Assembly (NCBI GenBank): GCA_036172245.1
Contig: JAYWIR010000021.1
Coordinates: 1,984,001 to 2,048,000 of the forward strand
DNA length: 64,000 nt
Origin: Raillietiella orientalis
Lineage: Eukaryota
Direction of reading: 5' to 3'
Of this stretch, positions 1-64,000 are shown in pieces (position 1 is the first letter of the stretch; every line of letters begins with the position of its first letter). The notes beneath the pieces were generated by a model, which was not told where the DNA came from, did not search any database, and saw only the letters and a program-made list of their open reading frames with translations. Position numbers and translations under genes: made by a program.

Positions 1-539
1 AGCTCGGAGTGAAGCCATTCTTGCAGCCGCCTTCCGACTTCGAGCGACGCTGACGCGTTTTGTGTCTTCCCCTTGCCTTCGACATGTTATGGACTCTTGG
101 TTTCCGATCTAAACACTTGGGGTTCTGTGCTTCCAAAGCGTTTTTTTTTTTTTTTTTTTCTTCTCAAACTTTCCAAAACATCAGCGCATTAAACATCAGG
201 CATAAAATACATTCGATTCGGTAAATTTGGATCATCAGTTCCAAGCAAATGAAAGCATTATGTATTCTGTAATTGAAAATATGGAAATTAAAAACTGCAG
301 GAATTTTCAAAACCAGTGGTTAGCATCCATGCAACTCCCCCCTTCCCTTCCTTCCACCCCCCCCCCCCCCCCCCCTCAATTCACACGCACACACGCACAT
401 CCTACCCCCAATTTACCCCGTCCTCCTCGCTATTTGCTGGCTTCCGGTTGCGGAACTTTAGCCATGTCTGCCAACGTGCTGCAGCCGCTCTTTGCTTCAT
501 GGTCGTGGGAAGGTCATCAGCGGAATCCGTGTATTCTCC

Positions 540-935
540 TTTTTTTTTCTTTTCTTTTCTTTTTCGAATGAAAAGGTCACCAGCGACCTCAAGGGGAGAT
601 CGTCACCATTGACCCAGGATGATGGAAATATTTTGGAGGGTTCCTTTTTGTTTTCTTCTGCTTTCCTTCCAGCCTTTTTTTTTTTTTTTTTTTTTTTGAG
701 TTTTTTTTTTGAAAGTTTGCCAAGTGGAGAAGAACTTCCCGCCGGGAGACTTTCACGAAGCTTTGCACCGCTGTTCCAAACCACCCGAGGGTGCGTGTAG
801 TAACTTTAAGTTAGGGAGTAACCCCGGAGGGATTATCCTATGAAACCAGGAAGGCTCCGGAGGAAGGGAGTCCGTTCCTCTCACGCTTGGGAGGGAAACT
901 CCGAAGGGAATCTTCGACATGGTTGTCTCCGATTT
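540..935 (-). mobile_element. 3' part (late body, A-rich linker, tail) of tRNA-derived SINE-like repeat
   Basis: Reverse complement GATTCCCTTCGGAG...CAAGCGTGAGAGGAACGGACTC...CCTTCCTGG...A-run...AGGCTGGAAGGAAA...CTCCCCTTGAGGTCGCTGGTGACC aligns by eye to 7450-7760 and 17940-18225. Confidence 0.7.
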
Positions 936-1720
936 TCACCGGGATACCCCCTCAACGGAGGCGTTCATCAAAATTGAAAAGAAGCTCATAAATTGTGGTA
1001 GGGCGCGTGGTCCAACCACACTCCGTTTGTCCATGGATCTCCTGGGTCTCCGGCACGCAGACCAGCGGGGGTCACCTCGACAGCAGAGGGGGAGGAGAGA
1101 AAAACTGAAAGAATAAAATGAAAGAATACATAAAAATCTTTGGAAGAGTCAGGAGGGGGCCACTGTCCGCTGGAGAAAGTCTGGATCCTTTCCAGGATGC
1201 CAGCTAGGTCCGTCTAAATAGGTCCCAAGTGGGACCATCTGGCTACTGTCATCCACAGAAAGTGGAAGTGTACACTCGATGGGTACCTCCCGTTTCTTCC
1301 TCCGTCGGCTTCGCCCCGGGCAGTCCCGTGGTCTCAGCAAGGAGCTGCTGGGACTGCGGCTGGCTGCAGGGCGTCCCGCACAAAGAGAAACCGTAAAACG
1401 TCCCTAGAGGTGCCATCCCGAATGCGGGGGGCCTCCTCAAAACAGGGGTCCTACCACAACGGCAGGAGGGCAGCACAGTCCACAAGCAGGTGCATGGAGG
1501 GGGGGCTCCCGTTCCGCCCCGCACCTGCAGCAGTCCGGGTCCGCCCTCCCCAGTGTCCGTTGGTGTCGGCGTGTCGGTTGCAGGGAAGATCCCAGTTCAA
1601 CAGCGGAAGTTCCGACTCCCTGCCACTTCAGGGGGATGGTGTGCTGTTCTTGAGCGCCGGGGGGCACTCCAGGTCTTCGCTAAGAATGCTTAGCTGCTCG
1701 CTCCAGCTCTGTACTCCTCG
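935..1720 (-). mobile_element. 5'-truncated, degenerate LINE (L1/Tx1-like ORF2 C-terminus + 3' UTR)
   Basis: Minus strand encodes frameshifted ...IPLKWQ...ADPDCCRCGAERE..HLLVDCAALLPLW... (zf-RVT CCHC) and later ARWSHL...LAGILERIQ; homologous to 18820-19580. Confidence 0.7.
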
Positions 1721-1729
1721 TGGAGAAAA

Positions 1730-2160
1730 AAGTACCTTTCTCTTACGCCTGGAGGGTTGTCTCCCAGGGAAAAACCTCTTCCTTGTTCTTTCCGGAAGAA
1801 CCCCGGAGGGATCCACTTTTTCTTTTCCGAAGGGAACCGGGAAAGGATCCGTCCTTGGAATTTTCTCACCGTAGGGAACCCACACGTGAACCACTCCCTG
1901 TTTCTTTCTCCTCTGAAGAGAACCCCGGAAGGACGCTTCCCTATTTTCCCTGAGGAGCGCTCCCCGAAGGGAGCAGCGCGCTTCTTGGCACCCTGGAAAG
2001 GTATCTATCCACCAGCTCCATGATACGAGATGGAGGGTCCTCCTCATTTAGGGGGGAGGGAGGCAGACCATTTTCGCAACCGGAGGGGTAGGAATTTCCA
2101 AGGACTCCTTGATCCCTGGAATAGACCCGGACCTTCCAACCCCGGCCACTTAACAGGGGC
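1730..2160 (-). mobile_element. Middle body of tRNA-derived SINE-like repeat
   Basis: Reverse complement matches 7100-7500 (GTGGCCGGG...CCAGG.ATCAAGGAGT; GCTCCCTTCGGGGAG; GGTTCCCTTCGGAAAAG). Confidence 0.7.
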
Positions 2161-2184
2161 ATCTTTGTTGAAGGGATGGATTGA

Positions 2185-3060
2185 GACCCGGTCACGCCGG
2201 GACGTTTATTTGCTAAAAATAAGCATAGAGGCCAGTCGCAAGATGCGCGATCCTACTACGTCTCATGGATATACAAAAAGAATCTGCCGGGACCTGGCAC
2301 GCAGTTCAGCGGGATTCACCTCGGCCGCACAGGGGAAGGGGAGACGAACACAAAGAAAAAAATAAAACAAAAAAACCTACAGTCAAAAAAATGAGGGGTT
2401 TCGGGAAGGGATCACTGTGTGCTGGAGGATGTCCTCTGCATTCTTGCCAGGATACCGGCAAGCTCCTGTTTAGAGGCTTCCAGATGGGGACATCTTGACG
2501 CCATCCTCATGAAGAGGACTGGAAAATAGATGGCATCCCTGTCTTTCTGGCCTCCTCTGGAGCTGCTCCGTGCAGCCACCATACCGCCGCGTGGTCAGCA
2601 AAGTGCTGCTGGGAATGTGGCCGGTTTGACGGCTTTTGAGCAGGAAGAGGCGCTTTAAAACGTCCCTGGAGTTGTCCTCGGGGATCTGCAGGGACGTGGC
2701 AAAGCGCTCCCACAGGGAACGGAGAGCAACAGAATCCACGATCAGGTGCGGGAAGGACTATTTCTCGCCGCAGCTGCCGCAGTTCGGGTTCACCTCCTCC
2801 CCCGGGTCCAATGGTGTCGGCGGGTTTTTCACGGGACGTCCCAGTGCAACAGCAGAGTCGTCGACTCATACCACTTTAGGGGGAGGGTAGCACCGTTCCA
2901 ACTGGGAGCCACTTCACCTCCTCTGAAGGAATTTGTAGCAGCTCTCCCCGGCGTAGCAGTCCTCTGGGTGGGGCACTCAGATTCGCAGTGTTAGCCAGCT
3001 CCCGAGTTGTCTACGCACCCGGATGTTTTTTCCTGCTCCTTATCACGAAGGTCACTTCTT
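2185..3060 (-). mobile_element. 5'-truncated LINE (ORF2 C-terminus, 3' UTR, terminal hairpin)
   Basis: NPNCGSCGEK.SFPHLIVDSVALRSLWERF...AAVWWLH...ASRCPHLEASKQELAGILARMQRT; 3' UTR closely similar to 19350-19575; ends AATAAA-CGT-CCCGGCGTGACCGGG (2187-2210). Confidence 0.78.
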
Positions 3061-3069
3061 ATCTCTCTG

Positions 3070-3280
3070 AGGGGGCGGAGGAGTCCCCGGCTTCCACCAG
3101 TGCGGCCGCACCCGAATAGAGGCCAACCAGAGCTACTCGAAGGAAGGATCCGGAACTCACGGCACATCACCATCCATCCTCGACGCTCGTTCTTCCTCGG
3201 GCGGGATTCGAACCCGCGACGCGGGTGGGAATGGTGAGACCGCAGGAGACCGCAGCCGCACGGCCGCCAATGTGGGCCCG
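3070..3280 (-). mobile_element. tRNA-derived head of SINE-like repeat
   Basis: Perfect T-arm/B-box GCGGG-TTCGAAT-CCCGC (~3201-3217), preceded by TTGGCGGCC and followed by CTGGTTGGCCTCTATTCGGGTGCGG, as in the copies at 6905, 12921 and 17430. Confidence 0.72.
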
Positions 3281-3289
3281 TCTTTTTGA

Positions 3290-6200
3290 CCGTGGTCCGT
3301 TGCATTGCAGCAACCTGCTGTCGGGAGGACGGAGGCAATCTTTCACGTCTCTTCTGTAGTGAGTTCAAGCCCAATGTAGCTGGGAGTTCACTGGGGTGCC
3401 ATGCTGGAAGCATCGATGGATCCGCGATCTCCCCTGTGCCAACAATGGCTCTGGGAGGGATTCCTCTTGCAGATAATTTCAACTGGGATCACCGTTGGGT
3501 GAGCGCTCGCAATATCTGGAGAAGGGGAGGAGGGCGTAAGCTCCTCCTCCTGATGACTGATCTCTGGACGAGAAGTTCCAGAATCCTAGAGGAAGAGATG
3601 GTGACATCCCTGCAATGGACGTGGAGCGTGGGTCCTCTGACCCCTGCATCCTATGGCACTATGCGACCGACGGTGGCTCCCATGGAACCGAATGCCTTGG
3701 AGCACTGTTTTTTCTTCCGAATGGTCCCCAAACTTGAGATGGCTAAGGACGTCCTCAGTCGAGCGTCGCGGATGTCTCTGGCACTTGGCCTCTGGGAGGC
3801 AGCCACTTGCCAAAGTGTGACTCTCGTTTGTGAGATGACAGGAATGGCTTGACAGCCTTTGGACTACAGAGTTTCCGAGGCTTCCTGGGATGCTTGCAGC
3901 TACTTACCTTCAGCCCCCTTGTTTTCCCCGGTTTACACCAGCAGGTGACCTGGCAGATTGCAAGCCACCAGGAGTCACCCTCTGACGGCTGCTGAGTCTT
4001 CGGATCGGCGGGACGCGCAAGAGGACACTGCAAAGTTGGCTGAATCCGACGCCCCCCCCCTTCCGGAGAAGTTCAGCGTCCGGACCCCCGCAGCATTTAC
4101 TCGTCTTACGCGCCTCGACCTCCTTCCTGCCCATCTGCCCCCATGGCAACCGTCTGGCGTTCTCGGCCGCCCGTCCGTTTGTGCCTATGCACAAACCGTG
4201 CCGAAACGTGGTTCCTATGAACCCTGAGGAAGCGTTCCAGACTCTCTGGAAGGGTCGTCCTGCAGGATACATCCCAGCAGCGATTCGCAATGCGGGAATT
4301 CAAGCCAAAGCAGAAGAAAAGGAGAAAAAAGAAGAGGAGGAGGAGGAAGAGAAGAGTTCCTGGGTCTCGCTGGCAGCTTCACACCACCGGCCGCTTTCTG
4401 CAGGGGCGGCGGGGCAGAATGGGGTGAGACAGGAGAGGCGGCTTCAAAGGGGATGGAGCCAAACGGGAGAGAGGGTACAGGGAATTCTGCAGTCGCTCCA
4501 CAAGCTTCACGTGGCTCACCCAGGCGTCTGGCACCACACCTTGTCTGCGCCTCGCGGTCCGTCAGCGGGCAAGGGGCTCACGGGGCCGAATTCTTGTCGG
4601 ATGGTCCCCGGTTCGGGAAGCGCTCAGGGAAAATCAAGAAGTTCCAGGAGATTTCGGCCTGGAGGGTCTGCCGCCTACGCCGCCCGTTTCCGAAGACGAC
4701 TGTCAGCAGGGCACAGGGTCGTGGGAGCCACGGAACCACGCAGAGGTGCTCCCCGCGGTCCAAACCGTGCGCATCACCGCGTCGTGTCACCCGTAGCCTC
4801 CCTCGACCCTGACTGGGCAGGAAGGGGCTGCTCCTCTCTTCTCCTCTCTTCCTCGGCGGGTTCGGGGGTGCCGGCCGGAGCTACGAGCAACGCGTCACTT
4901 TGAAGACCGCCATCCAGCGCCTGCCGGGGCGGGGCGGTGGCGGGGTCTTTCCACGTTTGCCACGAGAGTCACTTGTCATGCTCTTTGACCGTTTCCTTTG
5001 TTCGCGCACCGTGCCACTGACCTCTCCGCTCAGGTGTCGCCAACGAGGGCCGACGCGGAACCAGGATGTCCTCCCGACCCTTCCCGGCTTCCCGGGGAGC
5101 CTCGAAGCGCCCCTGAACGCCCTATCTGCAGCCGCCTTTCCCCTCCCTTCCCTCCTCCTGGAATCGCTCTCCCGGGAATTCTCGGCGCTCCCCCCGAGGT
5201 CTCTCCGACTCCCGTCTGCCGCTCCAGAGGGGCTCTCCGGTCGTGTCCTCGGGCGCTCGCGCAGACGCTGCCGCCGGCGGCCCAACAGTCAGCGGCGACA
5301 ACTTCGCTTTTGCTCCTTCTCTCTTTGCCTCCCCTTTCTCTGCGCCCTCTCCCTCGATCTCCTACTGCGCCCCTCTGTAGTGCCGCGTGGTCCTCTGTGG
5401 TGCTGCCTCTGTGGTCCTCCCCCATCCGTGACGCACAGCTCCACAAGATCCGCAGAAGTTCTCCGCATCTCCTCTTTGCTGCGGATGCTGCACGAGATGG
5501 AGTCCCTGAGATTTTCCGCATCCTCCGGAGGGAAAAAGAAGAGAAGAAAAAAAAGGAGGGGGGGAGGGAGGGATCGGGAAGGAGGGAAGAAGAGGAGCGC
5601 CACTCCGACGGGAGCGGCAGAGCTCCTGCAGAGAGACCGCGATCTGCGGTTGCCATGCCGCCGCTGTTTGCTCTCCGCGCTCTCTGATTAGCAAGGACCC
5701 ATCCGGAGCGGCGGCGGCAGCTCCTCTCTTGACAACGCGCCGACGCGAGCATTGGGAAGGATCTTCCGGAAGTTGCGCAGCTCCAGATCGGGAGTGTGAG
5801 CTGCTCCTCGGGAATGGGAACGAGAGGGGAGCGGGGGAGGAACTGAGGGGGAAGGAAAGAGGATGTTTTCTCCGCAGCAGCTGCGTCTTCCGATTCCGTT
5901 GTCGCTGGACCCTCAGGGTGCATCCCCGAGCGCTCCCGTCCGAAGTTCCCCGGACTCGCATGCGCCACCCGCATGCCTTCCCTGAGGACGATGGGGGCGG
6001 CGGAGGAGGGGGAGATCGAAGATCCGTCCCATGTCGGGGAGTCCTCCTCTTCCGAGCAGGGATGGGCTGCCGCCCCCTGGGCACGCCCGGGTCAGCGGCT
6101 CGCTCCGCGGCGGCAGCGGCGGATCGCTCGCTCGACAAGAACAGCGTGCACGTGAGTGTCGCAGTCTCGCGGCGCGGCGCAGTTCTCCATGCCTGAGGTT
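3290..6200 (-). mobile_element. Degenerate LINE interior (possible ORF1, pyrimidine-rich spacer, deleted ORF2)
   Basis: Charged, coiled-coil-like translations at 5289-5603; CT-rich spacer at 4310-4360 followed by RIANRCWDVS, which resembles the APE N-terminal I..WNV motif; no intact ORF. Confidence 0.35.
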
Positions 6201-6904
6201 CGCGACAACGGGAAGCGACGACTTCCCATCTTCGAAACTGGACCAAAAGCCGAATCTCCCATCCTTTCCTGAGTGTACAAGTGGCCACAGGAGCAACTAC
6301 CGTCGTCGTTGCGGTTTCAGCTCAAAGAAACAAACGTGGCTCGTGCGCGCGGGTAGATGCGCGCGCACACAAAGACAGGAAAAAAAAATTCCGGTGTTTC
6401 GATGCAGGTGCCGTGCGTCGTGCCCAAGGGGTACTGCCGACCTGGGGTCTGGGGGTGGGAAATCGCCGGAAGACGCCAGCTCTGTTTGGAAGCGAGGAGT
6501 GCTCCTCGATACCTGAAAGCATGCGCCAACTCTTCCCCACAACCAGGGAAGGCAGATGCCGTGGGTGAGGGACGCAAGCACCACGCTCCTCGCGTGACCT
6601 CTGATGCTGCGATTCGCGTGAGCCACCCAAGCAAAAGAGCAGCAAAGCCGAACCGGTCAGAAACATGCAGCAGCGCTTGACCGAGAGGGAGATTAACTGC
6701 GGATTATGAACTCAAGGAGGGAGAACAGCCCAGCAGAGATGAAGTGGAAAGAGCGTTTCTTTTTTTTCTCTCTCTCTTGGAAACGGGAAGCATCCAAGAG
6801 CGCGAGAGCTGGTTTAAAAGAGCAGAAGACACACCTCTGGCACGTGGATTCGGAGACAATCGTCAAAAGACCATCAGAAGAGGAAAACCTGACTGCCGTT
6901 TAGA

Positions 6905-7760
6905 AGCCCGCATCGGAGGCCATGTGGCTGCTGAGGTCTCCGCGCGTCGCACCACCAAGCGTCGCGGGTTTGCATCCCACCCAGGGAGAAGCGACGCCGA
7001 GAGATGGGTGCGTCGTGGGTTCGAGTTCCTCCCGCAAGATGACGCTGGTTGGCCTCCATTCGGGTGCGGCTCCGGTAGCGGTTCAAACAGAAAGCCTGCG
7101 ATGAGTGGCCGGGATTGGGAGTCGAGCTCCGGGACCTTCCAGGAATCAAGGAGTGGTAGTTCTCCTTCGTGCCAAGGAGCGGATCCTCCCCCTCCGGGGG
7201 TACCCTCCGTCTCGTACCATGGAGTAGGTGTGGTACCTCTCCAGAGTGCAAAGAAGAGTGCCTCTCCCTTCAGGGAAGCGCCCTTCCGAGAAAATCCGGA
7301 AGCGTCCCTTCGGGGTTCTCTTCAGAGGAGGAAACAGTAGCGGTTCCCTCGCGGGTTCCCTCGGGAGAAGAAATTCTTACTAGCGTATCCTTTCCGGGTT
7401 CCCTTCGGAAAAGCAAAAATGGTCCCTCCAGAGAGAACAAGGAAGGAGATTCCCTTCAGGGTTCCCTTCGGAGACAACCAGAGCAGAGCTTTCGGGGATC
7501 TCTCCCCAGACGTGAGAGGAACGGACTCCGACCCCTTCCTGGATTCATAGGGTGGTCCCCAACCGGGGGACTTCCTGAAGAATCTTGAAGAATTACACAC
7601 ACTCTCGGATGGCGAGGAAAAGCGTGAAAGAGCTGCGTGAGCAGACGGCTCTTGAGGTGCTCAGCGAACCAAAAAAAAACCGACAAAAAAAAAAGCTGGA
7701 AGGAAAATAGCGAAGACAGAAAAGAACCCAAGAGGATTACCGTCATCCAGGATTTCTCCG
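6905..7760 (+). mobile_element. Near full-length tRNA-derived SINE-like repeat with UUCG-hairpin array
   Basis: Degenerate T-arm GTCGCGGGTTTGCATCCCACCC, second B-box-like GTCGTGGGTTCGAGT, repeated GGTTCCCTTCGG motifs, A-rich linker and AGCTGGAAGGAAA tail; homologous copies elsewhere in the window. Confidence 0.75.
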
Positions 7761-8150
7761 CGGAATCGTGGCTGCTTGGAACGCGAAAAGAAGAGGCCAG
7801 AATGGCAGGGACGCCATCCACTGGGCGCGGATCTTCCTGAGGACCGCCTCGAGATGTCCCCACCTCGACAATATCCTGACAGAACTCGCCAGCATCCTGA
7901 ACGGGATGCAAAGGACGCCTGACCACACCTACCGTGATCCCTTTCTCGTCTTCCCCCCTCCCCTGTTTTGCTTGTTTACTTTTTTTGTTCCCCCCCCATC
8001 CCATGCTGCTGAAGCGGACCTCGCCGGTCTGCGTACCGGTCCTCGGCAGGTTCAGTGAGCGTGGTAAAACCAACGGTTCTGCCACAAAATTGTACTTTCA
8101 TTACCCTGCGTAATAAATGCCGGGAGATAATCATCCAGGATTTCCATCAT
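7760..8150 (+). mobile_element. Short LINE 3' fragment
   Basis: GRDAIHWARIFLRTASRCPHLDNILTELASILNGMQRTP matches the family C-terminus; T-rich 3' UTR, AATAAA at ~8112. Confidence 0.72.
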
Positions 8151-8899
8151 TGTTCGAGGACCACGTCACCAGGACGGCAGCGAAGGGGGCGCACGGGGCG
8201 TGAGATGTACCAAGCATGAAATCGAAGCGGCTGTTCCGAATCAGCGCGCGAAAGAAGTCCAAGCCGACGGAAGCGTAAAGAACTCCAAGAGACGGCAGCG
8301 AGGCACCAGCGGAAAAACCCCGTGTGGCTCGGCGTCACTTCCTGGACCAGCGGGCGGAAGTGTGGGGCCACGGAAATGCAGGAATCCCGCGCAAACTCGA
8401 TTCCCATCCGATCTATGACCTCAGCAGTACTATGTAACGTTGTTGTCGTTGCGGTAACGACTCGGAATGCTGGAATTCGATTGAAAGAATTTGTCCTCGG
8501 GGCTCTTTGGCATCTTTCCGGACCCCTGCGCTCTCGGTCATGATTTCGGGGACTGCGGGCTCGAGCTGTCATCGGATGAAGTCCCTTCCACCGTACGTGA
8601 TGTGCTGGAAGCACCGATCAGCATCCTCGAAAAGGCGGACGGTCGCTAAGGATTCCTCCTGCCTCCATTCTCGTGCGAGATCTCATGGAGCACAGAGTCA
8701 CGGAGCAGGTCGCGCAAAATGCCATGGGAACACAGTGCATGCACCTCTTCTTCCCTCCTGCTGCTGGAGAGGAACGGTCGCATTCTTTTTGGATCGCATT
8801 CCGAAATACTTCCGCGAGAGTCCCTTGTCCTACTGGGCTGCCATCCACATGGTATCAGCAGTTCTGTTCCATGGAACTGCTCTAGTGCTGACCGCAGAA

Positions 8900-9600
8900 A
8901 TCGCGTCTTTGACTTCGTTGAGAGATTGTCCGCCTTTCCAGCGGCTGCTCCCGACGTCTTTTGTTCTTCTCCTTATCCTCGTGGAGGATTCTCCTTATCC
9001 CGGCAACCTCGGGTTCCAAGAAGCTGGGGGCGGTTCCCAAGGGAAAGGGTCGCATCGACGAGACGGCAGTGCTGTTGCGGGGACGTGCCCGCTCAGGCTG
9101 CCACCCTGCGCCCCGGGAGGCGCTACAATCCGTAGTTGCGCGGGCGGAGCGAGGACAATACGCTCCGTGTCCTCCTGAGTATCTCCCGTGCCTCCCGTAT
9201 CCTCCATGGAAACGCGACACTGGCACGTTGAGGTCATCGGGGTCAAATCCGATGTCTTCGCTAAACTGGCCGAGCGCTCCGCACTCATTCAGGACGACCA
9301 GGAGGTAGGCGATCAAATTCAGGGACTCCAAGCCGTCTGCCACAGTAGTCTTCGACGTCGCTGCCGGGGCCAGGAGCGAGCTCCCGAAGTCTTTCGGATG
9401 GATCCACGGAAGAGGGTGTGAAACGAGATAAAGAGCCACCTCCCTCCCTCTGCTCGATAATAAGACCACGATCTCCATGACATCGGCCAGTCAACGACCA
9501 GTCTCATTTGCAGCGGAGGAAAGCTATTTGCTGGGAATTCAGATGCCTGTCAAAAATGGAGTTGGAGTTGCCACCTTACGACGCCCATTCACGATCTCCC
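8900..9600 (-). mobile_element. Possible LINE AP-endonuclease remnant
   Basis: Translation contains DPDDLNVP, which resembles the APE GDFN motif; retroelement context; weak. Confidence 0.25.
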
Positions 9601-12600
9601 GGAAGCCGGGGTGACCACGGGGCCGCTTCGGGCGCCAGCGATGCTCAGGGGACTGCTGCTTCCTCATCTCGGAAGAGGGAAAGGTTGCCACGGCGGGCAC
9701 TCCGCTCGCGCGTCAATGAAGCCTTCCCTTTTGATGGTCAAGAACTGGGGCGGGAGCCGAGAGGAGAGGCGGTCGAGAATTGGGACGGAAATGTGGAGGG
9801 GAGACCGAGAAGGCGGGGGAAGAGGGAAGTGCCAAAGACCACCTATGGCTCTCCACCCGAGTTTGCAGGTGGGCGCGCCACCCATATTCCCTTTCTGCGC
9901 CCTGCAGAGGGAGGAGAACGGGGCGAGGCTTCGTGGTTGACCCCGTCCAGGCCAGGCCAGCGAGTGACGCCGGATGGAAAGGGGGAGGCAGGTAAGAGCC
10001 GCGGACTCTTCCCGACGTTCCTTCGAGCCGCGAGGAAGCGGACCATGGACCGAGCGGCAGCCGGAGATGAGCCGGCGACCATCTCGGCCAGTACGACACC
10101 GTGGGTGGAACTGCTCGACGCTACCTGCGAGGCCTCTCACACTGCGAGGGGGTAGGGAGCTCCCCATTTCTCTAGGGGAGTGTGCCATGAGGGACAGGAA
10201 AGACGCTCCCCCAACGTTGTGGAGGGTGGGGGAGTCGAGAGGCAGCCAGAAGGAGGCTGGCGACCAGCTTGGCGTCCGGTCGAGAGAGACCTTCTTCCTC
10301 CCGAGGATCTTTCAGATTTCCAGTCTGTTCTGCGGGTCGGCGGGGTCAGAACCGGCTCACTCCCGCAGAGGAATGGCGGGACGCTGACTCCCCGCGCGAG
10401 TCCCGACAGGCCCGTCGAACGCCACCGCCATCCTTCAGGCCGAAGACTCGGGCGGCCGACTGGAATTCGGGGCGACGCAATCCGATGACTCCCTCCCACA
10501 CGTCTTTACTCCGAGAAGGAGGGCTGACCTACGATCCTCCGGACCCACTGACTAGGAGGCTGCTGCCGTGGACCCAGTCGGGCTCCACCTCTTTCCTAGA
10601 ACCCCTCAAAGCCATGAGTCCGAGTGTCCCGGTGGCCCCTGCTCCCATCTCTATTCACTACTGAGCAGAGTGCAGTTGGGCCGAAAATCCCTCCGGGAGG
10701 AAGACCGGAAGAGTTCCGCGCTCTTCCCTCCTTGGGGAAGAGGAAGAAGCGATCCCGGGAGATGCAGACGTCTACATTCGCCCACAGCTGCGGTTGCGCA
10801 CTCGCCCCCTCGTTCCCCCCTGACGAACCGGCCATCCTGGCAACCGTTTTCCGAGAACCGTTGCTCTTGGACCCCCAGGAGCCGCCCACTCTACCCAGCT
10901 GGCCAGCTTCTGCGCGGGCCGGAAGCTGACCGGTTGGTGCCGACCGCGGATAGGAGACCTCCCGTCCGTTCTGTCGCCCGTAGGTGTAGTTTGTCCTCGA
11001 AATACTCGAGTACCCCCTTTGGGCGTCCCAGCCTACCCCTGGATTTCTGCGCCGGCCAGCGAGGGAGGAGGTTCCTTGGCGACCCCGAAACCTGCTCGCT
11101 GAGTGCAGGAAGTGGCGTGCTCCTGCGTTGCAATCCGATGACCCCGGGACAGTCGCTTGAAAATAAACACACACCCAAGTCACTGGGAACCGAGTTCCTG
11201 GAAAACAGAAACGACAAAGAAGTCCAGCGTAAATGACCACCGGTCGGCTTTTGAGGAAGTCCGGAGTGGGAGGGAGGAGACAGCAAATAATTAAAAAACA
11301 GAAAAGGGGGAAGGTGGGGAGGGAAAGATCTCTGGTATCAGCCACTCCTTCGTTCCTGTAAATGGCGCTGGATGCTGTGGGTCTCCATGGCGACCTCCTC
11401 TCGCAGGTGAGGCCGTCCTGCGGCCCTCCACACCGTGAGTTCTCCTTGCGCGAAGAATCGACGCAGCAGGTCATGGGCGGCGTCCTCCGGTTCGCGGAGC
11501 GCTAAAGGCAGTCTCCTTCAGGTTCCCCGATGGCGCCTCTGCCCATCAAGAGACGGCGGAATGATCCCACTGCCCCGCACTTCGAGCGGTTTGGGGACAC
11601 AACTTCCCCGGGAGCCAGGCGCCTGCGCCGGTCGCACCGGATCCGCTAGAGCCGAGAAGCAGCGAAAGCATCCTGTTTCCACGGCAACGACGAGCAGCCC
11701 GTTGAGTCCGCGGCGGAGACGCATGCGGAGCATCTCGGCATCGACGCGGATGTGACCTTCGAAATGACGACGACCAAGGTGCGCCTGAGGCTCGAAGGCT
11801 TCAGGTACTGACCTCAAGGCGCAGAAAGAAAGTGAGCGAACGGAAGAGGACGGGCATCATCCTGAACGCCGACGTTCCCCTGGAGGACGCGCTCCTGGAG
11901 CGCGGCGAATCGGGTGTCCTGCGCACTGTCCAACGCTCCTTCACGCGGCATCGCGTCCCGTGAAGATTGGCCACCACAGAGTCCTCGCAAGGTCTCCCCG
12001 GGGCACGCAAAGCCCCTCTTCCTCCTCCTTCCTTTCTACTCCTCTTCCTCTCATACTACTGCTACTACTGCTATTACATCCCTCCTCCTCTTACTCCCTT
12101 CCTCCTCCTCCTCCTCCTCTCTTTCTTCCTCCTCCCTTTCTCCTTTTTCCTTCGAGTTTTGCCCCGCTTCGTCGGCAAATGTCCCGGAGGCATCGTTGGT
12201 TGCGCGCTGGCAGCTTACTGATTGAGGTCCGAGGTCCTCACAAAAAGGAGACATAAGAAGGGAGGGAGCGAAGGAAGAAAAAAACACGAAAGTTCTCCGA
12301 GAAGAAATTCGGGAGAGCAGGGGAGTGGCGTCACGATCCGAAAGATCAAGACAGAGATGCTGAAGACGCAGTCGGAGACTTCCGGGATCGTATCCGGCAC
12401 TGCGTGGAGTCGTACTGGATGACAGGGTCCAATTCACGCCAGCCACCTCAAGCTCTTCGACCCGGGCAAGAAGCTCATCATCGGTCGCCACTGCAACAGA
12501 ATCTGCAGCCGGATGACCCACGGAGATCGAACATGAGCAGCGGCTGCTTCGCACGGCACGGCGGGAACCCGCTCAGCCGCCGTCGGCGGCGACCCTATCC

Positions 12601-12920
12601 TGAACGAAACGAGTACGCCCGGAAGCTGGGAGGATACGTCAACGAGCAGAGCACCGTCCCCAGCATGCACACTTGGACCTCCTGGCTGAGATGGGCCATT
12701 GAGACGTCTCTGTTGACCGACTCCCCAACCAGGAGGGGATTAGCGATACGCCGGAGGTGACCGAGAAAGAGGCGACCTACGAAGAGATGCAGAAGCGCCG
12801 CCGCGGTGGAGCGGACACATTGGAAAGGACGGCTAGGAGCACCGGAGGGGGAAACTCCGAAGGACTCGTTGATTCCAGGAGGGCGTGGCTGTCCTCCGCC
12901 GCGAACGGTGAGCTCTCATA
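9600..12920 (+). mobile_element. Degenerate LINE 5' portion (ORF1-like region, CT-rich spacer, APE remnant)
   Basis: RFLGDPETCSLSAG and CGPPH resemble ORF1 zinc-knuckle regions; CT-rich tract 12015-12150; then SSANV, RRGLAI and GLVDSRRAW...LSY resemble APE motifs; many frameshifts. Confidence 0.35.
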
Positions 12921-13720
12921 TGTCCGTGTTGGCGGCCTGTGAGAAGCTGCGGCTCCGCGCGCGAGCGGCACCATCAGGAGTCGCTGGTTCGAATCCCGCC
13001 CGGGAAACGGGTGCGTCGTGGGTTCCGAGTATCCCCTCGCATATCAGCGGATGGCGCTGGTGGGGCCTCTGTTGGCTTCGGGGCGTGGACGGCACTGGTG
13101 GATGCTCTCCCGTTGACCGGTCGGGATTGGGAGTCGACCCTCCGGGGTCCCTCTCAGAAATCAATGAGTCCCTCCGTTTGTGAAAAAAAGTCCTTCCATC
13201 CCTCCATGTCTTTGTCCTACCAATTCCCGAGGGGAGGGACTCTCCCTCGCGTAGAGTGGAGCTGGTTGATGCCTCTCCAGAGGGTTCATACCCTCTTCAG
13301 AGGATCAGGAAGCGCGCTGCTCCCTTCGGGGAACGCCCTTCAGCATTCTCTTCGGAGGAGGGAGGAATCGGGGAGCGGTTCTCTTGTGGGGGTTCCCTCC
13401 GGAGGAGAAATTCCAGGAGTGGATCGTTTTTTCAGGGTTCTCTTTGGAGAAACTGCCCCTCACGAACCGGGGGTCTCTCCGGAAAGAATGAGGGAAAGGT
13501 ATTCCTCCTTCGGGATTCCCTCCCGGGAGCGAGGGAGGAACACGTACTTCTTCCTCCTCTGGAGCCCTTCCTGGATTCATGGGGTGGTCCCCTCCAGGGA
13601 TCGCCCTTTGACTTGAAAGACTAAGGCTCATTCTCGGATGGCATGAAACGGCTCTCGAAGAGCAGCGTGCCCTCCCGCCCCTCCAAGGAGGCAAGCGGTT
13701 CCCGAGTGCTTAGCAACTTC
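12921..13720 (+). mobile_element. tRNA-derived SINE-like repeat
   Basis: B-box GGTTCGAATCCC at 12986-12997, then GGGTGCGTCGTGGGTTC; hairpins TCCC-TTCG-GGGA and CTC-TTCG-GAG; CCCTTCCTGGATTCAT.GGGTGGTCCCC shared with 7530-7560. Confidence 0.75.
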
Positions 13721-14779
13721 TCCCCAAGAGGGCGCTCTCGGAACGCTTGCGAAGGTCTCCCCCCCTCTCCCGGCTGAGTAGCGCGCCACTGCCACCTACG
13801 ACGACGACCCTAGTTAGCGGCAGCGAAGGAGTAATTGGCGATTTCGCCCCCCGTAACTCTTTGGCGAGGATCCGCTGCTGCTGCTGCTGCCGCCGCGTTC
13901 CAAGTTTTACATCTGTTTAAATTGCATCATCTTCCCTTCATTTGGCGCGCGGAGTCCTCCTCCTCCTCGCCAGCGGGAAGGAAGGAGGGAGCAGAATGCA
14001 GTTATCCCGTAATCGGATTACGTCGATTTTCATTGGCCGCGTGATCGATTCCCTGGTGTGCGACACGCGGCGTTCGGCGCTCCGGGGGAGTGGCGCCGCC
14101 TCGTCAAGTCCTCGGGCTCGCTCCTGATTGCGAGTGCCGCCGCGGCCTAACCCGTTTCTCCCGGTCGACTCCGGAGCGCCGCGTCATCCTTCGTGGTGAA
14201 TAATGAGCCCATCTGCCTCGAGACCGCGGAGGGATTGCAGGATCCTCATTCCTTCCGAGGAGGAAACCGATTCCGGACTGACGACGGGATGAGCCGAGAA
14301 AGAAAGCAATGGAAGGGGAGAAGAGAGAGGGGGGAAGTCGTCCGTGGCTCAGCGCTCCGAACGGAAGGAAGCAGCTGAAGGGAGAAGCAGGGGCGGGGGG
14401 TCGCTCGACACGCCGCGCCGGCCCACGAACGACCGCGCGCGGAGAGACGAAAAGACGGCGAGCTGCCCAGCCAGCAGCAGCTGCTGTTGCATCCGGGACT
14501 CGTGGCAGTGGGAGGAACCCGAGCGGCAAGCAGGAGCGGGTGGGGGTGCATCTCCCTCCGGAATCGGAAGGAGCACGGATCTCCTCACCCCGCGGATGAC
14601 CCCCACGGCTGCACGGAGGCCGCGACCCGCGAAAAATGAGGGCGGAAGGACGCCGCTGCCCTGCCGCTGCTTCCGAGAGTCCCTTCCGACCGGCTGAAGC
14701 AGGAAGCAGCAGCGCTCTACAGGGGAACCGAGGGGAGGGGAGGTCACGGCGACCCGATACCGGAAGGCTCCATCTGAGC

Positions 14780-15000
14780 ATCGTCATTGGACAAGGATCA
14801 CCGGGAGTCCTCTGCATCCTTCCCAGGATGCCGGCAAGTTCCATTCGAGTGTGTCTCAGGTGAGGCCATCTAGCTGCCGTCCTCATGGAGCGCAGGGCAA
14901 TGCAGATGGCGTGACCTGCTAGGCGTGCCCCTCGAGGAACCTGTGGTCCCTTCCCCCGTATGCGGACGCCTCCGTGTTCCTCCCGCTCCGTTGGATGCCC
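14780..15000 (-). mobile_element. LINE ORF2 C-terminal fragment
   Basis: MRTAARWPHLRHTRMELAGILGRMQRTPGDP matches the family C-terminal motif. Confidence 0.65.
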
Positions 15001-15359
15001 TGCTGGTTTCCGGGGGAGCTACCTCTCCGAGACGCTTGAGGCTGCAGCCCGCACCTCCTGCTGGGCTGCAGTGCGCTGGAGGGCTTGTGGCAGAGACTTG
15101 AGACGGCACTTCGCCACCCGGAGGGTCCTCCACCCCCACTTCGGACTTGCTGCGACACTCAATAGGGATTGAAGACGGTAGCCGTGTGATCGCCACCGTT
15201 TGCTGCATCCGCGCCAAAGTGCAACAGCCCGCCATGTGCTGAAAGTCTCGTCTGCGGACAAGGGAGGTCACCAGCATGGCAGCCGGCCCCTCATGAAGGC
15301 GGATGAAAGTCATCTCCACCATACGCAGCCGCTTCTAGAAAGGAAGGAACGAATGAAAC

Positions 15360-15580
15360 TAAAACTCCTGTTTCTACCCTTCCTTTTTTTTTGTGTATGT
15401 TTATTGTCCCTTCCCTCCATTCCCTAGTTTTTTTGAAAACCGGCTTGAGTGCCGGTGGTCATCTCTGATGAACTCCTTTTTTTTTATGGGGATGGCGAGC
15501 ATCTCTTGTTGTTGATTCAGGGGACGCCTCCTGATTTGTGGTCTATTTTTCAAATAAATGTCCCGGCATCACAGGGTAAA
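15360..15580 (+). mobile_element. LINE 3' UTR fragment
   Basis: T-rich UTR ending AATAAATGT-CCCGGCATCACAGGG, a variant of the family terminal motif. Confidence 0.5.
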
Positions 15581-17429
15581 AACCTCGGACAAGTGGAAGA
15601 GGCGTGACGTCACTCCGAACCGAAGAGCTCGAACCGAAATCAAAGTTTGTTTCGCTGGCGAGGACAAGTGACCCCTCGTGAAGATGATTCGGACGCTGTC
15701 TCTCCCTCGTTCTTTTCTTTCCCTGAGGTCCGACGGGTGGCGCACGACATGCGATGCAGGCTGAGGGGTTGACTGCCCTTGAAGGAGTCGAGAATTGCTA
15801 CCACCCTCTTCTCTCCGGTAGCGACGAACGCGCACCGACTGGTGCATCCAGGGATGCATCCAGAATCGTCATCGGCTGGGATCTCTGTGCCAAGGACCCG
15901 CTCGGCCACCCGTTTCCCTTGGAAGCGCGACCCAAACAAAGCGCCAACCGGGGTACTCAAGAGCACCCGTTCCTTCCTCCTGATCCACCTCCTCCAGCAT
16001 GCAAAATCCCGGACTATAGAAAGCAAAAGCAGGATGCAAAAGAGGAGGCGAGTGGGGGAAACGGCAACGGCAAGAGAGATGCACCATCGACGATGAAAGA
16101 AGCCGAGCTGAGTCTCCATGCTGGCAACTGCGGAACGCAATGGCCTCGAGCAACAGATTTAAATGACAGGAGGAGATCCAATCAAAACTGCAGTGGAATT
16201 TGGAGGTAGGCTGAAGCGGAAAGGACTAGAAGGTCTATTTTTCCGAAGGACTAGAATTCTTTTAATAGGATAAAAAAAAAAAAAACGAGGAGAGACTCGC
16301 TCCTGTGCTCCCTACACTTCTTTCCTTCTTCCTTGATCCTGCTCGTTGAGATGATGCGGACGCCTCCCCTCTCTCTCTCGCTCTTTTCTTGCCCTGGATC
16401 CGAGGGGGGGGGGCGCAGCGCGCGTAGTTGCGTGGATGACTGCGCGTGCAGGGCAGACCGCCGCAGCAGCAGCGGTGGCTGCGTCTTCAGCTGGCAGCTG
16501 CGTCTCCGACGGCGCACGTTCTGGTTCGCCGTTGACCGCACTCTTTCGCGGTGGCGTTCCGGGAACGCGAGTCTGCCTCTTAATTGAAGGCGATGGGGGG
16601 ATTTGCCGGCGTAATCTGCCCGCGATGGCGTTTAGGTTCGCCCGGAACGCCGGCCCGGGGGTGTTTCACGACGTGGATCAAGCGGGGAGAGGGACAAATC
16701 ATGACGAACAGCGCCTCCCCATCGGAGGCAACGCGCGCCACCACACGCCCTAATGGGACGCTCTTTGTTTCGGTCCCGTCCTTGTCGCGGAAGAGCTATC
16801 GGTCCCTCCCCATCCCGAATTACACTTTAACGGATTTTCGTAAGGATAACAAGATTCGGGTAATCTCTGCTCCCGGATTAATCACGAACCTGGATCCAGG
16901 GGTAGCAGCGCCTCGGAGAAAGAGTTATTCCCGCTCCGCAGAGAAAGTCGCCAAGAGATCATTTGCACGAGAGCACCGAAAAGCGGCGCCTCCCCTCCTC
17001 CTCTCCCCCGCCCCCTTCCCAATCCTTACGCGAAACGCGGAGCGCCATATTTTTTTTTTTTTTTTTTTTTTCGAGCTCCTCTCCCTCGTTTGAGAGAAGG
17101 AAGCGCGGCTTCCCGGACTCCCCGCATCCGACGGCGACCTGCGGAGGATCCCGGAAACTCTTGCTGAACGTTCGCGTTGTGCGATGCTTTCGGGGACGGA
17201 ACCGCATCACCCCGGGGCTTCGGGATAATAGCGGGCTTGAAATTAGATAGAGCGCATTTAGGGAGAGGAGCAGATCCTCGAGAGGAAAAATTCTCCCCCC
17301 CCTCCCTTCCGCGCACGAAGATTTTGGCAATCATGCAAATTTGCCAGAGGCGATGAGGTCTTTTCCTGGAATGAGCGATGAACTCGAGCCACGAAGTCCC
17401 CTCGCTGATTCTGCCGTGCGAGAAGACGG

Positions 17430-18225
17430 CGCCCACCTCAAGGGCCTACGGCCTCCGCGCGTGGCACCAACGGTCACGGATTCAAATCCCACCAGGGAGG
17501 GGGATCGATGCCAGAGAAGATGGAGCGGGAGGAAATGGGTGCGTCGTGGGGTTTCGACTCCCCCCGCAAGATGACGCTGGTTGGCCTCTGTTCGGGCGGG
17601 GCACCGGTGGAACCAGCCGGAAACCGGCTGCTCCCGTTGCGTGGCCGGGATCGGAAGTCGGCCTTCCGAGGAAGTCCCTTCCAGGAAGCAAGGAGTCCTT
17701 CCGGTTATGAAAAGTTCTCCCCCGAGGGGAGGAATCCTCCGTCGCGTATAATGGAGCTGGTTGATGCCTCTCCGCGCTGCTCTCTTCGGGGAGCGACTCC
17801 AAGGTTTTCTTCGGAGGAGGGGAGGAAACAGGAAACGGTTCCCTTGTGGGTGTTCCCTCCGGAGGAGAAATTTCAAGAGCGGATCGTTTTCGAGTTTCCT
17901 TCGGAGAGGCGGCCACTCCAAAGAGCAACCACAGCGAGCGTTCCCTTCGAGGTTCCCTCCCAAGCACGAGAGGAAGGAACTCCTCCCTCCGAAGCTTTCC
18001 TGGATCCATAGCGTGGTCAGCTACGGGGTCTCTTCCCCTCCTATAACTTGGATAGTGACGCGCACCCCCGGGTGGCGAGGACAGTGCTTCAGTACTCGAC
18101 GAACCCGAAGAAAAAAAAAAAAGGCTGGAAGGACATCAACGAAAACAAGGAACACCAAAAGGATTTTCACCATCCTAGGCCGACAGTGACCACCTCCCCT
18201 TGGACTTCGCTACTGACCTTTTTCC
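17430..18225 (+). mobile_element. Near full-length tRNA-derived SINE-like repeat
   Basis: GGATTCAAATCCCACC T-arm, GGGTGCGTCGTGGGGTTTCGACTCCC, CAAGATGACGCTGGTTGGCCTC (identical to 7036-7057), several CTTCGG hairpins, A-run + GGCTGGAAGGA, tail CTCCCCTTGGACTTCGCTACTGACC. Confidence 0.75.
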
Positions 18226-18229
18226 TTTA

Positions 18230-19580
18230 GCAATGCAAAAGGGAAGAAAAGGAGAAGGTGTCCAGCGATTTCCCCTCTATGCAAAATGTCAGCAGCAGCC
18301 AACCAAGGTCACCAAGAAAACGCACACACCCTGCTGGTACACCATCCACCGGCGGAATGCCAGGGCTCATCGGGTGCGCACAGAGAGCGCAACCGCAGCG
18401 GAACCAGCGCAGTTGGGTACGGGAGGTTTTCGTCGCGAAGGAGCACCCCTGAGAATTACCAGATTCCGTTCAAGGGAGGCTGGGGGGTCCGTTGGAATTG
18501 AGGAAAAGGCTTGACTTGGCTTTTTGCCCCGAGGTGGGAGCGCACCCGAATAGGACTAGAGGAGCGCTCCCGGGTCTCCAAAAAGCGGGGTTTCGGGTGT
18601 GGCACTGGGTGAAGATCCCGTGAAGAGTTCGTGGGCGAGAAGAACCTCCGTCGTTACCGTGCTGCCCTCCCTTAGGGAACACAAGGGCAGCAGCCTTACT
18701 AATAGATGGGGGGTGACTGTGGAAACCTTCGGAAGAAGGAAAGGACTGGGCGAATGGGCGGCGGGCCAGCTCACCGACGCTGCGACCCCGAGTGCTCGAT
18801 CTCTTGGATTTTTGCGATGAGGCGTGCTACTGGGTATTCCAGAGGATGACCTGCAGTGGCCCCCGGCGCTCATGAACACCCGCACCTTACCCTTAAAGTG
18901 GCAGGAGTCGGCATTGATGCTGAGGCACTAAGGCCTCCCGTGCAACGCCTGCCGACATCACTGGACACGGGAGAGTGGGGACCCCAAACTGTGCAAGGTA
19001 TGGGGAGCGGAAATCCTTTCTGCGCCTCTTAGTGAGCTGTGTTTCCCTCCAACCTCTTTGGGGACGCTTTGCTGCGGCCCTTGTAACCTCCGGCGACAAC
19101 TCCAGAGACATTTGAAAGAGCCTCTTCTTGCGAGGTGCCCTCACGCCAGCCAGCTCCTTAGCAGCACTTCGCTGCCTACGCGGCAATATAGTGGATGCAC
19201 GGTGCAGCTCCAGAGGAGGCCAGCACGACAGGGACATTATCTATTTTCACGTTCTCTTAATGAGAAAGGCGTCAAAATGACCCTATCTGGGAGCCTCTAA
19301 ACAGGAACTTGCCGGCATCCTTGCAAGGATGTAGAGGACGCCCTTCAGCACACAGTGATCCCTTCCCGAAACACCCCATTTTTTCGACTATATGTTTTTT
19401 CGTTTTATTTTTTTTTTTCTTTTTGTTCGTCTCCCCTTGCCCTGTGCTGCCGAAGATGACCCCGCCGGCCTGCGTGCCAGTTCCCGGAAGGTTCCTTCTC
19501 GTATTCATGAGTAACGTGGCAGGTTCTAACATCCTGCCACAGACACATCCTGCCACGCCCCGGTGTGACCGGGTGTCAAT
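18230..19580 (+). mobile_element. 5'-truncated LINE with zf-RVT C-terminus and 3' UTR
   Basis: TLPLKWQESALMLRH*GLPCNACRHHW...NCARYGERKSFLRLLVSCVSLQPLWGRF; ends CCCGGTGTGACCGGG (19559-19573). Confidence 0.78.
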
Positions 19581-19619
19581 CGAAAAGCAGGACGACACAA
19601 CAATTTGGAAAAAACGTCT

Positions 19620-21700
19620 TCGGCCGACCTCGCTTGCACGTAGAAGCAAAGTCCCTCAGCCCCGTGGCGTCGCAACCTCTCCAAAAGGAACCCCTGAAAT
19701 GCGGACCAGGAAGACAGCGCTCCTCCACCTGGAGAAACACCAGGCTTAGCTCCCGACTTCTCCCTGGCTTACCCGAGCCACCCTCTGATGTCGCCAACAG
19801 CAACGCAACTGGGGAACGCGAATCCTTCTCCGCTTCGGAGACGCAACCAGAATCCCGGCGCCTGCAGAGAAACATCATGGTGCCGACTGCCGAGGGGCAA
19901 ATTGCAACGGGTGCCTCAGGGACGCATTCGCCCAGCAACTCCTGTATTTGCAGGAAGCAGGGGCTCCATCCGCAGGTGTGGACCGGAAGACCCTGCCTTC
20001 GGGGCACGAGGGCAGGGCTTCGGCGTTCCTCTCCGAGGAAACGCGCCGTTCGCGGTGATAGGATGTTCGTTGGGAAAAACCCCGGAAATGGCGTTCGAGT
20101 GGCATCTGCAAGAAAGCACAACGGGACGGCTGGGGTCACCGCGAGCGATGCCCACACTGACTTCCCGTGGTAGGGAACTCACAGCTCCCTCTTCAGGAGT
20201 CTTCCTCAACGGCGTCATTTCCACCGGCTGGCCTACGAAGATGCAGGGAAGCCGTTGGGATTTTCCATTGCTTTCCGGTACGTCTGGAGTCGCAGGGATC
20301 GGAGGTCACTTGAAGCTGGTGGGACAGACGATGGCGCTCATTGGTAAGTTTCGGAGGCCGAGTCGGCCTCCACCGGCGGCTGGAAACCCTAAGATCCACG
20401 GATGCAGGCGTCTGCAGCCCCTGGAACTGGTCCTAAGAAAAGATAAACATTGGTCGTCGATCCTCTCGCGGGATGTGGTCGTCTTGCAGCTTTGCGCTGT
20501 CTTCCCAGATCCCGGCGAAATGACTTGTTTGAAAGAGCCTCTGGAAGGGTGGTGGAGAACGCACCTGGGAGGTCTCAACGTGTCTCTTGCACTGCGCCAC
20601 ATCCCGTCTTTGGGCGCAGCGGACACCGTCAAGGGGTCAGAAAAACTGGCAGCCGCTGGCGTGCTCGGAAGCAAGTCGAACCATCGTTCGCCAGTCGGGT
20701 GGGCGAGAAGGGCATCCCACGTTGAAAGCACGAGTCGACCTGCATATTTTCTAGAAAAAAAAGTACCTTCGGTCTGCTCTTGAATGCAGAACAATGGGAG
20801 AATGAGAAGATGAAGGGGAGAGCTGCAGCAGACACCCTTCAGAAAGGGTGCGGAGACTGTGTCCGGACGGTTCCCAACACAACAAAGATCACGACGGAAG
20901 GGAAGGTTCCCGAAACGGAGGGAGTCGACGAGTGCTGACTCGGATAGAAAGAGAGCGCATCCTTCCATCTACGCTTGTCTTCGGGATTTCGGAGGAAGAG
21001 GCACGAATGTTTCGAGAGCGGCTGCTGAACCATGGGCCGTATGGCTCTTCCCTGGTACGGGTGCCAACTCCAGCAAATGGTCGCCTTGGTCCAGGAGAAC
21101 GGATAGATTCCTTGCCATCCTGCCAGGTGCAGTGCCTGGAAACAGTAAATGACCTTGATCCGTTTTCCCGTGGATCTTGACCACCATTCTGCTGAACCAC
21201 ATAGCCAAAGCCTAGCCAAAGCGGCCGGGCTCAATGGAAAGGACGCGAACCGACGACGGCGCTGAGGTTCCTTTGCCCGAAGGCACCATCAGTTGCAGCT
21301 GACATGGCTCCCAGGATCTCCCCCTGCCCTCCAAGGTTGCCATCTCTGCAACTCTCGCTGCATTCTCCGCGAAGCCCAGGAACGCGAACTGGAGACCCTC
21401 GCGCCCGGAACCCTCCAACTCGGCCCAAGGCAGGATGACTGGAGCGTGCAGAAATCAATAGGAAGCGTTTCCAGGATTCCTCCTTTGAAAATTGAGGAAC
21501 TTTCGATTTCTTTTATTATTGGAGGAAGGGGAGGGGGAGCAAGAAGAGCAACACCAATGAGAATTCATCATGATCCGAGGCCACTTCATGGCCCAGGGCA
21601 GAGATAAACTCGCGACTGGTGGTCAGCAGGAAAAGGATTCCGGATGATTTCCCATTCCCGGTCGAAAGCAGACGATTCTGACAGGAGGAACTTTGAAAAG
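19620..21700 (-). mobile_element. Degenerate LINE ORF2 interior (RT domain to thumb region)
   Basis: SGILFLLTTSREFISAL (~21590-21645) resembles RT motif QG.PLSP.LF.L; downstream FAFLGF resembles the KYLG motif; heavily frameshifted. Confidence 0.45.
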
Positions 21701-22189
21701 GACCTCTTCTCCGTCCTCTCCGAGGACATCTCGGAGAGGACCACTCCTCGAAGTGCTATACGGGGTCGGTGAGCCGGCCCCTGGTTGTGCCGGCAGACAT
21801 TGGCAGCTCCGCAGCTGCCGGGAGCCTTTCAGGGCTTCGCCGCTGAATACCTGCGCGAGCGGAACCTCTCGAGGGTCAGGCGGATCCTCCACCGAAACTT
21901 GAGCCACACAAGGGCGAACGAGCGGGCAAAGAGAAGGAGAGGGCAGCACCGTTTGTATGGCGATCCCAGCTTTTGGGGAGGCCAGGAGTCCGGCCGAGGC
22001 AGCGCGGCCGATGTCATGATCGGCCAGTTCGCCGAGAGGGCGGCCGCTGAGGGTCTGGATACGTATCATGGAATTCAAGTACCCCGTGGGAGCACGAGAC
22101 AGCTGTAGGAGCCAGTGGAGGTTGCACCGGCAGGTAATAAGGGCTGACGACAGGTCGAGGAGCACCGTGGGTCGGCTGCCTCCGGCAGG

Positions 22190-22400
22190 AACGCCAGAGC
22201 GCTCTCGTAGAAGCTGACTTCCCTGAGTCTGGGGTCGGGTACAGCGCTTCAGCCTCCAAAAGATCCGAGGAATGGACAGCGGCGATTTTATGATCCAGGT
22301 CAGCGATCAGTTCGCGACTGGTGGTCAGCAGAAAGAGGATTCCGGACAGTTCGCCATTTCCGGCAGGAAGCAGACAGTTCCGACGGGGGGAACTCCTAAG
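22190..22400 (-). mobile_element. Second LINE RT-motif fragment
   Basis: 22313-22393 is a diverged copy of 21611-21692; encodes ELSGILFLLTTSRELIADL. Confidence 0.45.
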
Positions 22401-22404
22401 GGAA

Positions 22405-22812
22405 ACCTCCGAGGACCCCTCGGAGGGGACCGCTCCTGGAATTTCTTCTCTGGAAAAGCCACCTGCAAGGGGACTGCTTCTCTTTTCCTCCTCTGAAGAG
22501 AACTCTGAGGGCTGTTCCCCGAAGTGACCAGTGCGCTTATCCTTCACACTCTTGAGATGCAGCTCCCCGAAGAGGGTAAACCAACTCCTTGGAGCACCAC
22601 AGAGAATCCCCCCGGGACGACGAGGGTCATTTCCATTCACAAAAACTGGAGAACTTCTTGATTCCTGGAAGGACCCCGGAGGGTCAGTATCCCCATCCCG
22701 ACCGGTCAATCGGGACATCCGGTTTCCGGTTTACCACCAGTGCCGCACCCGGATGCAACAGAGTCCAGCCAGAGTCGTCCTGCGTACCCACGACGCACCC
22801 ATTTCCCAGGGG
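22405..22812 (-). mobile_element. SINE-like repeat body lacking the first tRNA head
   Basis: Reverse complement GGGAAATGGGTGCGTCGTGGG...CGGGTGCGGCACTGGTGG...CCTCCGGGGTCCTTCCAGGAATCAAG...CCCTCTTCGGGGAG. Confidence 0.72.
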
Positions 22813-22824
22813 CTCAATCCTTTA

Positions 22825-24230
22825 TTTTCACCCGGTCACGCCGGAGCGTTGATTGTAAAAAAAAAAATTTTCACAAAAAGAAAACCAGTCGTATATAAAA
22901 GATGAAAAAAGTGTCTTCCTTCGTGGCGGCTTCAAATGACCACTACGGAGGGAAATGTCTCGAAGGCGCTCTCTCGTGGGCAACAGCTCCTCCGATGAGG
23001 TCCGCACTGGAGAGGTAGAGGGGGAGGGTAAACAAGAACAAAAGAGAGAAAACACAAACGTTCAGTTTCAAAAAAGGTTGGAGAGGGAGGGAAGGGATAG
23101 CAGATTTCTCTCTGGTGTCTTCAACATCCTCTGGAGGATGTTGGCAACTTCCTCCTCCTTTTGCTGGCAGGGTGCGGCCATCTTCTCGCCGCCTTCCTCA
23201 TGAAGGAGCAGACGATCTGGATGACGTCACCGTTCGACCAGCCTCTTTTGGTGTGGCCTTTTCGCCCCCACGATCCCACGAAGACAGCCCGGGGCTGCAA
23301 GGGAGGAAGCTGCAGGCGACGTGGAGTCGCGAGCGAAGAGGCGCCGCAAGACCTCTCCGCCGCTGCCCGTCGGGAGCGGGAGGGCCGCACAGGAGCTCTC
23401 CCGGACACTCGGGAACGACACGATCCAGCAACACGTGCGGTGAAGGTTTCCCGTTCCCCGCACCTGGCGCAGTCCGAGGCCGCACTCCCCCCCCGTTTCA
23501 TAGTGGACTCGCGCGTTGCATGGGACCTGCGATGCCGAGTCCCGCCACTTCAGAGGAAGCGTGGAACTGTCCACAAACATCGGGGGTATTCCTGGCTCTT
23601 CAGGAGGAATGTTCAGGACTTGCACCCAGCGACGAACTTCTCTGGGGAGGGCGGCGGGGTATATGCGTCAGCCAGCGGGTGTCTCTTCCAGCATCCCAGC
23701 TGCTTCTTCTTTCCCGCGATCTCGTAGGAGACTTCCCATCTCGCGAGGCCATCGCTATCTTCCACTTTGTCGCATGGCGTCCAGCGTGGACGTAAGTGGG
23801 GTGTTCCGCGCCCAGGTGGCCTTCCGCGGGCAGTCCACGGCTTCCTGCAGCGAGCAGCGAGTCCTTGGGAAGGATGACCCAAGAAAATCAGCTTGGCGTG
23901 AAAGACAAGCAAGGGCCAAAGAGTGCAACAAACCAAGAAAGTGTATGACGTGTGACGTGCTTGAAAGAGGCGCGCCGGGAATCGATCGCTGATGGACTGA
24001 CGGCGAGGCGCAGAGTCCAGGCGACATTGAGAATTTTCCAACTGCTTCGTCCTGGAGAATCGCGACGGAAAGGAGGAAGATGGGGAAGATGCCTTCCGAA
24101 TGCCTTCCTTGCCAACGCCCAGCCAATGAGCGGCTCCAGCATCCCAGGTGCACACGAGCGGAGCACGAAATGCGGCTCTGAGACATGGTGGCTGCGGGAG
24201 AGTTCCTTCCCCCCTTTTTTTCTCGAAAGG
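22825..24230 (-). mobile_element. 5'-truncated LINE
   Basis: SDCARCGERETF (zf-RVT), ARRWPHP...VANILQRML; terminal CCGGCGTGACCGGG at 22831-22844. Confidence 0.7.
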
Positions 24231-24254
24231 TGTTAAAGACCGTTGAAAAGATGG

Positions 24255-24900
24255 ATTTTCACCTGAGTATGACGGGGCTATTTATAAATTAAATAAACAT
24301 TTACAATCTCTCTGGCTGGACCGGTGGTCCAATCCCGTCCTTATTTAATCTAACCTGCCACGTTGCCGGTTCTCAGACCGGTGAGGTGCACCACGGAAGC
24401 AGAGGGGAGGGGACGAACAAAAAGAAAAAGAAACATTTTTATGAACAAGCAAATATATCAATTTGGGGGACAGGGAGTTTGGAAAGGGATCGCGTTTAGC
24501 CGGGGGCGGTCCTCTGCATCTTTTGCAGGATGTTGGCAAGGTCTTGCTGTATGTTGTTGTCCATGTGGGGCCACTTTGTTGACGTCCTCACGAAACGGAC
24601 GGCGAATTGGATGGCACCTCTGTCGCTCGGCCCTCTTCTTGCGTCGCTCCAGTCAGCGATGATCCCACGCAGGCAGTAAGGAGCTGCTAGCGAGGCTTCC
24701 GGTAGGATTCGCCTCAGAAGGGAGTAGGTTTTAAAGCATTCCTGGAGTTGCTGCTGGTGGGATCCTAGGGCTGCTGCAAAGCGTTCCCAGAGGGACCGGA
24801 GGCCAAGTCCACTAGCATGTGCGAGAGGGATTCACGCTTCCCAGACCAGCCACAGTTGAGGTCCACACACCTCCGAGTTCAGTGATGATGGCGGGCTTTA
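24255..24900 (-). mobile_element. 5'-truncated LINE
   Basis: LNCGWSGKRESLSHMLVD...LWERFAAAL...KWPHMD...LANILQKMQRT plus T-rich 3' UTR. Confidence 0.7.
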
Positions 24901-25449
24901 CAAAGATGGAGGTTTCTTTCTGAAGGTCGAGCAGGAGCCATGAAAAGTGCCAGTTTTGCGATGGTGCCGAGCGGCGTATGATGTGGAATTGATGGATCTC
25001 CTATCGCCCTCATCTGCTGGAAGAAGGTCAAGTCCAGGAGATTCGCAGATGGCCAGTGAAGCTATACGGACAAGGAGACTTCCTCCAGGGGGGATGGCAT
25101 GCTTTCAGGACAGAAAAAGGATGCCAGATTTTCGTCTCAATGCATCCTTGGAACCAGATAGCATAAGCGACCAGCACAATCCTGGCGGCTCTTGGATTCC
25201 TGCTTTGGGATGCCGGGATGAAAACGCTACCCAGCGGAGTCTTTCGCAGCACAAGCCGCAGGGGAGAAACTTCTGCATTCAGAAGACTTGCATCTGTCCC
25301 CCGTGCAAAATACGACACCGTGAAGATAAATCGAGTGAAGTTCCGGGACTGAAAGTGCACGAAGGACAGACCTTTGGGAACGACCGGTCTCCGGGAAGAA
25401 GCCGAGAAGATTCGTCATAAGCTGTGGAGTCTTCTAGAAGGGTAACGAA

Positions 25450-26000
25450 GAAAACTCTTGGAACGCGGTCTTTTTGGGATATCAAGCACCCGCGCTCTCC
25501 TGGTCACCTTCCCCAACCCCTGACCTCGTCATCATCTGCGAAGGAAGTCCGTGCCACACACGCTCCCTGACTCCCGAACCACGCCTTCCGGCAGCGTCCC
25601 CGATGAGCTCCCGCTCTTTTCCCCCGGACAGTCCCGACCGAGCGCCTCCAACACGGGACCTCTCTCTCCAGGCATGTTTCCGTGAACTGACCGAGCTTGC
25701 GCTTCCGTATACAGCCCACGTGTACATAACTATCGATCCATAAAGGCTTCAAAACTATTCAAATGTAATCATCCCAATAATGGGAAGAGGATTGCCAAAC
25801 AAGGGGTTGATTTGGAGCGAGGCATCTCCTGAGTATTCATGCCGCGCATCTGAAATGAGGGAGCGGCTTCACCTGCAGATTTGATAATGGGGCGTGCCGT
25901 GTGATTTACATTCAGGATGGTGGGGCCCATCCTCCGTGATGCAGACTCCGGCAGCGATCCTTGATTTGCGCTTTCGAGCGGCCGTGCAGGCGGAAGGCCC
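25450..26000 (-). mobile_element. LINE reverse transcriptase remnant
   Basis: ARTSFADDDEV contains a (Y/F)ADD catalytic-type motif; upstream PTILNVNH resembles RPI.LLN.D; degenerate. Confidence 0.4.
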
Positions 26001-27859
26001 AAACGCGATTAAACTTGTGAACTTGTTTTTCCTCTCCCTCCCTTCCCTCTCCGCCGATCGCCGGGATTATAAAATGCCCACGTGACCGGGAAGGTGAAGC
26101 GAGCCGCCCGACAAGCAGATGCGAAATTCCGTGAAAAAGAAAAAAACCGTCCAATCAGCTTTCGCGCGCTTCCTGGCGGGGAGGGGGAGTGAAGAGGGGA
26201 AAAGGAGAAAAGAAACGAAAAAGAAAAAGAGTGAGGAGAGGGAGAGCATAGAACGTGCAGATATTCCGGTTCGGAATGGGCGCAAGACGGTGGGGAGGAA
26301 GGAGTACCTTGCCCCTCCGTGTGACCAGACTCGACCGCGGGTCGAGATGCAGATGCAAGCGGGCCCTCGCCCACGGGAGGCGGGAATTCGGGAGGAACCA
26401 CCGCCCCGGAACCGCGGAAATTCCGTCCGCGGGAGGCGATGCTGCGCAGGAGCGCTGGGGGCGCACGTCCGTGAAGACCCTGGAAAGAAATTATTCCCCA
26501 GGAGGCTTTCGAAAGTCCCTCTGAAGGCATCTCCCGTGCGCGCCGGGACATGGGAAGCGCGCGCGATCTCCCGACAAGGATGCCTTTTCCGGGAAGCATC
26601 CGATGGCGCGGTCGATGAGGGGGAGGAGGGGGAGGGAAGAGGTAGACAAGGATGGGTAGCAGCGCCGAAGGGTTTTTTCCCTGCTCGCATCCTGGCGCAG
26701 CGAGGATCGCCCACACGGCTACACGACTGACAAAGGATCCCGCCGCCTTCCGGGGTCCCCTGTCAGTCGTGCCCGGAGGCGTAGCAGGTAAAACAAGGAA
26801 TACTCTCTGCAGAGGCCAGGAAAAGTCGAGTTTTTTCCAAAGAAAAAAAAAATGGGAGAGGGTTGGGTTAACCTTTTCTTCACGGGACGATGTGAACCTA
26901 CAAACAGGCGGTCCATTTCTCGCGGAGAGCCTCTTGGGCTCCCGGAAGGAGCTTCATCTCTTCTCCTGAAGTAGAAGCACCGCGTGATGCTGCCGTCAGA
27001 TTGGGATCTTTTCTGCCCTCCCCGCAGGGCGAGGGGGAAGGAGGCCCGAACTGCCCCCGCACGCTCTTGCGGGCCGCGCAGGCGTCGCGGCCGTCCTCGT
27101 CCTCTGATGCGCAACAGCCCCGCTGCTCCCGGGGTCGCGCAGGGGCTGCGCCGGAGCTCCTCTTTGAGACCAGCGCGATGCCGCCTGCTGCAGCCATCTC
27201 AATCGACCAGTGAGTCTGCGGCACATTCCGTCTGGACGCCCTAAGCAGCAGCAGTGATCGCATTTCTGCCGAGATGAAAGTCCACTGTCTACAAGGACTT
27301 CCGCTCTGGCAGGAACTTCTTTCGTTCTTCTTTTGTCGCTTCAGACCAGAATAGCGCCAGCCCGAACGGGATTGGACCGGGCACTCGTGAGACTCCGGCG
27401 CTTGTAGCGATGGTCACTGCCCCCTGCCCAAACAGAAGGCCGTGCGCCTTCACCCACGTTGCGCCCTAGCACGACAGTGGCGCGCCACTCCCCGTCCAGG
27501 GACACACCGGTCCGCCGGCAAAGATTCGCCCGAGCAAGGTGACTTGTCTCTCTTCACGCAGCCTGATGTCAGCACTGGCGTCGGCGGAGCAGGTCAAGAG
27601 GAACCATCCCTCTCCGAACGATTCCTTCAGAGTGCGAAGCATTCGGTTCGAAGGGAAGGATGGGAAGCGGAGTTAGCATCCCCACTTCACACCCTGACCA
27701 GCTGTGGGTCCTCCTGGTCAAATAGGAGCCCGGTCGGGTAGAGGTGAAAGCGTTCCGGTAGAGGTCGCTCGCTACTTTCGGGGAGCCGCCCACCTCCGGG
27801 CGCTGCGCGGGACAGGTGAGAATTCCGCCGGAAACGGCGCCAGAAGTGTCGGTGCGATC

Positions 27860-28400
27860 ACAGGTGGCGCCTCCTGCCTCGTCCGGCCACCTCTGGGGGA
27901 CAGGACTTGCTCGTGCACCCATAAGGGGAGTGGAACCTCTTACGTTGATGACGCACCCTCACGATGCCCGTGGTCCATTGGAGCAGTGGTCCACCGGATG
28001 CAAATTTGCATGGAAACAGGTGAACGCAGTGAATCACCGATGCAGGTCCACCTCCAGTCGCGCGCCAAGCACCTTCCGGTGCAGAAGAGGCTGCAAGGAG
28101 AGCAACAGCTACGGAGACCTCCTTGGAACGTTCCCAGCGCGCCACACACGAAGAGGCGCCGCGCGCGGCTCTCCGGAGACAGCGGAATGCCGCCTGCCGC
28201 AGCCTTACGCAGGACACAGCGAGACGGGAACGCCGTTACCATGGCGAAGGAGGAAGAGACGGCCCAGACTGGTGGGTGGAGGGGCGCCGGCATCACGCAC
28301 AGGATGCAGAGGAACCCCGGGGTCTCCCTGACTCCCCACCTCTCCCTCAGCCCCACATGGAAAGTTTTTCTTTTTTTACTTTTTCGTTTGCTGCCCTTTC
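27860..28400 (+). mobile_element. Diverged LINE 3' fragment
   Basis: ICMETGERSES.MQVHL (decayed CCHC) and AGITHRMQRNPG, followed by a T-rich UTR. Confidence 0.55.
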
Positions 28401-29657
28401 TCTTCCCTCCCCGAGGCGGACCTCAGTCCTGTCATCCGCCGTTCTTCGGACTGTTCCAGGAACGAATGACCTGTTCTGTACTGTTCCAAGTTCCTGGAAA
28501 TGGCCTGGCTTGACCGGGCATCGTTGCACGTCTCTGCCAGGCAGAAACGCTTCGTAAAAATCACGACTTCGTGGTCGCGCCCCTCTGGTCCTATTCCGAG
28601 CATGTAGGGGACCCATTTCTCTGACTACGAGGACCTCGCGTGAGCGCACCCGAACTTGCAGAGAAGCAGAACCCTTCTCCCGAAGAACAGAAAGATCCCG
28701 GAGACCGCCCGTGCGCTACCACAACCGATCCGCCTGTCGTCTACGCCAGGAAAGCGCTACCACGTGGACGGCACGCCGTTCGGCGTCCTCGCGCTCCGCG
28801 CGGGACGGCTGAGAGAGCGTCCTTGACATGGGAGGCACGCGCCGCCGCCGCCCACCACGTGGACTCAGAAGCCAACTAGAGACGGCACGTGGTTTCTCCA
28901 CTCCGTTCTGAAATGTGGACGGCTGCCGGGGTATCCGAGGCGCCGTCCCGACACCTTCCCGCCTACGCGAAGAGTGAAGAAACACCTGAAAGTGAGCGAG
29001 AAGACCACGGGGACCGAGTGAGCCTCACTGGTGAAAGGGAGAAAAGGGGATCCTACAGGACGACGGCATGTCCCGAACGGGGGAAAGAAGCTCTCCTCTT
29101 CTGGTCTTCGTCGCCGTCGGGAACTTCCGTTGCAGAGAGCGAGGCTTTCGAAAAATGTCGCTTTCGGGGCTTTCCCTTTCGCGAGAACGATCAACGACAA
29201 GGGCTGCAGGGGTCAGACGCGTTTGACCTGAGGAACACGAACGCGTTCCGCTGATGAGAGGGTTCCTGCGGCAGGACCACTCTCGTAAGACACGTCCAAG
29301 ACCAGCCCGACGGGCCAGCGGGACTGCAGGGACCTTTTCGCCGTTGCTCTCTTCGTTACGGCAGAAAGCGCGAAGACTCTTCGGCAGACGGCTGACCTTG
29401 TCGAGTTTGTGGGGCTCACCGCACCACCTAAAGCAGGACGACGACTTTCGCAGCGCTCAACGCCGCCTTTCGGAAGATTTGAACTCAGGCACGCTATAAG
29501 TTTAAGGTCAAGGACGACGGAATGCAAAGGTACAACAAGTAGACGAGAGGTTTGGGTAAATTGAATTTGCATGAAAATGCTGCAAGAAAACGAGCATGAA
29601 CTTTTATAACATGCGTTAGAGCGTATGTATGTACCTATGTGTGTATGTATGCATGTA

Positions 29658-30016
29658 CAGTGGTACCTCGGTACCCGTCGGTAATTCGTTCCGGAACTCG
29701 CGACGAGTGCCGAAACCGACGAGTACCGAGCGATTTCCTTTCGTGGTATCGTTTTCAACCGTTTTAAAAGCCATGATTAACCCTTAAAATGCACAGAAAG
29801 CACACAAAAAAGGGAACGATTCGGGAGGCACTCCACGGAAGTGTTTGGCAGTTTGCGAGCTTCTGTGAGACGAAAGCGTTTACTCGTTTCACCATGAAAG
29901 TGGGGTGTCGAGTTTCGAGCACACGTCGAGTGTCGAAACATTTTTCCGTCGTCGAAATGCGACGAGTACCGCCTTTAACGAGTTCCGACACCGTCGAGTA
30001 CAGTACAGTACCACTG
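29658..30016. mobile_element. Tc1/mariner-pogo (Tigger-like) MITE
   Basis: TA|CAGTGGTAC ... GTACCACTG|TA terminal inverted repeat with TA TSD; internal repeated CGACGAGTACCG-like motifs; no ORF. Confidence 0.75.
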
Positions 30017-30184
30017 TACATATATGTTACGGCTCAAGTGATTAATCAGTTTACACTAATAATTACCGACTACTATTAATAATGACCGAATAAAAAGGTC
30101 ACGATGAATAATTTATAAGGATTTATCACGTGAACCGGTAATCATTAGTAATTCACAACTATCAATGGTAATAATTTTCCATAC

Positions 30185-30390
30185 GTCAAGTGCGAGGCTC
30201 AAGGGGAGGGGGGGGCAGGAAAGTACCACGTGGGTATCCCCCCTTCCCCCCGGCGAAAAAGGTGAATTCTCGGTGTGCTATCGAGTTGGCTGTAAAGGCT
30301 GTACACGCCGCTTGCCAGTGATGGAAATCCCGTGGGTTCTTCCTTCTCTCTGTCTTCGCTGTTTTCCTTCCAGCCTCTCTTTCCTTTAGG
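30185..30390 (-). mobile_element. Tail fragment of the SINE-like repeat inside the Ginger element
   Basis: AGGCTGGAAGGAAAACAGCGAAGACAGA...GAACCC..GGATTTCCATCA ... CTCCCCTTGAGCCTCGCACTTGAC matches the tails at 7690-7750, 18120-18220 and 575-675. Confidence 0.6.
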
Positions 30391-30413
30391 AGTCGTCAAG
30401 TCAGAAACCGGTA

Positions 30414-31181
30414 GTGGAGGAGGTGCCGAGATCAATCCACGAAAAGATGAGTCGAACGGGGACGCTCGCACCTCAGGGAATCATCCCGAAGGAGGATCTT
30501 GGCAATGAGGAAGCAGAAATAGATGATTCGAGAGAAGACTTGCGGTTACTAACCGTGGGAGATGCAAGAAAAAATGGAAATGAGAGCGTTGGCCAAATCA
30601 AAGACGAACAGCATTCTCCTGAAATAGAACGGACCGATGAGAAAGATGACAAAGTAAAAGACGCTGCTGACGTTGAATTGGAAAATGGTGGAAGAATAGA
30701 AAACAAGGAAGATTCTTCTTCTTCTTCTTCTTCTGCACTCATCGAGATCCCCGAAATGACTCCAGAAGCTCGAAAAACTCCGCTGAGCGGCCACCGAGAA
30801 GGGAAGCTGAAAGAGTGTTTCGGCTTTCGAAGACCGAAACGCCCCATTGCGGATGCAGGGGAAAGCGTCCGGATGGGGACTCCAGATGCAGATAGGGCGA
30901 AAGCCGGCGACCGGAATATCATGGCCGTCGTGGTGTCCGTTGGAAACGGAAACTTGTACAAACTCGGCAGAACACGTTTTGAGCCACCTCTGTACAAGGG
31001 ACGAATGTACCGTCTGCAAGGGAACTTTCATTTCAGCTCATGAAGAAAATGTGCTCCCGAGAATTCTTCTAATTTAGGTAGCCAAGGATCCCCATATTGC
31101 AATTGTACGGGCTGTTGGGACTCAAATCGCCGCCAACGCAATTCCAAATGCCACAAAGGTTCTTTTTGCAAAACCAAATAG
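30414..31181 (+). pseudogene. C-terminal remnant of Ginger/KRBA2-like integrase-transposase
   Basis: ESVRMGTPDADRAKAGDRNIMAVVVSVGNGNLYKLG and, after frameshifts, GSQGSPYCNCTGC...NSKCHKGSFCKTK*, resembling the C-terminus I recall for KRBA2/SCAND3-like transposases; no DDE core seen. Confidence 0.65.
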
Positions 31182-31462
31182 TTCGTTTGTAACCATGTAA
31201 TGGCGTAAAATTCTTGTCTTGTATAATTTGTATGTCACGATTTTATAAAAATCTTGTCGTAAGTCTCCTTTTTCCTTTTTTTGATCTTTCAAGAACTTCT
31301 TTGTATAATGTATTTTTTATTAAATTTACCAGGCTTCACTGGTAATTACGAATATTTACCGGCAAATGTAGTTATTACGTGCTAGTATGCACTCGGACCT
31401 TTTTATTTGGTTATTATTAATAATAGCCGGTAACTATTAATACTAACCGGATTTATTACATG

Positions 31463-31466
<4 letters not shown>

Positions 31467-31502
<36 letters not shown>
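31467..31502. repeat. (TA)18 microsatellite
   Basis: Directly visible, abutting the right TIR of the Ginger element. Confidence 0.95.
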
Positions 31503-31506
<4 letters not shown>

Positions 31507-32825
31507 GGGAAAAGTAGGTAACGCCTGCTCTCTCGAACACCTGTGCACGACGTTGAGGGTGTCCCCTGGGCATTCGTGGGAAGACGCTTGGGCGGAACGC
31601 AGGGAAAGCAGGAGCGAACCCGATGACGTCACGGCACCTCCGACTCCTTTCGGAACGGGCGCGGCAGGGAGTTCCATCATCCGTTCGCTTTCGCACCGGA
31701 GTGGCGCATCCTCCTCCGTCGAGACGAGCCACGGAGCGATGATGGGCCGAAGGGCCTTCCTTCCTGGGAGCACTTGCCACCCAACAAGAGGAGGAAGGGG
31801 CTTCCCTGCTGCTCGCAGGGAGACGCAGGAGGTGCCCTCCGCTGCCTGGCATCGCCTTCCTCAGCAGACCCTGGCGGAAGCCGCTGGAAAGGGAGGGGGA
31901 GATGGGCGTCGCACGTGACCGTGCTTTTCTCCCTCCGATTCCGTGGAGAGATACAGAATCAAAAATCGACTGCTGCAAAGGAGAAAAAAAAAAAAAAGGA
32001 ACACACGGACCCTGTTTCCCTGTTACTCTTTATTGCTTCCCACTTTTCCAGTGATGATTAAAATTCCAACGGTCCTCGGCAGCACAAAGGATGCTTCCAG
32101 CCCAACGCGGCTGTCCAGCTCTGAAATCCTCCTCCTGGAGGGGAAAACCTCGACCCGCTCGTTTTCGTACACTTTCCCCGGGCAGACGGATGCCGTTCAC
32201 AGCTCAGCTTGATGACGACCCGAAATGGTCGATTCCGGAGCAAACGGACTGAGTGAGTGCGTCTTTCAGCGAAACGCAGCATCCCCGGGCGCGCGGACAA
32301 AGATGCGAAATATGGTGCGTGTTCCGACCCCGCTCGGAGCAGGACAGGCGCACATTCACTGCAGGATTGATTTCGGGAGCACACGCCTCACGAATAATAA
32401 ATAAAACAGGAGGTTTTCTTGCTCTCTGGAACTTCCCTCATCAACACAAGAAAGGAATGCAATTTGACTTCGGAAATCCACCGGATGCTCGTCTTTCTGC
32501 GTTCTAAGCAGCAGTAAAGACCACTGTTACGAACATGGGGAACTCAATTTGGGACATGTCATTCTGTTAAGTGTTTAATGACCGTACAAACATTAGAAAC
32601 GAGGCGATGAGCACTTTATGATACTGAAGAAGAAGTTCATTTCCGCCCGGCACACGTACTCCGCACAAAGTGGAAATTAAGACCCCATTGATCCAGGATT
32701 GATGATCCATTAAAAACCACCGAGCAGACGAGCTCTCTGTGACAATAATTGAGATGAAATCTCAGAAAGACATGAAATGGCTTATGGCCGCCGAGCACTT
32801 GCGAAGGATGGGCTCCCCACAGGTT

Positions 32826-35800
32826 TCAAAGGCCGTCCAAGCTCTGCAACAGATCCCTCATTTTGATATTTCTTCGTACGGCGCTGCTGTAGCCTTCCTT
32901 GAAATGGAACCAAACGCCGCTGTCCCCGGCATCCTCCCCTGGAAAAACGAAACGGCAAGTCCATCGGGAGCAATCAACTCGAACTGTCACGAAAATGTGC
33001 CACGCCCAAATTGCTCGTTAGCCGTGCGCCACCAGCTCTGACGATGAGCAGGCGCAAAGAGATGAGCGACATCTGAACCCGGACCGCTGCAAAGAAGGGG
33101 GCGACTCCCGAAACGCATCCCGAACCTCAGATCGGATCGAAGACCCCGGATCTCTTGATGACCGGAAGACAGGTCGTGCTTAGTCAACGGACGCCTGGCG
33201 CTCGTTCCGACGAAAAGCGCCTCCTCGGTTTTCGGATTCCGACAAAAGTGACGACCTGCTCCTTTCGCGGACGCCCGACGGCACCCATTTTTCTAACAAA
33301 TCACGAGGGTGTGACCCATAAAGAGCCCAATAAAGCGTGTTACTTGTACTGTTTTCGGTACGAGAGCGAACAAGCAATGGAGGCGTCCGAACCAAGTTGC
33401 AGTAGCACACCGCCAAACCCAAGGCTGTGGGGACACCGCACCCGTGTACACCAGTTTGCAGAACATGCTCCGAATGTGTGCTTCCTTCTCCTCTTCTTTC
33501 GTCTTCGTTAACAGACCCTGCAGCGGAACGACCCTCTCGAACAAAAACAGGCAAACCGGGAGAACCGTTCCTGCGTGATCCGGGTAATCACACACACTGA
33601 CAGGAGAGAAAACTTTGCGGAAGTGACGAACCTCACCGGAACTGCGGGCGAAAGACGTCGCCGAAGACGTTGGCCACGGGAAAGAAGAAAACCTCGTCTC
33701 TAGGGAGTTGGGACAGAGAGGCGCGGCATCCCCACAGATCTGCGCGCCAACAAAAGGCGAGAGAAGAAACCCATGCCGGAGAAATCCTGAACAAATCAGA
33801 GGTACAGAAGCTGCGGGAATTCGTGCGTGTCAGAGGAGTTGATACGGGAATTGGACACACCGCTTATGGGATATGAGATGAAGAACAGGGCAACGACACA
33901 GGATTCGGTAACCAACGGTATGCGCTGCATCATCTTGAAGCCTTGGAGACCGATCGCAAATGGGATGATCTCGTTGCACGTGGGAAATACGAGTGAATAC
34001 CCCCAAACTGAGGGTGCGAAACGGAGCAAGGGGTCCCTGCCGAAGATCCTTTCACAAACGCAGGGAACACTAGGGGAAGACGGAACGAACAACCACTCGG
34101 CTTAGCCCTAGATAAGCTGTTCCAGGCCTCGTACCAGAAACCTACACACGGAGAAAAGTGCAAGAGGAGAACCATTCAGCTTTTGGAAAGTTGTGCGAAA
34201 TTTGGGTTGCACCGCGCTCCTGCCAAAAAGAAATTTGCGTGCCAATTGGTGGACTTCACAGCAGCAGCTGCGCCTGCATTTGAATAGCACGCTGGCAAGC
34301 AAACAGGGTTTCTTCACAATGCTTTGCGCAAGAGCTCAGTCTGAGGTGAGTCATCTGAGAGGGTTAACCGGAACCATCAAAAGACACGGAAAACGTGCAT
34401 TAGCAACACAGAGCGCAAAAGGGATCAGAAGGAGGCACGTGACTGACAGGAGCACCGGAAAGCGGGAGGGAACACGCCGACCGGGCTGCACCAAAAGTCA
34501 CAGAACGCTAACTGGTTCCCCGCCACTTCCTTCGAAGCAGGGGGGCCACCCGGAAACCACCATCCCATTCGAAAATCAAAGCGGAATTCGAAGATCGATG
34601 TTGTTTGCACGGTCAGTCGCTGGAGCTCAACCAATTTCCAGGAATCATAAATCTCATAGAGAACACATTTAACACTCTCTCTCTCTCTCTCTCGTTATAG
34701 CAGAAGAGTGCTTTTGGCATGCATCTGTTATGCAAACGAGAACCGATCCTTTGAACTGCTTCCTGCGATGGAAATCATCGAAAGAAAACGTTCAAAGATG
34801 GCATGAGGGCATCTAAGCAGAAAAGGGCTTTAAATTGCGAGCCCGAACCCTCCAAAGTGAATTCGATCGCGGAATCCGGGAGAAAAATTCCCGTCCACTC
34901 GGCAACGGGAAAGGGCACACGCAGACGCGTCATTCGCGCAGGTGACGTCCAGAACCGCCCTCATCATCCCGTTTGGTGGATTTCACTTCCCGGCGCCATC
35001 GTGGAAACCGGATGGCGCGCGCTACACTTTCTGAGCGCGACACCCACACGTGGGTGCAGCGTTCAGGGACAAGGAGCCCTTAAGCAGGAAGGCAAAACAC
35101 AGATGCACAATTACCTTGCAAGTTCGGTTCCTGGTGTGACACGCAGCTGGGGTCCTTTCGGAAGAAGATTTTCATCTGGAAAGCAAAAGCAGAAGAGTGC
35201 AAGGTTTCTTCCTCGCCTTGGAAACGTCTCGATTCGGCATCGCCGCGGTTTTCCTGGAATCTCCCCACCGCAGGGGCAAAAAAAACATGCAAATAAGGCC
35301 ACCGCACAAGTCCACGAGAGACGACTTGTCTTTCGAGTTACCTCGGCTCGCATCACACCCTAATTTTCATCTGGAGCACTGGGCAATCACCGAAATTGGT
35401 CAATTTCCTCTGAGAAAGGGATCGCCACAATGGGAAGGGCCCCGCTTGTACGTTTGGAAGTCACCCATTCGTAAAAAACAAAAAGACACAGCCAACTACT
35501 AGGCCGCTGAGCTCGCGAACAAAGGTAATAATAATAATAATGATAATAGCGAGCAAGCAAGGTGACGATTAATTAAAGTCTTGCGAGAGAGATTTCAAAC
35601 GGACGGATCCGGGAAAGTTCCGACCCGAGAACGAAGGTACGATTCCTCTTCAGGAACCACTCGGGAAAAATTGGGAAAAGGGGGAGGGAAACAGCCTTCT
35701 TCGGATGCATAAAGCCCCGCATCCTCTTATTTGCCTTGAAAACGGTGCGGTTGCAAGAATTTGGGGGAACGAAAGAGCTCCCGGCATGCACACGGACACG

Positions 35801-38800
35801 TGCCGACTCGGCTTGCGCGCGCTGAAAGGGTGCGCGACCTGAGCACCGGGTCGCGCCCAAACGACGGTTGCTCTCCTGTCTAATTGCTGTCGACACCTAA
35901 TTACTGAATGAGGATGAAGAACACCCGGCAAATGAATCACTAAATAAGATGGAAGAGGGTGATAAGAGGGTAATCATTTTTTTTTTTTTTCTTTTTTTTT
36001 TAAAAGCATGCAGACATTCAGAGCTTCCGGATTGCCGCTGGCCATCTTCCCATTAAAAGGTGACAGCGAGAAAAAGAATGAGCTGAAACGAAGAAGGTGA
36101 TGAGATTCGAACAGACAGAAAAGTCAGCGATCGAAACCACCGACGAAGGAGTTGCTTCAGCTGATGACACGCGTGTTTCCGTGCGTACACAACGGGATCC
36201 GAGCGTTTCCGCTCGGCATTCGAGCCGATCGTGTTTCGGAAAACCCTGAGCCCAAGGTTTCCCTCCCATTCCGAAACAGAAGACGAAGATTCGGGGAAAG
36301 CAGCCTGGAATCCCTTCCACGGACCGGGATCCTGGATTCGCGTACCAGTGAGAAGGCAACGGGTTCGTTTAGGAGAGCAATCACGCTGCCACGGATCACA
36401 CACACACACACGTGCTGCACACGCGAGGGATCGCGGGATTGATCCCATCGGCTGAGGAACAAGAGATCCCAGCCTCCCAAGTGCCCTCGGCCCTGCTCTA
36501 CCGACATTCAGCCCTACAGCTGAGGACTCCACCAGAAAGCGGATCCTGAAGCACGAAACACAGTCTTCGGCGATTCCACGCTACGAATACAGTGAGCTCC
36601 AGAGCCATACATGCAGCAGCTTCCTGTTACGACCCCTACAGAGGTGACCGAAAGCGATGGAGATTTACCAGCTAGTAGGAGAAAAGACCCGGAAAAGATG
36701 GGAAAAGACGCCGAAGCGAAGCGCTTCCGCGCATCTCACTGATGCTTTCGATCACTCGGAGCAGAAGATTTCGTAAAGAGAAAAACCTTGGAGGTTTACA
36801 AATAAATCCGCAAGGGGAGGAAAAACCTTAAATACAAAAGTCGTTGGGATGAATTCTTGATGAGATCGGCATCTCCGTTTACCGTATGCAAGTTAATTCA
36901 CACGCAGATTATCGACTAACTGGTCCACATCTCTTGCATCATCATTAGATTGCAAAACAGAACCTCTGAAAGCCTCATGTATAGACATAGATACAGATAT
37001 AGATAGAAAACTGGACATAGATACAGATTCATATATATTGATATAGATATATGGATACAGATATGTAGATAGAGATGGATAGAGAGACAGACAGATAGGC
37101 ACAGATAGAGACAGAGATATATGGATACAGAGAGAACTATTTCCAAAATCCTTACTTTCTTGGGTTTCTGCTGGACCACAGAAGTGGCTTCGGAGTCCTC
37201 AGTTGGCAAATCGGTGGCTTCTGGGTCGATGCTGACTTTTCTCTTAATTTGTGAGACGGAATGTTTGATGCGGAATACTTCCAGCTCCTTGGCGATCAGC
37301 TGTTTTACTACATAGGAGACACCAGATCTGGACTGCTTGCAGCCAGGGAACGTGACGATTTCCTCAGCATCGCTGAAGCAAGGAACACGTAAGACGTGCC
37401 AGGGAAGAGGGGCAAGGATGCGCGGTCATCGAGACCGCAATGCAAACTTCAGTTCAGACGAAATTGCAATGTGCCACCGGGAGCTGTTTACAAGTTGAAA
37501 GAAGAGGACTCGTAATTTGAAACACAGCGTTAGCAATGCGTTTGTGCCTTGGTGACGGCCCCACAGAGAGTACGCACGGAAGCTATTTTTTTTTTTACGC
37601 TGCCATGGCCACGAACGGTTACTTTGAGCTTTGCTGACCAACACGCCGATTTTTCGGCTGAGACCGAAAAAGCCCTCGAGGAAAGAACGGACTTGCCGCG
37701 CGCTAGGAGAGCACGGAAAGGAGCACCACCAGAAGCAGAAGGAAAGCTGTAGAGAAAAGGGACCTGGGAACGCTGGCCGTATGCGTGTTCCCCGTTTCGG
37801 GGGAAAAAAGTCGACTTCGAGAGCCGGGATCTGCTTCACTCCCCCTTGCCAGCCACGCCCTTATCCGTGCGCGTCCTCCCCGGTTCCGAACGGTAGGTGC
37901 GACTTCTGCAGAACGGAACCTCAGCGCAGCACAACGTACATTCACATGGAGGAACTCCCGGCAAAGAAGGAGTCGCGACTTCTCCACTTGATCTGCAGAG
38001 TTTGCTGCACAGTAAGGACATTTAGGAGGACACATGTTGAACCTGAACAGCTGTTTTCTAGGTAAACCGATAAGGGAACAATAATTAGCTGCTACAGATG
38101 TGGGGACCGCTTAAGATTTTTAATTATTATTGCGAAACTCATTACACTTTGCAACAAATTAAGTGTTTCAGTGACTTGTTGTTGTTGTTGATCTGCAGAA
38201 CGTACAAAAAGTGACAGAGGGGTTCAGAAAGAAAGAAGCGGATCTGGGAAGCCTCGGGGGACTCCCAGGACCAATTGGTTGTGACCGTGGTGGCCTGTCG
38301 TACAGGGTGGTTCCAAAACGCCAGATTCCAAAAACCTTCTCCTGGGGCGACGGAAACGGGCGGAAAAGCGGGGGAGGTTCCCCTGCTCGGAACACTTCGG
38401 TCAGGAGAGCGAACGGTGCTGCCCCTCCCCTCCCCCAGAAACACCAACAGAGCAGCAGACACTCTGACCGGAAGACGGAACTCAACACGCACCAGAAGTC
38501 CAAAATGGGGCGACGCAAAAACTAATGGGGGAAACAGCGCGGAGATCTGAACCGAAGCTCTTTCTTTCCAGCCAAAGAATGTCGCTCGATGCTTCTGACC
38601 CTGTCGCTTCCTGGTTATGAAGATCGAAGTCATGCGAACCCTAAGACGTGGATTACGGAGGAACAGACTCTGTAGAACCAGGAGACTGGCACAAAGCCTT
38701 TAAAAAACACACACACACACACATATATCGACCGTGTTTCACGTATAGATATCGTTGACACGTAGATACATCTGGCACGTGTACGCAGGTTTCGATGTTG

Positions 38801-41800
38801 TATTCACGGTGCATGAAAACGGACTGCTTTCCGAGTAAACACCGCAACTGCAAATCATTCACTCAAAGAGAACAACGGTTTTGAATTTATGCTTGAAGCA
38901 TGAGATGGCTGCTCCGTATCACCGGAAGACACGCAGGTGCCGCCACTTTCGGGGTGGCGAGAAATGGAAGCGCTTTGATTCAGATGCATTCCGGGAAAGG
39001 AAAAAACAAAAAGAAGGACGAATTTCCGGTAAACTTGATCAAAAGCGTGGTAACTGCCAAGAAGAGGGCCGCAAGGACCAAAAACTACGGGAAAGAAGCA
39101 ACCCAACGAACGCTGGTCCGCTTCCCTCTGGAGGAGCTGACGATTCACGAAATGCTTTCCTGACGCTTTGCGTAATGACCTGCACAGAAGACGTAGCATC
39201 TCTGACTACCTCAAATGGAGGAGGAGTTTACCTTCCAAGAATCACGCATACCGGCAGTAACCCAAAGTGTTGAGCAGCCCTTAAGACACGGGAACCATCG
39301 GGTCCTTCAAAATCAGCAACGGAACCGAACGGAACAGCAAGTCGCAAGCTTGGAAGAAGCCTCCTTGGAACCCGAGTGCTTTCTCGTTCAACAACCAAAA
39401 ACCGAGGTCTCACGAGTACGCCTTCAGCGTGCAGACCGGGAAACTTCGCGATGAACATCACATCCAAGTACGTTCTGATGGGCACGGCGGTCGCGGACTT
39501 CAAGAAATGCCAATGCTTTGGGGGGAAAAAAACACACACACACACAAAAAAAAAGGGGGGACAACTCGAGTGGAGGCAAAAATCGAGACCGCTCCCTCAA
39601 ACAGGAGCGTCTGAGAAACCGTGAGGGCGTGAAAGCGGATTGGACAGAAAACGGGAGGGGCCCGAGAAAACGATCAAGTCAGACGACGAACGCCTTTTTA
39701 ACAACTTTGAATGGAGACATCTCGCTTGGAATTTACGAGCCATGCTTGAAACTGATCAAAGATGAAATCGACCCAAACGAATTCCCCCCCCCCCCTTCAC
39801 TTAAATATTTTCTTCTGATCCCCCCTGAGAACAAAACTTCCTTCTGATTCGAGCACAAAAGCCTTCAACACATTTTAAGGAGCCACCGTGGTTACTGCAA
39901 GCTCAGCACGTACGTTCGCAGAAAGATTTTTTCTTTCTTTCTAATGAATCGACAAAAATGAATCAGCAGACGGGTAAAAAAAAAAAAAAAAAAAAGAAAC
40001 AGCACAGTTGTTCAGAAGGGGACATAACTTGCGGAACTTCTTCAGTATTCAAAATAGGGCACACGATAGGTAGCTAGGCGCACTCCGACCAGGACGAACC
40101 TGCCATCTGCCAACGGGACAACATTTCATCTCCCCTATGGAAGCCAGGAATTTACTTGACCACCTGATCCACGGGCTCCGAGTGGCAAGGAACACACGCC
40201 GTTATGGTCAGCCTTGCAGCCTGTGGGCCAACGGCAACCACCGGCACAAGATCGTTTGAGATAGAGATCTGAAAAGTGGCTCAGTGCTGCGATGAGGTAC
40301 AGACGAGGGAGCCGCGCAACCTACAATTAGGGAACAGCAAAAGCGTCGGCTTCAAGCATTCAGAAAGTGCAGAGGCATAACGAACGAAGGCCAATGCTTT
40401 TTTCCCTTTGGTCTCGCGTTTCATAGCAACCCTCAAAGAAAGGAAAGGAAGAACCCATCTCTTCGGGAATCAAACGATCGCACGTTTTCTTTGACCACAG
40501 TTAGAACACCACCGTTGTTCTCACCGTGCAAACGTTGAAATGTTCCCTTCAAACAAAAACTGGGAACTTCATCCACTGCACCTACATTGATGATTTAAAT
40601 TACATAACTGCCTGCCGAAGGCAGGCTTTCGTTTTCACCAGAGTGTAACTTCGGGGTTGACAAGTTGACGATCATTACGCAGTCCTCGAGGTGAGGCGGT
40701 CGCGAACTGATAAAGACGGTGTCAAAATTGAGCGATTCCGATTTTACTTGATTAGAAGAAGATAATTATAGGCAAGGTGAACAGTGAAGGTCGATGAGAC
40801 CGTAATGTCTTTGGCTACTCGATGTGCTACGAACACGAATGGGGAAGCATCCAGTGAAAGAAAATGAAGCTATCTGTGCAGTGGTTGCCACTGCTGTGTT
40901 TGCTCAGCGTCAAAAATTCGCAGCAGTCCAACAGCGAGACGACGAAGACCACAGTGCGACCACACGCCCCTTGCGTTGGCTTTCCGAACAAGGTAAGTGG
41001 TGGTGGTGGTGGTGGTGGTGGTGCCACGACACACATTATGCGTCCCGAAGCACGAGACCCGCGCCATGAAAATCCCCTGGGGGGGGGGGGATGCTTCCCT
41101 CTCTCTCACGATTCGTGCGCGAGCGACTTTCGGCGGAACTCCCCCCCCCCCCCCGGTACGAAGACCGACCACGCTCGGACTCATGCGTGGTGAACGAAGG
41201 ACAAAGACGTGTTTCGAAATTGCGCGTGTCCGCAACCAATAGAGAAAAACCGGAACGAAACAGTCATATAATTTTGTGCGCGGGAACAATAATTCAGTGC
41301 TTTTAACTGCCACCTCGACTTCATATGATAAGAGCTGAAGTGTCCACACGAGTACCAACACCATGAATTTATAAATTTTTCAGGATTTCGATTTCGAATG
41401 CAACCGGGTGTCCAGTTCGGTGGGTTTACCTCCACGTCACTGGAAACACGCTGTCCACGTGTCTCCCTCGGTTCGACTTGAAAAGCTCACCATCTTCAGC
41501 ATTCGCAACACGCGATCTCCCAAATTCCCGCAATGGAAGCTGTCGACACCACGAAATCGAAAGATTCCCGCGCCTGCCGTGCTCCTAAGCCACCATCAGT
41601 TCACTGCGACGCACAGCCTAAAAAACTCGACGGGCATGGGGAAGCGGAAGCTGCGCTCGAGGAGGACCCACGCGTGCTTCTCCATGGAACCCGCGAACCA
41701 CGAGCAAAAGCCAAGCAGCAGGAACTCGCGTCCCGAATGCAAGAAGTTTGTGGACGTGGCTTTTGCAAGAGGAACCACGCGCGCCAGGAGAGCCGCGCAG

Positions 41801-44800
41801 GGGACTGCAGCGCGCAGCGGGAAAGCGACGAGGCTCGCAAGAAGGGAGAGAGTGTGGGATGAGATTGCCGGAGGGTGCATCCGCGTGTGCGAACTCAAGA
41901 GCGCGCACTCTGAGAAACGCCCGGCCAAAGCAAATGCCCGGCAGCAGACTGCTCCAAGTCGTCTTCTGCTAGACGAAAGGTCGACGGCAGCCGCCAACAC
42001 AGTTCGAGGAACGCGAAAATCCTGGTCCCTCTTCGTGGTGCTGAAGTCTTACAGTTCTTTGAAAAGGCGGCCGGCGCGGAAACCCTTCCTCCACGTGTGC
42101 GCGTTGGAACGGTGTCCGCGCAACGCGGGAGACCGCGGTAAGAAGACGAAGGCGCTGCCGTCAGAAATAAACGCACGGAACATGCGGCACATCCTTCTGG
42201 TCCTGCGCTTCCTAATGAGATGCTCGCCTCGGGCGAAGAGGAAAAGATGCGAGACGGTTCTTCCCTCCGCAATGAAGAACAGCAGCAGCCAAACGGAAAG
42301 TCGCAGCACGCTGAAAGAGGACCCCGGAGCGACACCGAGGAGGGGCTCCGCAGTAAACACGTGCGACAGGACTTGCTGGTTCCTTGCCGATCGGCAGGTC
42401 GGTTTGACGCCACCGACGGCTAAGACACTCCCGGATAAGGGAGCTGCGACGAAGGCCGACTCTCCTGCGGGAGCGACAGCGCACGACGGCTCGACAAAGA
42501 GGAAAGTCTTCCGAAGAGCAACCGTAAACTCGTCGGCGTCTGACGCAAGAAGACGCAGCAGCCGAGGAGCAGGATTTTCGCTTCGCGGCTCCGTAGCAGG
42601 CGAAGCATCAAGTGTCACCAGCAGGGCCCCGCCACCAATTACGGGGAGCAGAGAGGCCTCTGCGTACTGCTCGAACAGATTTTCGCAACAGATACCTATT
42701 ACGGGACTCGATAGGAACTCCTACGACACAAACACCCTTTCGTCCCCCGATAATTACTCCAAAGGCATTAGTCAAGGAGTCCCCAGGAAATTACCAGGCC
42801 TTGGAAGTCGCATTCAAGACCCCAATGATCGATTTTGGAGCTCTAGAACTCCGAACAGCTGCCATCCATTTTGTAGATGCGTAGAGGATGCTATAATATG
42901 CCACTGTTCCATTAACCAGGTAACGTGAGTGACTGTTATCGGGGAATCGCATGATGCATGAATTAAGATGCTCTAAAGTTTACACGTACAGTTGAAAGCT
43001 GCGATGAGTCGAAGTGCCTAAAGCATCACAAGAAAGAATGCGTGATGCACACTGCTGATGCTGCGCGAGTGGAAAAGAGAAAAAAGAAAAAAAGAGGAGC
43101 ACATGCTGAAGAGCAAACACATTCCAGCGCTCGCTGTTGGAGCAGCCACGCGTTCCTTTCGCGCACACATTCGGGCAGTTCGAGAAGAAGGGAATTCGTT
43201 CGCGCCGAAACGAAATTGTGCACGACACGTGTGCACGACACGAGAGCTGGCACACTCGGCTCCCGGTGACAAAAACACTGGCAATCTCCTAAGAGTGCAC
43301 CGCAGGATCGAAAACCCTTCTCGTCGACGCTGCGATCTGCCTTCTCCTACAAGGAAAATGGGCAAGGAAATGCGCCTTGCCCATTTTCCCGATGCCCACG
43401 TTTTTCTGTGCTGCGAAATAATTTTAGGGACCTCAAGCGTATCCGAAAAAAGTAAATAAGGACACGGAATGCGTTCATGCACTCAAAACGATGACCACGC
43501 GCCACGAGGAGTCAAGAGTAACTCGACCACGAAACTTGACCACAAACCTGGGAAGCGTACCAATTCGTGCAGGATCGAAACCGTTTCCCGGCACCTAATA
43601 GTGTTCGCTCGAAAACGAGAGTGCCGCGTGCTTTTGCACCTGAGCGAAGAGCGACGTCTTTCAAGATTGGAATGCAGATGCAGGAACACGGATCTCTGAC
43701 TGAGAGAGCTGCGGACTGACCTGATCCATCAGGAGTCGGCACAACGACCACACCCCTGCACCTGGGAGTAACCTCGTTTCAACCACAGACCAAGAACAGA
43801 AAAGAAAGGAGCGCTTCTCGAAAAGCGCTCATGACCTATCGTCGTACCCTCTTTCTGGAAGAAGAGTCCCAGAGGCTGCTGAAATTTCCGTTTCAACGAC
43901 CTGCTGATTACAAAAGTCCGAGCCGAGAGAGACTTCAGATTGTCGAATTTTGCAGAAAGAGCTCAATTTATGCTGAATGTTCGAATACTGAAATTTATAC
44001 TGAACGTCGCCTTCTGTTGAATGCTTTCGGTTTCGATGCGTGAAAATTCACCACAAACACTTTTCAAGGAAGAAGATGAAAACAAGAGAAGGAAAACACC
44101 CGATGGTTTACAGTCCCATGCCCAAAGGCGTTGAGACAATTTCCCTGGAGTAGATGGTTCGGTAGATACTTAGTTGTTTTTCTTTAAAGTGAGCTCTTCT
44201 TGCACCGAGAATGCTTCCACCGCCAGAAGCACCAATCTTCCGAAAATAATCACCAGCTGCCTTGTCTCAGTCAGTTACAGAGACAGTTATATATAAAATT
44301 ACGCCTAATTAGTTTCCCTTTCCGAAAAGTCTTATGCAATTTCGGCGAATTCACAATCTGCAAGTAATCGGTGACCTACCCTTACTGCTCTATCCTTGGT
44401 CGGTGACCCTACATGTCTGTGCACACACTTTGTTGGACTGCGACGCTGCCGAGGTCTTCTGTTCTTTATGGATCCGCGCGATGTGATTTTCGATTCGAAT
44501 CTTCCGGGTTTGTGGTCGATGCGAAATTCGCTTAAAACGGGGGCTCCCAATGAGGAATCTCGGAGGAAGAACTTCAACAGCGGGAGGAAGCGCAGACGTC
44601 GGACCACGTGCTGCGCAGCGGCTTCCGAGGTGGTGACTTGGCGTGCAACAACATTACGACACTGCACTCGAAATGCCGGCAGGGTGACTCACTGATGTCG
44701 TACAGCCTGCGGCATGTGATGGAATGAAAGCTGCTGGGGAAAAAACGGATCAAGACAGAAGAAGCCGCGCACACGGTAAACCGCCCATGAAATGAGGATG

Positions 44801-47800
44801 AAATGGAATCGGATCCGATGCTTAATATGTCTGATGCGGGACCATTAGCAGACTTGAAACACAATCCGGACCGTTACCTCGAAGCTGGGAAGATGCTACT
44901 TGTGTTCTGTGCTCGGAAACGAATGCTTGGTGAATTCTTTCGAGAAAGCGTCTCTACATCGCTGCCTTACAATGTCCAAGATGCTGGAGAAAAGATGCAA
45001 AGCTATACTGACTCAGGAATGCCCTCGACCGAAAAAAAAATAAGTTTAACTGGTCTTTGGCTCATCAACAAATTGAAGAGCCACGGAGAAACAGAATCCA
45101 CAAAAATGCAAATGAGCTGAAAGCAAAAATGCAGCCGCCAGGACTGAAATGACGATTGCGAAGCGCCTCTGAGAAACGGCCAAAGTATTCGAGCACAAAT
45201 GAAGGAATACGAGAGCACGGAGGAGATACCACAATTCAACACGTACGCTAATTAAGCAGAGGTCCAAAGATGCAACATGGGAAGGAGGAATGGATTAAGG
45301 GGAAACGCGAATCCTCAAACGCGGTCTCTGGGTGTCGAAACTTGGCAGGGCAGAAGAAAAAAAACAAAGCACTCCTTTCGGATGCACAGACAGCAATAAG
45401 AAACTGGAACAACCCGTGAAAAGTGAAAAAGACGCGGAAAAAAAAGATCGATTTGCAAGTCCCAGAGCCCCCCCCCCCCCACACACACACACACACAAAC
45501 ACACACACAATTGCAGAAAGACATGAAAAACAAAATGGAAAGAGTCGCAAGTGGACAACTACTGGCTTGGGTTCCAGCCCTGAATGAGTCCCCTAAACGG
45601 ACACTGCACTTTGAATTGTGTGCTGGAGTTTAAGAATGTTTTAGACAGCCAGGGCTAATATTAAGGAAACGGAGGAGAACAGCGAAGAAGCGAGTGTGAA
45701 TGGCTCTCCGTGGCTCCTCAGGATGGTATTTCGTCTGCTTTCCTCGGAGGCGACGCAGCAAGAGGAAGAAAAAAAAAAAAACCGGAAAAACCACATCGAC
45801 AGGAAACCTCGTGGTCCACTCCTTCTCAAGTGACCCAAGACCGAAACAGAAACCACAAAGCGAGCATCTCTGGCGAGAACGGGCGTGTGAGAAAAACCGA
45901 GGAGTGTTCGAACAGCCAACGTAATCATATGCAAAATATGCAAACTAGGTCCGGGTATCCGCTGGAGCTCCTTAATTGCCTTTGTAGTTCGAGGAAAGAC
46001 ACTTCGATCTTCGATTGATACGAAGGCACACATCGGCATCTCTTCATCCACTTTACTCGAGCGGAAGAGCAGAGTACCTGGCTGCAGCAGAGTGCGCGGG
46101 GTGAATGGCAAGTTCTCTCTCCACGTTCGGAAAACGAAGTTTCGATTTCGACAAATGCAGAGCGAATTTCCAATCGTGAGGACGCAGCAAGAGGAGCATC
46201 GACATCAAGGGTTAAGGAGCCACGTTAATTCCGGACGCGAAGGCCCCCCCCGCTACAGGAGCGCTCGCTTCAATGGCTATGTGCGTTATTTTGTTCTGAA
46301 CTCGGAACCACCTGGTGGCGTACAATCGAACGGAGTCTCCAAAGCAGATTCGACAAGTACAGAAATTAGAACGGCGACTTCTTGGCAGGAATTTCAAGAA
46401 TCAGCTTCCTGGGACACCCGCAAAACGAGGAAGAGACGGGAGGGGGACGGGAAGAAAATGGGGGGGGGGGGGGTGAACCTTGCCAAAAGCGGAGTCCACT
46501 TTCGCGAATAAAGAAAATCACACCGGACAGGAACGAACGGACTATCGTGGATACCCATCGTGGGCAAAAGTGCGGTGCCCGGAAGCCGGCGTCCAGAGGT
46601 CAACACTGCCCCCTGCCGTCTACGAGCTAGCGCAAAAAAACACATCTGTTTAGGAAGGAGACGATTTTCCTTCCGGGTGCACGAAACTCGGGGCATCAAC
46701 GAAATACAGTCTGTGTGTGTGTGTGTGGGGGGGGTGCAGACTGGACAAGATCTGAACTTTCATTCAACCGCGTAAACAAAACAGCATAGCGGGACACCGC
46801 AATGACTGTTTTCCTTCCTCCCTCAGGAATGGAAAATCACAAATATGTTGCTGCGACCCTCCACGAGGTACCTGAAGATATCGAACTGTTCCAAGCTGGA
46901 GGGCGACGTCATGTTGAAAGCGTTCCCCAACTTGCAAACCATCGTCTTCGAAAAAATAGGGAACCTGCTTTTGTCCGGATTCTTCGCGCGCAGCAAAATT
47001 AACATCCAGAAGCTGTCGTTTCTGGACTGCCGCGCGGTTTCGCTGCCCCGAGGCTGCTTCGCGCACCTGAGGCGCATTGGGACCATAGAGTTCAACAGGA
47101 CCTCCGTCCGTTCCATAGACTCCGGAGCCTTCCGCATACAGTACATAAATCGCTTTACAATCGCGGAGTCTGTGATCGGCCTGATCCAATACCAAGCCTT
47201 GGATTTCGACCACATGGAAGCATTCGACGTCGTGAACTCTTCGCTGGAGTTCGAGAACCGCGCTCTGCGCATCACCAAGGCCGACCGATTCTCGCTGAAG
47301 AAGTCTTTCGTGCTGAAAGGATTTCCGAAGGAGGCCGTGCGAATTAACATCGTGAACAGATTCACGCTGGACAGGAATTCACTGGGAACAACGGAAAGAT
47401 ATGCCTTCAGCTTCGAGAGATCGAACGTCGTCGTCATCGTCCGAAACTCCTTCGAGGGACTGCTCAAAGATGACGCATTCGGCCTGCTCAGCGCCCACAG
47501 GCTGATATTCGTGGGGAATTCGATAAGAGAGGCCGAGCCCCACTCCCTACATTTCCACGCCTTACACACGGTCATCAACGAAAACAGACTGACAACGGGA
47601 AGGACACCGCCCAAAAAGCTCTTATTCCATAAATGAAAACTCACGGTTCTAGCACGTAGTCATATCTTCCTCCCTGGAGCCTTTGCTGACAATACATCAA
47701 ATTGAAATCGGTCATCAACATGATTATTTTTTGCAGCGCTTCTTTCTCTCTGATGCTATACAACTGGAAGTTGATCTGGCAGTGGGACAACGTGATAAAA

Positions 47801-48300
47801 AAAAAAAAGGCAAAGTTCCCGAGAACCTACAGGTCGCAATGGCGGCCTCAGGATTTCCACGAACAACGGCAAGACATCGAGAATCAGTAAATCGGTGGTC
47901 AATTGGTCCTGCATGCGCGCAGACGTTCCTTTCAAGATGTCTGTGACCAGACCGTGTATCTTCTTCTTCTTACTGAGCATCTGGGGAAGCAAGGCTTAGG
48001 AATGACGCTCGGGAGATCACAGCGATGAAAGTATTACTTCGTAGTAAGGACTTGGAAACTGCAAAACTATGGGCGAGCTGCAGGCCAGAAGAAGGTGCAC
48101 GTTGACGCAAGCAAACGGAAGATACGGCAACAGGGAGTACACCTGACGCTGCTGCATTTCTTCTTGCAGGACATCGCAAATCCCAAACCAATCCAACGAG
48201 AGTAAAATCTATGAATAAAGGACATTCCTGCTTTGGAGGGTATTAAGGAAAGAGGCGAACGAAAGAAACGCATCAATGATACGTAAAACGTGATATTTTG

Positions 48301-48334
<34 letters not shown>

Positions 48335-51300
48335 GGACAACTCTTTCGCCTTTCGTTCAACTTCGAAAGTCGAAAATTCGATACATTCGCCGACCTCATC
48401 CGCCTTATGAGAACCAGGACAATCGGCCCTACGATAACACCTTAGCATTTCTTAAGGAAGGGGTGACAACCGCTCGGTGCAAAAACGGCCTTCTTCCGAA
48501 CGAGGAAAGACTTCCGAACCGCACATTCACGGGAAATCTGTTGGAAAAATTTTGCACATCCGCCGCGTTCTCGACGGAGTGACCTTTGGCGCCTTTGAGA
48601 CGATGGAAAAAGTGCACTCCACACGTGCACCTTCTGCATTCTTACACATTTCGAATTCCCGACCACTCGGCAGTTTTCGTTTTCGCTCCCGATAACTCTA
48701 AATTTGAAATGTTTGCAGCTTTAGGCCGAAACGGCCACGGGGGAAGGTTTGAAGGTTGGATCAAAAGCAGTCTCCCCCCTGCGTCCATTCATTCCTCTCG
48801 GCCCACCCTGCACGAAATCTTTACGCGAGATCACCAAGGAGATGATGCAAGCTCCGTTTCAAACACTGGACTTCTGGAGCAAACCAGGATTTCAGGACCC
48901 AATCTTAAAAGGCGATGATGCCCAACTCGCTTTTACTCACTCCTCCGTGCTCTGCAACGCGTTAAGCACGAACGCTATCACGGGAAACACGTCGACGCTC
49001 ATTCGAGTGCCAATTCGCTGCAAGATGAACAAACGTAACATCAATTCCCTTTGGATACATCGACATTATTATTACATTTTGTGGAAAATGCTTTCGATCA
49101 ACTGGACAACGCGCCAGTGCACTCTTCTAAGCGTGTTGAGGGGGACATGCTGACTTTTCTAGAGCACATCTTCCACGGAAGCACAAGATTTTATTTTCGG
49201 ACGTGACTTGAGGAAGGTGACCACCGAGTATAGATAAAGGTCCGATACGAAGACAAATTCTACTTCAAAAATATAGCCAATACACTACATAATCCTGTGT
49301 GATCTCGTGGATTTCCGGCAACTGGAGGAGCATACCTCAAAAGACACAAATTGACCACCGGAGACCCCGGAGATACTTTTCTTCCTGTTAGCATAATCGT
49401 TTCTTTTCCTGAAAAACGTGCATTCCTCCACGTGCAAAGACAGGCATTCTCCCACCGAAAAATATGTGCATTCTGGAAAAAAAACGTATCCTTCTGCTGA
49501 ACACCCCCGTCCCGTTTTTTACAGCATGGCATGCTTTCCGGAAGCAAACTGAAATTATTCGCTTGGATGATGGAGTTCCTCCTTTTCGTAGGTTTAGGTC
49601 CAATTTGCAACTGTAGCAATATAAAGTAAGGAGATCGAGCTTTTCATGGCGAAGCTTCCTATAAAATTCTTCGTTTGTCTTCGTTTAGGCAGATCTGAGA
49701 GGTACAGCAACGCACTGCTGTGCCAAAATAAATTCATCCATTACATTAATGAATCTACCTGATCATTCACGAAATGGGAATTGAATGTTTTAATTCCTGA
49801 AAGCTCATTAAATTCTCGAAATTTGGTGAAGGGGGGAGGGGGGGAGAACACACATTTCAGCAAAAGGATTCCTAGGTACGAGGCAATTATCCCTGTCATG
49901 TATCATTCCTGCTCGCAAACCGGTGAGCAAAAAGCAAAGGATGTTCTGGAGAGAACACGTGCATGGATGGCTACACCAACGCGACACACTTTGCTGGATA
50001 ATAAATGCAACGTGAAAGCAGCAGCTTCGCTTACACAACTGACTGCTTCTCCATAATTTATCCAAATAGGAGACTAAGAACGACCTAAGTTTGCTACAGA
50101 GAATCGAATTCCATAGCTGAATGAACCCAATATCAATGTAACTTTGAAAGAACTCAGAACATATCCGGAGACTATTTTTCAAAGATAGATCTGCTTCAAA
50201 ATGACATTTCACTTAATTCCATTTACAACCATAACAAACTGCAACTATAAACAGGCAAGCAAACAGCTATGATGAAGTAGAATACTTCCTAGAAAATTTC
50301 CGATATCTTCCTGGATAACTGATTAATGCACGTGGAATATTTTGTTACAGAGGACGCTTTTCTTCTTTCTCCCTCTCTCTCCCGCCCCCCCCCCCCCGTC
50401 AACTCTCTCCATCCGTCAACTCCGACGCGTACTTTTCGAACACACGAAAATCCGCCTCCGTCGCACTTTCTCTGAGGAGACGGCAGTCCGCATTCACAGG
50501 GAGCCGCCGGGACTCAGCAGCTTTTCTCATTAGCCACAGCACCCTGGGCCCTGCCTGCGAATCAGGGAGGTCGGAACCTGAAGGATCCGAAGAGGCTGGG
50601 GAGATGCTCACAGAATTCGTTTGCGTCCGGAGTGGTTAAAAGAAGAAGAAGGAAAGGCAGCCAAGGGGAGCAAAATCTCGAGTCGAGGCGAAGACCGCGA
50701 TTCGGCAAAGTTTCCGCACAAGGGTTGCCGACTTACCGCATCCAAAGAATGCTCTTTAAATTTCAACCGCAGATAATTATCGAACAATCCTTGGTGCAGC
50801 TTCGAAGGTTCTCCGTACAGGTCGCTGAGACGCAGAATATGCTCAAACCGGGTTGACAGATTTGACTGCTCCAGATTCCTGAGCCCACAAAGTACGTAAC
50901 TCCGTGCTTCCGATACTTACGAACTTTTTATTTCGCGGCATCAGAAAAATTTCCTTCAACACTTGGGAGAACCCTTGGTGCATATCTTTCTTCCCAACAG
51001 GGCGTTCTGTTAGGTGAGAAAGCTGCAGACACCGACAACGACTGCCAAGAAACTGTAATGTTGACAAACAGGAACGAATGTCGCAGCCACTCATCTCGGC
51101 CAAAGTGAAAAGCACAGTCATGCTGGCTTGCAAGCCTTCCTGGAAGGCAATCTCTTGCAACCGAAGTGCCAAACTTGAGGGTGACACAGGGGAAAAGTGA
51201 AAAATCAAGGCATGCTGCTTTAGTGTACGCAAAGAAGGAGCATACTGGTCATTGCAAATGCATATTATTGGTCTTCGCAGAAATCTACGCTTGTTCTCTT

Positions 51301-53627
51301 TCTTTGCCCTCACACCAAGCAATAATTTGATCAACGTATCAATGGCGCCCTGGAACAGATAAACTTGCACCCCGAGCCAAAATATGGCAACACATTACCG
51401 CAGGAGCCCCATCGATTTCATCAATAATCAGGCAATTCGGTTTCGCACCACTTCCAAAGACACTTTTCATTTTTCCAGATGCTTCGATCTGAATCATGAA
51501 ATTTTCTGGGCTTCGATCATCACTGGCGTTCATCTCAACCACATTATACCCAGCATGCTCGGCAATGACATGAGCAAGTGTGGTTTTGCCCACACCTGGA
51601 TTTCCACAAAGTAAAGCAACTTTTTGCTTGGGAAAATTCTGCTCATCCAGCTCCGGAATAAACTGAGATCCTGCAATGAACGTCAAATGGATCATATAGA
51701 AAACATACTTAGGTACTCCAAACCTGCAAAAGATAACATTGGTTTATTGCTAGACACATTCTTCATGCTTGGAACATCTCTGTTGAATACAATTTTATCC
51801 CAAAGCTTTAACCACTGTAACAACGTTCTGTTTACGCTCTTATAAATGGCTTGATTGGAAGAAGAACACATGTTTATTAAACTTTACCTCTTCACTTAAT
51901 AAGTGTCGGTAACTTCGGGGTCGATAGTGCTCTGTCCATAAATCATGGGATAAATAACTCTCTGTCACCATATCATTATCTGGCATATCACGAGCTGACA
52001 TTTTGAAGACAGCTTTCTTAGAAATCTACAAGATTGTTAGCAAGTTGTAATTAATAAGGGATATTCACCTGACCTCATCTAATGCCATGCTTTTCAGGAC
52101 ATCAAATGGAGTTGCTAAAATATGCCCACGTGTAGGAGTAGCAATACCTTTAAGTTCTTCTCGCAGTCTGATATAATATCTATTACCAGTTTCTAATGTG
52201 ACTGATACATATTTTCCTTTTGGAATCCGCCGAAGAATTTTGCTAATGTACGGTATTTCTCTTCACAAAAAATTGAGCTACGAATATCATGGTGGACATA
52301 TACCTATTTATCAAGTCACAAGACTTATCAAAGGTTTTTTGATAACTACGATTTGGGGGATATTCTAAACAGTCACGATCTATTTGCCTTTTCTTGATCT
52401 GCAAGTTGAAAACTTCTTCATTATCAAAATACTTTCTTTTGCTCTCTTTCACCACTGGAAATGGAAAATCATGAAAATGGAAATAAAAAACAACTTTATG
52501 CACACAACCAGTAGATAATCAATACTGGTTATTCATTAAAGACTGAAATTGTTCAATAACGAATTAAAATCTAGGATGTGAAACAAATCCGGGACAACAA
52601 TAGGGTGTTTCTTGTTATAAGAATGAAATAAAAATGCTGATGTTACAGTGAAGCTTGCAGACCAAACAGTGGAGCACCGGTTGCATATCTATGGGCTTGA
52701 TAATGTTTCCTATTTCTGGCCATGCAAACAAGAACATGGCTTGTAATAACAACTGCTTATGGCAACCAGGGTAAATGGCTAGTAACAAAGATCAGTGCAC
52801 TGGATCTCAGCTATACTACCATAACATGACAAGTATGCGTCGAGCCAATTCAAAACTTGTGTGTATAGTTTGAACTTTACTAAAATCAAACAAATGCCAC
52901 GTTTGAATAGCTTGAGATGAATTAAAAACCAATGAACATCATAAATTGCGTGTACAGCATGTGCATTACAGAAACATGCTTTTATATGCTACACTTTTCT
53001 GACAATACGAATTAAGGCCAGAAACTTCATATAAGGTGAGACAATTTCATGAAGCAACATAAAATTTAGGCAATGGTCAGCTGCAAATTCATTTACGCTA
53101 ATTTTAAATGTAAAACTAAATGAAATGAAATGCTCTCACATAATGGACATGCCAAACAGGGTTTAACTGGGGATTTTATGCACTTTTTGGAAAACAAATG
53201 ACTCTCCCTGAAAATTAAGTAAAACTTGGAATGTGAAAACAAATGGAATTACGAGGAAATTCTCGCATTTCTTGGAAGAAATTTCAAATGCTTGTTTAAT
53301 TTCATCGGAATTGTAAAATAAACTATAAGACTAGCTTACAATTGACTTTAGCAACTGAATTTTCTATTTTCCAAATGTCATGCATGTCTAGGCTTTCTTC
53401 GGTATATGCTGTAGACTGCATGATTGGAGAAAATGAATCATTTTCTGAAAAGAAATGTAGGCTCCGTCTAGATGAAGGGACATGTATTTCTTCTTCTTCA
53501 TTTGCTGTAAGTTTACAAGTAGAGCTAATTCATTACAATGCACTGTCTTACAATCTAATTCATGCATCATGGCAATTTCATCAGCATACATCAGAGCATA
53601 AGGATCATCCATGTACTCTGAGCCCAT
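32826..53627 (-). CDS. CHTF18: Chromosome transmission fidelity protein 18 (RFC-like clamp-loader AAA+ ATPase), multi-exon
   Basis: Phase-consistent GT-AG exons: 53552-53627, 53340-53504, 52304-52454, 52074-52260, 51888-52025, 51724-51838, 51399-51670, 50921-51349, 50737-50865, 48038-48208, 47831-47980, 47645-47775, 37156-37372, 33442-33517 (tentative), 32826-32938. Motifs: LWTEHYRP, NRTLLQWLKLWD, Walker A GNPGVGKT, EMNASDDRS, Walker B IIDEIDG, RRPIICICND, CDIRSC, QLYSIREK, KQLIAKELE, C-terminal VWFHFKEGYSSAVRRNIKMRDLL. Confidence 0.93.
36978..37135. repeat. Degenerate ATAG/ACAG-type simple repeat in a CHTF18 intron
   Basis: ATAGACATAGATACAGATATAGATAG... low-complexity run. Confidence 0.8.
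40864..47636 (+). CDS. Secreted/extracellular leucine-rich repeat protein, nested antisense in a CHTF18 intron
   Basis: Phase-0 exons: 40864-40992 (signal peptide-like MKLSVQWLPLLCLLSV, donor GTAAGT); 42692-42919 (LRRNT-like CHPFCRCVEDAIICHC; alternative acceptor may start it at 41384); 46827-47636 (~9 atypical ~24-aa LRRs, e.g. SLPRGCFAHL, SIDSGAF, TERYAF, LKDDAFGLL). Confidence 0.78.
40997..41022. repeat. (GGT)n microsatellite at the start of LRR intron 1
   Basis: Directly visible. Confidence 0.9.
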
Positions 53628-53863
53628 GTTGGCATCCTATAAACAATGGCTTACAGTGACAACTAACAGCCAACATTGGTGGTATTTGCGGCTGGCAGCT
53701 ATCATACCTTCCACCTGACTTTAATCCCAGATCTTAACATTTGAAACCAAACCCAAATATAAACCCAAATCAAATAGAAATTCCCATAAAAAATGTATTT
53801 GTTGCATAAACACACTTCTTTGTTCTGAAGTTTAATGTACTACTTTCAATGTCTTTCTTTCAT

Positions 53864-56159
53864 TCAAATTAGTTTAACACCTGTCAGCTGTATCCTACTA
53901 AGTGATTTTTTAACTCTCAATGCTGTAACTCTTGCTGTAGGAATGGGACTCCAGCATTCATGCATCAATTTTGCCATTACCTGAAGTTCCTACTCAATGT
54001 GTAATTGTTATTCTAAAAAGTGGCTTACTCACAGTTTGGCAGAGCCATGGTTCAGGAATAAGTGGACGACATCCTTTCTTACACACAACCTCAATCATAT
54101 CTTGAAAAGATGGATCATTAGGCACTAAATCTGAATAAGGAAGTTCATAAGGGAAGCACTGAGCTTGTTCTGGACACCAAATGCAGCGTCTGGAAATTTC
54201 CCAGAGAACTAAACCAAAGGAGTACATGTCAGCTCTACGGAACGATTCAAAACAATTCCAGTCTAATGTATCAGTAAGCACTTCTGGTGCCATGTATCTC
54301 TTGGTACCAACACGTGTGTTCAAACCAATGTCCACTTCATTGCTCTCACTACAAAGTGCATTCAGAAAAGGGCACTGCAAAGAACTTTCCCACCTCAGAA
54401 ATTTCACAGCCAAACCAAAATCAGCCAAACAACAACTCCCATCCTTTTTCACTAGAATATTTTTGCTCTTGATATCCCTATGTGCAATAGCTGGTTTTCC
54501 ATGAGTGCCAAAGATTTCAGTATGCAAATGGCACAATCCACTGACTGCAGAATAAGCTAAGTGGATCATAGCAGGAGGACTGAGCACAACAGCCTGCAGA
54601 TAGTCATGCAAAGAGCCATTGGGATGGTATTCAGTAATAAGCAACATTTGAGTCCATGAGCCCGTGCCCTTAATGTCAGATGCAATGAATCCTGAAGCAG
54701 CTAAATATTTTAATTTATGGAAATAAGCATGTCACCTAGTATGTTGTCATGACGCAGAAGAACAGTTTGGTAAATCTCTGTCTCTCGAAGCCATGAAGCT
54801 TCCTCTGTTGTAAAAAATACTTTAACAGCTACTTTTTCTTCTCGCCAAGTAGCCAACCATACTTCTCCATAACGACCTTTTCCTACTGAGTGCAGCATAT
54901 GAATTTGGGAAGCAATAGTACGTTGCACCTTTAAAAAAATTACATGAATAACTTTTGCATCAGTTTACCAATTGAGGTATGCCAGAACCAGAGCCAGAAC
55001 TGGCTTCTACCAAATCCAGCAGTGTTGTCCCTGCAGGAATATATTGTTCACAAAACACAGATGGCAGAAGATCCTTCATTTTTCGATTTATTTTCTTTCT
55101 ATATCTGGAAAAACTACATTATTTGCCACAAGAACCTTAGAGCCTACCTAAAAGTAGCAAAGACAGCAAAGATAACCATGGCCAGGAGAAAACCCATCAA
55201 CAGCAGAAACATGGAGAGAAACACAGTGTCATGGAAAGGTGAATCTTCCCATGACCTATTGCGTTGGCCAAAATAAGGATCCAAAGGTGGGGGATGTTGA
55301 TTGCATAAATCAGCATCATGGCAACAAGTTATTGACTTTGGAGTCAAAAAAGGAACCAAGTATCCTTTGCACTACAAAATGCATTTTCAAGAGCACTTTG
55401 ACATAAAAACACTGTTTTATGTAACATTATGATGTCACCATTTAATTACCCTTTATCCAACTAACCTCGAAATTCAACGGATTCATGTAAAATATATAAG
55501 GCCTACAAACAAAAGTATACATATCACTTTAAATGTTAACTGTTCAAAACAAAACATGTTATTGCTTTGCAAAAAAGGATACTTAGGAATTGCAGAAATT
55601 CATTATTTTGAATTTACAATCAGGGGAAAACCATCATAAAGACTGAATTAATGAAAAATTATTTCTTTAAATGCCTTTAACATACGTGCTTACAAGATTC
55701 ATTACACTATTATCCCAAGCTTGATTAAAGCAAATGCAAACCAGCCAATGTAAAAGTAACACCTGAAACTACTCTTTCACATTGTTAGGATTGCATCAAT
55801 TTTTTCAAAAGACATGGTAATTCTTAATTTTATATTCAATTTTACAGTTGATTTAATTCTACCACCTGCATATATCCTGTTTCACCAGGTGGCAGACAAC
55901 CATACGTCCATTCCAATTCATACTGAGCAGCATCTGGATTATATACTTCCTCTACTGCAGCAAAACATTGGCTTCCTAAGGGGGCAATGCATGTTCCATT
56001 AATGCTATCATCTGGACAATGGCCTTCACAATAACATAGAATCGATGCTGTTTACATGGATCTCTAGTTAAAATTTGGATTTCATTTCGAAAATATCTTA
56101 CTGCTAGCATTCTGTTGATTTTCAAATTCTGTTCCCTCCAAAAAAGAAAGAATCGCCAT
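53864..56159 (-). CDS. tkv: BMP type I receptor Ser/Thr kinase (BMPR1/thickveins/SMA-6 class); 5' end unresolved
   Basis: Exons 56102-~56159 (start uncertain), 55866-56047 ([25 protein letters not shown]), 55148-55371 (CCHDADLCN + TM helix), 54969-55104 (GS box SSGSGSG), 54736-54928 ([13 protein letters not shown]), 54394-54691 (L45 loop [21 protein letters not shown]), 54033-54348 (GTKRYMAPE), 53864-53989 ([14 protein letters not shown]). Confidence 0.92.
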
Positions 56160-57097
56160 CAACAGTTACTCATACTTGATTCTTTTAATATCAAACATAA
56201 ATTCTCCTATTTCATAATGATAGAAGTTTTCAATTCCTAAAAATGCCTGTAGTCGTGCTAAAATGATAGTTAAATTAAAGAAAGCACATAAACAATTACA
56301 AGCACTGGAACATCAAATGAAATTTCTGAGCAATTCTATATTACAGATAAATGATTTCATGTGCCTTTTTAGAGTAGGAAGTTGACTACGAAAATCAACT
56401 TGAACAATGAATAGAGAGAGCCCTGAGATTCTTTTCCCTGACCCAAAAAAAACCTTGAAATTCGTTTCACATGCCTTGGGTTTTTTATTAAGATTTCATC
56501 GATTCTTATTTCTTAATTTGCATCAATTTTCTAGTGCTTTTTAAGATAACAGGAAACTACAGCACTATCAAACAGAAAAGAGCATTTGACACAATACTTG
56601 AGAATCACAATAACTTTTACAACTGAAACCATTCATGAACCCACTTGCACTTATTTGTGCACTTGCAGTTATCATCCTTTTTGATACCAAACCTCATAGG
56701 ATTTTCCCCAATTATTCGCCAAATCCAAGAGTGAATTAGAACACATCAGACATCAAAAAATGAGAACGTACACTACACAGGACAAAGCCACACCAGTGTT
56801 AAGCACTCTGATGAAAATTTGTTGTCACACTGCCTTACTGTGAAATATTTACATGCAAACAGTGAAAACCTACCACCATAAAAAACAATCTGTTGGCACC
56901 ACAGTTGTCCTAAATAACAGACAGAATTACTTCACATTCTAAAGTATTCCTTTATTTACAAACTGTAGAGTAGAAAGATTTATGCTTAGCTAGTCGTAAT
57001 CCTGCTGAAAAGGCAAAATGGTCAGAATGTTTACTTTCCTGACTTACACACATTCACATTTTCATAAAGGCACCTTACAAACAGACTTCTATTTTCA

Positions 57098-57134
<37 letters not shown>

Positions 57135-57440
57135 CATTACTGCTTACACAATATGCTATGTTTCAATGGTACATTTGGTGATAACTTGCAACACAACGAA
57201 CTGGAAATTGCATCACTGAAATGACTGGCTGCTGGAGTCTGTCCCGAAGACTTATCTTGCACTCGCTTCAGAGATGTATCACTTCACTCATTGTACTCTT
57301 GATCGTACGATCAAAAAAACTCTCTTGAGTTCACCAGCAGCATAATTTCCGGAAAGGGAAAGGGGAGGGGAAAAAAACAAAAAAAACACAAATGTCAACA
57401 ACGAGTCAGCACCGAGTCATGCTTGGGATCAAGCACTCAC

Positions 57441-57870
57441 TCCTTCCTCCGTGAAGACGCTGTGGTGGTGCGGTAAACAGATTTCAAATCGGCCTGCAAA
57501 AAAAAAAAAAGGCTTTTTGCAAAATTACATGGCGTGCTGCCGTTCCCGGGGATAAAGAAAGGGACTCCGTCGGCTCACAACACGACCAGGCGCTTTCACT
57601 ACGGACACCGCCGCTGCACCATTGCGTGTAAACACCCTCGGCAGGGAGATCGGCGGACAACGCAGTTGGCCTGCTGGCCGCTCAGGGCGGGAAAAATTCA
57701 GCCGGGGCTCCGGAAAATCTCCCCAAAATCGGCCCTCGCACGCTGAAGGTTCCCGATCCGGGGAAATCCGGGAACGGAACTATCATCTCTTGAAAGTTGA
57801 TTCCCTTTTCCCTTCTCTCTCTCTCTCTCTCTCCCTCCCTCCCCCTCCCCCCTCGAGAGAGAGAGAGACG
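57441..57870 (-). promoter_or_regulatory. Candidate upstream 53-nt exon (57441-57493) and GC-rich/GAGA promoter-like region of the BMP receptor
   Basis: Strong T13-GCAG acceptor and GTGAGT donor on the minus strand; local GC-rich island and (CT)n..(GA)n tract at 57812-57869. Confidence 0.35.
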
Positions 57871-60800
57871 GGTCGCGAACACGCATCACTGTGTGAGCTA
57901 TGATGTACCAACGGTGTGTACGATACAAAGTGGTGCAGTGTCTCTTCCCCAAGGAACCCGGATGTTGTGGTAGGAACCCTTTTCAATGAAATCAACCCTT
58001 TCCGACGAACTTCGATCTTCGTTATGCACCGCCAGCAAGAAGCGTGGACGACGCACATAAGGTCGAGCTGCTGGAAAACGATTTTCGTGTACTCTGATCG
58101 AGAATCGAGACTTACATTCCACAGTGAATCGCATTGTCATCCTTTGTGTGTCTTCATGTTACACTTAGAGTGTAATGTGTGTTCGTTTGTCAATTAAGCA
58201 TCCCCATGTCCATCACTGTAATTACTCGTTAGTTATAGGGAAAGTGATCTGGCAGCTCCAAAACACATTGAATGCATGTGTATCTTGAATAAAATACTAA
58301 GGCCATTTTTTTTTTAAAAAAAAAAAAAAAAAGGAAAAAAGGTCGAATATCGAATCATTGAATTCAAAAAGTGTAATTAGCTTCTTCTACATAGAGTATC
58401 TCTGACTGTTCTCATAGGTCAATATAGTTGAAGCGATCCTTGAAAAGATGGTAATTTTCAGCACTATGATTGAATCGTCTTGAAATTAATGGCATTCGAG
58501 ATTCAGATTGGAGATTCGAAATGAAGTGCCACTTGTTAGAAACGAGATGGCATCGTGATGCAGACTTTGCCTCTGCAAGCACTTCTAGTATCCGAGCCTT
58601 AATTTTTTAAAAAAAAAAAAAAAAAACTCAGAACATGGAGGCACACGGCAACAGTGTTTTGCTATGAATAAGAGGGGAAAAAGATGCTGCGTTGCATCTA
58701 TCATGTTTAGGAAAAAGCAAAATCGAAAAGACATCCAGAAGCAAGTCTTTCTGGCCTGCAGGAACACGAACATAGGTGGAAAGAATAACGTTTTCGAAAA
58801 CATGAAACAACTTCGAGGAAAACGGCTCTTAAAGGACTTTTTTGGAGACTATGAAACTGCCCGATCCGGTAGGAGTCACACAGCTGGAGGAAAATAACGA
58901 GATGTTGAGTTCAGGATGAATAGTATGATATCAAAAAGTCATCTATAATTAGAAGTGTGATCTGAGAGCTGGAAATCCCAGCGAGCTCTTACAAGCATAC
59001 TGAAAACTACATTAGTTCATTCCCTTGCATTCCATGTCTCCAAAACTCGACTGCGTGTTTGGCTTGCCACCAGTAATGCTGAATCATAGAAACGAAAGTC
59101 TTTTGGTTTTTGTTGAAGTCTCATAGACGAACTGGTGGTGATGGCAAACTATAAAAATGACTATATGCGCCGACGGCATTCATGAAAATTTTTTTGATAA
59201 AGTCTAACTGCTCTCATAATCATTACTGTAAGGAAAAAAGAGGTTTTTTTTTTTATATATTTTTTCTTTACAGCAGTTGGTGAGGCAGAGTGAATTTCGC
59301 CGGCATCTCGCGTTTTGATGGGAGCACAACATTGATTAAGGAGTGCTGTCGAAAGCAGCACAACCCTAAATGCATAAATGTTTACTTGCTACATGACAGT
59401 GCAGCAGATGGTGAGCGTCTGTTTCATACTGGAGGCTCCAGAGTATCGAGAGGGAAGGTCTTCCTTTTTCTCTCTCTCTCTCTTCTTCTGAAGTAATAGC
59501 AAATTGAAAAAAACGGATAGAAATTAAGAAAATGGATGTACAGCTTGCAATTTGGGCAAAGCTGTTCTCAAGATCGGACGAAGCAAGCGTGTGTGAAGCA
59601 GGATGAAAAACAGGAGCTTTAGGTTTGTAAAAGAAAATGGGATGTTTTACTGAAAAGCTCAGATCTAGAAATCGTTTTATTCAATGAAACCGAACCATGA
59701 ACCACCGAACCATGTCAAGGGAAGTAACATTCATAATGCTTAAAAAAATATATACATTATTAGTGATGCAAACATCGACACGGTTAGGCCTTCTATGATC
59801 GAAGCTTCATGAGGCTGAAGAGTGCGTTGCTCGGGCGACCGAGTTCATCACCTGCATGGCTGTAACCTGAGCTTGCAAAGTGTTTTGATAGCTTTTACAA
59901 AACTTAATTAGATGTTGTGGAAACCCTTGCACGCGTTCAGTTGCCCAAGTCGTGAATTTTTGTAGGGCTGTGCATCCTAAATCAGCATTTTGTTGTGTAC
60001 AGTACGTTCGTCACCCTCTTGTCGTGCAATTCATTCTTTGGGGGGGCACCCTATGATAGAAACTCTCTGGATGTTCCCGAAACAGAGAGGGAGATTCTGA
60101 GACTGATTGCAAATGACTGCAACCGCAATTCCTTATACATATCTGAAAACACGAGATTGCCACGAGGAAACTTAACATCCAACTTGCTTTATCACTGCTA
60201 ATGCAACCGGAACAACGAAATGAAGACTTCACTTCTTTAGTGGCAGATAGAATGATTTTCATTTTAAACGATTTGGCACACTACTGGCTCCATTAGTAAG
60301 CACTTCTGAGTTCCCGAGAGACTCGGTTTCCATTTTAAAGTTTCCATCTTTAATATCTGGGTAAATTTGAGCTCTTAGTCATGCAAGTCTGTTGAAAGTT
60401 GCACATGCTTGTTTGTTACAAAGCTGGAACAGAAGAGGTACCATTTTTGAAGAAGTCTGTCAACTTCATTGGGATTGGAAAATTGACAAAACCTTCTTAC
60501 TGACTTGGCAGTTTCGTTAAAGTGCGGATGTCACGTATTTGGTGTGTTCCCTTTGCCAGTACTATACAGAGATGAAGTGGCGACCGACAAATTTTCGCTT
60601 CTGTTTGCATTGCTCAGGTACTCTCGACTTTATAATCACCATTAAATAAATGGAAAAAAAAAAAAAAAGAGAGAAGAAGGTAAGAATAATAAAAGCTGTT
60701 GGTGTTTGGGCAAATTGCCGACTTTCGTCGAGCACTGCATTGCACACACAAGTTTTTGTATGGCTGTCGTTTTTTGCAGGTGGATGACTGCACCGTGCAG

Positions 60801-61089
60801 GCATCTGTACACCGTCTTGCACGTGGATGTTTCGATGATGACTCGCGTTTTCGGTGTCTGTGGTTCCAATTGCTTCTTCGTTTTTCTTTATCACGCACGG
60901 CGAAAGAATCACATACTAAGAACCAGATCGCGATAAATACCGGGACGTTTTCTTCACGTAACCTTCGGCTGACGGCAGCCAGCAGCACGTGTGGTTTTCT
61001 TGTTTTCTCGAACCGTTGCATTTTTCAGAAGCCTGTACTTGGAGGTCTTATTTGAAAATGGTCACTGAAGTTTTCTTTTTCCCCATCTT

Positions 61090-61700
61090 TTATAACATGT
61101 TCACGTGGACGCCCGGTGCGACCGGTGAGGGGAGAAAGAGACATCCTCCTACCTTCTTGTGGACTGCATCGCCCTCCGTCCCCTTTGGAATCGTCTGGCG
61201 ACGATCCTGAACATTGGCGGAGGGCGACCCCAGGGACATTTTCAGGCGCCTCTTCTCGCGTGCCGGCTTGCCCCCGGCCGCGTCTCCAGCAGTGCTGTGC
61301 TGCATTCGCGGAATCGTGTCGGCCTGGTACGCGTCGAGAAGGGGCAGGGATGCCATCCACTGGACGCGCATCTTTGTGCGTAACGTCTCCAGGTGGCCCC
61401 ACCTGGGTGCAAGTAGGACTCAGCTTGCCAGGATCCTGAACAGGATCTAGAGGACCGATCCGCGCGCGCGGTGTGATCCCTTCCCCGCCCTCCCCCCCCA
61501 CCCCCAGACATTTGTGCCCTCCCCACGTTTCACTTTTTGTTTGCATTATTCCCACCCCGAGCGTTGGATGGACCTGGCCGGGCTTTGCACCGGCAACCAG
61601 CAAGCTGTTGTGATGTGGTGAGCCCTTGTGTTGCACCGCAAGAAAAGGTTCTGTTTTCTTATTTGCTAGAAATAAATGCTCCGGCATATCCGGGTGATAC
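61090..61700 (+). mobile_element. Solitary 5'-truncated LINE of the same family
   Basis: CDR*GEKETSSYLLVDCIALRPLWNRL...GRDAIHWTRIFVRNVSRWPHLGASRTQLARILNRI; ends AATAAATGCT-CCGGCATATCCGGG. Confidence 0.75.
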
Positions 61701-63306
61701 GTTCAAAAGGCATTGCCGTTCATGAATTGATGAGACGACAAGTACTTAACTTTGTGTTAAACGATGAATGTATCACACAAATGGAGAGGGATTAACGCTA
61801 ATTACGTGTCGGTTGCGTAATTCTCTCATCTGCTGAAGCGAACCGAACAAGTGCAGTCTGCTCCGTCCAACCTTTGGATGGGCGCTAGGCAACAAGTGCT
61901 GCTGTTCCAAAATAAATTACTGCGGAGGGGCGAGCACACTCACGTAGCACATCATGATGCTTTTCAAGTTTTCAGTTGCATAATTTCCGCGTTACTGAGT
62001 TCTTTCGAAACTTGTTTCTTTGTTCTTGACTAGTACGGACGAAGCCTTTACCCTTCCTTCCCTGGACGCAGAAGCCACGCTTACCAGCTCTTGCAGCTTT
62101 GCTTTCCGAAGCTTTGGTTTTGGATGCAGCGCTTTTGGGTGGCCTTCACGGTCGTCATAAGAATCGTCTTCTCTCCGCTGACATGGTCACCTAGTTCACC
62201 CTCTTTTGAACTGGAGTGCTGGGTTTCCCTCATAATCTGGGATTTCTATCTTTTTGTAACACATGGACTTTTTTCCTTTTGGACTGAATCTCTACCTTCA
62301 CTGGCGAAGAACGGCCCTAATTTTACAAGATGCTGAATAAAGCTCAGAGAAATTTTCCGACGGCACCTTTTGCAACCCATGCTTGATCTTAGTTACCCCA
62401 CTCACCCACGTACACGATGTTTTAAACAAAACGAAAAAGAACCTCCCTGACGGATGCTTGCATTTTCAAAGTGGAAAACATTTACTTTTCCAATGCCTAA
62501 TTTCCGTTGCTAAAGTTCTGTACACGTACCGGATCAGAAAGGGTACCTTAATTATGATTTTTTCTTTTCTTTTTCGATGCACGTAAAACTTCTTCCTGAA
62601 AGCACAGTGAACTTTTTAGAAGTTCTCTGCATGTTTTGCTTTATAAACTTGCATTACGATACTGGTTTGAATATCCATCGGGGAACTTTCCTTGCAATGG
62701 ATATTCAAACCAGACCTCTGAAGATTTAGTGCCATAAAAAACGGTCTGTTAACTGCTGCTTCTTTTAACTGATTTGATTAGGTTGATGAATGAATCGGAT
62801 GTATGAAATTATAGCTAATGATTCGCATAAAAAAAGTGAAGTGCAACAGGTAAAATCCATACATTCATACGATTGCAGAAAAAGTTGGCTTGAGTCAAGA
62901 AAATATAATAAACACAGTGCCATGTTCATTTCTAACAACTAACTGAAACGTAAACACCTGTTTTATTAATGAAGATAACAAACAAAAACGAAATTACAAA
63001 TAAAAAGTTGATGCCTGGATATGCTATAAAATTGTTTATGGGTGTATTTGCACACAACACTTACTTACACAGGTCTGAGAAATGAATTCAAGCTTCATGG
63101 TTTACTTTCCATTATTGCTTTTGCTGGAACACATCGAGGAATAAAAAAATCATTGCTATTAATGAATTAATCATGCTGTCAAAAGAAACTGTCTGCAAGT
63201 GCGATATGATAGCTATTCATGAATTATTAAAAAACTGTTTCTAGAATATCAAAAAGAGCAGTTGGATTAGGACTTTGTTTCCAAAAATCAAAGAGTTTAT
63301 ATTTCA

Positions 63307-64000
63307 CTAAATAAGAGGACAAAAATGAATTACAGAGTCATCTAAAATAAATCCATCCCCAAAACCGTTCTCTACTGGCAAAAGAGTAGGCTGCTCCCTA
63401 CACATGGGGCAAAAAGTTGATCTAACTGTGGAGGAACGCATCCAAATTATGAGATTGCACCTAAATAAAAGAATGGATATATACACCTTATGACAACTAT
63501 AGCCACTGCCCCTATAGGATGACTATTGCATCTACACCTACCTATTGCCATCTGTAACAGGAAGGGCAGCATGCATATGTTGACCTCTATGGAATAAAGC
63601 CCATCCTAATTTATGGCTACAAACTATGTATTCTTCAAATGGGTTTCCTGGTAGATCACCAAAATATAATTCTCCTCCTTCAAAACCATCTTCAAGGCAT
63701 ATGTTTGCAGTAACCTAGCACAAAAATCTTGCAAAATATGCCTTTCAACCAACCAAGAAGTTACCTCTGCATTATCATAATGATAAGCAAGTTCAACATC
63801 TTTCTCCTGGGCATACTGAACAGTAAATGCTTTATGTGAATCCAAAGAGTTTCCAGTCCACTGAGGATAAAGTTGTTGAGAAATTGGTTGAAAGTAATTG
63901 CTCCGTAAACAGTTAAAAAATCCTTCATCAAACCCAAGTTCAGACAATAGAATCTATTGGAAACATTAAGCATAAAAAAACATGGCAACTCCTTACTGAC
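63307..64000 (-). CDS. OGFOD2: 2-oxoglutarate and iron-dependent oxygenase domain-containing protein 2 (3' part; 5' exons beyond the window)
   Basis: Exons 63765-63953 (ELGFDE...LYP...LDSHKAFTVQY...HYDNAE), 63542-63714 (FEGGELYFG...HRGQHMHAALP), 63307-63460 (RCNLIIWMRSS.VR..CPMC...GFGDGF); HxD...H Fe(II) triad and 2OG-binding Arg present. Confidence 0.9.

Follow-up and report, generated by a model that had tools for sequence, protein, structure and literature searches.

A long tRNA-derived SINE family in Raillietiella orientalis: largely tailless copies and fixed landing sites for two LINE subfamilies

The repeat and its surroundings in the window

The window is a stretch of 64,000 nt from contig JAYWIR010000021.1 of Raillietiella orientalis (assembly GCA_036172245.1, positions 1,984,001–2,048,000 of the forward strand); all positions below are those of the window unless stated otherwise. 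It holds copies of a repeat, LINE fragments and three host exons:

6906–7750 (+): flagged SINE copy, subfamily A; 5′-complete, ends at the 3′ hot spot, without the terminal hairpin
6906–6988 (+): tRNA-derived head of the flagged copy; closest of the genome's own tRNAs is Arg-CCT; B box (6966–6977) damaged
7008–7046 (+): second T-arm/B-box-like segment (box 7017–7029); its 3′ part pairs onto the head in predicted folds
7066–7080 (+): hairpin position that is the antisense landing site of the second LINE subfamily; empty in the flagged copy
7262–7510 (+): diverged array of ∼40-nt hairpin units, with CCC-TTCG-GGG at 7306–7315
7671–7695 (+): internal A-run, at which some copies were primed; lost from subfamily Y by deletion
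7696–7750 (+): purine-rich tail with a small 5-bp hairpin, ending CATC/ATCC; targeted by LINEs and the hot spot of 3′ truncation
7757–8132 (+): 5′-truncated L1/Tx1-like LINE of the tail-targeting subfamily, with a 12–14 bp target duplication (7745–7756 / 8133–8144)
12921–13717 (+): old subfamily B copy, 3′-truncated before the A-run; three c(TTCG)g stems
17430–∼18237 (+): old subfamily B copy, with the terminal hairpin (18177–18219) and T-run retained
545–3285 (−): one subfamily B copy in three pieces (3285–3091, 2170–1722, 932–545)
2923–2173 and 1679–∼902 (−): LINE 3′ fragments splitting this B copy, in the same orientation as the SINE
22384–22823 (−): partial subfamily B copy, abutted on its 5′ side by a LINE 3′ end (23586–22824)
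30319–30375 (−): SINE tail-only fragment, found by profile search
46806–47636 (+): host exon, leucine-rich repeat protein
50843–51394 (−): host exon, RFC1/CTF18-like ATPase lid
53994–∼54731 (−): host exon, BMP type I receptor kinase

The repeat was recovered, by self-comparison and by profile search, at all six places where the initial annotation had put it. At two of them the description changes: the sequence placed at 540–3280 (−) is a single copy split by two LINE fragments, and only a tail fragment, 30319–30375, is present within 30185–30390 (−), with a local score of 53 against 25 for the best of 300 shuffles. The B-box head, internal A-run (7671–7695) and conserved tail described for the flagged copy are all there, and the copy is 91% identical to the subfamily A consensus, in which it is itself included.

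The antisense SINE tail at 30319–30390 forms a pyrimidine tract ending in AG, directly before a + strand frame of 217 aa (30390–31043). The arrangement resembles a splice acceptor, and the frame has no Pfam match. Among the host exons, that of the BMP type I receptor kinase is at most 65% identical to any animal protein among the matches listed, which come from many animals.

A long SINE with four subfamilies

The window repeat is a long, recently active tRNA-derived SINE, dispersed and non-coding. With the flagged copy as query, 5,750 first-look candidates were found in the genome, 40 of which were scored. In a tree of 136 copies we distinguish four subfamilies: B (old), A (middle-aged), Y (young) and D (youngest). 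Their consensus sequences measure 909 nt for B, 882 nt for A (without the terminal hairpin, to which a tail of ∼45 nt is to be added), 828 nt for Y and 1,091 nt for D. The subfamilies are set apart by 8–24% divergence, by large indels and by diagnostic changes of their own. Copies of D are 95–99.6% identical to their consensus, mostly 99%, and Y copies are ∼5.5% diverged from theirs. Reading frames in the consensuses are short-lived and differ between copies.

Copy number was estimated from 20 arbitrary 10-kb stretches. Six of these were occupied, by seven copies or pieces in total; this corresponds to ∼35 copies or pieces per Mb and to 2.1% of the 200 kb, and extrapolation from this sample to the 210-Mb genome gives ∼7,000 copies. 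The repeat is thus interspersed, non-tandem and present in at least 100 copies, as SINEBase requires of a SINE. Target-site duplications, which the initial annotation had proposed to look for, are present around D and Y copies, and the subfamilies are accordingly non-autonomous and retroposed. A single-gene Pol III ncRNA, which had been offered as another reading, is unlikely, because subfamilies with diagnostic changes and fresh target-site duplications are those of a propagating retroposon.

The suggestion of an unusually long tRNA-headed SINE was correct: the consensuses span 828–1,091 nt, against 75–662 nt for the 175 families covered by SINEBase (PMC3531059). The definition given there takes short to mean <1 kb, with <700 bp also given (PMC3531059). 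Subfamilies B, A and Y lie below 1 kb and D lies above it; all four exceed 700 bp. The size range of SINEs would therefore extend past 1 kb.

Rfam gave no meaningful match for the window, nor for one young copy at E ≤ 10, and ARAGORN gave no meaningful tRNA match in the 64-kb window. The exact 24-nt tail motif of the SINE had no matches in metagenome contigs. In the Y copies (L081–L110), CpG transitions stood at 5.5% against 4.8% elsewhere. There is thus no excess CpG decay, which suggests that the SINE is not CpG-methylated in the germ line.

The head and the 3′ end

The head was compared with 54 of the 62 tRNA loci listed for the genome. It shares its +1 position with tRNA-Arg(CCT) and is 61–71% identical to it over 68–72 aligned nt (B 51/72, A 44/72, Y 46/68, D 48/72; 55–65% when gap columns are counted). 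With gap columns uncounted, identity is therefore at least 60% over at least 60 nt, the level that SINEBase sets for a tRNA origin. For the B head, tRNA-Arg(CCT) has the top score (66, with the next at 58); for the D head, Gly and Thr tRNAs score equal to or above it. The head is predicted to fold as long hairpins rather than as a cloverleaf. One of the 54 loci was called by ARAGORN with the anticodon CTA (Pyl/amber), which may be an intron or a mis-call.

An HDV-like ribozyme was considered, by eye, for the second T-arm segment. This reading was dropped because the segment pairs onto the head with two-sided changes and because the Rfam ribozyme models gave no score.

The true 3′ end lies ∼45 nt past the limits first assigned to the repeat and consists of the 5-bp hairpin, a 45-nt terminal hairpin, TTT and poly(A). 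The module that follows the A-run is already found in the oldest subfamily (B), and one young subfamily (Y) has the A-run deleted. The consensuses contain no AATAAA before the T-run. None of the four has an internal run of four T, a feature that is weak alone (P 0.04–0.24 each). From this, the conserved B box and the sharp +1, we infer that the SINE is probably transcribed by Pol III. One Y copy (L169) has a fold-back arrangement, with its own tail repeated in inverted form after the terminal hairpin.

Most copies in the examined sets are 5′-complete and tailless

Insertion was studied in 20 independent D copies (21 retrieved, one duplicate insertion left out) and 30 Y copies. In the D set 19/20 and in the Y set 29/30 start within 10 nt of +1; both sets are the top hits of long queries, by which complete 5′ ends are favoured. 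In the arbitrary sample, five of the seven pieces begin within 15 profile positions of the start.

The 3′ ends are a different matter. Among the D copies, four carry poly(A), two are full length without a tail and 14 are 3′-truncated. Only one of the 30 Y copies has poly(A), and 20 of them end at nt 785–791, a 7-nt window directly before the terminal hairpin; as the Y query stopped at ∼nt 765, ends past that point were not selected for. A simple-repeat tail, in the form of poly(A), is thus found in 5/50 young copies. Target duplications of 9–15 bp flank 9/20 D copies (0.5% of 400 shuffled pairs), and duplications flank 4/30 Y copies (0% of shuffled pairs). Most copies in these sets are therefore 5′-complete and tailless.

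In five of the eight tailless copies with a scored duplication, the duplication overlaps the SINE end by 3–4 nt, and the internal A-run served as the priming site of three D copies. ATC occurs 6–24 nt upstream of the 5′ end in 15/33 copies ending at the hot spot, compared with a background of 21.8% (p = 0.002), and in 10/50 copies that end earlier. The 3′ truncation, the overlaps and the ATC enrichment agree with tailless retroposition, which is marked by truncated 3′ ends and a target complementary to the end of the RNA. The D ends fall in RNA predicted to be single-stranded (0.69 unpaired versus 0.43, P = 0.0016); the hot-spot ends of Y do not (0.38 versus 0.44, P = 0.88).

A clean target duplication is seen in only one of the 20 hot-spot Y copies, so that part of the hot spot could reflect later loss of 3′ ends. 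Carried further, the whole hot spot could be post-insertional: the endonuclease of the tail-targeting LINE would cut at CATC/ATCC, and repair would delete the hairpin, the tail and the duplication. The hot spot is indeed the target site of that LINE, and 19/20 hot-spot Y copies are without a clean duplication. However, all three D copies ending there (L216, L217 and L224) have full or near duplications with a target that matches the SINE end, ATC is enriched in the 5′ flank, and the ends lie within 7 nt, probably tighter than deletions would be. We consider wholesale post-insertional loss unlikely and favour priming inside the RNA as the main source of the truncated ends.

The UUCG hairpins descend from one amplified unit

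The initial annotation described the body as an array of c(UUCG)g-type hairpins and quoted four of them. Those at 7306–7315, 13321 and 13348 are real stems, but that at ∼17897 lies in a copy without any c(TTCG)g stem of at least 3 bp. The enrichment of TTCG loops is genuine: the three + strand copies contain 1, 3 and 0 such stems, against 0.04–0.05 in 1,000 dinucleotide shuffles, and none of these copies has an antisense c(TTCG)g stem. The consensuses have 4 (B), 4 (A), 1 (Y) and 2 (D) UUCG stems, with 0.03–0.04 expected, at positions that partly differ, and these counts are not independent because the stems sit in a tandem ∼40-nt unit.

The unit is most clearly seen in the A consensus, whose body has a period of 40 nt (self identity 0.47 at lag 40). 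Each unit corresponds to one bulged hairpin plus a purine-rich linker, the loop being TTCG, TTGC, TTCC or TCCG; each unit has two CCCTTCGG-like motifs, of which one is the loop and the other the 3′ arm of the stem. In the D consensus some UUCG loops have been exchanged for TGTG, TGCG or GNRA, so that loops are swapped among the subfamilies between UUCG, UUGC, UUCC, UCCG, UGUG and GNRA. CpG decay was rejected as the origin of the TTCA loops on the CpG transition levels given above (5.5% against 4.8%).

The proposal of a persistent, multivalent UUCG array is therefore not supported, as loops are swapped and only one and two UUCG stems are left in Y and D, the youngest subfamilies and those with the most recent success. 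Given the tandem unit and the 4/4/1/2 counts at partly other places, the UUCG enrichment is real, descended from one amplified unit and not maintained. By itself the array matters little and is the least informative feature of the repeat. Literature searches, which left out Repbase and most subscription papers, found neither another SINE with a UUCG array nor another SINE serving as a LINE target.

Selection on the fold

The fold of the flagged copy has z = −2.0. Stem covariation, which the initial annotation had proposed as a test, was seen when D was aligned pairwise with A and with Y, but not in comparisons with B or in a four-way alignment. With pairs predicted from one consensus and aligned pairwise, changed pairs were kept or broken in the ratio 17/7 for D versus Y and 16/6 for D versus A, compared with 39% kept in dead copies (p ∼0.002). 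Five changes from D to Y are two-sided, and several stems have gained a base on both sides when consensuses are compared. Between A and D, Watson–Crick pairs changed to G-U 17 times and to A-C 3 times, against 178:156 in dead copies (p = 0.003).

The same kept/broken test was not significant for the comparisons with B or for A versus Y, and paired and unpaired substitution rates between consensuses differed significantly in one of four tests. When D changes were polarised in the four-way alignment, 15 pairs were kept and 24 broken, which is the neutral rate, with G-U and A-C at 9 versus 8. In the terminal hairpin (39 copies), conservation was 0.91 at paired and 0.89 at unpaired positions, with almost no two-sided changes. 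The outcome depends on the alignment. The case for selection on local stems is about evenly balanced, and selection on the UUCG loop itself is unlikely.

These tests also bear on whether the repeat might be a functional host Pol III RNA with a protein-binding, UUCG-capped fold, its dispersed copies being tailless retropseudogenes. Tailless, 5′-complete copies are a hallmark of retropseudogenes of cellular RNAs (PMC5322556), and the two-sided changes between subfamilies (3–4 pairs) and the excess of G-U over A-C from A to D (17 to 3, p = 0.003) would fit, as would a D copy (L214) that ends in T5 without a tail or duplication. Against this, the four subfamilies differ by 8–24% and by large indels, which is too fast for one host gene; there is no Rfam family; the UUCG loops are not kept; and the polarised four-way test (15 kept, 24 broken) gave the neutral rate. 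L214 carries 10 substitutions relative to the D consensus, for which it was also rejected as a source gene. A host RNA is therefore improbable, and a propagating SINE remains our preferred reading.

LINEs land at fixed positions in the SINE

Near-intact APE-RT LINEs of L1 type are numerous in the genome and often lie head to tail. These array LINEs lack poly(A): at their 3′ ends AATAAA is followed by a hairpin and then by AATC-like bases. In the window, the older and dispersed LINE family has a similar 3′ end, likewise lacking poly(A). The array LINEs have APE and RT domains and L1-like relatives, and the RT piece of the targeting subfamily is 34% identical to them. From their habit and domain layout these LINEs may be labelled Tx1-like.

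The tail-targeting subfamily was searched for with a query spanning SINE tail and LINE, with the tail scored separately in only 3/40 hits. All 13 of the 5′ junctions lie on a same-sense SINE tail (nine placed by script, +5 to +17 relative to the site, and four by eye); these junctions were selected since the LINE ended inside the query, and junctions were retrieved for part of the matches. On the 3′ side, 27 junctions comprise seven that lead into the SINE terminal hairpin, 19 at which ATC follows, perhaps in part as the end of the LINE itself, and one that is another subfamily. Two longer copies likewise have a SINE tail upstream. In the window, the LINE at 7757–8132 has its own 12–14 bp duplication, which begins at the CATC/ATCC of the SINE.

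A second LINE subfamily was searched for with a LINE-only query, and 20 of 40 hits were retrieved (those reaching the 3′ end, duplicates skipped). It lies antisense near nt 177 of the SINE in 15/20; of the remaining five, one is at another SINE site, one is followed by a young D copy and three are outside the SINE. Both figures, 13/13 and 15/20, exceed the >20% of flanks in one repeat at one site that is taken to indicate target specificity (PMC4494074). Two LINE subfamilies therefore use fixed SINE positions as landing sites, and the site of the tail-targeting LINE coincides with the 3′ hot spot of the SINE. That the SINE is the LINE's 5′ UTR, or that SINE–LINE chimeras arose by template switching, might be read from the LINE fragments that directly follow the SINE tail in the same orientation, yet is extremely improbable and for the split copies refuted, because the SINE is split by the LINE, the starts of the LINE pieces vary within the last part of ORF2, the duplication at 7745–7756/8133–8144 surrounds the LINE alone, the SINE terminal hairpin resumes after the LINE in 7/27 junctions and the near-intact LINE arrays contain one SINE piece in 15 stretches of ∼10 kb.

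With 72–81% identity between copies, the tail-targeting LINE is as old as B and A; a younger, less specific relative must therefore have moved Y and D. Most SINE copies are not located in other SINE tails. No LINE sharing extended sequence with the SINE tail was found among 30 + 30 tail hits, which were all SINE pieces, or in the 15 LINE-array stretches. An escape of D from LINE targeting through changes at both sites was considered and rejected, since the tail variant in question also occurs in an A copy (L003) that had been hit.

Several further arrangements were noted. The LINE 3′ fragments at ∼902–1679, 2173–2923 and 22824–23586 (−) each sit within a SINE copy and are oriented like it, at positions other than the two above; there are thus hints of more targeting subfamilies. 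The arrays (L141–L155, e.g. on C71, C114, C53, C26 and C33) consist of near-intact L1/Tx1-like LINEs with an ORF2 of ∼1,200 aa at a spacing of ∼5.5 kb, each element running into the next; several are near contig ends or fill small contigs. Self-targeting or telomere-like arrays are possible. In one array (L146, C30:2715001–2725000) an RT frame of a different type leads into the 3′ hairpin end that the array LINEs have. Elsewhere (L335, C1:7123300–7123430), a young D-type SINE begins directly after a LINE 3′ end in the same orientation.

DISCUSSION

We consider it highly probable that the repeat is a tRNA-Arg-derived SINE which is moved by L1/Tx1-like LINEs and mostly primed internally, with UUCG hairpins that are amplification remnants and with fixed positions at which LINEs land. 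In the mechanism we propose, an L1/Tx1-like LINE protein would nick DNA and reverse-transcribe the SINE RNA, as the target duplications indicate. For priming, the nicked target would mostly pair over a few bases with a site inside the RNA rather than with poly(A), giving rise to the 5′-complete, 3′-truncated copies observed. The commonest such site would be the CAUCAUC that directly precedes the terminal hairpin and is similar to the tail-less ‘hairpin + AATC’ end of the LINEs. The UUCG hairpins would be left from an old tandem amplification of the 40-nt unit; stable stems may be favoured, the identity of the loop probably not. Being abundant and dispensable, the SINE would offer LINE subfamilies suitable fixed positions.

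A more far-reaching version, which we hold only tentatively and think rather doubtful as a whole, makes SINE and LINE a reciprocal pair. The conserved tail would be at once the LINE's DNA target and an RNA mimic of the LINE end, with a single nucleotide marking both the landing point of the LINE and the start of reverse transcription on the SINE RNA; the tailless route would be the normal one, and a 1.1-kb Pol III RNA would be shaped by selected local hairpins.

Because the LINE target would also be the SINE priming site, a long-standing question becomes testable in one system, namely whether a LINE reverse transcriptase picks its passenger RNA by 3′ structure or by pairing between RNA and target. 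Assays of this kind could draw on the youngest subfamily (99%) and on the near-intact LINEs that the genome also contains.

Comparison with known systems

As with the tRNA-derived SINEs with a body of unknown origin in SINEBase (PMC3531059), the family has a tRNA head, a non-coding body, thousands of interspersed copies, subfamilies and an internal tandem motif; a tandem motif, of ∼20 nt, is noted there for the SINE CHRS (PMC3531059). It differs from the SINEs covered in that source in its length (828–1,091 versus 75–662 nt), in its 40-nt hairpin unit and in that most copies are tailless. With polyadenylated (T+) SINEs, such as rodent B2, it shares a terminator-like T-run directly before the A-tail; in contrast to these, its consensuses are without AATAAA before the T-run.

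Tailless retropseudogenes have been described in therian mammals and anole as occasional events (Noll et al. 2015, PMC5322556). The features shared with them, as far as described there, are complete 5′ ends, truncated 3′ ends, a target duplication, a target complementary to the last bases and L1-type machinery. Here, however, the template is a SINE rather than a cellular RNA, tailless copies are the majority in the sets examined, and one hot spot is not predicted to be single-stranded. A SINE family would thus have tailless retroposition as its chief route, in a lineage other than those for which the process has been described.

Among target-specific LINEs of the Tx1 clade, Tx1 lands in Tx1D, Tx1-Mar in Mariner-N4_AMi and Keno in U2 (Kojima 2015, PMC4494074), and the targets given for the clade include DNA transposons, LTR elements, snRNA and 5S genes, satellites and microsatellites (PMC4494074; PMC8869645). 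In common with those accounts, the LINEs described here are APE-RT elements with one landing position in another repeat and no long tail, a likeness of habit and domains. Unlike the targets listed, the target here is a SINE, used by two LINE subfamilies at two sites, and SINEs would thereby join the landing sites of sequence-specific LINEs.
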